Assembly (NCBI GenBank): GCA_030390025.1
Contig: CM059427.1
Location: forward strand, 57,164,001-57,228,000
Origin: Squalus acanthias
Lineage: Eukaryota
Length of the DNA: 64,000 nucleotides
Reading direction: 5' to 3'
The position numbers and the translations under genes were made by a program. Positions 1 to 64,000 of the stretch are shown piece after piece; the stretch's first letter is position 1, and each line of letters starts with the position of its first letter. The notes below the pieces were generated by a model that was not told the DNA's origin, ran no database searches, and saw only the letters and a program-made list of their open reading frames with translations.

Positions 1-293
1 GAGGACACAGATTTAAGGTGATTAGCAAAAGAACCAGAGGCGACATGAGGAAACATTTTTTTACACAGCGAGTTGTTGTGATCTGGAATGCACTGCCTGA
101 AAGGGTGGTGGAAGCAGATTCAATAGAAACATTCAAAGGAGAATTGGATAAATACTTGAAGGGAAAACATTTACAGGGCTATGGGGAAAGAGCAGAGGAG
201 TGGGATTAATTGGGTAGCTCTACCAAAGAGCCGGCATAAGCTCGATGGGCCGATTGGCCTCCTTCTGTGCTGTATTATTATATGATTCTATGA
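1..293 (+). mobile_element. CR1 (HER1-like) LINE, 3' end
   Basis: ORF 18-209 is the CR1 ORF2 C-terminus (RKHFFTQRVVVIWNALPERVVEA...FKGELDKYL), followed by the 3' UTR hairpin GATGGGCCGATTGGCCTCCTTCTG and an ATTCTATG-type tail. Confidence 0.92.
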
Positions 294-341
294 TGATTTT
301 ATGCCCGTAAAACAGATGCAACAAGGTCCAATTTCTATCCC
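294..341. mobile_element. Right end of a Harbinger-type MITE, probably interrupted by the CR1
   Basis: Ends in AATTTCTATCCC, the same TIR type as the MITE at 18219-18404 (AATTTCTACCCC), followed by CAG. Confidence 0.55.
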
Positions 342-3300
342 CAGAACTTTACACGGAAAAAAGTTATAGGTTATACCAGTTTTAAACATGAAATATTAAG
401 TCACTAAAATGATTTGCACTAAAATCCCCACATGCTAAGTTACTCGTCTTAGCTGTTGCTGCAGTGGAATGATATTGAACAGAGGGTTGGTGTTTATCCA
501 AAGGAAGTTGCAATTTTGGAGGGAGAGCCATCTTCAAAATACTTTTGCATATCTAGTGGCTGGTTTCAGATCTGTGGGCTGGTAACTCAATCCCCCCTCC
601 CCCTTATGGTACATGAGTAAGGAGGCCAAGAAATATAGTGGAGAAAGTACATTGGAAGTGGAAGTCTTACCCTCAAAAACATCCACAACAAAAATAACTA
701 GATTATCAATCAAAAATATTGAAAAATTAATCTGAAAATAGCAAATGGTAGTCTCATCTTTTAATTCAAAAGCATTATTATTATTTATGTAGAATTTTAA
801 AAGTTGGTTAAAGATTGTATGAACTTTTTTCTTACAAATCAAACAATGTACAACCCTGACAACCTCTGTTAAACTCAGCCCACCTTCCATTTGTCGAGAG
901 ACAAGCTATAAAATTTGATAAATGATCTGCCTAAAAGTCAAGCAAATTTGAGATGATCTGAAGCGCCACACACAAAACGAAAATAGGAACATCTTCTGTG
1001 GACCATTTATCTAGGAGAAGCAGTGTGGTTAAGGGACAAACTTCTTCAGTTGTAAAGTGGTGTTTGAAGACTGATTCGACACAAGGAATCACAGACCGTA
1101 CATATCGCTGGCAAGGCACAACCTTCCAAAGGATGTCCTCATTGTGAGCAATTGGTTTGGGAGCTGTATGTGTACAATTAATTGGACTGTGGACATTTGA
1201 AAAGCACGTTTAACTTTCTGTTGCTGCTGCACTGACCCAAGAAACCAGATATCAGGACATGTTCACCTGACAAGAATATCTGTCACCTGAGACACACAAC
1301 ATGGCTGGATGAGGCCAGTTAAATCCCTAGCTAGTGTCTAAAAATGAACCAGACGTAAAGCAGATTAATGTTACTGTAACCTTTACATGGACAATCGGCG
1401 CATAATTTCTAGCAGTGCTCAACGCAAGGTCTCGTTGAGCTTCTGACAGAAGTCTGGCATTGTGTGGTTATTGAACCTCTACCCCCCAGTGACTTTGGTG
1501 GACGTTTGTTCCTGGAAAGTACTCTGCAATAGATGTGCCACATTATGAAAAGTATGAAGCAATTAGCATGCAATATGCTATTTACACTGCTTGTAACCAA
1601 ACAATAGCAATCCAAAGTGCTCATTCCTTTACTTTTCACCAAATGGTAACTTGCAGATCTTTATGATTTATTTATTTTATGGTGTAACCAGGACACAACC
1701 AAGTTAGCTATACATTTTAGTAACTGAATTGTTTATTTTATTAGCATTCAATTAATTAATTAACAGATCAATCTTCTGAAGACATAATACAGTAACAGAG
1801 TTCAAAAATATTTTAGCTGGTTATTGTATCTGCAGTGCCAGTAACTCATGTCCACAAAGCCTCCACAGATATCTTTAGCAGAAAATTTACTGCAAAATGA
1901 GGTACTACAAATCCAAAACAGCTTAGTGACTAAGAAGTCATTATGCTTTCGCAAGGCATCCAGGTAAGAGATTACTTCCTTTGGTATAGAAATCTACTTT
2001 AAAAAAAAGTCCCTTAATTTAAATTGAAACAGCAGACATGAGCTTGTAATAGTAAGAAGAGATTCAGAGATATGTTAGTAATCGACTGCATGCTTGTCTT
2101 TTCATCAGTGTGAACTTGTTCAGTATTAGGATTACCACTGACTGTAAAGTGTTTACTTTGAGAGACTTGTATTACTGTGTGGACTGTGGAAACACTCAAT
2201 GAAATGTTTCAAATGAGCAATAATCCTTTCATTAATCTTAGTAAAAAATCTTATAAAACAACTATGCAATGATGAGACTAATGAGAAAGAAAATACTTAA
2301 TGACATGAAAAATAATAATGTGTTTTATGTCCGAATAACTAAGTAATTTTCAGCTAGTTTAAAGAGAATGGAATAAATTATTATACATGCACCTTATTTA
2401 AGATTTTAAAAAAAAATAAGCAATAAGGAATGAATGTACTGCACTGTAATGTGAAATGTAGGTGGAAGTTATGGAAAGGGATCAACTGATTTGAAAAAAC
2501 CCAGACAATATGGAAAGTGAGTTGGGGTAGTGGGGCTAAGGGGTAAGATTTGAATTGACTGAAGAGAAAATGAAACAGATTGTATCAAAAGAGACATGTA
2601 GGGGGTGTGACACCATGGTGAGAATAAACAGCTCAAAGTAGTTGACAGACTTCAACAAACTGAAAACCTCTGTTCTTTAAAGTGACTGTACGCCACATTA
2701 GGCCTTAGGCTCTTGATGTCATTGTTCAGCACTGACTGTTCTGAACAGACCCACTAGGCTATAGTCAATTTAAATTAAAACCATGTAATGTAATAAAGGG
2801 ATACTCCTGACGTGTTTTCAATCAAACAGATGGGGATCTGGAGCAGGACAGCGTGTGAATGGGTTAGTTCAATGATTAAAAGCTAAATTTAAACAAGGAT
2901 GTGTTCAGGTCCAACAGTTTTGTAACTTACTGTTTTATGCAACTTCTATATAACATTAAAAACTCCAGTGCGTGGGATAATTTTGTAGAGTGATTTTTAC
3001 TCTTGTATGTAATTTTATAGAATATAAACTACAACGCTTACTGTTTAATTTACAGTATGATAAAGAGCTTTGGTGTTTGTAGTATCAGTATACAGTGAAA
3101 ATTGTACCATTGGTTTGAAGCTTGATCACACATTATTTGTTTTCCAAAATGGAAAATATATACCTATCATAGATGATAATCAGCCAAACACATTATCAAA
3201 TTTTAATAAAAGTGATACATGTCATAGATCTGCAATAAACTGAAGAGAAAAAGTCTGTTTTATGTCTTCATAAACAGTTGAGGCCTTAGAAAAGTTCAAA

Positions 3301-3907
3301 AGATGCATATCACTTCTATTTTAATGTTTTGACATTAGGTGAAAAAATGAAATAACATTGTCTCCACTGGAAGAAATTGGGGGTCATGAAATCTGAGATA
3401 AAGATACATCATTGTTTGCAATTGTGCAATAATTTGACATTATGATATAACCAAGTAATGGTTAATTAATCAAGGAGCATTCAACATTCTCCATTGTGTC
3501 CTCATTTCTGTAACATTCTACTTTTCTCAAATAGTACTAGAGGAGCATTTTGTGTTGCTTTCAAAAGGATTAAGCCCATCAGTGAATGCATGAATTTGAG
3601 ATAAAGCACTCTAGTTTTTGGAAGCTATGAATCTACAATTTGGATTTTACTTCTTTAACTACCTTTCTACAAGTCTTCGTATCTGCTACAACTCTGCTCA
3701 AAAAATCTGAAGTTGTACTTACCTCAACTGGCCACGTGTGTCATCCAAATCCAAAGAGATCTGATTTTCTCAAAAGTCTGACTACATCTCAAATTTGTCT
3801 TCATCTGATTGAATTCGGGCCAAAATTCAGTCTCCATTCTAGGTTTTCTTTATCACTTCATCATTCTGCCCGAGCAATAGAACTACAAAGGGAGATTATT
3901 CAAATGG

Positions 3908-4050
3908 GGAGCAAATACAGAAAATGCTGGAGATATTTAGCAGGACAGGCGGCATCCATCAGGAAAACATGAGACAATTGATCTTTCAGGTATAAAACCT
4001 TCCCTCAGAACTGAAAGATATTACAGATAAACAGCATTTAAGGAAGCAAA
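3908..4050 (-). mobile_element. Degenerate Penelope-like terminal-repeat fragment with diverged hammerhead motif
   Basis: ACAGAAAATGCTGGAGATATTTAGCAGGACAGGCGGCATC...TTTCAGGTATAAAACCTTCCCTCAGAACTG is homologous to the copies at 32045, 37427 and 52695. Confidence 0.7.
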
Positions 4051-4717
4051 GAACAAGGGAAAGAGGAAAGGAGGGGAAAAAAAACACACTCACAGACACA
4101 AAGACCACACACACACAGGAAAAGACATAGAATGACCTGTAAAGTGCTAATGTGGGGATCAGGAAATGGTTGAAGGGCAGAAATGATATGCACAGGAGAC
4201 ATGAAAGGAGGCATAATGAGAGAAATTAAAGAAATAAAAGACATATACAAGACCTCCCCACCCTCCCCCACCACCACCAGGTGGGAACAAGATGTGGGAG
4301 CAGTAAAAATCGGTAAAGCAGATCTACTATTCCGTTCCCACTTTCTTCGCACCCACCGCCATTTGATTAGGCTGCATTTAGCAGTCGGTCGAGGCCCCCA
4401 GCACAGGCAGGCGGGAGACTCAGAAATGTGATGCAAATCAGGGTCCTGTGATGCAATTAGGACCCGGATACCATTTTGTCGCTGAAATGTACAAATCTCG
4501 CCCATCAGCGAGCCCGCTAGGTAAAACCCTAGTGGGATTGGTGGCAGATTCATCAGGCTGCAGGATTGAAACAAGTAAACACTGCTAGGCTCTCAGATCA
4601 TTGGCATCTGTGTGCTGGGGAGGTTTTTGTACATGGAGTGAATTCTGAGTTGCAGTAGTGCTTATTTCTGATGGTCCCTTTGGTCTACTGACCCTGAAGA
4701 GGCGGTAAAGTTTTATA

Positions 4718-5715
4718 ATGGGTGGTGCTGGCTACCTTGTACTGGGTGCAGGAAGAGGAGGAGGAAAAAGAGCAGCAGCAACAACAGCTGCAGCAGAGGC
4801 CTCAGCATCCGACAGAAGCAGGAGGGCAGCCTCTGAGTGTACAACAGCTGAGGGTGGCCCACTTGTAGAAGGCCTTACCCTTCCAACAGGGTATATAGGT
4901 CAAGGCTCACCTTTCTCGATACCTGTGAGGAGACGTGTATGGAGAGGCTGTGCTTATCGAGGCAGGTAGTTGCTGACCTCTGCGGCCTCATGCAACAAGA
5001 CCTGCAGCCTTCCACATCAGGGGGCCATGCCATGCCAGTGGCTGTGAAGGTGACCACTGCCCTGAATTTTTTTCAGGCTGCTACAGTGGACATCACTCAC
5101 ATCTACTCCCCATGAAACAGCCAAAATGAGAGAGCTCTGGGGTTTGAAGCAACGGCTGGCTTCCCTAGAGTGCAGGACACAATTGACTGCACTCGTGTTG
5201 TCATCAGGGCACAGCAGGACCAGCCAGGAGCTTTTGTTAAATACAAGAGGTTCCACTCTATCAATGTCAAGCTAGTATCTGATAGCACCAAGAAAATCAT
5301 GCAGGTTTATGCCAGGTACCCAAGCAGCTGCCACAATTCATTCATCCAACATCATCCCCCCTCTTTTCCACCATGGATTGAATGTCAGAGGATGGCTGCT
5401 TGGGGACAAGGTCTCCCGCCCCTTCCCTCCTCCCTCTCCCCCACCCCCCTAACTTGGCTCATGACAACCCTTTGAAACTCCACAATGCCTGGGCAGCTCA
5501 GATGTAACCAGAGCCATGCCACCATGAGGAGCATCATCAAGCTCATTAAAGGGCTCCTACAGGAAAGATTTAGGTGCCTTGATAGGTCCAGGAGCTCCCT
5601 GCAATATGCTTCAGAGAGTGTCTCCTATAATTGTGGCCTACTGTGTCCTTCAAAATATAGCTGTACAGAGAGGATTGCTACTGAGGAGACAGGTGAACAG
5701 GATGAGCGTTGTTGC
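4718..5715 (+). pseudogene. Decayed PIF/Harbinger DDE transposase (HARBI1-like)
   Basis: Frameshifted but ordered motifs: acidic/Q-rich N-terminus; VYRSRLTFLD; MPVAVKVTTALNFF; FPRVQDTIDCTRVVI; FHSINVKLV; YPSSCHNSFI; GWLLGDK; TWLMTTL; NQSHATMRSII; RFRCLDRS; IIVAYCVLQNIA. Confidence 0.9.
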
Positions 5716-5739
5716 GGCTGCACCCATCCAATTGAGTGG

Positions 5740-6130
5740 CAAGTATTCCATGACAAACCTGACTTGAGCCTTTTAGATGGTAAAAAAGTACTATGGGCTG
5801 CTCATCACAAAGTACCTAGGCTCTGTCCTGCTCTTTTAGCCATGATGTTAATGTGGTTGGTGCAGTTAAGTACTGGTGACACCAGGATGTTGAAGGTGGG
5901 GAACTCAATGATGATGGTACCATTGAGGATCAGGGGAAGGTGACTGGGCCTTTTCTTGTTGGAGATGGCCATTGACCGACACTTAGGTGGTGTGAATGTT
6001 ATCTACCACTTGTCAGCCCAAGCCTGTTGTCCAGGTATTGCTGTAGACTTGCATGAGCTGTTCTATTATCTGAGGAGTTGTGAATGGAGCTGAATACTAG
6101 AATCATCAGTGAACAACCCCATTCCTGAGC
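5740..6130 (-). mobile_element. Old CR1-group (Zenon-like) LINE RT fragment
   Basis: The reverse complement aligns by eye with 11850-12260 (AWADKW, ISNK, LNWT regions). Confidence 0.8.
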
Positions 6131-6142
6131 TAATTGTAGAAT

Positions 6143-6260
6143 CCCTACTGCTGCACCAACTGAGATCAATTTGATTCAACAAAGACCAGGGATAAAACTT
6201 GGGACCTTCCTGGTGTATATGGCTCAGTATCACATGACAGTGCATCATCGACTGAGCCAG
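6143..6260 (-). mobile_element. Old tRNA-derived SINE head
   Basis: The reverse complement (GGCTCAGT...CTGAGCCATATACACCAGGAAGGTCCCAAG...ATCCCTGGTCT) resembles the copies at 51545 and 61548. Confidence 0.55.
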
Positions 6261-6794
6261 CATGACAATGGCATTGGAGATCTATATGCTTCATGTCCTT
6301 CAAATGTAAAAGTGAAGAAACATTGTAAAATATTGCAAGGAATTTTATTTTTGTAAACTTAAACACAAATATGACTGTATATCTATGCCTGAAATTGGAG
6401 AGAAAATTAAATAAACCATCTTACAGTAAATGCCTCTTAAAAGGCATTAGTTAATTTTTACATCTGTGTTGTAAAATATGTGAAACAGGTCTGTTCTAAT
6501 ATTCCAAACCTATAAAAATCTGTTACTCAAAGCCAATATGTATATGTAGCCTCACAATAACAATAAGTGAATGCTAAAGGGTTTTTGCATTGTTACACAG
6601 CGAGCTTAAAACCACAGTGTATGACATGTGGACTTTGACATTAGGCAGTTTAAGCTATCTTTTCTTAACATACAGAGAAGTGTGTACGTCACCCACACAT
6701 GTTGTCAATCAGGCCTTTCACACATTCTGAAGCCCCACAGCGACAACACCGAAGTGATGACTATTGCAGTAAAACTGTCTTTGTTGAAAATTTG

Positions 6795-7548
6795 GGGGTA
6801 GAGTTTCCGCTTTGAGCGCAATTGCTGATTCCGGCGCAAATTGCGCCCGTTTTGAAAAGTGTTATTTTCCCCCCGAGTTTCCAATCAAACTCATTTGCAT
6901 ATCGCCAAACGCAAAATCTGCCACGAACCAGCGCAATCGGGCAGCATTTTGAAACGTCATTTTTTTTTTAATTTTGCTTTAAAAAAAACTTCCTTCGTAC
7001 ATTTAAAAGTGGTAACTTGGTGAAGTTTGATTAAAACCGTGAAAATAGGGTTATCACAAAAAATAAGCATTTTTAATCACAGTGTCAATCCACCACCTCT
7101 AAGCAACCCGTCTAAATTAGTCTAAATTACAGAAATTCACTTTAAAAAAATATATAAAACTATTTTCTAGTTCTATTGGGGTACATTGGTCAGTTTCTTA
7201 GTAAATTAAAACAAAAATCACATTTAACAGCTTTTAAAACGTACCTTTTCGTGTCCTTGCGCCCAAAAGAACCAGCTTAATTTTTAAAGCCTCCCTGAAG
7301 GCCTACAAACGAGCGCAATTAGCAGAAACTCCCAATGGTGATTAATTCACCCTGGGGCCGGGGCCAGTTTCATGGGCGGGGCTTGCTTCTACCGCAAAGT
7401 TTTTAAAAGTAGCGCAAAAGATCGCGGAAACACAAGTTGCAGCGAACGCAAATTGCGCTTAAAATTCCGCAATCTTTTGCGGCGGCTATGCAGATTTCGG
7501 CCGCATTGCGCCGAAAAACCCGGCACAATCAAGTGGAGAGACCAGGCC
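6795..7548. mobile_element. Non-autonomous Harbinger-like element, 754 bp
   Basis: Ends GGGGTAGAGTTTCCGCTT / AAGTGGAGAGACCAGGCC (imperfect TIR) with TTG duplicated on both sides; CpG-rich arms with repeated GCGCAA and an AT-rich core. Confidence 0.75.
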
Positions 7549-7932
7549 TTGAACTTTGGTGTCATTGAGCCCTTCTGGGTAAAAACATTAAGTCAAGAAA
7601 CCCCTGGAGGATAATTTGATACAATATTACAATCCTTTACCCTAAACTACATAACCCGGTGAAATTGTGTGAAAATCTAATGATCAGATTGAGTAGTGTA
7701 AATCACAGAGTAAGAACCAAAGATATTTTTTTTAATGTAAAATGAAGTAACACTAAATGAAAAGCCAGCTCCAGAACTCCCTCCAGTCTTCCCTGGGTCA
7801 TTTGTGCCCCCACCTCCCCCAACAACCCCCCCCCACCCCCCCCCACAAAGAAGGACATGAATCCCTGTACTATATCGGAGATTCTCTATGCTACTGTACG
7901 CTCTAATGAAACAAGAACTGTCTCTGGTTATT

Positions 7933-8320
7933 TGTCAGTTTGACTGAGTTGGTAGTATTGTCACTTCTGAGTTAGAAGGTTGTGAGTTCAAGATCCACTC
8001 TGCGGATTCCACACATAATCGAGGCCGACAATTTGGTGCAGTACTGATGGGGTGCTGCATTGTTGGAGATGCAATTCTTTCAATGAGACGTTAAAGATCC
8101 CATTGTAGTTTCAAAGAAGAGCAGGGAATTCTCCTAGTGTTCTTGCAGCGTTCTTCTGTCAAGCAACAGCACCTAAAAAAGATTAACCGGTCATTAATCT
8201 CATTGTGTAAAATAGTTGGCATGTTTCAATATGTAATAACAGTGACTGCACTTCAAAGTAATTAATTGTATATAAAGCACTTTGGAAACGTTTATGAGAG
8301 ACATGGTAAAGTTCTTTATT
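7933..8320 (+). mobile_element. DeuSINE (SacSINE1-like), degenerate
   Basis: tRNA-like head, Deu domain GTGCTGCATTGTTGGAGATGC...GAGACGTTAAA and an L2-like tail. Confidence 0.8.
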
Positions 8321-9476
8321 TAACAGTTGAAGGTATAATATTGTAAGACTATAATCATATCAATATAGGTGGCAAATGCACTCGATTTAGAACTGTAACA
8401 CAGACACCCTTTTTACCTCAAGACTGTTGGTAGTGATTTTATAGAACTGACAGTACAGTTTTGACACTGAAGAGGTACATTGGTGTACTGCTGCCCTAGA
8501 CTTGATGCAGCTGCAAGTCTCATTCAGGCTTTTAGCTATGGACAGACTGCTTCTAAACTAAAGGGGTCCAGTTGATCTGGGACAGATACTGGGACAATTC
8601 AGTACTTATATAAACTAATCTCTGGTAATGATTTTTATATCACTAGTCTAATAATCCTTTGCATACTTTGTGTTTTTTAATGTATGTTTCTTCTTGCATA
8701 TATTATACTCTCAACCCATCAGCTACTATTCAAAAGCCATCTTCCATTTTCAGCACAGTTTCTCGTTGGAGATTTCATTCAGTTGACAGTCTAGATAATG
8801 ATAATCCGTGCCAATAGCTAGCATCTGACGCATTTTTACACCAATTGCAGTAGCGGGATTCTATTCTAAGTAATAAGTCAGCATGAATTTTTTTTAAAGC
8901 TGTTGTGTATAGCCAGATTTGTTTTTTAATAGAAATAGTTACATGCATGCAGATTAAGCCATGAACAAACTGGGATTTGGAATACTTTACTCATCCGGTC
9001 TTCACATTAATACTGATGTTGTTGTGATTTGAGTGCAGGTACAGTACTTCCTACCTGATCTGTTTTAAGTCTGGAAAAAATGATTACAGAGAAACAAGAT
9101 TTTGTTAGGAAGGGGAGTGCGATGAGTTAGCTCCTCTTCCTCCCATGCATTCCTAACTGGCACCAAATTCAAGCAAAAAAGGGGAGTTATCTTTAATTCC
9201 CTTGTACGTGGCAGAGTTGACACATGTAAAGTAATAGCTCATTTTCAATTGCCATGTTTAGCATATGTCTCATGTTGGCTCTGCAAGGCCTGCAGGCCGG
9301 TCCCATGAGTTCAGCTCAGCCAGCAGTTGCTGCCACTGCACAGCCCCCCTTAGCCTTGAATGCTAATAGCTTTGAATCATGTTCAGTGGTGATGTTAATT
9401 TTCCAGCAAAAGCATTATGGGTATAAGTGTACCTGACATCTCCAGTCAATGAGCAGGAGTCTTTGTGTCTTTTTTT

Positions 9477-9506
<30 letters not shown>
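9477..9506. repeat. (TG)n microsatellite
   Basis: Direct TG run ending in GCGC. Confidence 0.95.
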
Positions 9507-9507
<1 letters not shown>

Positions 9508-9573
9508 TACATTCCTGCAGATGGTATTCTACTGAATATGTTCTTCTGTGGAAAATTGCACAGTTCTAAACCT

Positions 9574-9753
9574 NNNNNNNNNNNNNNNNNNNNNNNNNNN
9601 NNNNNNNNNNNNNNNNNNNNNNNNNNNNNNNNNNNNNNNNNNNNNNNNNNNNNNNNNNNNNNNNNNNNNNNNNNNNNNNNNNNNNNNNNNNNNNNNNNNN
9701 NNNNNNNNNNNNNNNNNNNNNNNNNNNNNNNNNNNNNNNNNNNNNNNNNNNNN
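9574..9753. other. 180-nt N run (assembly gap or masking)
   Basis: N characters. Confidence 0.99.
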
Positions 9754-10394
9754 TAAAGATGTTTTTCAGGGAGCTGCCTGAGCCACTTTTTCCATACAGC
9801 TTTTTTGATCAATTTGTAGACGCCATAAGTAAGTACAATGCAATGTTAATTTAACCCTCAGAGCACTAAAGGAGCAATTCGCTATTCTGCACTCAACCAC
9901 TTAGCAGGATGAGGTTAATATTTTTTTTTAATTTGCTAGCTGAATGGCATCCATAAATCAGTGCCCTGAATGTAGTTGTGTTTATTCAGTTCCAGTTTCT
10001 TCATATTCATGACAGCAATTTATTTTGATAGTACACTTTTGTACTTACTTCATGCAATGTTGTAACATTGAAAAATACAAGCTGTCCCACTTAAATTTAC
10101 AACCAATATTTAGTTCAACCTGATTGTTTGTCACGAAGTGTGTAAGCAGATTTCCAAGCAGAAGGTTCAGAGGAATGATAAACTATTGGTTTAATTACTA
10201 CACGTTCCAAAGCTTCATTCTTCGATTGCATTGTGGGATTATATTACTTTCAAAGTCTCACTGGCACAAATCAGAAGCAGTTTTAACAGTTTTGGTTTGT
10301 TTGTTGAAGCATTTTCCTTTCAATTCTTTGAAAGAAAACACTCTGAATGAATGGTGAGGAGAGAGGGAGAAGGCTTCCCAGTTATCAATACATT

Positions 10395-11574
10395 GGCCTA
10401 GAAATTCGAGAATGTCGGAAACCTTCCGGTGGCATCGCGGGCCGCAGTTAACGGCTGCCAAAATTAATGGCGCTGGCAGCACCGGTAAATTGGTGCGGCT
10501 TCCTAATTAGCATTAGCGCAGCGCTAAACTCACAGTGCAAGGCAGGTTCTCCTGGCGGTAGCCTCAGCAGGAGGCCCCAATGTAGCATGGCCGTGGCGTT
10601 GTTGCAGCAAGAACTGCCTTCTCTTAAAGCAAGGCTGTCATTATAGAAAGCAGTGCGGTCCCTTAAAGGGGAACTGCCTTCTAAAATGAAATTTTTTTTT
10701 TTTTAAATAGGCAGTTTTTATCCCTCAGAGCTCAAATGCCTTCTGAAAAAAAATGAACATTAAAAAGAATTCCCAAATGGCAGTCTTCAGCTCTTAAAGC
10801 TGAATTGCTTTCCACACCTTAAAAAAAAGGGGGAAAAGTGCTTCAGCACTGACACTAATGGCTCAGTATGCCAGGGAAGGGCACCCAAGGTCTCGCACGC
10901 AGCACTCCAGCTTTGTGCAAGGGGTCAATACTGCAAAACAGGTTCTCTACCCACAGGGGCCAGGAGACCCTCCAGAAAGAACGATGTGGGACAAGATCAC
11001 TGAGGCCGTCACTGCCAACAGTGTCACTCCCACCATCTGGCTCCAGTGCCCAAAGAAGCTTCATGACCTCAGACCACTGGTCAAGGCCAGGGAATGCATC
11101 TTCAAAAGCCGTCTTCTACCAACTGCATCACTAGCCTCACACGCTGCTCAATGCACAGCTCCCCCCACCACCCCCCATCACTCACCTACCAACAATCTGT
11201 ACCAATCACAAGGCACACCTCCCATTCCTAGCTTCACCTCACCCTCTTGGAGGAGATGGTGCTGGCCATTCTTGGCAGGGGTATGGCTGAGCCCTTGGCC
11301 AGCGGTGGGGCTTAAAGGATACAAGATCCCCATACGTTACCCTCCTTCTGGCATGCACCACTTATTTCCCGCCCTCCCATCACCACAATTCCACCCTTGT
11401 GCCTTCCTCATTTCACACACCCAAGAAATGCAGCCTCCCCAGCCAGCGGTTGACCAAAAAGAGAGGAGAGGAGAGTGAAGAAGAAGAAGAAACACCGTCA
11501 CTCGATTTCATACTCCCATTTTTCCCAGGATTCCGGCGCAAACGGGTGGCAGTAGGTAGCCCAATTTTTCCCCC
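10395..11574 (+). mobile_element. Internally deleted Harbinger element retaining Myb/SANT gene remnants
   Basis: Ends GGCCTAGAAATT / AATTTTTCCCCC with flanks ATT/ATA; contains a Myb/SANT-like coding remnant. Confidence 0.75.
10858..11320 (+). pseudogene. Harbinger Myb/SANT-like (trihelix) DNA-binding protein remnant
   Basis: KQVLYPQG...MWDKITEAVTANSVTPTIWLQCPKKLHDL fits the W..IA..V......R...QC.KK..DL pattern. A downstream segment LTLLEEMVLAILGRG matches the typical LTP.EE.VL.ILG motif. Confidence 0.8.
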
Positions 11575-11806
11575 ATAAACCTTAAACAGGATAAATTCAT
11601 CCTATTTATTTTAACTTTTTTATTAAGAAGAATTTTTAACTTGTAATACAGAAACAAATTGCACTTTTGGCAATTGAGGTTGAATGCCAAAATGCACATG
11701 ATTTATATCACATTTGGCACAAAGATATAGCTGAGCAAATCAGTACAGTTTTGATTTAGTTCATTAATTTTTTTTTAAATTCTGCTGATAAACGTTTTAT
11801 CATAAC

Positions 11807-12771
11807 GGCCCAACCATCTTCAGCTGCTTCAGTGACCTTCCCTCCAACATAAGGTCAGAAATGGGGATGTTCGCTGATGACTGCACAGTGTTCAGCACCA
11901 TTCACAACTCCTCAGATAATGAAGCAGTCCATGCCCGCATGCAACAAGACCTGGACAACGTTCAGGCTTGGGCTGATAAGTGGCAGGTAACATTCGTGCC
12001 ACAGAAGTGCCAGGCAATGACTATCTCCAACAAGCGAGAGTCTAACCACTGCCCCTTGACATTCAACAGCATTACCATTGCCGAATCCCCCACCATCAAC
12101 ATCCTGGGGATCACCATTGACCAGAAACTTAACTGGACCAGCCACATAAATACTGTGGCAACAAGAGCAGGTCAGAAGCTAGGTATTCTGTGTCGAGTGT
12201 CTCACCTCCTGACTCCCCAAAGCCTTTCCACCATCTACAAGGCACAAGGAGTGTGATGGAATACTCTCCACTTGCCTGGATGAGTGCAGCTCCAACAACT
12301 CTCAAGAAGCTCGACACCATCCAGGACAAAGCAGCCCGCTTGATTGGTACCCCATCCACCACCTTAAACATTCACTCCCTCCACCACCGGCGTACCATGG
12401 CTGCAGTGTGTACCATCTACAAGATGCACTCCAGCAACTCGCCAAGGTTTCTTCGGCAGCACCTCCCAAACCCGCGACCTCTTCCACCTAGAAGGACAAG
12501 GGCAGCAGGCGCATGGGAACACCACCACCTCCAAGTTCCCCTCCAATCACACACCATCCTGACTTAGAAGTATATCGCCGATCCTTCATCGTCGCTGGGT
12601 CAAAATCCTGGAACTCTCTACCTAACAGCACCGTGGGAGTACCTTCACCACACGGACTGCAGCGGTTCAAGAAGGCGGCTCACTACCACCTTCTCAAGGG
12701 CAATTAGGGATGGGCAATAAATGCTGGCCTTGCCAGCGACGCCCACATCCCATAAACGAATAAAATAAAAA
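11807..12771 (+). mobile_element. 5'-truncated CR1-group (Zenon-like) LINE with RT C-terminus and 3' tail
   Basis: RT motif MFADDC, AWADKWQVTF, LGITIDQKLNW, YKAQ(V)RSVMEYSPLAW; frameshifts near 12247 and 12545; stop at 12707; tail GCCAGCGACGCCCACATCCC...GAATAAAA. Confidence 0.9.
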
Positions 12772-13144
12772 TGTCTGGTATAAAACTGACTTATAATGTC
12801 CTCTGGTCATGATATTGATTTCAACCATCTGAAAGCAATCTCAAACACTCAGGTGGAATAACATTTATTAAAGCCTTTACTGTTTCCAACTTACATACCT
12901 TTGTGGTATACAAGGCCGTTATTCACAGCATTGAGTATTTTCTCTCTATTTTATTCGTACTTTGGCAGCATTGACTATTTTTAGGATTCCGTGAATAAAA
13001 ATTTATTGAATTTATAATCTAACGACGTATACCTGTTGTGCTACAAACGACAGGAATGAAATCCCCCTGCTTTTCCTCACTATGTTATGATAATCTTCAT
13101 TTTGGATTGCAGTGCAACTTTCAAATCTGCGCAGTTTCTCGTAA

Positions 13145-13695
13145 TAGAATCATCAAATCTTACGGTTCGAATCTTAAAGAGCCTGTGTCAACTCTTTAAA
13201 GATCAATCCAATTAGTCCCACTCCCCTGTTCTTTCCCCATAGCCCTGCATTTTTTTCCTTTTCAAGTATATATCCAATTCCCTTTTGAAAGTTACTATTG
13301 AATCTGCTTTGAGGCAGTGCATTCCAGATCATAACAACTCGTTACGTAAAAGAAAAGTCTCCTCATCTCACCTCTGGGGTTCTAGTTCTTTTGCCAATTA
13401 TCATAAATCTGTGTCCTCTGGTTATCGACCCACCAGCCAGTGCAAACAGTTTCTCTTTATTTACTGTATTAAAACCCTTCATAATTTTGAACACCTGTTA
13501 AATCTCCCCTTAACCTTCTCTGCTCTAAGGAGAACAATCTCAGCTTCTCTTGTCTCTCCACATAACTGAAGTCACTCATCCCTGGTATTACACTAGTAAA
13601 TCTCCTCTGCAACCTCTCCAAGCCATCCTTGACATCCTTCCTAAAGTGTGGTGCTCAGAATTGGACACAATAATCTAGCTGAGGCCTACCCAGTA
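13145..13695 (-). mobile_element. CR1 LINE 3' fragment
   Basis: Begins ATAGAATCAT (tail reversed); homologous to 1-293 and 20137-20568; includes TGTCCAATTCTG (CVQFW) on the minus strand. Confidence 0.88.
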
Positions 13696-14459
13696 AAACA
13701 GGGATTCCCAGTCATTATGAAATTCTCACTCAATTACTGTTTGATTTTTCTATATGCTATAAATTACATTAGTTAACAGGTGAACAAATAAGGATAGTTC
13801 CTAAATGGCAAGTTTAAACTGTTCCAAGTAGGATGAGAAAATAAATAGAAATGAGGCCTGAACCCAGACTTTCAGTTTAATGTGAATCAGTTTGGATTCA
13901 TTTTGGAAAAAATCTAAGGTTTTTGATTTAATTTGGCTCTATTACATTCACTGTCATTTCAAATGTATATTTACTGTATCAGATTCAAAATCTACTGTTT
14001 TTGGCCTACCGTTGGGTTGAAATTGCTCAGTGCCATATTAGTTACATAGGCATTCAAAGTAAATGGATTAAAACATCTTCATTCAAATAGGGGACAGAAG
14101 AGTCCCATATGATTGCACTGATTACTAATATCACAATGTGCAGTTTCAAACCATTTGCACTAATTTCTGTCATGGCCATAATTTCACACCCTCATCCACT
14201 GTCGCCAGTGGCCAGAGTAACTACAAAGATAGATGCTGTTTTCATTCTTATTGGTCTATTTTTTATGCCTAGTTTTTCTAATAGTGTAATTTTGTGTCTG
14301 TTTCATGATTTTTTCCTGGTAAAATATCTTCAGGTTTATAGAAAATTATACTATCAAATTCCCTGATGATTTAATCTTATCCCTGGTGAGGGAAAGGGGT
14401 GTGTCAAAGTTCACTGGTGGTCTAGTGCTGTATATCTCGCCTGTTCTTCTGGAACTTAG

Positions 14460-14615
14460 CGCTGGGAATTTACTCGGAGGTTCTCCCGATTGACTGCCAT
14501 AACTTCAGCGGAAGATCGGCAGAAACCCCGTTTGTGCTTCTATCCGGGGTTTCCACCAATCTTCCGCTAAAGTTACAGCAGCCGCTCGAGAAATTCCCAG
14601 AGGAAATTCCCAGCG
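14460..14615. mobile_element. Palindromic MITE (156 bp), Harbinger-type
   Basis: Perfect TIR CGCTGGGAATTT / AAATTCCCAGCG, TAG target duplication, internal arms TAACTTCAGCGGAAGAT / ATCTTCCGCTAAAGTTA. Confidence 0.88.
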
Positions 14616-15279
14616 TAGGAATCTAATGGGAATTATCTGAATTCCTTGGTGCTCCAGCAGCAGCTTTGGCAGAATTCATTGGCGTTATTGTGTCGGGTTT
14701 ACAGCTATTTCCCCAGTGTTTCATTGAGGATGCATCGAATTCCCTCTTTTTCTGACAGGAATGAATAGGTGATGTATTTGGGGCCTTTGATGGGGTATAG
14801 GGGAGTGTCGCCATTCTCTCGTGGTCTAATTGGGAGGGAAGAAGAGATGTGCTGGGGTCTCTCTCTTTCTCTCACTCTTATTCATTCTCACTCACACACA
14901 TAAATACTGCCGTCGGTTTTCACATTTTAATCATGACCAATAAATACCTGAATGTGTTTAACATGTTGCTTTTATAAGGATTAGGGCAGAGCCTTACTTT
15001 GCTGATTAGATAACATCAACTTCCATATACATAGTATGTAATATGTATATAATTATGGAAATAACCACATGATTCCATTTCTCTCCAGTACGTTGCTAAG
15101 ATGAACAATCAAACACATGTTAACGTGCAATGTGCTAAAGACAAAAATGAAAATTGCAATGATAATTTTTTTTCTCCTAGTCTTTTTCTGTTCTTTTTTG
15201 CTTCAGGAATTACAGCTTTTGCTATTTCCCGAATGCTGTATTACACTCAGTACTCCCTGTCTGCAGAACACTCCCTCTA

Positions 15280-15620
15280 TGTTTTCAAAAGGGAACACCA
15301 CAGGAATTGCAAAATGTCTATCTGCCTATAGGCGCACCTCCTTAATGTACCTGATCTTGACAAAATGGTTACAGACCCATTAAATATGCTTTAGCCATAC
15401 CGTTTCTGCATTCCATATCGTACAAGCAGTTTAAAATAAAATCGGGTGATTAAATTGACAAGTGCAATGACAATAAATTAAACAAGTGCAGTATGTCTTT
15501 ATTACTTTCTGTGCTATCTGTGGACGTGTCTGATTAATCAGACGACTGGAGACTCATTTTATTATAAATGGTTCTACCAGCTGTTTTTGATGGACTTCAA
15601 TTACGTTGCGTTCCAGGTAT
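15280..15620. promoter_or_regulatory. Candidate conserved non-coding element/enhancer
   Basis: Repeat-free AT-rich block with a perfect 16-bp palindrome GTCTGATTAATCAGAC (15528-15543, TGATNNAT on both strands), TGACA sites and TAAT clusters. Conservation was not tested. Confidence 0.4.
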
Positions 15621-16286
15621 AGTCTATACAATGTTTGTACAACAATTATATCTGGCCTGCTCCCTTCCAGCATTTTTCTTCTTAAGTACTTCATTTTTGA
15701 TTCTGTTACTTCAGTAAGATTTTAGATTATTATACAATGCCTCTGCTTCATGAAGCAGTGATAACATTAGTCTAATAATATTATTTCATGGAAATATGTG
15801 ATATACATAAAGCCCCAAATTATTGATGGATTTGCATGCTAATTGCACTGCTCCAATGTACACAACTAACCTCTCTCTGGCACAACACCGTCCTACATGC
15901 AACAGAATTAAGTAGCACAAAAATGAAGAAAAACAAACTAACTTACGTACACGGCTACTAATTCCTTTCAATTATTTTCTTTTCCATTTGTTACTTTGCT
16001 GCGTGCAACACAGACCAAGGTCCACTTCCAAACTACAGTTGAAGGTTCACCACTGATGGCGGGTCTCCATATTGCTTAGGATCTCTTTTCCTAATGATGA
16101 CTTTAAACTGAAAAGGGTGCACAAACATATGAAAAAAAGAGTGAGAAAAGACCATCAGGTCCAGCCAGTCCTCCCATCCAGTCAATGGTGCAACCCCATA
16201 CGCCGTTCATCTACCCCCTAACCATGCTATCTCTGGAAGAGGGAAAAAAGAGAAAAATACTCATGGCCAATTCAGGAAAAACTCTC

Positions 16287-17941
16287 GAGCCGCGATTTCC
16301 CCTACCTCGGCGGGTCCGGTGCGGCCGGGGTCGGTGGCAGGTCCCGACCCCACTGCTGGCTCCAGCCCGCTGTGTAGAATGATTTTACCAGCGCGTTTGC
16401 CAGCCAATAGAAGGAAGCAGGTCTGATGACGTCACTTGATGATGCATCATCAGCAGGTTTCCTTAAAGGGATCGTGCACAAAATGATTTTGACAGTTGTG
16501 CTGTCAGTGTTCTACAGCATTGAGGTGCTGCAAACACTGACAATGACTGCACAGAGGTGCAGGGCTGCACCCAGGCTCCCCCATGACTCCCTCCATATGC
16601 TCCTTCCAATGGGCGGAAGAGACCTCCACAGCAGATCAATGAAGCCTGGTTGCACATTGCACAGGAGGACTCAAGCAGGGATGTCGTCAGGACGACCAGG
16701 CTGCAGTGACGCAAACCTTTCAATGATCTCGGTAGATCACGAAACGTTACTACAAAGCCACACTCAACCTCATCCTGCTGTGCCACTCATCACATCCCCA
16801 TCACTCTGCCTTCCCTACCCTACTCCTGCACATCCTTACTCACACCAACTTACCTTGCACCTCCACCCATCCCTCTCTATCTATATTATCACTTCCCCAT
16901 CTCACTAGCCACCCCTCACACTCACCCTCATCCTAGTCCAATCATACCAACTAACAACACACAATGTTGTTTTAGCCAGCGTTTTAGCCAATGTTCATGT
17001 GAGGTTTCTGTTAATGTGCTGTCAAACATTGAAATCTTTATTTTCAAAACTTTGCATTCTTGGACAGATTTGTGTGCACCTTTGGAAGTGAGTTGCAGTG
17101 AATGGTGAGACATAACGGTACCCCCTGCAATGGTGATGAGTGTGAAAGGACCATTGTAGGGATGCTTTATGGTGTTGATGTGGGGTAGTGCCAACCTGGC
17201 GCATCATGTGGCAGCCAGGGTGTACAGCGTCAGGTGAAGTAAATCTGGCCATGGCGAGGCCATCCCTGGCCTCCCGGGCAGCAATGTGGTCGGGTGCTGA
17301 TGCCCTGTGTCCTGTGGAGCATCAGTTGATTGTGGAGAATGTTGGTGTTGTTGTTGGCTGCTGCTGGTATTGGGGCTGATCGTGGTGGGATTCTGAGGAC
17401 CAAGGTGAGATAGTTTCAAGGGCACCGATGCTGATGTAATAGATGGCAGGTGAGGTTGAGATGACAGAAGCGATCTGTCAATGGTGAGAGAGGTTATTCC
17501 AATGAGGTGACACTGGATACAGAGTTTACTCCAAACACTTGCAACCTGCATAAAGTTTAATCGGTTTTCCAAATGCAGTAAGCAACAGCTTCTGAGCTAG
17601 GAAAGTGAACAGTTTGAGATGGGAGCTTTTATAGCATATTTGCAGCTGTCAAGTAAAGAGATCATTTCATGGTAATACAACTCCCGACCTCCTTACCTGA
17701 CGTGATCCCCGAGCAGCATGGACCCCGTGGGCGACATTGTAAAATTTAAAAGTCAGCTCAAAATACTTTTATGTGGCTCTTAACAAGGTCATAATGACCT
17801 AAACTGCTTTCCTTGCTGCTGCGTGTTGGGTCTGTTCAGCGTTGACAGACCTGACATCTGGGAAAGTCGCGCGGCGGAAATTTTTTTTCCCACCCAACCC
17901 GTCACCAAACGCACCCGCTGACCCCCCGAAAAATTCCCCCC
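16287..17941. mobile_element. Internally deleted Harbinger with convergent Myb/SANT (+) and transposase (-) remnants
   Basis: Plus strand: RAAPRL..DSLHMLL / NGRKRPPQQINEAWLHIAQE...RLQ*RKPFNDL. Minus strand at ~17235-17285: IAAREARDGLAMARF, a transposase C-terminus-like motif. Right end AAAATTCCCCCC; CGGG/ACCCG repeats near both ends. Confidence 0.75.
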
Positions 17942-18218
17942 AGGAAACTATTCTCTGGTTTCCTAAGGCAATCCATCAAGCACCAAGAAACCATGATAGA
18001 TAGAGACTCATCACAATCACTAATGACTCACAACCTATCCTCTATAACTGGTAATACCATCTTCTACCGAGAACTTGTCAAACTCCCTTATTAAGGGTTG
18101 TAGTGACTCCATACTCACCAAATGTCATAGCCCTCCATTCCAGAAGGCAATGGCTCTCTGTGAAAAGAAATAATTCCTGACCTCTAACCTAACCTTGCCT
18201 ATGGATTTTAAAGGCATG

Positions 18219-18404
18219 GGGGTAGAAATTTGTCTTGGGCGGGAGCGCACATTAGGCGCTATTGCATCAGCCGCCCATTATACCCTCCACCCGATATTCA
18301 GTTCCATTGACTTCAATAGAATTAAATATCGGTCAGTGCGTATAACAGGTGGCAGGTGCGATAACACCCGTTTAGTGTTACCGCCCAAGACAAATTTCTA
18401 CCCC
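18219..18404. mobile_element. Palindromic MITE (186 bp), Harbinger-type
   Basis: Perfect 23-bp TIR GGGGTAGAAATTTGTCTTGGGCG(G); centre CCATTGACTTCAATAG; flanks ATG/GTG. Confidence 0.9.
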
Positions 18405-18739
18405 GTGAACTCTAGTCCTACCATCGCTAACATTTCAGATAAGTAATACAACCATACTGTATCAAATCTCTTCAGCATTTAAAAACCTCAATCATATCCC
18501 CTCCTACTATACACTTCTCCAAAGCAATAACCATGCCACTTACAGTCTAACCACATAGTTACAAGTTCTAAGGTTTGGTATCTTCCTGGTCCCTTTCCTG
18601 CACTCTCTCCAGGGTCAATATCTGTCACCATGTGTGGGGACACCTCCACACCACATCTATTGACACTTCAACTGCCTCTGTGCTGTCAGACAGCTTGTCC
18701 AGTCTTGGATGAGCCCATAATTTCCTCCCATTAAATATT

Positions 18740-18920
18740 GGGAAACTAAAATAGTTGCAACCTTGCAGTCCTGTTTAACCCTGAGATAAATTTCCAACAC
18801 TGTATCCTCTGCATCATAAAGGACTCCTACTTCCACCTTCATAACATTGCCCGCCTCTACACCTACCTTAGCCCATCTGTTGCTGAAACCCTCCTCCATG
18901 CCTTTATCACCTCTAGACTC
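18740..18920 (+). mobile_element. L2 LINE fragment
   Basis: YFHLHNIARL...AETLLHAFITSRL, the L2 post-RT motif. Confidence 0.8.
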
Positions 18921-18923
18921 ATT

Positions 18924-19720
18924 GGCCTAGAAATTGGTTTGCGCTCGACTGAGCACAAACCCAGTGGCGACTACGAACCGCCAGCCAAAACTGATGAGCA
19001 AGAGGACCATGCAAAATTGGCCACCTTGCATCATCAGGGCGCAACTGCTGTGCCCCAAGAGAAAGTGCGGCGATCGTAAAAAAGACAAAGATCGGCACCA
19101 GACTTACGACTAGTCCGAGAGCAGGCAGAGGAGGCGATTGGGAGGGAGGCGAGTGGTGTCCAGCAGCGGGCTGCAGTTTTAACGTGGAACCAGGTGGAGC
19201 ATTCTTGCTCCTTCTTCAATTCTTAATTGAATCTAATTTGGCCACTATCCTTTTCAGCCATGACACTTGAGAGGCTCATTGCCTGCATCCATGTTGTCAT
19301 TTTGGTCCTCTATGACCCAAAAGGAATTTTTAAATGTCAGGATGAAGATGGTACACAACCACCAACATAGAATCATGTAGAACAATGAAGCCCTCAAGAT
19401 AGCTTTATTCTAAAGCATTTATTTGTGCCTATATTTGAAGGGGAATGCAGAGTGTTAAGATAGTACCTGGGAGACAGAGGCTACTCAATGCAATCATGAC
19501 TTAAGACATCCATGCACCAGCCATAGACAAAAGCTCAAGCTACAGAATTATCAACCATAAAATTGGTGTTTTGAAGCAATGTTGGGACTGATCAGAGACA
19601 GTCGGGACTGATCAGAGGCAGTCTTCTCGTATAAATCTCTCTCCCCATCTAGGGTTTTCAAAATAATTGTCATCTGCTGCATGCTCCATAATTTCACCTT
19701 GCAAAGAGGCTCAGCATGCA
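18924..19720 (+). pseudogene. Harbinger left end plus highly decayed transposase
   Basis: Starts GGCCTAGAAATT (as at 10395). Remnants IACIHVVI (IDCTHV-like), QDSFILK, LGDRGY, IGVLKQ and SRVFKIIVICCMLHNF occur in order. The end and the transposase may be two separate insertions. Confidence 0.7.
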
Positions 19721-20136
19721 TTTTTTAATGACTGGGATAGCCAAGACATGGCAAAGTGAGAAGGAGAAAATGCCAATAATGAATTAGCAGAAGTACCAGC
19801 AGTATAGGAAGGAAGACTGGTACGCCAGGCATTATTTCCAAATGGCTTCCAAGGATTGCTACTGCTACAGCATTTCTTACAGGAGTAGTCTCAATCTGCC
19901 AAGTAAACATGTCCAAGCAACCTGGTCCTATATTTGCATGCTCAGTTCTTATCTATTGGCATCTTATGCTGGGATCTTTATAACCAATTCAGCACAAAGT
20001 TCAACTCAAGTGTGAGGCATTTATTTCATCTGTTTATAGCTTGGGTTGGCATTGTATTCCTTCTTGGTACTTGTACTTTATTTCAAATGTGTGACATCTA
20101 ACTTGCCACACCTTAAGGGCTTCCCCTTTGCAAGTA

Positions 20137-20568
20137 TTATGTGGATAGACTGGAGAAGCTGGGGTTGTTCTCCTTAGAGCAGAGAAGGTTGAGAGGAGAT
20201 TTGATAGAGCTGTTCAAAATCATGAGGGGTCTAGACAGAGTAGATAGAGAGAAACTGTTCCCATTGGCGGAAGGGTTGCGAACCAGAGGACACAGATTTA
20301 AGGTGATTGGCAAAAGAACCAAAGGCGACATGAGGAAAACCTTTTTTACGCAGCGAGTGGTTATGATCTGGAATGCATTGCCTGAAAGGGTGGCGGAGGC
20401 AGATTCAATCGTGGCTTTCAAAAAGGACTTGGATAAGTACCTGAAGGGAAAAAAATGCAGGGCTACGGGGAAAGGGCGGGGGCTAGCTGAAGTGCTCTTG
20501 CAGAGAGCTGCACAGGCTCGACGGGGCGAACGGCCTTCTTCTGTGCTGTAACGATTCTATGATTCTAT
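20137..20568 (+). mobile_element. Young CR1 (HER1-like) 3' fragment
   Basis: DRLEKLGLFSLEQRRLRGDLIELFKIM...TRGHRFKV...FFTQRVV; tail GATTCTATGATTCTAT. Confidence 0.95.
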
Positions 20569-21869
20569 GTGTTGACTGGGTGTAAGGTTTCACTGAGAGC
20601 CTGTTGGGATTCTGGTGGCTCTAAACTTCCCCCGGCTGTACTTTTGAGAGTTTGGTATGTGAGTTGGCTATATCCAGCACTGCAGTGGCTGACCAGTTTT
20701 GCCTACTTTAAGTTACCTGTTCCCATACCTGGTGCACCATGTGCTTCCGGTAGAGAGGGAATAGCCATCTGTCCCTTAATTTGTGTCTCTTTCTTCAGTC
20801 CTAGCAGAGGACTTGTAGCTCCTGGTATGTCCGATTAATGTTTCTCACTCAGTAACACAGAACTCTTTTGCAATTTGGTGAGTAAGCAGCCTCCCACCAA
20901 TAGCTACTTCCTTTTAATTGGCTGGCCCACTGTTTTAGGAAGAAATACTTTTATTGTTTGAGAATCTTATGAACATTGCTCACAATAGGAAATGTTTCCT
21001 CTGTGCATTATATAGGCTGAAATTATAAATTCATTTATAAGGAACTCATTTATAATTTCACTACTAATAGTGAACAGAAGAAATTGTCCCCTGATTTTTC
21101 TTCAATTTAATTTCCATTCAGCATGCTTTAAATTCTACTGTATCCTGATTGTCAGGTTTCCTGCCGTATTTAGTTAGTGATATAGAAGGAGCATCCCTCT
21201 ATGATAGCCAATGCCAATAGATGTGCTTACTTAGTTAATGTAATATCCCTTAACAAGCAAAACTGTAGAATAATTTAGATTCATGGAAACTTTAGTCTGA
21301 GAACTAATCTCGAGCTTGTAATTTTTTTGAAGAACTGGATTTGGGGTCATTGAAGTCACAAAATGTTTTTATTAGAACCAATTATAGGTGGAAATATAAG
21401 AATGGATGTCTTCCATTATTAATGCAAATGTAAGAAAACATTTCTGCATTTTAGTTCAAACAATAATTTATACATAATTTATCTTTCTCCTTTAAAAGAG
21501 AAAAGTTTGGCTTTTAGGAACAGTGGTGAAAGACTGTGATCATTAGACAGAAACTTATTCATCAATGTCAACCATTTCACGAGGGTTATATTACACAAGG
21601 TTCTCTAGGTCAAATCTCAGGGAGTTCAGCAACTGTTTCATAGCAGGATTCAAGACAGTGGCAATGCCTGAAAAGCCTATATCTCACAAGATCTCTATGT
21701 TTGAAATGTTATATGTAGGTCTGCATTTGATTTTTTTTTAACTTTTATGGGAAAAGCAACAATGACAAATGATTCTGTCTTGGTGAAACTTCTTCGTCTC
21801 AAATTAATCTGTAGATTGCAGTGATCAACTTGTATAATTTTTTATCAAAAATAAGAAGTGTTTGTTAAA

Positions 21870-22058
21870 GGTTTAATTTCCCCTTTTCGTAACTGCTTAA
21901 TGTGTTTGGTTGTCTCGCGTCGCATAACATTCCTTTGTATGCTATTTTAATGCAGTTGCGAGCCAATTTAAAATAAATAGGCTGGCAACTCTATTAAAAT
22001 GGTGCACAAAGGAGCTTTACACAAATGCGTTAAGCAATGTGTTCGAGAAAATTAAACC
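21870..22058. repeat. Ancient imperfect palindrome (~190 bp), probable old MITE
   Basis: GGTTTAATTT / AAATTAAACC termini; inner arms TCCTTTGTATGCTATTTTAATGCAGTTGCGAGCC vs GGCTGGCAACTCTATTAAAATGGTGCACAAAGGA. Confidence 0.75.
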
Positions 22059-24154
22059 CATTGGAGTATTATAGTAAAATAGGCTTTGAAGGGTTAAATG
22101 ACTATTGCAGAATTTATCTGTGGCTGCAGTCAAAAGAAACTCTTCGAAAGGATGACTAATTAATGTAAGTAACTTTAAGCAGATATTTTATTGACTTGCA
22201 TTCTTTAATTAAGTAGATGTATTTCAACCCAGGTGAAAATTATCTTTTGAATTCACAGTTTATGGATGTATCACAGTTTGTGGATACCACATTTTAATTG
22301 GTTTTCCTTATACAGTTGCTTAACAAATGTTAACTGTGCATTTTTAATCATTTCCTATATTTTCCTTGCACATAACAATTTACTGTGCAGTAAAAGTTGA
22401 ATAATCTCCACTGTTACATAGCATTTCCTCACTGCGGGTATAGCTGGTAGCCAGTATAGAATATGCCTCATGGATATATGCTGTTGAACCCTGCTCAATG
22501 CTGTCAGGATGTTGAACCAAAGAATCAAACCACCAGGTTGATGGCCAGTAACTTTAGATCCTTTAAGACAAAAAAATCACTCTTTACACAGAGTAATAAC
22601 CACATTTAGAAGGCTAAGCCCGCAGATTCCTTTTATAATCTTTGCCGTTCCCCTTCCAAACTAGGAAGAATCCACAAAGAATATTATTTGATCAATTTAA
22701 ATTTTATTTATACAGCTTCAGTCCCTAAGTGTAGGTCTGTCGCATTGTATTGTAGAGGGACAACACATTTATATAGTCTTGGATGGAAGAACAGTTCTGT
22801 TCATTCTTTGATGGCAGCCCTGGACTGTTTAGGGCATGAAAATATCAAAAGCCATACCTTAAGCAGAGCAGGTCCCATCACATCAATTCATTTTTTTCGT
22901 TCTCCAGATGTTTATCTGTGATCTGGTGTTGCCAAACTAGCAGTATTTTATGCTGAAGACTCCCATTTCTGAAAGACTATATTGCGATTGCCAAAATTCA
23001 TTTTATTTACAGTCGCTGATCACTGTCAGCAAAAAATATTTTGTCATTCATCCCACGGTTGGATTGAAACCATGATTTTTCTAAGTGAAGAACTGGGTCT
23101 TTTGACCAATGTCTTAGTCCACCAAATTATCTAGCCGTCAACAAGCTGCCATTATTTTGTTTATAGGCCGGGTCCTCAGGTGGATTTAGAGAACTCCTCC
23201 ATGTCTTTCCAAGCTGTTATTCTGGAAGAGAATCAAGGCAGCTGTGTTTACTGCCTGGAACTTGGCATAAATTTACAAAAAAACTAGAATTTATATCATT
23301 CGGTATCACTGAGAGATCTCAAACCACCTGCCTATGTGACAAATTCACCCTATTGTGAGCTCGTTGTTAATGACATCATGCAATAAAGTCAACAATTCAT
23401 GTTGATGAATTGAGTTTTTATGAGCATTGCTAAAAGATATACCCATAAAGGAAACATCACGGTGCAGTGCTTTCACCAATGAATCAGTTTTTCAGAAATT
23501 AGAATATGTGAATTCTGACCTGCAAACCTGGAAATACATCTTATGGAACACAAGCCTCATTTTTATTAACCCTTGCCTGGTGAAACCACATAAGGATAGC
23601 ACAAGATACTCTTGGAGAAACACTGATGGAAACAGACCAGTCCATTTTGCTAACTGGTCTGGTTCAGTTCCATTGCTTCTTGTTGTTCCTGATGCAGGTC
23701 TGACTGCCACTGAATAAAGAAGAGGAATTGGTGCTTTGCTAGATTGTTCTCTCTGCTCCTCAGCTCTGTGGTATCAGATACAAAAGCAATATTGAAATGA
23801 CATTTGAACCGCCTTGCAAAATTGAAGATTGGCTAGGCAATCGAAAGATAAAACTGAGTTCTCAATTTTTCGGTCTATTTTCAGTTTGCTAAGAAGATAG
23901 AAAGTTCAGTATACTATGTAATCATACTTTAAAGATTTGTGTGTTGCAGTTCCACATTGTTTTAACATTGTTTTTTGAAATGTTTATTGAATCAAATCAT
24001 ATGCTGTTACGTCCCTACTCTGTGTCTGGCTGATTCTACTAAGATATCATATCATCATGGCTTTCTTAGGCACACTCAATCTTATCAACTGTCCTTAGTC
24101 AATTGTATTTATTTCTGCTGTTAATATTAAATAAGGTGTAACTGTGTGGGCAGG

Positions 24155-26300
24155 AACAACAACAACATACATTTATATAGCACCTTAATGTAGAAAAGTG
24201 TCCAAGGCACATCATATGGGTGTAAGTTAAAGAGTTTGCTGTAAGGAGGGTGTTAAAGGAGGAGAGGCAGGTAGAGATGTGGAGTGGTTTAGGGAGGGAA
24301 TTCTAGAGCATGGGGCCTAGGAGGCTGAAGACACAGTTGCCAATGGTAGGGGGAAAGGAGGTAGGTTTCAACAAGAGGCCAGAGTCAGAAGAACAGAGGG
24401 TTTGAGGTTGTAGCACTGGAGAAGGTTACAGATGTAGGGAGAGGTGAAGCCATGGAGGAATTTAAACACAAGGACATGAAATTAAAATTTGAGGCAAGAG
24501 AGGACTGGGAACCAAAGTAGGTCAGCAAAGGTGGGGATAATGGCTGTGCAGGACTTGGTACGGCATAGGATATAGGCAGCAGGGTTTTGGATGAGCTAAA
24601 GTTTATGGAGAATGGACAATGGGAGGCCTGGAGAGCATAGGAATGGTCGAGTCTTAAAATACATATCAGGAAAGGCGGTATACATATCAGGAAAGGATGA
24701 GCTGGCTGGGTCTCTTTTCCTCTTTTCTCTTGAAAAAAGAAGGCTGAGGGTGACCTAATAGAGGTCTTTAAAATTATGAAAGGTTTTGATAGAGTAGATA
24801 CAGAGAGAATGTTTCCACTTGTGGGGAAGAGCATAACCAGAGGCCATCAATATAAGATAGTCACAAAAATCCAATCGGGAATTCAGAAGAAACTTCTTTA
24901 CCCAAAAAGTGGTGAGAATGTGGAACTCGCTACCACAGGGAGTGGTTGAAGCGAAAAGTATAGATTCTTTTAAGGGGAGACTAGACAAGCATATGAGGGA
25001 GAAGGGAATAGAGGGTTACGCTGATAGATTTAGATGAGGAAAGACGGGAGGAGGCTCGAGTGGAGCATAAACGCCGGCATGGACTGGTTGAGCCGAATGG
25101 CCTGTTTCTGTGCCATATATCCTATGTAAGAATGACAAAGGCATGGATGAGGGCTTCAATGACATCCCAGCTGAGGTGGAGGCAGCTAATATTATGGAGG
25201 TGGAGGGAGGCAGTCTCGGGTAAATAGGATGGTGAGGTTGCAAGCAGTTTCTTCAGCCTGAGACAATGGCCGGGGAGTGGGTGGTTATGATACTGAATTT
25301 GTGGCAGGGCTAGAGATGATTGTTTTAGTCTTCCCAATTTTAGCTGGAGAAAATTACAGCTCATCCAAGACCGGATGTCAGACACAGCTCCGAGGCAGTA
25401 GATGGGTGGAAATGGTATAAAAGAAGCAGAAGGCGAGTCTCAGGGATGAGATGAGCTGGAGCAGGAGATGGGAGAGAAACTAGAAAGAGATGGAGGTTCA
25501 GGTCTCAGGTGGAAGGGAGGGAGGGCCTGGAAAGGGGACTGAGGAGAAGATTTGGCTTGGTGGACAAGGGGAAGGGGGAAACAAAAGAGGAAGCTGAACA
25601 GACAGTCTGTATCTTGGTGACAAAGAAATCCATGAGCTCCTCGCACATGATTAGAGGCCAGAAAAGAGAGGTTTAAGGAGGCTTTTGGTAGTAGAGATAA
25701 GATGCGGGGGTTATCTTTATTTCCAACATGCTCCTAGAGTAGTAGACTGTTTTGGAAGAGAAGAGTAAAACCTGGAAAGTTATTATCTGGCCTGATCTGA
25801 CAATGGATGGCTAAGCCAGATGTGCACCATATACACTCGGTGTGCACCCCACCCCGCTGGACTTGAGGGATCTAAGATGGACGATGTGCCAGGGGAAATG
25901 GCCCATAGGAGACAGTGAAGGTTTTTCTCAGGACCTGAGCATCAAAGGTGGAGGTGAGTGAGTGGTTAAGAAAATCAACCGCTTTGGAGGTATCATGGAG
26001 GAGGGAGGACCAAAGGATAGGCAGCTGGGAGTTTGAACGTGCAGTTGTGATTAGCGGATGCACTAGAACGTGCTGTTGGGTAGAGAGGTGTGGGAGAAGA
26101 GCGACAGAAGGAAGTGGTTGGAGATTGCTTTGTTAGTGATTGAGACCATGGCAGTAAGAAAGGCCATGGGAGATGGTAAGGTCGAGGGGTTGGCGGAGAT
26201 TAGATAGAGGGAGAGGTTTATGGAGGACAGGAGGGCAATAAATGGAGAGGAGAGAAGGCAAAGAGAGCTGGAAATCACTGAGGTTATTCTCTGGTGAATA
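24155..26300 (-). mobile_element. L2 LINE (fragmented), interrupted by a CR1
   Basis: AACAACAAC...ATTTATATAGCACCTT tail reversed; minus-strand SDIRSWMSCNFLQL and ALIHAFV motifs. Confidence 0.88.
24676..25126 (+). mobile_element. CR1 LINE 3' fragment inserted in L2
   Basis: RLRVDLIEVFKIMKGFDRVD-like coding, FFTQKVVRMWNSLP, tail CCGAATGGCCTGTTTCTGTGC...CCTATG; 16-bp duplication TACATATCAGGAAAGG at the 5' junction. Confidence 0.9.
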
Positions 26301-29300
26301 TGTTTCCAAAACACAGGGTTGAACTTTGCCAGTGGTGGTCCAATTTTGTACCTCACTTCTTATACTGGTAAGTTGCAATGTATTAGTCATACCATTTATT
26401 GTGCTCATTAATGCAAATGTTTTCATGAGAATGGATAGATATATCTGGAATATCAAAATCTGCAGTTAAGTTATACACAACAAACTTATCAAAAAACTAC
26501 AGGTATCATGAGCCACTTCTGAGTTTTCTCATAGCTTCTGATTCTTGTTATAATTTGACAAACATCTCCTAAAATACAATAGCTCTCACACAAATATATG
26601 AAGACCATTTTTGCTCCCACAAGAACTATAGCATCTTCTGGGATTTAAAGTAAGTAACTATCACAAGAATAGAATGTAGAAAGAAAAGTGCTGGACTTAT
26701 TAAAATATGAGAAGTACAATAACAGGATCTTAATAGACCTGTTTCTAGTGATAAAGTGGTTAATTTTTTTTATTCTGTAGCTTCATATTTACTTTATTTG
26801 CTGAAAAAGTAACACATTATTGCTCCCATCGGGATATAACTTATAGAAATCTGGCACTTAAATTGGGAAACAGCTGTTCTCTGACTAATGGCAGGTGTGC
26901 TATACTGGTGCGGTTTGTTATTACCTATACACTGTTCATCTGTAATAATCTGTTTTCCTGTAACAAGACAGTTAATTTTTGCAGCCAGTATCAGCTATAT
27001 TTTAAAACTGTCACAATGTGAACATCCATTTATAGAGAAACCATATCCCTTTTTATTACCCTTGTCTATGCTACATATACAATGATAGTAAAGTGTACGT
27101 ACAGTAAGTCTGCATTCTTTATGTAATATGTAAGTCACATCATTATGCACGGAATAGAGAACAGTTAATCAGAAGTCTGCTGTGGAACTGCTTCCTCTTC
27201 AATTCAGGCAGTTTGCTGCACAGAAAAGAGATAAAAATTGTGAGGAAATAATATTTAAAACATCAAACATAAAATCCTTGGAGAACTCAATACTCCCATT
27301 CTGTCATATGATTCATGAAGGACAATATATTCAACTAATAATGAAGACACAACAGAACTGGGTTGAACCCCTCACTTTCATTGTAGTTTGACTATAATGA
27401 CACTAGAAATACATTCAATTTGGAACCTTCTTTCAGACATCAATCTACTGTATCAGGAACAGTGATGTTTCAAACATTGTTACCATGGTTTATATTTATT
27501 GTGATGCTTTCTTTCTTCCCCAACCCACTGTGGCCACATGACTACATTGCAAGGCCAACATTGTTTGGTACCTTAAATCAAAGAACCTTGTTTAATATGA
27601 AGATGGTGTACTATGGGGATAACAAATAATACAATTTTATACTTCATACTGATGGAAGATTCACATAACTTACTTATGTCTTAACCTTCAAAAGTTATGT
27701 GGATTATTAGTGTATTATAAATTGGCATTTCATGCTGCTCCATATCACTCTGAATCAGAAGAAAAAGATGTAGGACTGAGGCCCAGATCTAGACCTCCAC
27801 CACATTTCTTGTGCCTCCAAAAGTTTCAATGAGATTGGATGCACAGAAACTTTGATCAGCTTTATTTCCCACTTTGTTCATATTGCACAGTTCCAAGCAC
27901 TACAAATATCATGATGCTAAAAAGTGCATTATATCTCAGCACAAAAGATCCTGTTACATTAAAGGAACATGTCAATACTAATCATCACAATATTGTTGTA
28001 ATGAATGATTGTGGATCACTGATAGATTGACTTTTCGCCTTGCGGACCTGTTGCCAGTTTCTTTGTGCATTACTACAACAGTACTCTCTCCCTTGAACCT
28101 TATTTTGTGCATTAGTGTATGGGATTGTTCCACATATAACATATAAACTAATTTTACCTTTATTTTGTTATAAAGAGAATTCAGCATTTAAAAACAAAAT
28201 TACTGGCATTGATATTAACCAAAATGTACAGTTTGCACCAAAGCTACTGGACAAATTTGGGTTTTTTGGTGTTGATTACCAAAAGAACATTAAATATGCA
28301 TCATTGTTGAAAGTAAGCGAGTGTGCCATTTCTAAACAGGAATACTGTAATGTGCATAGAGATAGATTTTAACAACCTATCCATAATTTATTACAATTTT
28401 TCTTTCATGTTCATCTTAGTTTGCATAAAACTAATGAGTGAATAAATGTTATTCATCTTTAAAACATGCAATGATCAGCATGAAAATTCAAACTAAAGTC
28501 TAATCTTAACGAGACTGACTTCAAATTGTAAGCATAAAGATCATGAAGCATTTTAATTGAAGGCAGAGTTGTGGATTTGATACACCAGCCAGGTGTCATT
28601 CTGAGAAAAAATCTGTTGGTAAAGCAAGGATACTGAAGAAAATAAAGTTAATTTGAAAATGTGTAAAATGTGTTGAATTTTCATGGAGACGGGATGAACA
28701 AATACTTATTGCATCATTGCGTATTTTCATTAATCACTACTATAATAAGCTGCTTGATACATATGAAATGCAATATTATGTGTACTATACTGTTATAATA
28801 CGTAGGTAAATTATACTGTTCATCGGATGCTTTGCCAATGTGATATCAGTTTACTATTTAGCCAGTGCATTTGATTCAAGTATTTAGTATTTAAAGTTCT
28901 CTGAAAAACCTTATGGGCAATATATTTTTTATGTGCCTATAATAAGATGGGCAAAGATCTGGATTTATGTTGTACAAATACAGCAGCAATTGTACTTAAG
29001 ACTTACAATTCATACAATGCTCACTTAAAATGACATTGATATTCTAAATAAATTACAAACTGTAGCAATGGTGAAGAGCATAGTGCCTGATCTAAAAAGT
29101 ATAAACAATTCAGAAAACACAGAACCTAAAGAGGAGCCATTTAGAATGGGGTAGAACAGTCCAGAGCCATTGAATGAGTTTCTTGCTGTATTATAAACAT
29201 TGGTGTAATCAAGTAACAAAAGGTTGAAAGGTTGTAAATCAATTTAGATAGGTGACCTTTGTTGCTCATGTTTCTGACCCCACTGATATGTCAACCATGG

Positions 29301-30991
29301 CAACCTTAAACAGATTTTGATAGAGCCAGTCACATACTTCATTTAAATTGCAGTTTAAAAGCACTTAGATCGGTCTTATTTGCATTCGACAAATGGGAAT
29401 GTGATGAGCAAAATGATAAAATATATGTAATATAGCATATCTGATTTTGCTGGCAAATAAGGAGCTCTTGAATGTGTTGAACTGAAGGAATTTTAAGCTA
29501 GTCTGCATTGAGTTAAATATAAATGATCAAAAGTTGCATTAACAAGCCTACTTTTGAAAACATACTGGGAAAACAACAGAGTTGCACTACTTAAATATGT
29601 AATTAACAAATTTATTACAAATTCTTTGCACTTCTTGCGTATTCAGCTTTCTGGCAGATGAACATTAATTTACAATGGCAGAATGAAGCTAATTTCAACA
29701 CTTTGGAAAAATGAATGCCTTTTTGTGCAGCATGTTACACTTATCTACATGCCGCATTATTGTAATAAGTACATTCAAGAATAATTTCTTTTCAAATATT
29801 TTTACAAATCTCTCTCTCATTTGCATGCAAGTAAGTTGTCAGCTTAAATCTTTGAAATGCAAAATGTATCTCATTTCTATATTTCATCAAGGGGTCTTTC
29901 ATGTTTAATAAATTACAACTTAGATCCACAAAGACTTTGTTTTTCCTCAACTAAAAGCAAAAGGATACGGTTAAAATCTTAATCAGAACCTGCAAGGTTA
30001 TTTGCATGTTGCTGATATTTGGCTAGATGAGGTTTAATTCCAGCAAGCTGATTCTAATGGCAAGGTTATACTGTTAAATTGCCTGAAAGAAAAGAGTAGT
30101 TCCATTGTACATTGTAAAAAAAAACATGCATTGCTGCTCCTGTTGGAATTATAATATTCTGATTTACTTTTAGTTCCAAATGAAATACAGTAACAGTACA
30201 CGTAAGGTTTGCCAGGCTAACAGATTTTCAAATTATGTATAATATTGGTTACATGGGGAGGAATGAGATATTAACCCAGTTACATTTGAGAAAATGTTTC
30301 TGAATGAACAAAGCGTATTTCCATAAAACAGTGACAAGTATTGGGTGTAAACGAGAGTAGATTAGGCCATAAAAAACAAATACACTTGTCTTCTGTCAGC
30401 ATTCAGGATATCCTCTAAAAGGCTGGAGGTCAAATCTCTTTTTTTCCAGGACTCTGACATGACTCATACATAATTGGCTCGGTACAACTTGTTTAGTTAA
30501 CCTGTTTATCCACTGTGCGTCAATGCAGATTAAAATAATTAAAACTTTTTTTTAAAGGGAGTTACTCTAATAAATATTAAGTTTTATGTGTCTTTAGAAA
30601 GCCTTATAATAGCAAATGACACATCAACACACAGAATGATAGAATACCAGGCTCTGAAGAAGTATCTTGGTACTCTCAGAAATTATTTTAGTGGTTAACA
30701 TAAGGATAGTTAAGGTAGAAAGATAGTGTTTGCCTACATTTACTTTGTACAAAATTGGAATAATAAAAACAATTTAAATCTGATCTGCTTAGTAATTCTT
30801 GTTGTGCTGGTACAATATTGCCAATGTTCATACTTGTACTGAAAATAACAGTTCCTACAATAGGCAAGAGGTGTAGGGTGTGTGAGGTAAAAAGAAATAA
30901 ATCATTGTAGTCACAGAAACAGTAATCCTTGTTGAGCATTTTGAACTGATTGATATAAATAACATCTTTGCAGCCATCTGTCCAAAGAGGG

Positions 30992-31147
30992 NNNNNNNNN
31001 NNNNNNNNNNNNNNNNNNNNNNNNNNNNNNNNNNNNNNNNNNNNNNNNNNNNNNNNNNNNNNNNNNNNNNNNNNNNNNNNNNNNNNNNNNNNNNNNNNNN
31101 NNNNNNNNNNNNNNNNNNNNNNNNNNNNNNNNNNNNNNNNNNNNNNN
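30992..31147. other. 156-nt N run (assembly gap or masking)
   Basis: N characters. Confidence 0.99.
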
Positions 31148-32044
31148 CTGCCTAATACAGTGCAATCTACCTTTTTTTAACTATACCAGTAATTTTTGTG
31201 TGAGTCTGATTGTTCATAAAATGGCTGGCACTAAGTTTGTAAGAAAAAAATGTAATTACGAAAGAAAGTACTTTGATGTTTGTGTATATTAAATCATCCG
31301 CAGCACGCAGTCTGCAGTCAGCACACTGTAGTCTACATTGTGCTGAGGGACCAATGCTGGCACACTGAAGGGAGATGTCATCCAGCCCTAGAGCATGTTC
31401 AGCAAGTCCCAGTGCACAGAGGTTTATGAGGGCAGAGTGTGGCTGTGTGCCTAGAGAGTATACTAACCTCTTGGGTAGACGGGTAGGGTTGCTTTATGTC
31501 AGTCTGAGCTGGAATGAGCCACATGTTGAAAAATGGGCTGAAATTACTGTCTGAACTGTAGTCAGTCAGTTCCTTTTATTACTGAACCTGCTTTAAAGCT
31601 GTACCATATTACAGAAAAACGTGTTTTCAGCTCAAATTTGGAATTGCACCTATGCCAAGATGTCATTTAAAGATCATGTAGCAATAGCTTTTTGATGATG
31701 TCATTGCTGACGGTTGATGTCATCCTGTCATCTTGCATTTGGCCAACTCTCAAGAGGAGAAATTATTCGACTAGCTTACTAGTACCGCATGTAAAATCAC
31801 ACAGATCCCTTTGCCAATCGAACAGTTTCTGCTCTTCCAGGTTGTTCTAATAATTATGCTGAAATGCCACTGATAAACAGCCAGCAAAAGTAAGCTTTTC
31901 TAAAATCAAACGGCCTCAAATTGGGCGAGTTCAGGTCATAACTCCAATCCCTGAATTCAATTCAGATCATTTCAGATATTAAATCAGCTGCCACTTTTAA
32001 AAATGGGATTACACAGGCATAGAGCAACAAACCTCTTTGTATAC

Positions 32045-32177
32045 AAAAAGAAAATACTGCAGATGCTGGAAATCTAAAATAAAAACAGAAAATGCTGGAG
32101 ATACTCAGCAGGTCAGGCAGCATCTGTGGAGAGAGAAAGAGAGTTAACGTTTCAGGTCGATGACCTTTCATCAGAAC
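32045..32177 (-). mobile_element. Penelope-like terminal-repeat element
   Basis: Multi-copy ~130-bp repeat flanked by CTCTT(A)TGTATACA duplication; carries a hammerhead motif. Confidence 0.75.
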
Positions 32178-32180
32178 TCT
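32140..32180 (-). ncRNA. Minimal type I hammerhead ribozyme motif
   Basis: AGAGUU-CUGAUGA-A-AGGUC-AUC-GACCU-GAAA-CGUU-AACUCU: 6-bp helix I, 5-bp helix II, palindromic AACGUU helix III, GUU cleavage triplet. Confidence 0.75.
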
Positions 32181-32602
32181 TATGTATACATATATGTTCC
32201 TATCATACAGATTTCATCAAACATTTGTCACCATTATGTGGGTTGGTGGATGGATTTGTGGGTGCTGTTGGAGGCATAGTATCAAAAGTAGGTTGCATTG
32301 AAAAATATTTAGTTTTAGTACCTGCTTGTTTAATGTGGAGACGACGGACTGGGAAAGGATTTTCCTGGTGGTTGGTGGCAGAGGAGGAGGAGAATAAGAT
32401 CTTGGTTTGATTCTAATGCAGATTCCCTCTTTGCCATTAAAATTGTTTTGCATGATTATTGGGAGCAGAAATGTTTTCTATTAATCTAGAATCATGTTAT
32501 CTGGCATGACTGATCTTTAGATTTGGTTCCGTAAATATCAAAATTACGAACCTCAAGAAGTCAAACCCACAAATAAAATCAAAATCAGATGTCGAACACC
32601 AA

Positions 32603-33330
32603 GGGGGAAAAATTCAGTGGCGCCCCCTTTGGGGCGCTAATTTCGCCGGGGCGCTCTGAAAAAATTAGCGCCCCTGCACCGTAAATTCAGTGGTAGTGCC
32701 CCAAAGCAGGAGGCGGGACACTACTGGAAGCGCTCCCCCTCCTTCCTGGGGCGCTACAAGAGAATATTGCGACACCACGTGCAACAGCGCCACGTGCGTC
32801 GGCACGTAGTGCCGCAGTATTGCAGGCCTCCCTCCCCTGATTAAAGGGGAGGGGCCTAGCACTGCCTGCACCAGAGCTCTCCTGGACCACCGGGGAGCGG
32901 GGTGCCAGGAAAGCAGCCCAGCACTCAAGAGGAATGCTGGGCTGAGCGATCGCAGCCGGCACCCCGAAAAAAAAAGAAGGGGGCAGGTGCTGGCAGGCAG
33001 CTCAAAAAAATGGCCGCCAGCCCAAATAAAATGGCCACCCGACACCTGCCCTTTAACTTGCACCGCCGCGGCTGCAAAAACGCCACCCTGACCCTATCGG
33101 ACATATCGTCCAGTGATAGGTCAGGGGGCGCAACTGAGGTTTGTGGCCGGGGCACGTGCAGGGTGCTGCACGCGCCGATTACGTCATCACCGGAGGCGCG
33201 GCGCCGCAAGGCACTGCCGGCTAACGCCGCCGCTAACCTCCTGCTGAATTTCATGGGAGGCGTTAGCGGCATCGTGCCCGAGTGCTAGGGGCGCTAACAG
33301 GAGGCGCAAAGCAACCCAATTTCCCCCCCC
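32603..33330. mobile_element. GC/CpG-rich non-autonomous Harbinger-like element (~728 bp)
   Basis: Ends GGGGGAAAAATT / AATTTCCCCCCCC with CAA(G) duplicated; repeated GGCGC/GCGCC words in both arms. Confidence 0.85.
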
Positions 33331-34867
33331 CAAGTTCGCACATCCCCTGTAGTACCCATAGTCCGTTAGTACCCTACATATATTTGTAGGAACCAATCCT
33401 TAAGAAGTGGCAATGTTGACATTAGAAAAAAGTAATGCAAGATGGATAATGGCATAAATAAAACAAATCTACACTGTAGACCTTGTTCTGCACCTGCTTT
33501 CCTGTATTAAATGTCAATGTACCTTATTCCATAACTTCATTTTATATAAATAAGCCAAAAAAATTCCTGTCTGTACTAAGGCTTTAAAACTACAACATAC
33601 TTCTAGAAGACATTTTTATAATTAAATTAAGATTTATTTCCCACCATCTACTATTCTGTGCGAGTAACCTATCCCCATATAATCCCTTTTACCCTGAAGG
33701 AGGCTGAACCTCAGGTATATGTTTGCTGCCAATCATTATCAGCCAACAGGAGGTGTGGTTTGAGCACAATAAATTGGACTATGACAGCATCCCTGGTGAT
33801 GCTTTGCGTAGCTATGAAATAACAAAACTTGAGCAAGTGAATTCCAACAACAGGCAGCTTTGCAACTTGAACCCATGACCTGGAAGTACATTCTTAGCTA
33901 CTTGAGCTACTGCACGACCACATTATGTCACAAAATTGACCAACCAAAGAATCCATTACAGATCAACTAAAGTTAGCGCCATTAGTGTACAAAGTAAATG
34001 ATTGTGAATCAAATATCTTTTAAAGCTTTGAGAGTAGATCATGCTTACAGTTTGTTAACAAGGAAGTCATGTTGTAGGGAGCTGCAGGTTTTGACATGAA
34101 ATTTCACTTGAAAAGACCATAACAGCAGTGCTCTATGGGAGGTGTTGCCAGTGCAGTGGCTCTTTATGCCCATGTGGGATTGAGCCAGTAGGCACAACAG
34201 CTGCACCCAAAGCTGGCAGCAGGCAGCCATGAGGCCGGCTGTCACTGCTGGAGGAAATAGGGGACCAGAGTTGGTAGGTGTGCTAAAAATGTCCTTTGAA
34301 GTTTCATGTTATTTCAAGGTATACAATGTTTTACACCATTTTCCAGAGGTTCCGTTTAATAACAAATGCTTGCTACATCAACATGCATTATTATGAACTG
34401 CATCCCTGATCTGCACATTCTGCCAGCAAGCTGAACAAATTCATTGACAAACTGAACAGCTGCTATCATCAGCTGTTATTATTCTACATTAAGCTGCCTT
34501 TTTTGCTATTTTTGTCAATTTTAATTGTACATTGTTTGAGATGGTGCCTGGAAGTAGCAGCATAACTAGGTAAATTTGTTTGTATGCAAGTATATTAAGA
34601 ATTGTTTGCATTTTTCAAAATGAAAATATCAAAAAATGCGAAAGCAGGAATAAGATAGGTCCATTCCAGTTTCTTTATCATTTCAGCCCATGTTATGATC
34701 TCACCATTTTATCTCCCTTTACGTTCAAAGCCAACTTCATCCCTTCTACTCCCTGTTGAAAAAAGATCTGTTCATTTCCTATGAAAGCCTCAACTGAGTT
34801 TCTATTCACTGCCCTTGTTTGCACTCTATTCCACAAGTTTGCCGAGATGTTCCTCTGTGGCGCGATC

Positions 34868-35275
34868 ACCGCGGATGCTGGAAATCTGAAATAAAAACAG
34901 AAAATGCTGGAAGCGTCAGCAAGTCAGGCAGCATCTGTGGAGAGAAAAGAAAGAAAGACTTGCATTTCTATCGCGCCTTTCACAACCTCAGGACGTGCCA
35001 ACACGTTTTACAGCCAATGAAGTACTTTTAAAGTGTAGTCACTGTTGTAATGTAGGAAACAGAGTTAACGTTTCAGGTCGATGACCATTCATAAGAACTG
35101 GAAGATGTTAGAGATGAACAGCCTTTAAGCAAGTAGGTAAACAGAGTAAGAGAGACAAGTGAAAAATCCCATCGGAGAGAAGAGCATGCTGGAAACACTC
35201 AGCATGGTCAGGCAGTATCTGCAGTGAGTGAAACATTTCAGGTCGACGACCTTTCATTTGAACTACAAGATGTTC
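34868..35275 (-). mobile_element. Two Penelope-like repeat copies with broken hammerhead cores; the first is interrupted by a DeuSINE tail (~34946-35060)
   Basis: Cores read CUUAUGA and CAAAUGA instead of CUGAUGA; inserted AAAGAAAGACTTGCATTTCTATCGCGCC... SINE tail. Confidence 0.75.
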
Positions 35276-37426
35276 TGCGTTGTCCTAAATTAGCATGGAT
35301 AAATGAGCCATGAGTGCCATCAGGTTAACTGGTAAACTCATCCATGATGATCTTCTTGGCATCAAATTCTACCAGTAAATTCATAGGCTGGAAACCTCTG
35401 CTGTCAGTGCATACTTGCATATTCTCAGCAGTTCAAAGTCATTAGGGAAGTCAACAATAGCAAACAATTCCTCTTTGGTTTTGTGTTACTGCTGCAGGGG
35501 CATTTGGAAGCTAAGATAACAATTTGTCATCCTCAGCATAGCAACAGTGAGTTGAGAAATTGTTTCAGACATTGCTGACTGAGTGTTGCCCATGGTTGCT
35601 ATGGCAGGGGTCTGAAAGATGCCAGTGGCACAGAAGGTAAGTGCAGTAGACGCCTTCACTGGCATTGACAGTAAAGCTGATGTGAGTCTGCCATTCCAAC
35701 TCCATTTTAAACTCTTCTTCAGAGGTCAGAGCTTTGTTTATTAATCATAAGTCTGTCCAATCATTTAAGTAAACTAGTGCCACATTTATAAGTATTAAGG
35801 GGTGCGCTACTTTATTAAATTCTAGTATGTGTGTATATAAATAGCATCCATCTATTTGAAATTGGCAATAACATCTGAATTGGCAGCCATTTTATACCCC
35901 AGTTCTTCAATCATTTGTCTGCAGAAAAGTGAAGAATGAAGTGAAGTCTGAAGTCACGAATGAGGCATAATGCAAAGACTTCAGCACAGAATTTTGTGAA
36001 CAGACTCACATTTTGTGCCAAAGTGCCTAATATACACAGATATAAAATGTGTCAACACACAAAAAAGTCAAGAGTATAGAGCATGTCTCAAACAACACTT
36101 GGAGCAAAATGTATTCAGGCACATTGGTACAGAATTTGCATGTAAGTGTGAAAAATTAAGTTGCATTTAGCTCATCCTTTTCTCAGCTAGCACTTCTGCT
36201 GCGAAGACATGCACACCCTATTCACGGAGCTCCTGGGATACTACCTCGGCAGGGCAGCGCCATCTGATTTTATCTCTCCACTCACCCCCCGTGGGAGTAG
36301 ACCCTCCCCCTCCCACCCCCACCATTACAGTGTTTTGAGTGCTTCATGTACAACTGCAGCTAATTTTATGCACCCCTTTGTGGCTATGATTCTCGCCTAC
36401 ACTATAGCCAATTGCATGGCAGGAGGGAAACCTATGGAAAAGTAAAATGATGGCACACACACACACTAATTTGTCCTTCTGCATATATTTTCAAAGGGCC
36501 AAATTTAGCCAATCCCAAAAATTCTAACCAAGGCTAAATTTAGATATTCACCAAATTAATTTAAATTGGATCAATTCTGGGTACTTAGTTCAGAACGCAT
36601 ATTAATCGAAATCCACTCAACTTCCTCCTCATAGTTTACTTGTGTACAGTTTCCTTGCTTCAGATCTTCTTTTCACCTTATCCTGTAGTCCTACACCATC
36701 TGTCTTGGTGCTAGCTAGCTCTCCTTCAAGTAAGGTCCTGGAGGAGAAACTTTGGTTCAGCAGTTTCAGCGTTAGTATGTACAAGCAATGGGATAATTCC
36801 AGTCAGTAACTTATTACCCAGTAAGTTTTCACTTGTTTATTTGGCTGAGTATTTAAATATAAAAATAACATTAAAAAAAAACTTTTCTGTCTTGATGTTA
36901 AACACATATAGTAAACAGAATAAAGCCTGATGAAAAGTAACATCACACTTTAACTTCACTTACATGAAATATACATCTACTTCTCCTTTTTCTGTCTATT
37001 TAAAGGTCATCCCCACCCTAATTATAGTTACAGGCAAATGTAAAGGTCAGTTACCATTAGAATTAATTTGGTTATTGTCCAACTGAACAAAGCTGCTGGT
37101 GTCAGTTCTTATCCACCTGGGGCAATACTAATTGTCCATCCTACCTTAGAGATGTTCTCAGGAACTTCCTCTGTATCATCTTGTTTTAGTATTTGTTGAT
37201 CTAAAAGTGAGGATCTTTTAAAATGTACCTTTTTCCTTTCTCTGTTTATTTATGACTATGATTGCAGAGGTAGTTTAGTTGCAAGGGGACTTTGTCTACC
37301 TCATGAAGTGATACAGAATAATTCCTTCAGCACAGCTCCGAAAGAAAAAGGGCTCTGTTAGTAAGTACTTTTTCTGACACCAGCTGCTTTGTTCAGCTGC
37401 AGACTAACAAAAACCTAACTAGAACT

Positions 37427-37531
37427 CTGAAATAAAAACAGAAAATGCTGGAAATACTCAGCAGGTCAAGCAGCATCTGTGGAGAGAGAAACAGAATTAA
37501 CGTTTCAGGTCGATGACCCTTCGTCAGAACT
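37427..37531 (-). mobile_element. Penelope-like terminal-repeat element
   Basis: Same repeat family; AGAACTCTG present at both junctions. Confidence 0.75.
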
Positions 37532-37535
37532 CTGT
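37491..37535 (-). ncRNA. Minimal type I hammerhead ribozyme motif
   Basis: ACAGAGUU-CUGACGA-A-GGGUC-AUC-GACCU-GAAA-CGUU-AAUUCUGU: 8-bp helix I with one G-U pair, intact core. Confidence 0.75.
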
Positions 37536-37646
37536 GACTTGTGATCCATAATAACAAATAGCATGAAGCTACCTTTCATTGTTTTAGTTTCAAACCTACA
37601 CAGTCTTGTGCCATTCTGCTTTAACTGCTAAGAGCCAAAACACAAT

Positions 37647-37832
37647 GAGGTAGATTTTCAGCTTGGCGCCCGGGCGTAAAACTAGTGTTGCAGATCAGCC
37701 GCCCATTATATAAACTGCCCACTTTTCATTTCCAGAAATCTCAATGGAAATGGAAATTGGGCGCTTTCTATAAAGGGCAGCTGAACCGCAATGGCGATAT
37801 TACGCCCCGGAGGGAAGTAGAAAATCTACCAC
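37647..37832. mobile_element. Palindromic MITE (186 bp), related to 18219-18404
   Basis: GAGGTAGATTTTC / GAAAATCTACCAC ends, AAT duplication, shared internal ATCAGCCGCCCATTATA. Confidence 0.85.
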
Positions 37833-37899
37833 AATGGCTCTGATTTCAATCAGTGGTAATGCAATATCAGATTCAAGAGCAATAATAAAATAACAGTTA

Positions 37900-38350
37900 T
37901 TTTAATCTCTGCAAGAACAGCACAGAATAGCTCTGAAGCCACTGGCAAATTAGATATCAAATCCACGACCATTTTGTAGTTGGTGTTGGGAGCAATGACA
38001 ACAAGCATTAAGCTGGGTCCTCTGGGATTTAACAGCACTTATGGACCTAGTGATCTTCTGGACTGTTATTTAAAATGGCTATATGTAGGTGCATACTCAG
38101 AATATGTGGTAGACGGTACCCTTTTGGCCAGAGCCGCCCAGTAGGTATAGAAACTTGTGGAGCTCGTGCAGGATGCAATATGTGTGATGTTTGATCCTGA
38201 GCCGCCCTTCCTGCATTTTGGTGGTAGTGTTGAGGATCTATCTCCATACCTCTCTCTACTTCTTCCTTAAAAGATGGCCTGGGTTTCATTTGCAGGTTTT
38301 CTGTCACAACTTGGTCATGGAGATGAGCATGGTGCACAGAGTGGAGGTGC
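37900..38350 (-). pseudogene. Very decayed Harbinger transposase N-terminal region
   Basis: Acidic/Q-rich stretch, then GYRLPHIL...LNNSPEDH and a downstream FASG remnant, in the same order as 4718-5100. Confidence 0.4.
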
Positions 38351-38442
38351 ATTTACAGGAGGCTATTGGGGAGTGCAGGAAGAATCCCAAGGGGGTTGGC
38401 TCACATTGATGTCTGCAAGGTATTGCAGGGTTATTGACTTAT

Positions 38443-38547
38443 ATTACAATAGTGACTACACTTCAAAAAGTACTTCATTGGCTGTAAAGCGCTTTGAGAC
38501 GTCCGGTGGTCATGAAAGGCGCTATATAAATGCAAGTCTTTCTTTCT
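38443..38547 (+). mobile_element. DeuSINE 3' tail fragment
   Basis: ATTACAATAGTGACTACACTTCAAAAG...GGCGCTATATAAATGCAAGTCTTTCTTT. Confidence 0.85.
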
Positions 38548-38821
38548 TATATGTAACACTGTCCAAGGTCTCTATTGTTCTAAATGTGCTATTCTCCTTA
38601 TATTCTTTGATCTTACAAACTCTCTTATCCTATCCTACGTGTGATACACTCCTTAATGTCTATTAGTATAATTTCACAATAACCTATGAAAAAAATATAC
38701 AACATAAATATAATGCTTTTATACCTTGATGTTGTAGTGATCTTAACTTGTGATAATTGTCCAAAAAACATTTGCACTTAGCAAATATTGTACAGTTGTT
38801 TTGAGAGAGACAGTATATTAC

Positions 38822-39050
38822 ATGAGAATATAGGAATGTACATGACGAGAAAAGACCACTGCAGCCCATTCTGGTCAATCCCAAATTTCAAAAAATACCT
38901 TACATACTCTATCACTTATACCATTCAATTGTTTCTTTCATCAAAACACTAACCCTTTCCCTCTTGAATTTATCAACACTATCGGCTTCCACTGTTTTAC
39001 TGTGCAGGCTATTCCACACTTTTGCCATCATCGCGTTAAACGTTTTGTGG
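38822..39050 (-). mobile_element. Old CR1 3' fragment
   Basis: Reversed tail GAATATAGGAA...AAAAGACCACTGCAGCCCAT and GCTATTCCACAC (WNSL on the minus strand). Confidence 0.55.
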
Positions 39051-42000
39051 GTTTTTTTCCCCAACAAAAATAGATTTTACGCGCTGTTTATTTATTTTTA
39101 GAGGACAAGCACTCTCCAAAAATAGTTCTTACTGAGACTGGAGATTACTGAAACTCCAAGCTTAAAAATGACTGTCGGTGACGTGAGTGGATAAACACTA
39201 TTTATGCGAGATTTTAACCCGTTTATTATAAATAGGTTAATGCCTCCCTTAAAATAGCAGAAAAGAATGTCATACAAGTGAGTTACGTGTTCATTTACTA
39301 ATATTGCAAACAATAATTTCTAGGCTATATGCATGTGTGAATGGTAATTTGAAGGTAATCTGAGTCTGAAAGAGGATGAGTGACTCTATGTAAGTCTGTT
39401 TATAGTATAGCTTCATTACATTGTTAAGGGGTGCATTTATAAGCAGAGTACACAAGAGATTACTTCAACACAAATTAATTCAAAAAGGGGAGAAGCAATA
39501 TACTCAGATATTTTTCATGAAATAAGGCCCGTTTAACCATCTAAGCACTGCTGCCTCTGAGTATATCTGTAGATCTGTAGGCAGAGTTTCTATGTGTAAA
39601 TAAATGTGTCAGAGATTCACGTCAATCTTTCAAGTCTGGACTGCCGGGTGACTGGAAAAATTACCCAATTTTTTTTATAATTTGCTGTCACCTCCAAAAA
39701 TGTAGGGTGGAGGCCAGGAGAAAGAAGACACAAGGAAAAGGAAAGATTTTAAACTTAATTGGTCAGGGACCAAACATTAGAAAAGAAGGGGTTGAAAAAA
39801 TGAATACGGGAAAATAAGAATGACAAGAAGTACAGGCTTGTGTCAGGTTGAGACTAACTATGAACACTTACTGTGTTCATTTATAATTCCTTTCTAGCAG
39901 CGGCACCGAACTGATTAAATTAAATGATTAACATCTCCGCTAAAATATCAAAGCATGGAATGTCAGAAAATATGTTAAGCATTTGTGGTGTAATTTCAAA
40001 GGCAAAGTGATTATATTTTTTTATTCGTAATTAAAGTTTGTTTATGTGTTTATTTTAATAGTTAAGGGTTAATATTACAATAAGAAACTACTCCTAACAG
40101 TTGAGCAGCTTTATTGCAACATTATGTATTTCACTGTTATGCTGTGTGAGCTGAAAACTTGTCTGCCACAGGGAGAATGTCATTTCCCTGGCTCTGCTGG
40201 CAATCTAAGAGTTAAGTATCTGCATAACTGATGCAATCTTTTGGACCTAGTTAACAAGACATTACTAGCTGCAGTTAATGATGATCCTATTTGCTTGGAG
40301 TCATGTAGCAGGAAATTTGCGGTCACCTAGTTTGTCAATGAGTTTGGCTGTTTTAACAGCTAGTTCACTGGACTATGTGGTGTGATGGCAGAGGGTGGTT
40401 TAATCGCTGTTTTAGTCATCAAGATGGTGGGAAATTGTCAGTAAATTCTGAAAACTAATCAATAGACTATTCACTTAAATTTGTCAACAGATTGACTCCT
40501 TGTGCTGGTGTATACACAATTTCAGAAAATCATGGAAACCAAGTGACTATTTTGCTTGCAGCATTAAGTTTTCCAGCTTCATTTATGCACCAAATGTTGC
40601 AAAATTACATAATCAGTTGATGTTCTGATAAATACTTACTGACTCTGTAATCTTTTGCCAACAAATTGCATTCAATAGTATAGAATGTTGCTTTTTCATA
40701 CTACGCAATGTTCAGTGAAATTGGTCGAGTTTGGACACACAACAGGCAATTTGTAGTTTTATAGCGATTGGTTGAGTAAATTCCTCAGTGATTTAAAAAA
40801 TCTTAGTGAGTGAACCTTCAAGGTTCTGGCAATAGTTTGCTCAGAATATGAAGCCACTTTGCTTTTTTTAATTTAACAAAAACTTGTCAGATGATAAAAC
40901 AAACCAAATTGAAGTGTAGTTTAAATTCATCTGGAACTTGTCAAACCTCATAGAAGTGCAATGGGCCATTGCAGGGATTAGAAACAAAGGCAGGAGGGGG
41001 AGTGGGTTGAAGCGCATAATAAGTGGAGTGGAGTGTGGGCACATAACCCAGCTTGCAGCTAATGCCTCAGGTGTGTACCTAGGTGTATTAGAGCGCTTAT
41101 AATGAAAAATGGCGTTCTGATTCAGGAAATAAAAATGCCTTTTGAGAATCAGCAAAGTTTGAACAGAGAAGTCCCTGCCCAAAACACCACATGCTCATTT
41201 CATAAAATCTAAAAACCTGGCACCCTCACAGGCATCTGCCACTCGATCTAATGCCAGTCTATAGTATACTTAGAAACATCTGCTTCCCTGCACAAAAGGG
41301 ACAGAGTGCGCTTGACAGGTCTGTGTTAGCAAGCCGTGCTCTGCCAGTTTTTTTTATGAAAAATTCTAATGCTTCCCGTCAAACCATTAGCAATGATACA
41401 ATCAGCACAGACCCATTAGAGCATCAGTGTCCACCTGTGATAAAGAAAGCCATTTGTTTTCTTAAAGCTCACTTAATGTCCGTTTAACTCAATTTGTCAG
41501 GAAATGTGGAACAATTTCCTCTCAGCCTGCAATTTTGTAGCATTTTTCAAGTCAGAGGGACAGTAGAACATGAAGTCAAAGTGTTTGAAAGTCAGGGCTG
41601 CGCGAGGGCTGTGTGGGATTGTTGACATCTGCTGAGGTGGGAGAGATCAGTAAGCAGGAAATGGGGTGTCACTCCTAGTGGTAGTTTGCCATTATCTTGG
41701 CATTCTAATGAAGTGTCTGCAGCACAGAGCCTCTGGATGGCATCTTAACGCACGGATAAGCAAAAGCACTTCTCCCCCTTGTCACTGTCATCCATCTGCA
41801 TGCACCCCTACTGCAGCCAATGGGATGGAACCGTGCTACAACATTCAGTAAGCCATTTAGACTTTATGCATCACATGATTGGTCACACCAAATATGAAAA
41901 AATTTGTATTTTATCGGTCATTCTGTTGTAACACTGGCACCTAGAGTTTTATATGCTGATGCTGGCCTCAGTAGTGCTTCTGCTAATGATTCTGAATAAA

Positions 42001-42242
42001 TTCTGTATTAAACCACTGACAGAGAGCTTTAGTAACTGCTGGCAAAAACACAAATTGACGACTGTAATTTTACAAAACATGACAACTGTCTCATTTGTAG
42101 ACAGAGTATTAAATTATTCAATTAATAATGCACTATAACAAAAAATACCTTAATATTCTGTTTGAATAATTTAATATTCAAATTTTTTTCTCCTTTATTT
42201 TCTGTTGTTGTGGCAAATCACAGTAAATAAATATGATTAGCT

Positions 42243-42320
42243 AGGTGGCGCAGTTGACTAAGACCTGGGTTCAAATCCAGCCCAGGGTAAGTAAATGGAA
42301 GGCAGCCCTCCTGAGTAGCT
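42243..42320 (+). mobile_element. tRNA-derived SINE head remnant (LF-SINE-like)
   Basis: A-box GGTGGCGCAGTTG and B-box GGTTCAAATCCAGCCCAGG. Confidence 0.45.
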
Positions 42321-43309
42321 GTTGTTGTTCAGAAGATAACAGAGTTTTGCAACATAGTATTCAAACTGGATTCGGGGTCAGGTTCAGGTTCATGTGGGAC
42401 TGTTGGATTCCATACAGACAAGTGAATATTATCTTGGTAACATGGAAGACAGCAACTAGCAACTTAATGGATATATGCCGTTACTTTTGTGGCACATAAC
42501 AGCATGTGCCCAGATGCTCATACATGGGGGCACAATGACCCCTGCCAGTACCCAGCAGCGATATTCCTCTCAGTTTATTTCTTCAAATGAATCCAAACTG
42601 ATACTCAGTCATCTTCAGTGCCCACTGGAACACTGCTCCAGCAGTATAGCCAGATCACGTGCAAGAGCCCATTCAAACATAGATTCAGTGTGAAATTAAT
42701 ATGTAGTGGTCAAAATTCCAAAGCACGAAGTCACTGAGAATTTCACACTTATACCGTATACCAGGTTAAGTGAGTCTGATTAACTGGGTGAGGCCGATCA
42801 TAGCCTCTATTATGCCCTGAAAACAAATACAGAGTGTGCTCAACAGAACATTAAATTAGCTCCCAACGGAACTGTGCCCATTTTGTGTGTCAGTCTATTT
42901 TCAAGTGTAGCTTGTGGCTGCTCCCTAATTTAGCGCTTCTTCAGTGTGTTTCTCCATTGACTGGAGTTTAGGAGGTGGCATGCTGTTTTGTTTCAGTCAA
43001 AGGCCCTTGAAATGGTGGTGGCTACCAACCTAAGTGAGCAGGGGCCTGAGATGACTCAACTGGATGCTGCACCACTTTGTTGGCTGCAGGGACAGCCCGA
43101 CCCTGATGCTCTGTGGCATGTGTGTGGTCACTGGGTGAGGCGGAAGGGTACCAATCTGTTGTCATCCAGAGAAATAGCAACACCATCTATGCCCATTCCA
43201 TGTCTGCCCTGTAACTGGGTACTGTCTCAACTCACCTACTGAGCTGGGTGAAAGCAGACCCAATAAGAGCATTGAAATTACTGAAGCCCCCATCAATGGA
43301 TGTCTCGGT

Positions 43310-43477
43310 CAGTGTTCCCTCTAAGCTGTGCGCGTGCATTGCTGCGCAGCAATCTGAAAGGTACCGCGCAGGCCGCTCATAGCTGTTCCTTTCAAGATAC
43401 TGCGTGTACGCAGCCACCCAGCAATCTTACAGGTACCACAGGTCGGGCACAACAAAGAAAATTTAGAGGGAACATTG
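43310..43477. mobile_element. hAT-superfamily MITE (168 bp)
   Basis: TIR CAGTGTTCCCTCTAA / TTAGAGGGAACATTG; 8-bp TSD GTCTCGGT / GTCTCAAT. Confidence 0.88.
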
Positions 43478-46400
43478 GTCTCAATACAATCTCCTGACCT
43501 TTCCAAGAAGGAGGATACAGTAGAGCTGAAGGCCTGCATAGCTACAGTATAGGCATTCCTGAGAGCACTGGTATAGGCTCTGGTGTGGGTGATTTTGCTG
43601 AAGATTGCCCTGGAGTTACCACGCACGCCATGGTGAACTGCAGAGATTGTAATCCCTTGCATCAGAACTTCACACATGTGGGTTGTGGTATTCTCCACGT
43701 TAGCTACCATGTGCTGAAAGCTCCAATGACTGTAGCAATCTTTTATTGCAAATAAAGCATCCTTCTTTTAAAAGCAACGACCGCTGAAGTCTGCATCCAT
43801 GTCCTCTTCTGCAGATAGAAGAAGCCACCTGGTTCCTTTTCCTCCTGTCTCCCGATCACCTCTCCTGCTCATTTATCCATTTTGTATCACTTAGTTCACT
43901 CCCCTCAAAGTCACTGTCTAAATTCTTCAGGCTGGATAAAATTGAACTGGGTTAGAATGGGGGCTTTGCAAGGCTAGAATAAAAGTTCCTGTTTAGGTGC
44001 TGTTTCTTCAAGTATTTCACTGGACCCCAAATCCTATTTATGTTTACCTAGAGAAAGCAAAGTGGAATAAAGCATACAAACCATCTTTAATAGCAGTTTG
44101 GTAACAGTTTTCATTCCACACAATGACATGAGGAGTCTTAGGCAGGCTCCTCAAAATGTGTCAGAGCATGGAAGTTGGCCAGTCCTCCTCCTTTGCGGCT
44201 TCTCTCCTTCTTTATTATGGGTATTCTCCTCCTTTGCGTGGAGTAGAAAGGGTTGAATATTGCTAATGGCAAGAGGGCATTCAGGCATAATATCAGCATC
44301 ATGCTGCTACATAGATATAAGGAGTTCTCAGGAGGAACTGTATTTCAAGATGTCAAGAAAGGAACTGTTAATGCAAAATGGAAGTGCAGTGAACTCTTCC
44401 CTGATATATAATGGGCAAACATGGATGATTTTGAGGTACAATTGGACCTTTTACAGTTAGAACAGTTGGTGCGATCATTAAACTTTTCCCTGCACTATAG
44501 CCATGTCCTTGGAACAACACTATTAGTATTGACATGGTTTTCTACTTTCTGTCAACCATCCTGACCAAATCTCTGTGAGACATAGCACCTTACGAGAGGG
44601 ACGAGGACTTCCCTCCTTTGCCGCGCTTGGTCTAAAAAATATCCCAAAAAGTCTAAAAATTGATACACATGTAAAGTGGCCTATCTGTAAAGCCCTGCCA
44701 CTCATATGATAGCTTGTAGAAACTGCAATTTCATGATAATCTTGTATTCTCCTTTAGCGACAAAAACATCAATGCCTCTTTAAGCCCATGGCAGCATTTA
44801 AGACCTGCAGCAGCATGCAATGTCATACCTCTAATGAACATACTGCCAATCCCAGACATGACACGCACCTGCAGTTTGCCCACTATGTGGAAAATAGGTT
44901 GAACAGGCAAACTCAACCAGGTTCAGCATTTGTGGACCTAGGCATGCAATATTCTCCCCTTGCCCACTTCCCATCAGACTCTAAGATTGGCCCTGGTATG
45001 CTTGAATCCAGATTGCCCAATCAGATAGCTGGACTTATGGTTCCTTTTGATTTGATATGTCAAGCCCAGACCATCCAATATGATTGCAGCATTTTTTGAT
45101 TCCCACATTGTTAGGTTAACCATTTTCAGAGAATAGTGTGTAAGTTGCGAGAAGCTGAATGAATCATATTCCATGCAGCTGCACTTCCACCTACTTCAGA
45201 TTCAAACAGAAAACTGCCTGTTAGAACATAGTTCCAGTTAAGAACCAATCATTGATTTATTTATCTTTTAACTGAATATGATGAACAATTAACTAATTAC
45301 GTCAGCCTGAAAGTTTGCCTAATTGTATGATAGAGGATGCCACTGATTCTTGGTAGTGGAAAATATAGTTAACCAGACTAGCAAACATGAATTACTGTAT
45401 CCATCAGCCCTGAGTCAGGGTATGGGTCATAAAAGAAGAGTGGTGAATGATGGGATTGTGACAAGCTCCATATCCTGCAAATAATGTGCTCTATCAGATT
45501 AACATTTTCCTGTTTTTTCTATCTTCAAGCACAGGAAATGCAGAATTCCACAAAAAGTCAATAGACAAATAAAATGTTTCCAAATATGCTTGATCCATGA
45601 TCTGGTAAAATAGATTTGTTCAGGTATTTTACCCTTTAGTCACACACTCTCTGCCTGTCACATATAAGGTTGATACCAGCTTTTCCTCTCGCAGTGCATC
45701 ATATCTCCAAACCCCTCAATAAAATTTCTACCTTATAATCATTTCTATATATCCATTATTATTTCAGTAACATGCTCCCAGGATTTGTATAATCCTATAA
45801 CAACCATCTATGAATCTCCAGGTTATAATGTGGTACTGATATTAATGATTGCATGGAAACACCTCACTTGCAAATTCCAGAAAAGTTATTTTGCAATATG
45901 TAAATACGGATCTTTTATTAAACTTTTGCTATTCTTTCTCAGTGCATCAGCTTAAAGGTTAACAAGCTGCTTCCTCGAGAAAATATTAATGAGCAATGGT
46001 AACTTATTGCCGTGACCTTGGCCAGTCATTTTGGTCACCCAGCAGAATTTTACACAATATTGTTGTCATTTTCTTTTTTCATCAAGCAGCCTTGTTAATC
46101 CAGTAGAATCTGCCTTCCAAAACTGACTTCAGATTATCAAGTCACCAATGTATTAAGGTCAGATTAACCCTTTCAGTCCCAAATGTCCTGGGAATAACAT
46201 TTGTATTGTTATTCTAGAGTGGAGTGAGCCTTGGAAGGGAGATGCGAGTTCCAGTCTCTGAATACTGGGTTGACATCCAGTGGAATACTTGTGCCTGATG
46301 GGAATGGAGTGGCACTCACCCCCATCACATCTAGCCAGTCCTCCTGGTAGGGAGTTGTGATTTGTCTAACGACCTCTTCACGTAATAAAGGTTCTTTGTT

Positions 46401-47760
46401 ACGTAAATAAACCAAAGCATGATCTGCTGGATGTTAAAACTGTGGAAGAAGTGGGCTACCTCATGTGCCACTTGGCACGTAGAGGAAAGGAGATGATTCT
46501 CAGTTGAGAGTACCTTACTTGATTTTGCCTGGTACAACTGAACATGCTTCCCAAGAACCAGTTAATCTCACATTCAACTAGATTAAACCAAATAATATAT
46601 GCACCAACTTAATAACGGGATGCCACTTTTCATTATCCATTGTTGTAAATGCTGACGTTGCTCAGTATCTCTTTTCTGGAGTTTGAATGCAGCAATCACA
46701 CAAAGAACCATTCCTTACAACTGAGAAAAATAGCTTGGCAACAGCAGTGTTCAGTGGTGGTAACCAAGTTATTATTATTTCCAGTTGTTAGCAGTCAACT
46801 TTTGGAATTGAAAATGGATCAAAGGAAATACCATGAAATCCAGATTATAAATCACACTTGACTATGAATCACAGCCCTACTTTTAGAATTGTCACTTTGG
46901 CTCAAAAAATTCCCTAATATTGGGTATATTATATTTGTTATATTCAGCATATATCTCGAGGTGTAGTTTTCCGATGAAATTTATGGTTTATTGTTTATGT
47001 TGTTTCACGTTATTTATTTACAGGATATTGTTGTGACATAGAAGCATAGACATTCCAATCAGATGTAAGGCCACCTGGAAGTGGGGTGCTGCAAGAACAG
47101 CGCTTATATCACCCGGGTGAAATTCAGTAGAGGTATCATGAGCCATAGCTCCAGATGATCGCCTTGATCACTCAGGAGTCAGCCTGATACTTGCCTCCAT
47201 GGGTCAGATATTGGTGGGACAGTGGACTGCCTTAAAACAAAGGGATTGTGGCATCTTCCTGGGGAAGCAAGCATTGCCTTGCATAATCTACTGTTGATCC
47301 TTGCCAATGAGCTGAACATTCAGACAGCGCAATCCTTCTTGATTTCTGTAGGTAGTAGCTTTGTGCACGTAAAATTATGTGGGTGCAACCTAGAACTGCT
47401 GGACCTTCAGAAATACAAACAATTTGCAAAAGTTGCAAAGCTCTCATGCTGCTTCCTGTTGTGCATGAGGAAGGAGATAGAATTGGTTGCTGAAGCAAGT
47501 AAAGCATCAATCACCTGCTTTATATATCTATGGACTGCAGATTGTCTGATCTTGCCAGTGGCCCGTTGGAATCAGCAAGATACATAGAAGCTAAGAACTG
47601 TTGTGACCTCCGCAGTCATTGGCAGTTCCATGCGTGGATGAATTTGGCTGCAGGTCACTCTGCAGCATGTGGCACAGCTCAGTTACACTCTCCCTTATAA
47701 ATCAGAGCCTTCACAGGCATCACTGTTCTGATGGTTGTAGTTTTGTGCCTCTCAGCCTGT

Positions 47761-48120
47761 AAACAACAACAACTTCTATTTATATCACGCCTTTAACATA
47801 GTAAAACGTCCCAAGGCGCTTCACAGGTGTGTTATAAGACAAAAAATTGGCACCAAGCCACATAGGAAATTAGGGCAGGTGAACGAGGTAGGTTTTAAGG
47901 AGCGTCTTAAAGGAGAAAAGAGAGGTAGCGAGGCGGAGAGGTTTAGGGAGGGAATTCCAGAGCTTAGGGTCTAGACAACAGAAGGCACGGCCACCGGTGG
48001 TTCAGCGATTATAATCAGGGATGCTCAAGAAGGCAGAATTTGAGGAACGCAGATATCTTGGGGGGTTGTGGAGCTGAAGGAGATTACAGAGATAGGGAGT
48101 GGCGAGGCCATGGAGGGAAA
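47761..48120 (-). mobile_element. L2 LINE 3' end
   Basis: AACAACAACAACTTCTATTTATATCACGCC tail reversed; minus strand encodes LWNSLPKPLRL. Confidence 0.9.
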
Positions 48121-48460
48121 TAAGGATATTGGTGGATGGATGCACAGCACCTCTCGTGCAATCTGGTCTGCCAGGCATCTCTTTTGGTTCTCCTCTTCAT
48201 CCTCCAAAAAGCACAGATAGAGTGGGGAGTCCCATGGTGAAAAATTTTGTGGTATTATTGCAACTATTGGGGAAAAAAATGGCTGTGCCACAAAAGTCTT
48301 TTAAATGTCTAAGTGACAACAGCAAAATAACACAAAAGTGGTAGGGAAAAGGACTGAAAATTGTGCAATCTTTGTATATAGCTCTTTCAATGAACTTCCA
48401 TACACAGCTCAGTCCCGAGTAAACCTGGATGTCCATTTTATATGGAAGTGAATCAGTGTT

Positions 48461-48936
48461 AAAGAAAAACAAAGAAAGACTTGCAATTATAGCGCCTTTC
48501 ACGACCACCGGACGTCTCAAAGCGCTTTACAGCCAATGAAGTACTTTAAGAGGAGTCACTGCTGTAATGTGGGAAACGCGGCAGCCAATTTGCGCACAGC
48601 AAGGTCCCACAAACAGCAATGTGATAATGACCAGATAATCTGTTTTTGTTATGTTGGTTGAGGGATAATTATTGGCCAGGACACCGGGGATAACTCCCCT
48701 ACTCTTCTTCGAAATAGTGCCATGGGATCTTTTACGTCCACCTGAGAGAGCAGACAGGGCCTCGGTTTAACGTCTCATCCGAAAGACGGCACCTCCGACA
48801 GTGCAGCACTCCCTCAGCACTGCACTGGAGTGTCAGCCTAGCTTTGTTATGTGCTCAAGTCCCTGGAGTGGGACTTGAACCCACAACCTTCAGACTCAGA
48901 GGCGAGTGTGCTACCAACTGAGCCACTGGCTGACAC
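48461..48936 (-). mobile_element. Full-length, well-preserved DeuSINE (SacSINE1-like)
   Basis: Minus strand: A-box TGGCTCAGTTGG, B-box GGTTCAAGTCC, Deu domain GTCGGAGGTGCCGTCTTTCGGATGAGACGTTAAACCGAGG, L2-type tail; TGTTA on both flanks. Confidence 0.92.
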
Positions 48937-49643
48937 TGTTAGGCATAAATGTACATTAGGAAATTGTATGGACATCTTTTGGGAGAACATTAACATATTC
49001 AATTGATGCTCCCGCCTGCACCCATCAAATAGTTCATTAGAAATTCAAAACAAAAATTTTAGAAATTCATGGGATGCACTAAATAGACCGTTAAACAACA
49101 TTACAAATCTTCACCGCTATTCCCGTTTCAGTTGTGCTCACTTTACACCTAAAAGGCATAACTGATCAGAAAAACTAGGCTGAAGAATTTCCGGTAGATA
49201 AGCACTGACCTGAATTTGCATTCTAAAATGGCCCGAACAATCTGATCTTATCTGTATTTGACTCTAATTAGACTGGTTCAGGGCTATATGTGCCTGTCAC
49301 TTTAAAAAAAAGATGGCAGCACACATGCAAAGTCAGCCAAAATGTACTTCTGTGCATTTGCATTGATGTTTTTTCCATATCCTTCCGATGGGATTTGGTC
49401 TTCAGAGAGGACCATGTCTGCTGTTATTAATGGAGCCATCCGGCGGTATCTTTTTTTTTGAAGAAAAGTGCTTCGTTTTAGATCCAGTGGGTCACGAGAT
49501 GTCTTTTTTTTGCAATTTAGTGGAGAAGTCTGATGCTCAGCAGTCTGATCTGATTTTAATTTTTTTTTATTTGTAATTCTCCCAGGAGATCTAGTTGTTG
49601 GCATCTGGTTTGGAAGAATTGTCTAATGTTGCAGGATGTATCT

Positions 49644-50155
49644 GAGCCCTGATTTTAACTTCCCGTGCCCGGTTAGAATGGAGTGTGTGGGGGGGGGGTT
49701 GAAATATCGGCAGCGTGGCACTCACTGAAGCTGTGCTGCATCCGGGCCATTTTAACAGGTGCATTTCGGGCAGCCTGTGAGGCCTTCACCCCAGGCAGGT
49801 GAGGGCCTCATTGAGATTCAAAAGTGGGAGTTTGATGACGTTATTCAGACTCTGACCATATTTTAACTGGCGGCAGTGAGATCAGCGCCCAGTACCAGCC
49901 TCGCCAGGGATACCCACTGCCAGGGATATCAACTGACCCTGAAGAGGCCGAAAGGGTTAGTTATATTTACAGGATTCCTTGTGGGGCCCAGAGAAGCATT
50001 ACTGCTTGGGCCTCCCCTGCCTTGGGCTTCCTATTTCCATGGGTCCCCAGCTGTGACTTCCTGCTGCGTTTGCCCCACTCCCGCCTATTGGTCTGATGTC
50101 ATTGATGTCAAGTTTAGGTGGGGGGTCAGGCCTGGTCTACTTAAATCAAATCTCT
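49644..50155. mobile_element. Degenerate GC-rich non-autonomous DNA element (Harbinger-like)
   Basis: Starts GAGCCCTGATTTTAAC with repeated ATTTTAAC; GC-rich against AT-rich flanks; right end unclear. Confidence 0.4.
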
Positions 50156-50397
50156 GGTGGTGTAGTGGTCCAGTATGTATCTGTTCTCTGGCATTCTACT
50201 GTATTTTATTTGTGGCAATCTTATGGTAAAGCTGGAAGTATAATGATCTAAACTCTGGCAATCTAGTAATGAAGTAGGCATCCAGTCTAGTGATGGAGTA
50301 TGTGCCTGATTCTTAGCTGTCTAATGACAGAACCTATGTCCAATCTCTGATGATCCATTGATGGAGTACGCAACTGATCTCTGGTGGTCTACCAATC

Positions 50398-50780
50398 GGA
50401 GATGTGCAAGACCCAGAATTGGAGGATCGCCGAGATCTCGGGGGGTTGTAGGACTGGAGGAGGTTACAGGGATAGGGAGTGGCGAGGCCATGGAGGGATT
50501 TGAAAACAAGGATGAGAATTTTAAAATCGAGGCGATGCCGGACCGGGAGTTAATGTAGATCAGCGAGCACAGGAAGTGATGGGTGAATGGGACATGGTGC
50601 GAGTTAGGATACAGGCAGCAGAATTTTGGATGAGCTCAAGTTTACGGAGGGTGGTAGGTAGTAGGCTGGCCAGGAGAGCATTGGAATAGTTAAGACTAGA
50701 GGTAACAAAGGCATGGATGAGGGTTTCAGCAGCAGCTGAGGCTGGGGTGGAGACGGGCGATGTTACCGAGGTAGAAGATG
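50398..50780 (-). mobile_element. L2 LINE fragment
   Basis: Minus strand AAETLIHAFVTSSLNYSNALLASL...KLELIQNSAACILTR. Confidence 0.9.
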
Positions 50781-50789
50781 AACAGTACT

Positions 50790-51030
50790 TAAAGATGATC
50801 AGTGAGTTCCTCTAGTGTCCTAGCCAACATTATTCCATGAACCAGTACCACCAAAAAAAGCACATTAACTGGTCATTTATCTCACTGTTGTTTGTGGGAT
50901 GTTGCTAGCACAGAATGACTCTGTGTCTGCCAACATAATAACAGTTACAGGGCTTCAAAAATAATTCATTGTGTGTGAAGTACTTTGTGGTGTTTCAACA
51001 TGGTAATGCACTTCATAAATGTTTTTTTTC
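50790..51030 (+). mobile_element. DeuSINE 3' half, degenerate
   Basis: GTGTCCTAGCCAACATT...CTGGTCATTTATCTCACTG...CTTCAAAATAATTCATTG. Confidence 0.7.
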
Positions 51031-51544
51031 TATAACTGTTTCTCTGATTCTTTTATATTCCAATTCCATGTGTGTATTTCTCCATCTTTCTGTTTGTGTT
51101 CTACTCTCTCTCCTCATATGCCTAGTTATTGGCACCCCATTTGTGTGTTTTTTTTATTGTGTATTTAGTGCATGCACTTCAGACATCAAGATGCCAATGT
51201 GTACTTTACTAATTCCTAATAAATCCCAATAAACTATTCCCACTTCATATGGGCAAAGATGCCATGCACTGATTGTGGACTGATTGAACAGCATGAGAAG
51301 ATAGAAACAATAGGGAGGTAATTAAGTCACTAGGAGGTCAATTTTGCAGCAGCAAAGGAATTGGAACCCAAACCCACAAACAGGTTGAATGTTCTCAAAA
51401 GAATCTAGTGAGTCACTCCGCGAAACACTTTTTTAATATTCTCCCTTCTCTGTTTTTCCTGTTCGGTGTCCTTTGCCCTTTTAAAGCACTCTGAGCTGTT
51501 TTTTTCACATGAGGATCACCATGTGAACGCAAATTGTTATTGTA

Positions 51545-51720
51545 TGTAAATGCACTGTATGCTGTGGTACAAAGCCATGCAGATCAGGAAGATGCTAGGT
51601 TCAATCCCTGGTTTGTATTATATTAATGAACCTCAGCCTGAATGGCATTGGATTACTACAGTGACCAATAGAGTCTGCTCTTGATCTCTGTTCAGGTGCC
51701 CTTACTGGAAATGCACATAT
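51545..51720 (+). mobile_element. Old tRNA-derived SINE (family of 61548)
   Basis: GTAAATGCACTG...GCCATGCAGATCAGGAAG...GGTTCAATCCCTGGT. Confidence 0.55.
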
Positions 51721-52694
51721 GCCTGAGTTTGGTGAGGTTTGGTTGTTGTGGCTAACAGACTGTCTAGGCACACAGATGAGGAAGAGAGAAATACCAGAAG
51801 GTCCCAATTAAACATGGAAAGATGCCCCAGCAGAGCTCACCACCTTGTGGAGGAGTTAGGGGAGAAAATCGGAGGCAAAATTAGAGAAGGTAAACACGAA
51901 CGAGCCAAATGTGTAGTGCACAGATTTACAATCAGAATGATCTCATTGTGGAATTGCTAGTTCAGCACCATGGGCTAAAAAATTGCAATTGTTTTAGTTA
52001 CTATGCTAGGCCAAAAAGCCAGAGCTGACTGCATTTGACTTTGTATTGTCTAGAGTAAGGCCTGTCAAATACGAATTCACAATTACAAGCACATGAGCAT
52101 TACATTCATCCCATGAACAATCATAGAATCATAGAAATTTACGGCACAGAAGGAGGCTATTCGGCCCATCTTGTCCGTGCCGGCCGACAAAGAGCTATCC
52201 ACCCTAATCCCACTTTCCAGCACTTGGACCATGGCCTTGTAGGTTACGGCACTTCAAGTGCACATCCAAGTACTTTTTAAATGCGATGAGAGTCTCTGCC
52301 TCTACCACCCTTTCAGGCAGTGAGTTCCAGACCCCCACCACCCTCTGGGTGAAAGAATTTCTCCTCAAATCCCCTCTAAACTTCCGACCAATTACTTTAA
52401 ATCTATGCCCCCTGATTATTGGCCCTTCTGCTAAGGGAACTAGGTCCTTCCTATCCACTCTATCTAGGCCCCTCATAATTTTATACACCTCAATTAGTTC
52501 TCCCCTCAGTCTCCTCTGTTCCAAAGTAAACAACCTCAGCCTATCCAATCTTTCCTCATAGCTAAAATTCCAGCCCAGCCAACATTCTCATAAATCTCCC
52601 CTGCACCTCCTCTAGTGCAATCACATCCTTCCTGTAATGTGGTGACCAGAACTGCACGCAGTATTCTAGTTGCGGCCTAACTAATGTTTTATAC

Positions 52695-52918
52695 AAAAGC
52701 AAAATACTGCGGATGCTGGAAATCTGAAATAAAAGCAGAAAATGCCGGAAATACTCAGCAGGTCAGGCAGCATCTGTGGAGATAGAAACAGAGTTAACGT
52801 TTCAGGTCGATGACCCTTCGTCAGAGCTAGTTCTGACGAAGGGTCATCGACCTGAAACGTTAAGTCTGTTTCTCTCTTGACTGATGCTGCCTGACCTGCT
52901 GAGTATTTCCAGCATTTT
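52695..52918. mobile_element. Inverted pair of Penelope-like terminal repeats, each with a hammerhead core
   Basis: Spacer-less palindrome centred at 52828/52829; 14-bp TSD CTAATGTTTTATAC / CTAGTGTTTTATAC. Confidence 0.85.
52829..52870 (+). ncRNA. Hammerhead ribozyme motif (sense to host gene)
   Basis: AGUU-CUGACGA-A-GGGUC-AUC-GACCU-GAAA-CGUU-AAGU; core intact, helix I short with one mismatch. Confidence 0.6.
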
Positions 52919-53279
52919 CTAGTGTTTTATACCATTCAAGCATAACCTCCCTGCTCTTATATTCTAAGCCTCAGCTAATAAAGGCAAGTATCCCGTATGC
53001 CTTCTTAGCCATCTTATCTACCTGTCCTGCTACCATCAGGGATCTGTGGACATGCAATCCAAAGGTCCCTCTGATCTTCTGCACTTCTCAGTGTCCTACC
53101 ATTTTTAGTGATATCCACTTGAGTATTTAACTGGCAAACTCAGAATATAGCAGAACTCAGAGCTATAATTAACAAGAGTACACTGTAACTGAAATAAATA
53201 TTCAGGTTTTAAAAAAACACAAAATTGCTGTTAATCATTCTCACAACCATAGTACACTGTACATAATGCATAGTACAAG

Positions 53280-54070
53280 GCGTTAGCCTTTGCTCAGTGG
53301 CAGCACTCTCGCCTCTGAGTCAGAAGGTCATGGGTTCAAGCCTACTCCAAAGACTTGAACACATCCAGGCTGACACTTCAGTGCAGCACTGAGAGTGTGC
53401 TGCACTGCAGGAGATGCCGTCTTTTGGACAAGATGCTAAACCGATGCCCCATCTGCCCTCTCAGGTGGATATTGAAGATCCCATGGCACTATTTTGAAGA
53501 AGAGCAGGGGAGTTCACCCCGGTGTCCTAACCAATATTTGTCCCTCAACCAACATCACTGAAAAAAGATTATCTGGTCATTATCAGATTGCTGCTTGTGG
53601 GACAATACTGTGTACAAATTGGCTGCTGTGTTTTTTTTAATTCATTCACGGGATGTGAGCGTCGCTGGCAAGGCAAGCATTTATTGCCATTCCCTGATTG
53701 CCCTCGAGAAGGTGGTGGTGAGCCACCTTATACAACTGAGTAGCTTGCTAGGCCATTTCAGAGGGCAGTTAAGAGTCAACCACATTGCTGTGGGTCTGGA
53801 GTCACATATAGGCCAGACCAGACCAGGTAAGGACGGCAGATTTCCTTCCCCAAAGGACATTAGTGAACCAGATGGGTTTTTACAACAATCTAGTAGTTTC
53901 ATGGTCACCATTACTGATACTAGCATTTTATTCCAGATTTATTTAATTAATTGAATTTAAATTTCCTACATTACAACAGTGACTATACTTCAAAAGTACC
54001 TCATTGGCTGTAAAGTGCTTTGGGACGTCCTGAGATCGTGAAAGGCACTATATAAATGCAGGCTTTTTCT
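53280..54070 (+). mobile_element. DeuSINE interrupted by a second SINE
   Basis: Head, Deu domain and tail are contiguous once 53631-53966 is removed. Confidence 0.88.
53631..53966 (-). mobile_element. 5'-truncated SINE with Meta-domain-like body and Zenon-like LINE tail
   Basis: Minus strand GATTGTTGTAAAAACCCATCTGGTTCACTAATGTCCTTTGGGGAAGGAAATCTGCCGTCCTTACCTGGTCTGG; the last ~90 nt match 12672-12762. Confidence 0.75.
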
Positions 54071-54677
54071 TGCTTAGACAGCAAACACCATAACGCATTA
54101 CTATTGTAAAAATTTAAGCATTAGGGTATTCTAGTGCCAAATCTCATGTTTAACACCTCACAGTTACTGAATGTCACATAACTTACAAGCCTGTCTTTTC
54201 ATATTTCAAAAGTATAATCTCTCTGAAGGCTGTCAATGAGTGTAAGGATTGACAGTATCAGTCCACTTCCCAATAGATTTGAGTCCAAAAGATAATTTTT
54301 AAATTTTACAGCAGATCTCCCGTGGTATTGCTCATTGTAAGTCCTAGAATATATCATTTTAAAAGAGCAGGAACATTCACCATGTAACGCATAATGTACT
54401 ATTCTGTTGCAAAGTTGGAACTATATGTAACCTGGAATACCTCTTTAAGGTCACAAGGTCCAATTGTTGTAAGTAGGCACATCATGAGGTTAATTAGAGA
54501 CAAATGGCTGGCTTATAAACTTTTAAAAAATGACAGACATTTGCATGTGTGACAAAATGTGACACCTCAAAAATGTTGATATTTATATAGATTTTATATA
54601 CTATAATGTGATCACTTTGAAATAAAGCTGCTGCATTAATCCTTAGTATCAAAGGGTTTAACTCATGCCCCACTCGG

Positions 54678-54986
54678 TTTCAAGATATTAAGGGGAACAG
54701 ATAGGGTAGATAGAGAAAAACTCTTTCCGCTGGTTGGAGATTCTAGGATTGGGGGCATAGTCCAAAAATAAGTCCATGAAATTTGGAAACACTTCTACAC
54801 ACAAAGGGTGGTAGAAGTTTGGAACTCTCTTCCGCAAATGGCAATTGATAGCTTTTTATTAACCAAAGGTATTAAGGGATATGGGCCAAAGGCAGGGTAT
54901 ATGGAGTTAGATCACAGATCAGCCCTGATCTCACTGAATGGCAGAACAGGCTCGCGGGGCTGAATGGCCTACTCCTGTTCCTATGT
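54678..54986 (+). mobile_element. CR1 LINE 3' fragment
   Basis: VFKILRGTDRVDREKLFPL; FYTQRVVEVWNSLP; tail GAATGGCCTACTCCTGTTCCTATG. Confidence 0.9.
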
Positions 54987-56699
54987 TACCTCATCTAAGG
55001 CGTGTTGAATAGGAAGATGCTGAGTGGAGGCTCCAAAGTCTCTCGCATAGAGGGGCAAGGAACATTAGAGCACAGAATCACAACTGGGAAATCCTTTGTG
55101 TCCTTTGGTAGATTGCCCTCGAGTTACTGATCTGGGAGGAAGCCACGTGCCCACCTTCTCAGCTGTAACGGTGTCAGGCAAGGCAGTTGAAGAAAGGAGT
55201 TAAATTACAGAGGGCAACAGGGTGATTCCTACTCGAAAGTCCCCCTATAAAAAGAAAGTTTTAAAGCAAGCTGCCACAGATCTGGCAATTTCAGTTCAAC
55301 GTCACATCATCACAATTATTACAGTAAAAGCGTCTGTGTACTCAGATTGACGTGGAATGCCAGCTAACTGCTCTGGGAAAGAAAGCGTACTGAGATTTAA
55401 AATCCACAAAATTAAAATAGGATATTGTTCTTTAATTTGTTACAGAGTTCAAAGGAGGTTGTTAAAAGCCGCTAAAAAAGAGGGATAACGTGCTTGAAGG
55501 AAAGGATGTAGATTTAAACTAGATCCTTCTTCTCATTCTGAAAAGGAAGCCCAAAGTGCTCTCCCTCTTTTAACACAAACACTTCATTATATTCAGCGGT
55601 GAGCTGCTGAGGTAACATCTTTAAAAATAATGGTCTACTTACCATTAGCTGCAGTAGTTGAAAGTTTTCCAGAAAGCATGAAAATGGTGTCAGAAAAACG
55701 GGTCTCAGCAGGTTTGTGTGAAAGAACAGAGCGATACGACTGGGTGATTTATAACAAAAAAGGTATCTAAAAAGTACAATTTTCTACCTAGCTGCAAACC
55801 ATAATTCATACTGATTCCCTTATCAAGATAAAGTACCTTTTCTGTGAATGATCTGTGTGGTTAAATGATTTTGATAAATGCCAGTACATAACAGGTAACT
55901 GCTTTACAATCAACCAAGATAAACTAGGCTTACTGCGAGATGAATGGTAAATCGCTTTCCCTGAGTATGTTTAAGCTCTACAACCTCCTTGTCAACATAC
56001 AGTCTGTTGACTTCAGGTAGAGCTGTTATAAGATCAGAGGAGCCCTGTTTATAGTACTCAAAATGTGGCTGCTGTTTGCAGTGAGAAACAGAATTTTAGC
56101 TGCACAAACATCCCAAAATTTGCAGCATTTTGTAGGTTGTTGGAAGATATTGACTATGATGGTCATTAGCATGGAAACTCAAAAGGTTGCCAACGATATT
56201 AACACCAGTTTTATCCCAGCTAAGCCTTTACACCAGGAAGGGGCCAACAGTAAAAGTGACATGAAATGTGTGGACTTGGAGGCCGTGAACATCCACAGCC
56301 ATTCCAGCAGATTCCCACTGTAACTTCAGAAAACTAGGCTGGAACCCAGTTATGCCAGGTCCCAGCCTAGTGCTGAAGTTTCCGGGATAGTTTTGTGGGG
56401 GTGGAGTGAATCATTTGTGTCCTATTCAAACTACTAAGCAGCCAGTAATATTAACATCAAACATCTCTCGAGAAAATATCTAGTGTGGCTCCTTTCATTT
56501 TGATTAGAAAGTGATGGATGAGGAAACAATAGTTTAATAGGATAAAAGAATGAATTAAAAAGGAGTAATCCAATTAAGGGGTCTAAAAGGCATCATGGAT
56601 CATTAGAGTTCCATCCTCTTAGTTTATATGCATCATCTGAACCCCAAGATTAGATTACCAACTGAAATACACTCACATATATCTGCTGTCAGATATAGT

Positions 56700-57120
56700 G
56701 TACACCAGATAGCAAATGTTTGCTTATGACATCTTCAAGCACTTCGGAGACGAAACAATGGTTGGAGATGGGGTGGTAGTTTCCAAGGACAGAAGGGTTT
56801 GAGGAGGATGTGATGATGACAGTTTTTAAAGGGCCTGATGAAAGGGAACAATTTACAATGTCAGATAGCATGGAAGCTGGAAGAGAAATTGGGTGATTTA
56901 GATTTTATGGGAATAGGCTTGAAGGAGCAGGGGGTGGGTTTAATCGACACATTGAGCTCACAGAGGGCATGGGAGGGTTGAGAGAGAAACTGGAGTTATT
57001 GGGGTTCAGGGCTAGGGTGGAGATTTGACTTTTGGCAAGGGGAAGGGGGAAACAGCAAAGACAGATGAATGGACCGTCTCTATCTTAGTGAGAAAGAAGT
57101 CAATGAGTTCCTCACACATA
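56700..57120 (-). mobile_element. Old L2 LINE fragment
   Basis: Minus strand MLSDIVNCSLSSG...NYHPISN..FVSEVLE (RT N-terminal motif). Confidence 0.8.
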
Positions 57121-57159
57121 TTATTAGCGGTTAGTTCCTGCATTGCCTTTTTACTGAAT

Positions 57160-57365
57160 AATCACCTCCATAAACAGACCTCTTCTGAGACATTATGAAG
57201 GAAGCACCATGGCCTGTAGACTCCAGTAGAAGGGTACCTTTTAGTTGGTTGTTTTCTTCTTTGGTATAGCCTTATCCTGTGTGCCTCTGTCATTTCCTCT
57301 TCTTCTTGCTCTTGTGCTACTTCGATTATAAGGACATATATGGAATGCCCACTGTGCAACCCATG
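57160..57365 (-). pseudogene. Harbinger transposase N-terminal fragment
   Basis: EQEEEE...KRYPSTGVYRPWCFLHNVSEEVCLWR resembles the N-terminal YP..VYR...FL..SEE.C..RL motif also seen near 4880-4960. Confidence 0.65.
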
Positions 57366-57757
57366 GTAAGGGCTCCATTATAGAAGGCTGGGAAGCAGAA
57401 GATTTTCCTGCCTGACATGGCTGAAAGGCAGCTTGCAGAATCCTTTCTTAGCTACATGGCTGAGAAGAGATTTTTCTAGTTGCTTCAGTCAAAGCTGATG
57501 TCTCAGACGAAGTTTGTGGACATTTAAAGCCTGTGAACTCAACCACTTCCTGGTTTGACAAGACATGCAGGTAACTTAACCCTCTTTTCTATAAGCGTAA
57601 CTTAAGTAACGTGCAATACTTGTGTAAATGGCAGAATTTATGAGACAACAGCTCTGCCCTCATTATCCTGCCATGCACTACTTTGGGGGCTTCCAATTGT
57701 ACCAGAATTTAGTATGTATTCTAGAATGGGTTTGACTCTGGCATATCTGATTTATGC

Positions 57758-58511
57758 AGGCCTGGAATTTCCTTGATCCCAATGACACTGAAATCACACT
57801 GAGATTTACATCAGTTTCTACACTGATCTCACTGACAGGAACTTACACCCAAATTTCCTGCGGAGCTCATTTGCCTCTGTCGCAACGTAAAAGTCGCTGT
57901 AAATGCAGCACCAGCAATAGGGGTAATAATGAGTTGACTGCTGTCTTCTGCCATGGTGCCTCATTCTCAAGGCCTCTCCCTTTTGTTGCTCCACTTCCTC
58001 TTATTTTGCAGAACAGAGGTATTCCCATTGGGAAGGTCATTCCAGCTGCTTAGTCCTTCTGAACGCATGGGGGGAAGGGCAGGGGTCCGAAACATTTTGC
58101 ATGCACTGAGACTGACAGCACTTTGGTTAAGTATAGTACAGGTGTCAGTAAGAAAAATTTTACAAAACTCTTGAAGAAAATCACTATCAAACTCCGTAAA
58201 TCTCAGTTACACCGCTATCCGGTGATGTTGGGCTATTTGTCTGCCAAACCTTTTGGTTGTAAATCTACGCTAGCGCATTATTCATGTAAATCTAGGAAAC
58301 TCATGTGAGCTGGTCTTCTGCATGGGGATGGAGCTTGTAAATGAGTAGCAGAGGGTTTTGGCAGACGCAAATGGTGCAAACGATTGAGGAAATTTGCGCA
58401 TACCGATGGTTCGGTATAAATCAGTTACACGCAAATTTCCTCGGGAAAAAAATGTGCTGTAATGCTCTTGCAGTGTAATTATGGCAAGAAGTTCCAGGAA
58501 ATTCCAGACCT
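57758..58511. mobile_element. Non-autonomous Harbinger-like element (~754 bp)
   Basis: TIR AGGCCTGGAATTTCCT / AGGAAATTCCAGACCT (15/16); internal hairpin GAGGAAATTTGCG...CGCAAATTTCCTC; TSD not evident. Confidence 0.65.
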
Positions 58512-59113
58512 ATCATACAAATTTTTAAGGCACGTGTATCTAATTCTGCTATTTTAATGGAAGCATGAAGTAAGCGGTTTAACCTCTCAGTTAAAATCAT
58601 GGGACAGAGGAACTTAGTGCTAGTGTGTAGGGCCTATGTACAATAATGCTGCTGACAGTATTTTCTACCTTACAGCTCTTTAAGACTTAGAGCTGTGATT
58701 AACAGGTTAACATCTTCTGAAATCTTGCAACTAATAAACCAATTAAAATGAATTATCCCTGTTGACCATGATCTCAAAACCTCTGTGTTTCAGATTTTTC
58801 TTTTATGTCAATGTGTTACAATAGACTTACTGTTTTGATTTTAAAGGTTCAGAAACATAACTGTAGAAAACTCAGATGGCAATCTGGGTCATGCATGCCT
58901 TCCATCACTGTCATAAATGTCTGGTATTAAGTGAACAATTGTTTAGTTAAAAGAACTGGAAGTGCATTCCGTTTCCCTCTTATTGTAGTATCTTTACTCA
59001 GCTGTCACTGCCGCATATGTATCAGAATGCAATAAATGTGTCACAAGGGACCAGCTGAGAAAAGATAACAGTATTCAACCAGTATCCTAACTGTGGTCAT
59101 TTTTCTCCCACAG

Positions 59114-59219
59114 AAAATCAGAATTACAGTCAACGTGTTCAGTGTGTGAAGAGACTGGTGAAGAAGCTTCCTAAACCTAACCATGATACCTTGAGAGTTC
59201 TCGTTAAACATTTACAAAA
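59114..59219 (+). CDS. ARHGAP15: Internal exon of a RhoGAP gene (ARHGAP9/12/15/27 subfamily, best fit ARHGAP15)
   Basis: Branch point CCTAAC (59086-59091), acceptor TTTTTCTCCCACAG, donor AA|GTAAGC; 106 nt, phase 1 to phase 2. Encodes (K)NQNYSQRVQCVKRLVKKLPKPNHDTLRVLVKHLQ(K), the RhoGAP LP.PN.DT..L..HL helix. The paralogue call rests on the KKLP and HL.K residues and the very long intron. Confidence 0.82.
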
Positions 59220-59544
59220 GTAAGCACTGAAAGACATTTTTTTTCTTATGTACAAGCAGGATTCATTCAACACGTTTAATTTACATTACAGAAATTGTAA
59301 AATTCAGGTATTTTGTGCCTCTTATAACCACAGGGGAAGATTTCATCTGATCATTATGCATCAGCAATATCATAAATGCTACTCTTTTAGAATGCATTGT
59401 TAGAAATAGTGAACATAGGAAATGTTCCTGCTATAGTCATGATATTGCTAATACAGAGTAACCAGAGGAAGTTTTCCTTCCAAATATTGTAGTCAGTATT
59501 ACAAAACAGAAAGACACTTGTGTTGTATTCTCAGGACTACAGTA

Positions 59545-60120
59545 ATAACAACAAACATCAACAACTTGCATTCCAAGGTGCTTCAGAGAAGTGTAAGGAA
59601 AAATGGATGCCAAGGCAAAGAAAGATATTAGGAGCGGTGGTCAAAATGTTTAAGGATGGTCTTAAAGAAGGAGAGGAAGCAGTAAAGGCAGAGGGATTTA
59701 AAGAGGGAATTCTGTAGTATGGAGCCTAGGTGGCTGAATGCATGACCACAAACGGTGAAGCAAAGGGAGGAGCGGATGCACAAAGGGCCGGAGTTAAAGT
59801 AACAAGAGTTTGGGTTGCATGTGTAGGGTGAGAGGGAGTTACAGAGATAGGGAGGGGTAAGATGATGGTGAGATTTAAACACAAGGATGAGAATTGTAAA
59901 TTTGAGGCATTGGAGAACTGTGAAGTAATGTAAGTCAGTGAGAATGGGGTTGATGATTGAGCAGGTGTGGGATAGGATGCAGACAGGACAGTTTATGGCG
60001 AACTGAGTCCAGCCAGGAGAGAATTGGAGTGATCAAGTCTGGAGGATACAAAGACATGAATGAGAGTTTCAATGGGAAATGGGGTGAGGTAGGGGTTTAG
60101 GTGGGTGAGGGATTCTGTGG
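59545..60120 (-). mobile_element. Old L2 LINE 3' region
   Basis: Minus strand ETLIHVFVSSRLDHSNSLLAGL; reversed tail ACAACTTGCATT. Confidence 0.85.
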
Positions 60121-60209
60121 TACAATGCTTGGAACCAATGAACAGCAGTAATTGCTGCAAGCGGCCAGTTAACATTAAAATCAGAAAGCAAATATTCTAT
60201 GGTTACTTT

Positions 60210-60520
60210 CAAGAAAGAAAGAACTTGCATTTATATAGCACCTTTCACATCCTCGGGACTTTCCAAAGCACTTCACAACCAATGCAGAACTTTTGAAATG
60301 TAACCAATGCTGCAATGAAGGTGTAAATGCAGCAGCCAAATTGTGCACAACAAGGTCCCACAAGCAGCAATGAGAAAAATGACCAGATTGTTTGTTTTGG
60401 TGGTGTTGGTTGAAAGATAAATGTTGGCCAGGACATTGGGAGAATTCCCCTGCTCTTTTTCAAATAGTGCCTCAGGATTTAATAAGACAGAGGGGACCTT
60501 AGTCTAATGTCTTATCCAGC
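60210..60520 (-). mobile_element. DeuSINE 3' two-thirds
   Basis: AAGAAAGAAAGAACTTGCATTTATATAGCACC...GGCCAGGACATTGGGAG...AAATAGTGCC. Confidence 0.85.
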
Positions 60521-61547
60521 CAAAAATATACGATTATTTTTGTTAAATGTTGAGACACACTGAATCCTCCACTAAAAAGCACAATAAGGCTAAAATCTTG
60601 TAGGCGTCTGTAAGAAAATACTAATCTTTTCAGTTCTGATTCCTTATTAAAAACAATAATTTACAGCAATTGCAAGTCTGGAATACAGGCCTGTATTTTC
60701 AAATTGGCAAATTTATATTGCTCCTCCCACTCTCAATGGATTGTTTCACTGACAAGATCTGGATTCAGCTGTGCTGTTAACATTATCTGTTCCACATATG
60801 GCGTTGTCCAGTGGAACAGTTCATACAGAAAGAGGAATACATCATTACTGAGACCATAACACTTAAGGCATAAATTCCAAATGCTGAAACTAATAAGGAT
60901 CCCATTAACTTCAGCAGTTATCAAGTACTTTCTCAGGGTAGGCATTTAGTTTCAGATCTCTTTTTCTTCCTTTCTCAGGATTTGACTTCACTGGCGGCTA
61001 TTACCATAAGACTGATAAGAAATATTATAATGGCTTTAGTAACCAAAGAACTAGCAATAGGTAGGAAGTGACAAAGCTATGTTTCATGATATAATGTAGT
61101 CTTCCTCAGAGAAACATTCAAGATCAACCACTTTGTAATAAGACCACTAACAGTAGTTTTGTAGACAAGTCATGAGGTCTGATTTTTTGTTGTTGTTGCT
61201 ATATTGGTTATCTGCTATCTTGATTATATGGGCAGCAGTAAGGGGTCAGTTTGGTTCTGTAGGCTTGAGTCTACTCCTTCAATGAATCCTCTAAATTGAT
61301 GGTTGCGGAATTTTCATCTTTTGTATATTGCTGGGTTTTTGTGGAGGGTTGGGACTTCATTGGCCATTTAAAGAAAATTGTGAACTCCCGCATCTGACTG
61401 GAGTGACAAGAAAATGATAATAAAACAAATGGGTGGAGCAGAACAGAAACAACAGATGACAAAAATGAACAATATCTGATTAAAAAATGAATGGTAACCT
61501 GCTGAACTGAACCTGAACGTGCAGGAAATCATTGGGGCTTTACAGAG

Positions 61548-61840
61548 ATGGCAGCACATATGATGACATTGTGGGTAAATGTACCACCGTGTGGGGCTGA
61601 GACACACAGGCCAGGAAAATCCCAGGTTAGACCACTGGTCTGTGCTGAGTTAGCTGGTCACTGCTGGGGAGGCAGAAGGGTTGCTACAATTGGCCTAAGT
61701 GTTCCTGGGCGAAGAAGGGGAACCAGCAGCCAGTGAGAAATATTTATAGATGTCAAGTGAGGGCTGTGATGCCCCTTTTGGTCAAATAACCTGATGACTC
61801 CTGCTGTCTAGACTTGCACATGTAGAATATTCACTTGGGT
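61548..61840 (+). mobile_element. Old tRNA-derived SINE
   Basis: GGGTAAATGTACC...CCAGGAAAATCCCAGGTTAGACCACTGGTCTGTGCTGAGTTAGCTG; related to 6143 and 51545. Confidence 0.6.
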
Positions 61841-61869
61841 GAAGTCCAAACTGGCATTGATGTGACCAA

Positions 61870-62046
61870 ACCCCAACGTAAGTCCGTGCTTTTACCAGCG
61901 TAAGAGTTTCGTGGGCATTCGCTGGGCAGTAGTTGGGCAAATAGCAAGTTCCGGGTTTTCGCACATGCGCATTGCACGCGGAAACCCAGAACTTGCGGGG
62001 CACTTACGACCTCGTATGCGGTCATAGGGCCCGGAAGATCCGGGCC
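61870..62046. mobile_element. Right part of a CpG-rich Harbinger-type MITE
   Basis: Ends GGAAGATCCGGGCC followed by ATT; internal hairpin GCAAGTTCCGGGTTTTCGC...GCGGAAACCCAGAACTTGC; CGTAAG/CTTACG repeats. Confidence 0.6.
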
Positions 62047-62085
62047 ATTATGTACGAGTGGATTGCCTGTGTCATTGCACATGAG

Positions 62086-62154
62086 GGGGGTAATTTATCC
62101 TGCTAATTCACTATCACACGTTTTACACTATCGCACAAAGTCAAAATTACCCCC
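62086..62154. mobile_element. 69-bp mini-MITE
   Basis: Perfect TIR GGGGGTAATTT / AAATTACCCCC with GAG target duplication. Confidence 0.8.
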
Positions 62155-62159
62155 GAGGA

Positions 62160-62711
62160 GTCGAGACCAAGTGTAGTTGTCAGGTGAAGCAGGGTTAGAG
62201 GTCAGGGATAATTGGACCAGTGTGTGCAGATATAATTCAGTCCCAATTTTAAAGTTGTATATTCTATCCTTATTTTAATCTTTCAATCATAAATTCCTAT
62301 CTCCATATTTATGATGGAAACTGCCTGTATAAACTTGTCACACTGTAATTACACCCTCCTGCCAGTGATGACACTGCACGACAAGCTTACAAAGGCAGTT
62401 TCCATTATAAGTCTGAATATCGGAATTTAAAATGGAAAAGTTGAAAGGAAGAGTGTGCATATGTAAGATTCTTAATATATTACTAATCAATCTCCCATGG
62501 TGTTGACGAATAGTATAGCCTTCAGGTGAAGCAGGGTTAGAGGATAGGAATATTTTGACAAGGGCATGCAGACATAATTCAGTCCCCATTTTAGAGTGGT
62601 GCACTCTGTCCCTATTTTTATATTACTATTATAAATTCATAAGCCCATATTTATATTGGAAACTTCTTATGTAAATATTCACACTGTAATTACATTCTCC
62701 CACCAGTGATG
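62160..62711. repeat. Diverged direct duplication, ~342-bp period
   Basis: CAGGTGAAGCAGGGTTAGAGG at 62181 and 62523; ATAATTCAGTCCC, CATATTTAT, TGGAAACT, CACTGTAATTACA and CCAGTGATG follow in register. Confidence 0.9.
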
Positions 62712-62766
62712 GTGCTGTAGTATCTCCACAGGAGCGAGAGTGTCCTAAATGCATGACAATTTTGCA

Positions 62767-63084
62767 TGACAGAAGGAGGCTCCATGAATATCCCCATCCT
62801 CAATGATGGTGGATCCCAGCACATAAGTGCAAAAGACAAAGCTGAAGCATTTGCAACCATCTTCAGCCAGAAGTGCCGAGTGGATGTTCCATTTCGGCCT
62901 CCTCCAGTGGTCCCCACCACCACAGAAGCCAATCTTCAGCCAATTCGATTCACTCCACGTGATATCAAGAAATGGCTGAGCACACTGGATACAGCAAACG
63001 CTGTGGGCCCCGGCAACATCCTGGCTGTCGTGCTGAAGACTTGTGCTCCAGAATTAGCCGCGCCTCTAGCCAAGCTGTTCCATC
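62767..63084 (+). mobile_element. Internal ORF2 fragment of a CR1-group LINE (probably the Zenon-like family)
   Basis: KDKAEAFATIFSQKC...LDTANAVGPGNI...LKTCAPELAAPLAKLF (pre-RT KA.GPD region); TTGCA on both flanks. Confidence 0.85.
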
Positions 63085-63127
63085 TTGCACAAAGATACAT
63101 GTAACAAATTAAAACAAATAAATAGTT

Positions 63128-63673
63128 TTACACCTGACAAAAAGAGAAATATGTAGAACATTGCAGAATTTGGAATTTTATGAAACTGATCCTAAAGATA
63201 CAATACAAACAACTGTATGTAAAAGTGAAGGTCGTTGCCTGAGCGAGCGTGATAGAGATGCATAGGCACAAATATATTGCTGATGCATTTAATAGTATTT
63301 CCTGATAATCTTGGAAAGTCATCAAACTGATGTTATCAAGCAGTGTACCTAGCAATATCTGGACTTTGTTTAATTTCCTTCTCAGATAAAGCTGTTTGTC
63401 ATAGTTGTCCAACCCAGAATGTAGGTGGGGAGAGTACATATTAAATAGTCTTGAAGGACGAAAGTATTCAGACAACATCCTCACCTCAACATCCGCTTCT
63501 TTTAATAATCCTGTAGCGTGCGAAAAAAAAGTCTGTCAAAAATATACGAGATTGCTATTGAGAAGGCAGCTAGGTGATGATTCAAATCAGTTCTTCTATC
63601 TACTATGCAAAACAGACAACTCAGCTTCTACCTTTCTCAACCATTCTTTTACATTAGCGTAATTACCACTCAT
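63128..63673 (-). pseudogene. Unidentified interrupted reading frame (182 codons, 3 internal stops)
   Basis: ATG at 63673 preceded by TATAAAATA; MSGNYANVKEWLRKVEAELSVLHSR*KN*FESS...F*QTFFSHATGLLKEADVEVRMLSEYF... stays in frame with ORF 63128-63484. Confidence 0.35.
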
Positions 63674-64000
63674 TATTTTATAGTGTAGCCAATGCACAAT
63701 TGCTCAGTTTCTTGTAGACTTGCTCAGTCGTTCTTTCGTGTGTCATGGATTAACTGCATTAGCATTACGCGCTCGAAGCAAGGGAGCTGAGGATCGATTA
63801 ATTTCCTCAATAAAATCCCGGGGGGTGAGCTCCGCGAGGGAAGCCCTATCGCGACACCTTTGGAGTCGGGGCAACAGGAAGGGTTTTTTTTTAATAATTT
63901 GTTTTAAAACTTATCGTTAGTTGGTGGCTGTTGGGGCCCGATGCCTGCCCCACTCATCAATAACTAATTTTGTAAAGGGTTCCTTGAACAGGCGTTAGGC

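Follow-up and report, generated by a model that had tools for sequence, protein, structure and literature searches.

A minimal hammerhead ribozyme in the terminal repeats of an autonomous Penelope-like element of Squalus acanthias, and a probable origin of its short copies

Minimal hammerhead ribozymes (min-HHRs) have been known since 2014 from the pseudo-LTRs (pLTRs) of metazoan Penelope-like elements (PLEs), including the fish elements Xena, Poseidon and Neptune, and weak cleavage as dimers has been reported for them (Cervera & De la Pena 2014, PMC4209133). In the Poseidon element of Anolis carolinensis (PAc), the tail is defined by two internal sites where the reverse transcriptase (RT) primes, the enzyme acts on uncut RNA, and the ribozyme cuts only when the protein is present (Frangieh et al. 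2024, PMC11167929). PLE promoters have been located within the repeat (PMC2377424, PMC3846280), and both Neptune and Poseidon occur in vertebrates (bioRxiv 10.64898/2026.07.22.740005). The motif described here belongs to the class known since 2014 and adds to it one host, Squalus acanthias, and a very large copy number (PMC4209133). Supplement file 2 of that study holds no cartilaginous-fish rows (shark, Callorhinchus or Leucoraja), and in the freely accessible literature searched we found no relevant paper on shark Penelope hammerheads or on Penelope or Neptune in shark genomes.

The locus lies in a 64,000-nucleotide stretch of contig CM059427.1 (hereafter the window), where the 41-nt motif with all catalytic core nucleotides reported in the initial annotation is present letter for letter on the minus strand at 32140-32180. 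An ungapped scan allowing up to 15 mismatches in 41 returned the seven copies counted in that annotation, six on the minus strand (3974-4014, 32140-32180, 35061-35101, 35226-35266, 37493-37533 and 52790-52830) and one on the plus strand (52827-52867). The full core is kept in four of them, namely the copies at 32 and 37.5 kb and both at 52.8 kb, and a structural descriptor with a helix I of at least 1 bp matched the same four, or two when at least 3 bp were demanded. None of 200 dinucleotide shuffles of the window gave a descriptor match. The bare core pattern matched twice in the window against 1.55 expected, which is not significant, and an Rfam scan of the window gave no hammerhead match at E ≤ 1; its miRNA matches proved to be the head-to-head ribozyme pair and chance similarities. 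Genome-wide counts are strand-balanced. The window also contains short inverted repeats with 67-92-nt arms at 14460-14615, 18219-18404 and 62273-62446, which are unrelated to this repeat family. Table 1 gives the coordinates of the annotated features.

Table 1. PLE repeat copies in the window and parts of the copy at 32 kb. In the element numbering, position 0 is the A of AGTT, the 5′ strand of helix I.
Feature	Positions	Strand	Evidence
Short copy of the PLE terminal repeat with tail, covering 0 to +138	32040..32178	-	Matches full-length copy L032 (3′ terminal repeat) at 97% identity
AGUU, 5′ strand of helix I; most frequent 5′ end among short copies	32175..32178	-	Counts of the base before AGTT; copy ends
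Core C3-A9 (CUGAUGA) and extra A; A6-U7-G8 forms an in-frame AUG for the element ORF	32167..32174	-	
Helix II, 5 bp, 3-nt loop, A10.1-U11.1 closure	32154..32166	-	Pairing probabilities of 0.84-0.96 in a 140-nt stretch of L032
G12-A13-A14-A15.1, palindromic C15.2-G16.2, U16.1, U17	32146..32153	-	Register set by helix I pairing
Predicted cut	between 32146 and 32145	-	Register from helix I pairing; C17 in one subfamily
Helix I 3′ strand AACU	32142..32145	-	Descriptor and pairing analysis
AUG at +55, start of the 955-codon ORF in full-length copies; here first codons only	32121..32123	-	
Target-site duplication, upstream copy; source of the extra AG in the 6-bp helix I	32177..32190	-	
Target-site duplication, downstream copy, 1-nt indel, overlaps the element 3′ end	32033..32045	-	
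Second short copy, core intact, begins at 0	37419..37531	-	
Copy with tail, core intact, helix I mismatch; arm of head-to-head pair	52689..52828	-	
Inverted partner without tail, core intact, begins at 0	52829..52930	+	
Copy spanning -38 to +122, G5 mutated; other repeat inserted at about 34954-35059	34868..35134	-	
Old decayed copy, core broken	35186..35264	-	
Old decayed copy (75%), core broken	3913..4016	-	

The motif is, by its sequence, a real minimal type I hammerhead of the PLE kind. The four intact window copies have the PLE min-HHR core (C3-U4-G5-A6-N7-G8-A9, G12-A13-A14-A15.1 and U16.1-H17), and the single base between A9 and position 10.1 and the palindromic 15.2-16.2 without loop 3, both noted in the initial annotation, match the published consensus. 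As in published min-HHRs, CUGANGA plus an extra base, GAAA, a palindromic CG and UH are combined with a short helix I and no helix III loop, most copies are solo with some near each other on opposite strands, and the motif ends in CGUU, as do 12 of the 44 rows listed (PMC4209133). Unlike the usual min-HHR, in which G10.1-C11.1 closes helix II, the shark motif lacks this pair and uses A-U (59 of 82 copies) or G-U (23 of 82), and published exceptions with A-U exist (PMC4209133).

Genome-wide, the base preceding AGTT in exact copies is C in 19,180 cases and another base in 1,511; the element therefore carries C there and the family helix I comprises 4 bp (AGUU/AACU). The copy at 32 kb pairs over 6 bp because its extra AG, which supplies the fifth and sixth pairs, stems from a 13-14-nt target duplication (one indel), and the 37.5-kb copy has the same target-derived extension. 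The six-pair length is an accident of the insertion junction. In 11 chosen copies, 96% of cells are paired with a 4-bp helix I and a 5-bp helix II, compared with at most 58% when the strands are slid. These 11 close copies, among which there is little divergence, show no two-sided base-pair change and three pairs with one-sided wobble; the 100 copies listed among 1,030 without G10.2 look like uncompensated decay rather than helix II covariation. The pairing register of helix I and the young C17 subfamily support a predicted cut after U17, which agrees with the annotated cut after GUU.

The ribozyme is not confined to short copies. Many of the 30 best copies extend upstream in common sequence, five of them across the entire 1.5 kb compared, and locus L032 has a repeat-ORF-repeat arrangement with the repeats 3.2 kb apart and a broken frame. 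Loci L399 and L400 carry an uninterrupted frame that counts 971 codons if read from the AUG at +7 and 955 if read from the one at +55. Their terminal repeats, 584 and 360 nt long, match exactly and reach upstream of base 0 by 259 nt in one element and 482 nt in the other. The ORF contains RT, a CxxxxCxxC linker and GIY-YIG in that order, with YIDD, VY..YIG and C-C-H-H motifs in the 971-aa frame; Pfam matches to RVT_1 (E 2.5e-5) and GIY-YIG (E 4e-4) both fall below the Pfam gathering cut-offs. Homologues of at least 820 aa number 173, most among the matches listed having RT domains, and a Cys linker precedes the YIG motif in 111 of the 120 listed. The linker of locus L033, CKRRRCNTC, fits the pattern CX2-5CxxC between RT and the C-terminal endonuclease (EN). 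Partial-tandem pLTRs, an inverted 5′ partner and a 30-40-nt tail, all features of EN+ PLEs, are also present.

The element is an autonomous EN+ PLE with an RT/GIY-YIG frame between terminal repeats. A parent RT/GIY-YIG element, to which the initial annotation had looked, has thus been found with its repeat-ORF-repeat structure, and the link of the repeat to a Penelope-type ORF holds, as does the identification of a minimal type I hammerhead of a PLE by its core, helices, extra base, palindrome and position in a terminal repeat. The annotation's non-autonomous family does not stand, since an autonomous element with a 971-codon frame has the same sequence as its terminal repeat. By the definition in PMC8557442, the linker motif, used here in place of a tree, would make the element one of Neptune or Nematis type. 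It resembles Neptune EN+ PLEs in its single ORF with RT, Cys linker and C-terminal GIY-YIG with CCHH and, going by published description, in its partial tandems, inverted 5′-truncated partner and 30-40-nt tail (PMC8557442, PMC3846280). It resembles PAc in having the ribozyme at the start of the repeat-ORF unit, two 3′ ends about 35 nt apart within the first ORF codons, and no sign of cleaved RNA as template (PMC11167929). It differs from PAc by the CX2-5CxxC linker, which Poseidon lacks, and by AUGs at +7 (inside the core, in U7 subfamilies) and at +55 (PMC11167929).

In the 3.7-Gb genome, a 29-nt intact-core pattern has 23,564 exact matches (control, 0), and a further 4,335 matches have a base other than U at position 17, which is C in 97 of the 100 listed. 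Three mutually exclusive downstream patterns match 15,409, 3,803 and 21,783 times, giving 40,995 as a lower bound and bearing out the high copy number first suggested from the window. The published figures are about 4,000 for coelacanth and 9,000 for Xenopus, against the more than 40,000 here (PMC4209133). Among 40 evenly chosen 10-kb stretches there were nine intact descriptor matches, four of them from a second (AGCU) family. A repeat-to-body junction pattern matches 719 times, so tandem-junction copies are a small minority. At 6.99-7.13 Mb of contig C1 (G000; loci L076-L078), 1.7-kb units each hold a PLE stub with the same flanking DNA; this local segmental duplication brings intact ribozymes into direct tandem.

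The window copies are stubs of the autonomous PLE terminal repeat, not a separate family. Subfamily diagnostics are common to short and autonomous copies, and 41 of 90 copies chosen by patterns from +54 onward reach at least 101 nt upstream, into the 3′ region of the autonomous element. Against this background we consider it largely refuted, and highly improbable, that the stubs are a separate non-autonomous ribozyme element, retrozyme-like or SINE-like, that passes through transcription, dimer cleavage and circularisation before re-insertion. The short copies are discrete, at 100-140 nt, and have their own duplications; like animal non-LTR retrozymes they are short, non-coding and PLE-related with a type I hammerhead (bioRxiv 10.64898/2026.07.22.740005; PMC7229834), and such retrozymes have been proposed to be PLE-repeat derivatives (bioRxiv 10.64898/2026.07.22.740005). 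However, the short copies carry the subfamily diagnostics of the autonomous ones, a solo copy, with its single ribozyme, is without the promoter-like words found upstream, and ends do not accumulate at the cut. Retrozymes form tandem arrays with a ribozyme in each unit, whereas the shark copies occur singly or head-to-head and belong to the same subfamilies as a coding element (bioRxiv 10.64898/2026.07.22.740005). Neither the window nor the loci inspected contained tandem arrays of the short unit, and the 1.7-kb spacings on C1, being duplications that include flanking DNA, are not the head-to-tail tandems of retrozymes. Their head-to-head orientation prevents the two intact copies at 52.8 kb from forming a sense-strand dimer in cis.

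The ends of the copies indicate how stubs may arise. Among the 5′ ends of the same 90 copies, 13 fall at -3..+3 (seven exactly at base 0), 28 at +4..+53, four at -8..-4 and three at -100..-9; one lies at the selection pattern itself and the remaining 41 lie farther upstream, where alignment ends beyond about -100 are unreliable because subfamily references diverge and extension was limited to 330 nt. The rate per site is 0.033 at -3..+3, compared with 0.007 at +4..+53 (P 7e-6) and 0.0008 at -100..-9 (P 7e-9). A longer pattern finds about 1,500 copies genome-wide that break at base 0, and loose ends at 0/+1 occur in contigs of runs X1, X19 and X11. Sixty copies with a base other than C at -1 comprise 37 direct insertions, 16 inverted ones and seven point mutants; an exact target duplication of at least 8 nt abuts base 0 in 13 of the 37 direct copies, and AG is common to copy and target in 11 of these 13. 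The 3′ ends of 60 copies beginning at base 0 cluster at +92..+110 (33 copies) and +126..+137 (21 copies), and these clusters near +100 and +135 are the known PLE tail. No 5′ pile-up at the ribozyme edge is described for PAc in the text available for PMC11167929; it is a feature of the shark element.

The predicted cleavage site has no comparable excess of ends, with 374 breaks against 365 at a control site 2 nt away and direct junctions in 12 of 30 cases at each; the main template therefore does not seem to be cleaved RNA. Three 3′ ends at the predicted cut were considered as cleavage products and rejected, two being later insertions with the repeat remainder downstream and one an inversion joint. 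At five loci (L396, L398, L344, L356 and L365) other mobile elements, perhaps a TTA/TAA-targeting DNA transposon, are inserted in GTTAAC at the predicted cut and mimic cleavage-site ends. A cap-derived extra G was likewise dropped as an explanation of the G at -1 in 29 of 60 copies, since 11 of these are inverted joints and none of the 13 duplications skips a base.

We judge it probable, on the combined evidence, that the terminal repeat of an autonomous PLE whose linker is of Neptune type carries a minimal type I hammerhead and that the window copies are dead stubs, likely left by internally primed cDNA that ran off the 5′ end of uncut RNA. Transcription would start at base 0, at an Inr-like TCCAGT or TCAGTT preceded in subfamilies A-C by TTAAA at a distance of about 32 nt, and the ribozyme would then be the first 37 nt of the element mRNA. 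By analogy with the anole PLE in vitro, the element protein would nick DNA and prime at two internal RNA sites, and cDNA reaching base 0 would insert through 1-3 nt of microhomology. Alternatively, such cDNA may fold back through helix I (AACT) or continue on the second repeat, producing long and tandem copies. Roughly 18 of 30 tandem-junction copies, read by eye, continue upstream past base 0, and it is because most do so that the switch to the second repeat is needed. More generally, since copies and terminal repeats extend past base 0, linear RNA starting there would require a strand switch, a circle or read-through transcripts.

Two other readings bear on the same pile-up. One is purely structural: truncation would be frequent across the ribozyme hairpin, cDNA would be released or folded back once the hairpin is copied, and the upstream pyrimidine tract would rarely truncate, such that no start site is needed. 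End frequency is indeed already raised across +4..+53, the 37 nt are predicted to fold into a rod, fold-back through AACT accounts for five of 30 breaks at +33, and long copies cross base 0 seamlessly. However, the peak is sharp and lies on the far side of the hairpin, insertions that are direct rather than inverted have exact duplications right next to base 0, and Inr-like and TATA-like words stand at the expected spacing, PLEs being elements whose promoters sit in the repeat (PMC2377424, PMC3846280); we regard this reading as unlikely. The other reading takes base +2 as a 3′ splice site (pyrimidine tract, CAG), with short copies derived from spliced RNA, as at the Penelope ribozyme of D. virilis, where an intron ends at helix I (PMC4209133). 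All subfamilies do have a pyrimidine tract and AG ahead of the core, but ends peak at 0, keeping the AG, rather than at +2, the sequence that precedes the copies is target DNA or unrelated and contains no common first exon, and there is no GT..AG joint among the joints listed, which makes a splicing origin very unlikely.

A more specific form of the run-off explanation is possible, although we hold it only tentatively and think it doubtful as a whole. Short copies would be the PLE equivalent of retroviral strong-stop DNA, in which cDNA that was primed within the 5′ repeat extends to a capped start at the first base of the ribozyme and a switch to the 3′ repeat builds partial tandems, and the hammerhead would act as a concentration-dependent off switch, dimer cleavage at +33 decapping the element's own message. 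No relevant paper on PLE strong-stop DNA or strand transfer was found in the freely accessible literature searched. In the run-off scheme the ribozyme would be mostly off: by itself it is predicted to form a rod in which the core is hidden, and cleavage would require a dimer or the element protein. Computed without tertiary contacts or protein, folding favours this rod, in which the core is paired with the cleavage strand: the active dimer is at -9.7 versus -18.2 kcal/mol for two monomers, A14-U17 pairing is 2.4 more stable than the active dimer, and the C17 subfamily retains an inhibitory rod (-9.5). The 41-mer from 32 kb folds slightly better than its shuffles (z -1.98).

Across 82 copies chosen without regard to the ribozyme, frequent variants occur at N7, 10.1 (A/G opposite U), loop II and N17, together with CpG decay and junction noise at 5′ ends. 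A very young subfamily of about 4,000 copies (L186-L215, L399 and L400) has linked U7 and C17 (22 of 26 scored); its U7 creates an in-frame AUG within the ribozyme core, and its C17 makes the canonical GUC triplet. U17 cleaves more slowly than C17. A further subfamily (L261, L269, L270 and L272; four of 30 loci) has U4→C in the catalytic core and a helix II reduced to 4 bp with a UUCG loop, and as three of its loci have frames open to the locus edge, the core is not strictly kept. Runs from four other organisms show changes at N7, 11.1, 11.2, 15.2, 16.2 and 1.4 and list none at 10% or more at core positions.

These variants bear on whether cleavage has been lost and the motif persists as a vestige that serves as a hairpin, promoter or protein-binding site. 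Such a state would be consistent with U17, the 4-bp A-U-rich helix I, the A/G10.1-U11.1 closure, the more stable predicted inactive fold, the existence of the U4→C subfamily and copy ends without a trace of cleavage. Against it stand the GUC triplet of the youngest subfamily, the core unchanged at that threshold in the four other organisms, and the CGUU ending, which is also found in the 12 published rows mentioned above (PMC4209133). We find loss of cleavage somewhat unlikely; as it concerns activity only, it is compatible with the run-off explanation of the stubs.

Tens of thousands of young junctions here record where cDNA starts and stops, a record that argues against cleaved RNA as the main template and serves the open questions of how the pLTRs, tails and inverted copies of PLEs come about and what role PLE hammerheads play. 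Natural variants permit direct cleavage tests (U17 versus C17, U4 versus C4 and four loop II sequences), and the youngest subfamily's change to U7/C17 offers a natural variant pair for the proposed off switch. A second, unrelated minimal-hammerhead family was also seen (L036, L040, L056, L078, L093, L129, L242, L375, L398 and others), with no intact copy in the window. It has an AGCU palindrome and a G-C-closed helix II of variable length, often occurs as inverted pairs, and shows a compensatory C-G/U-A change in helix I.
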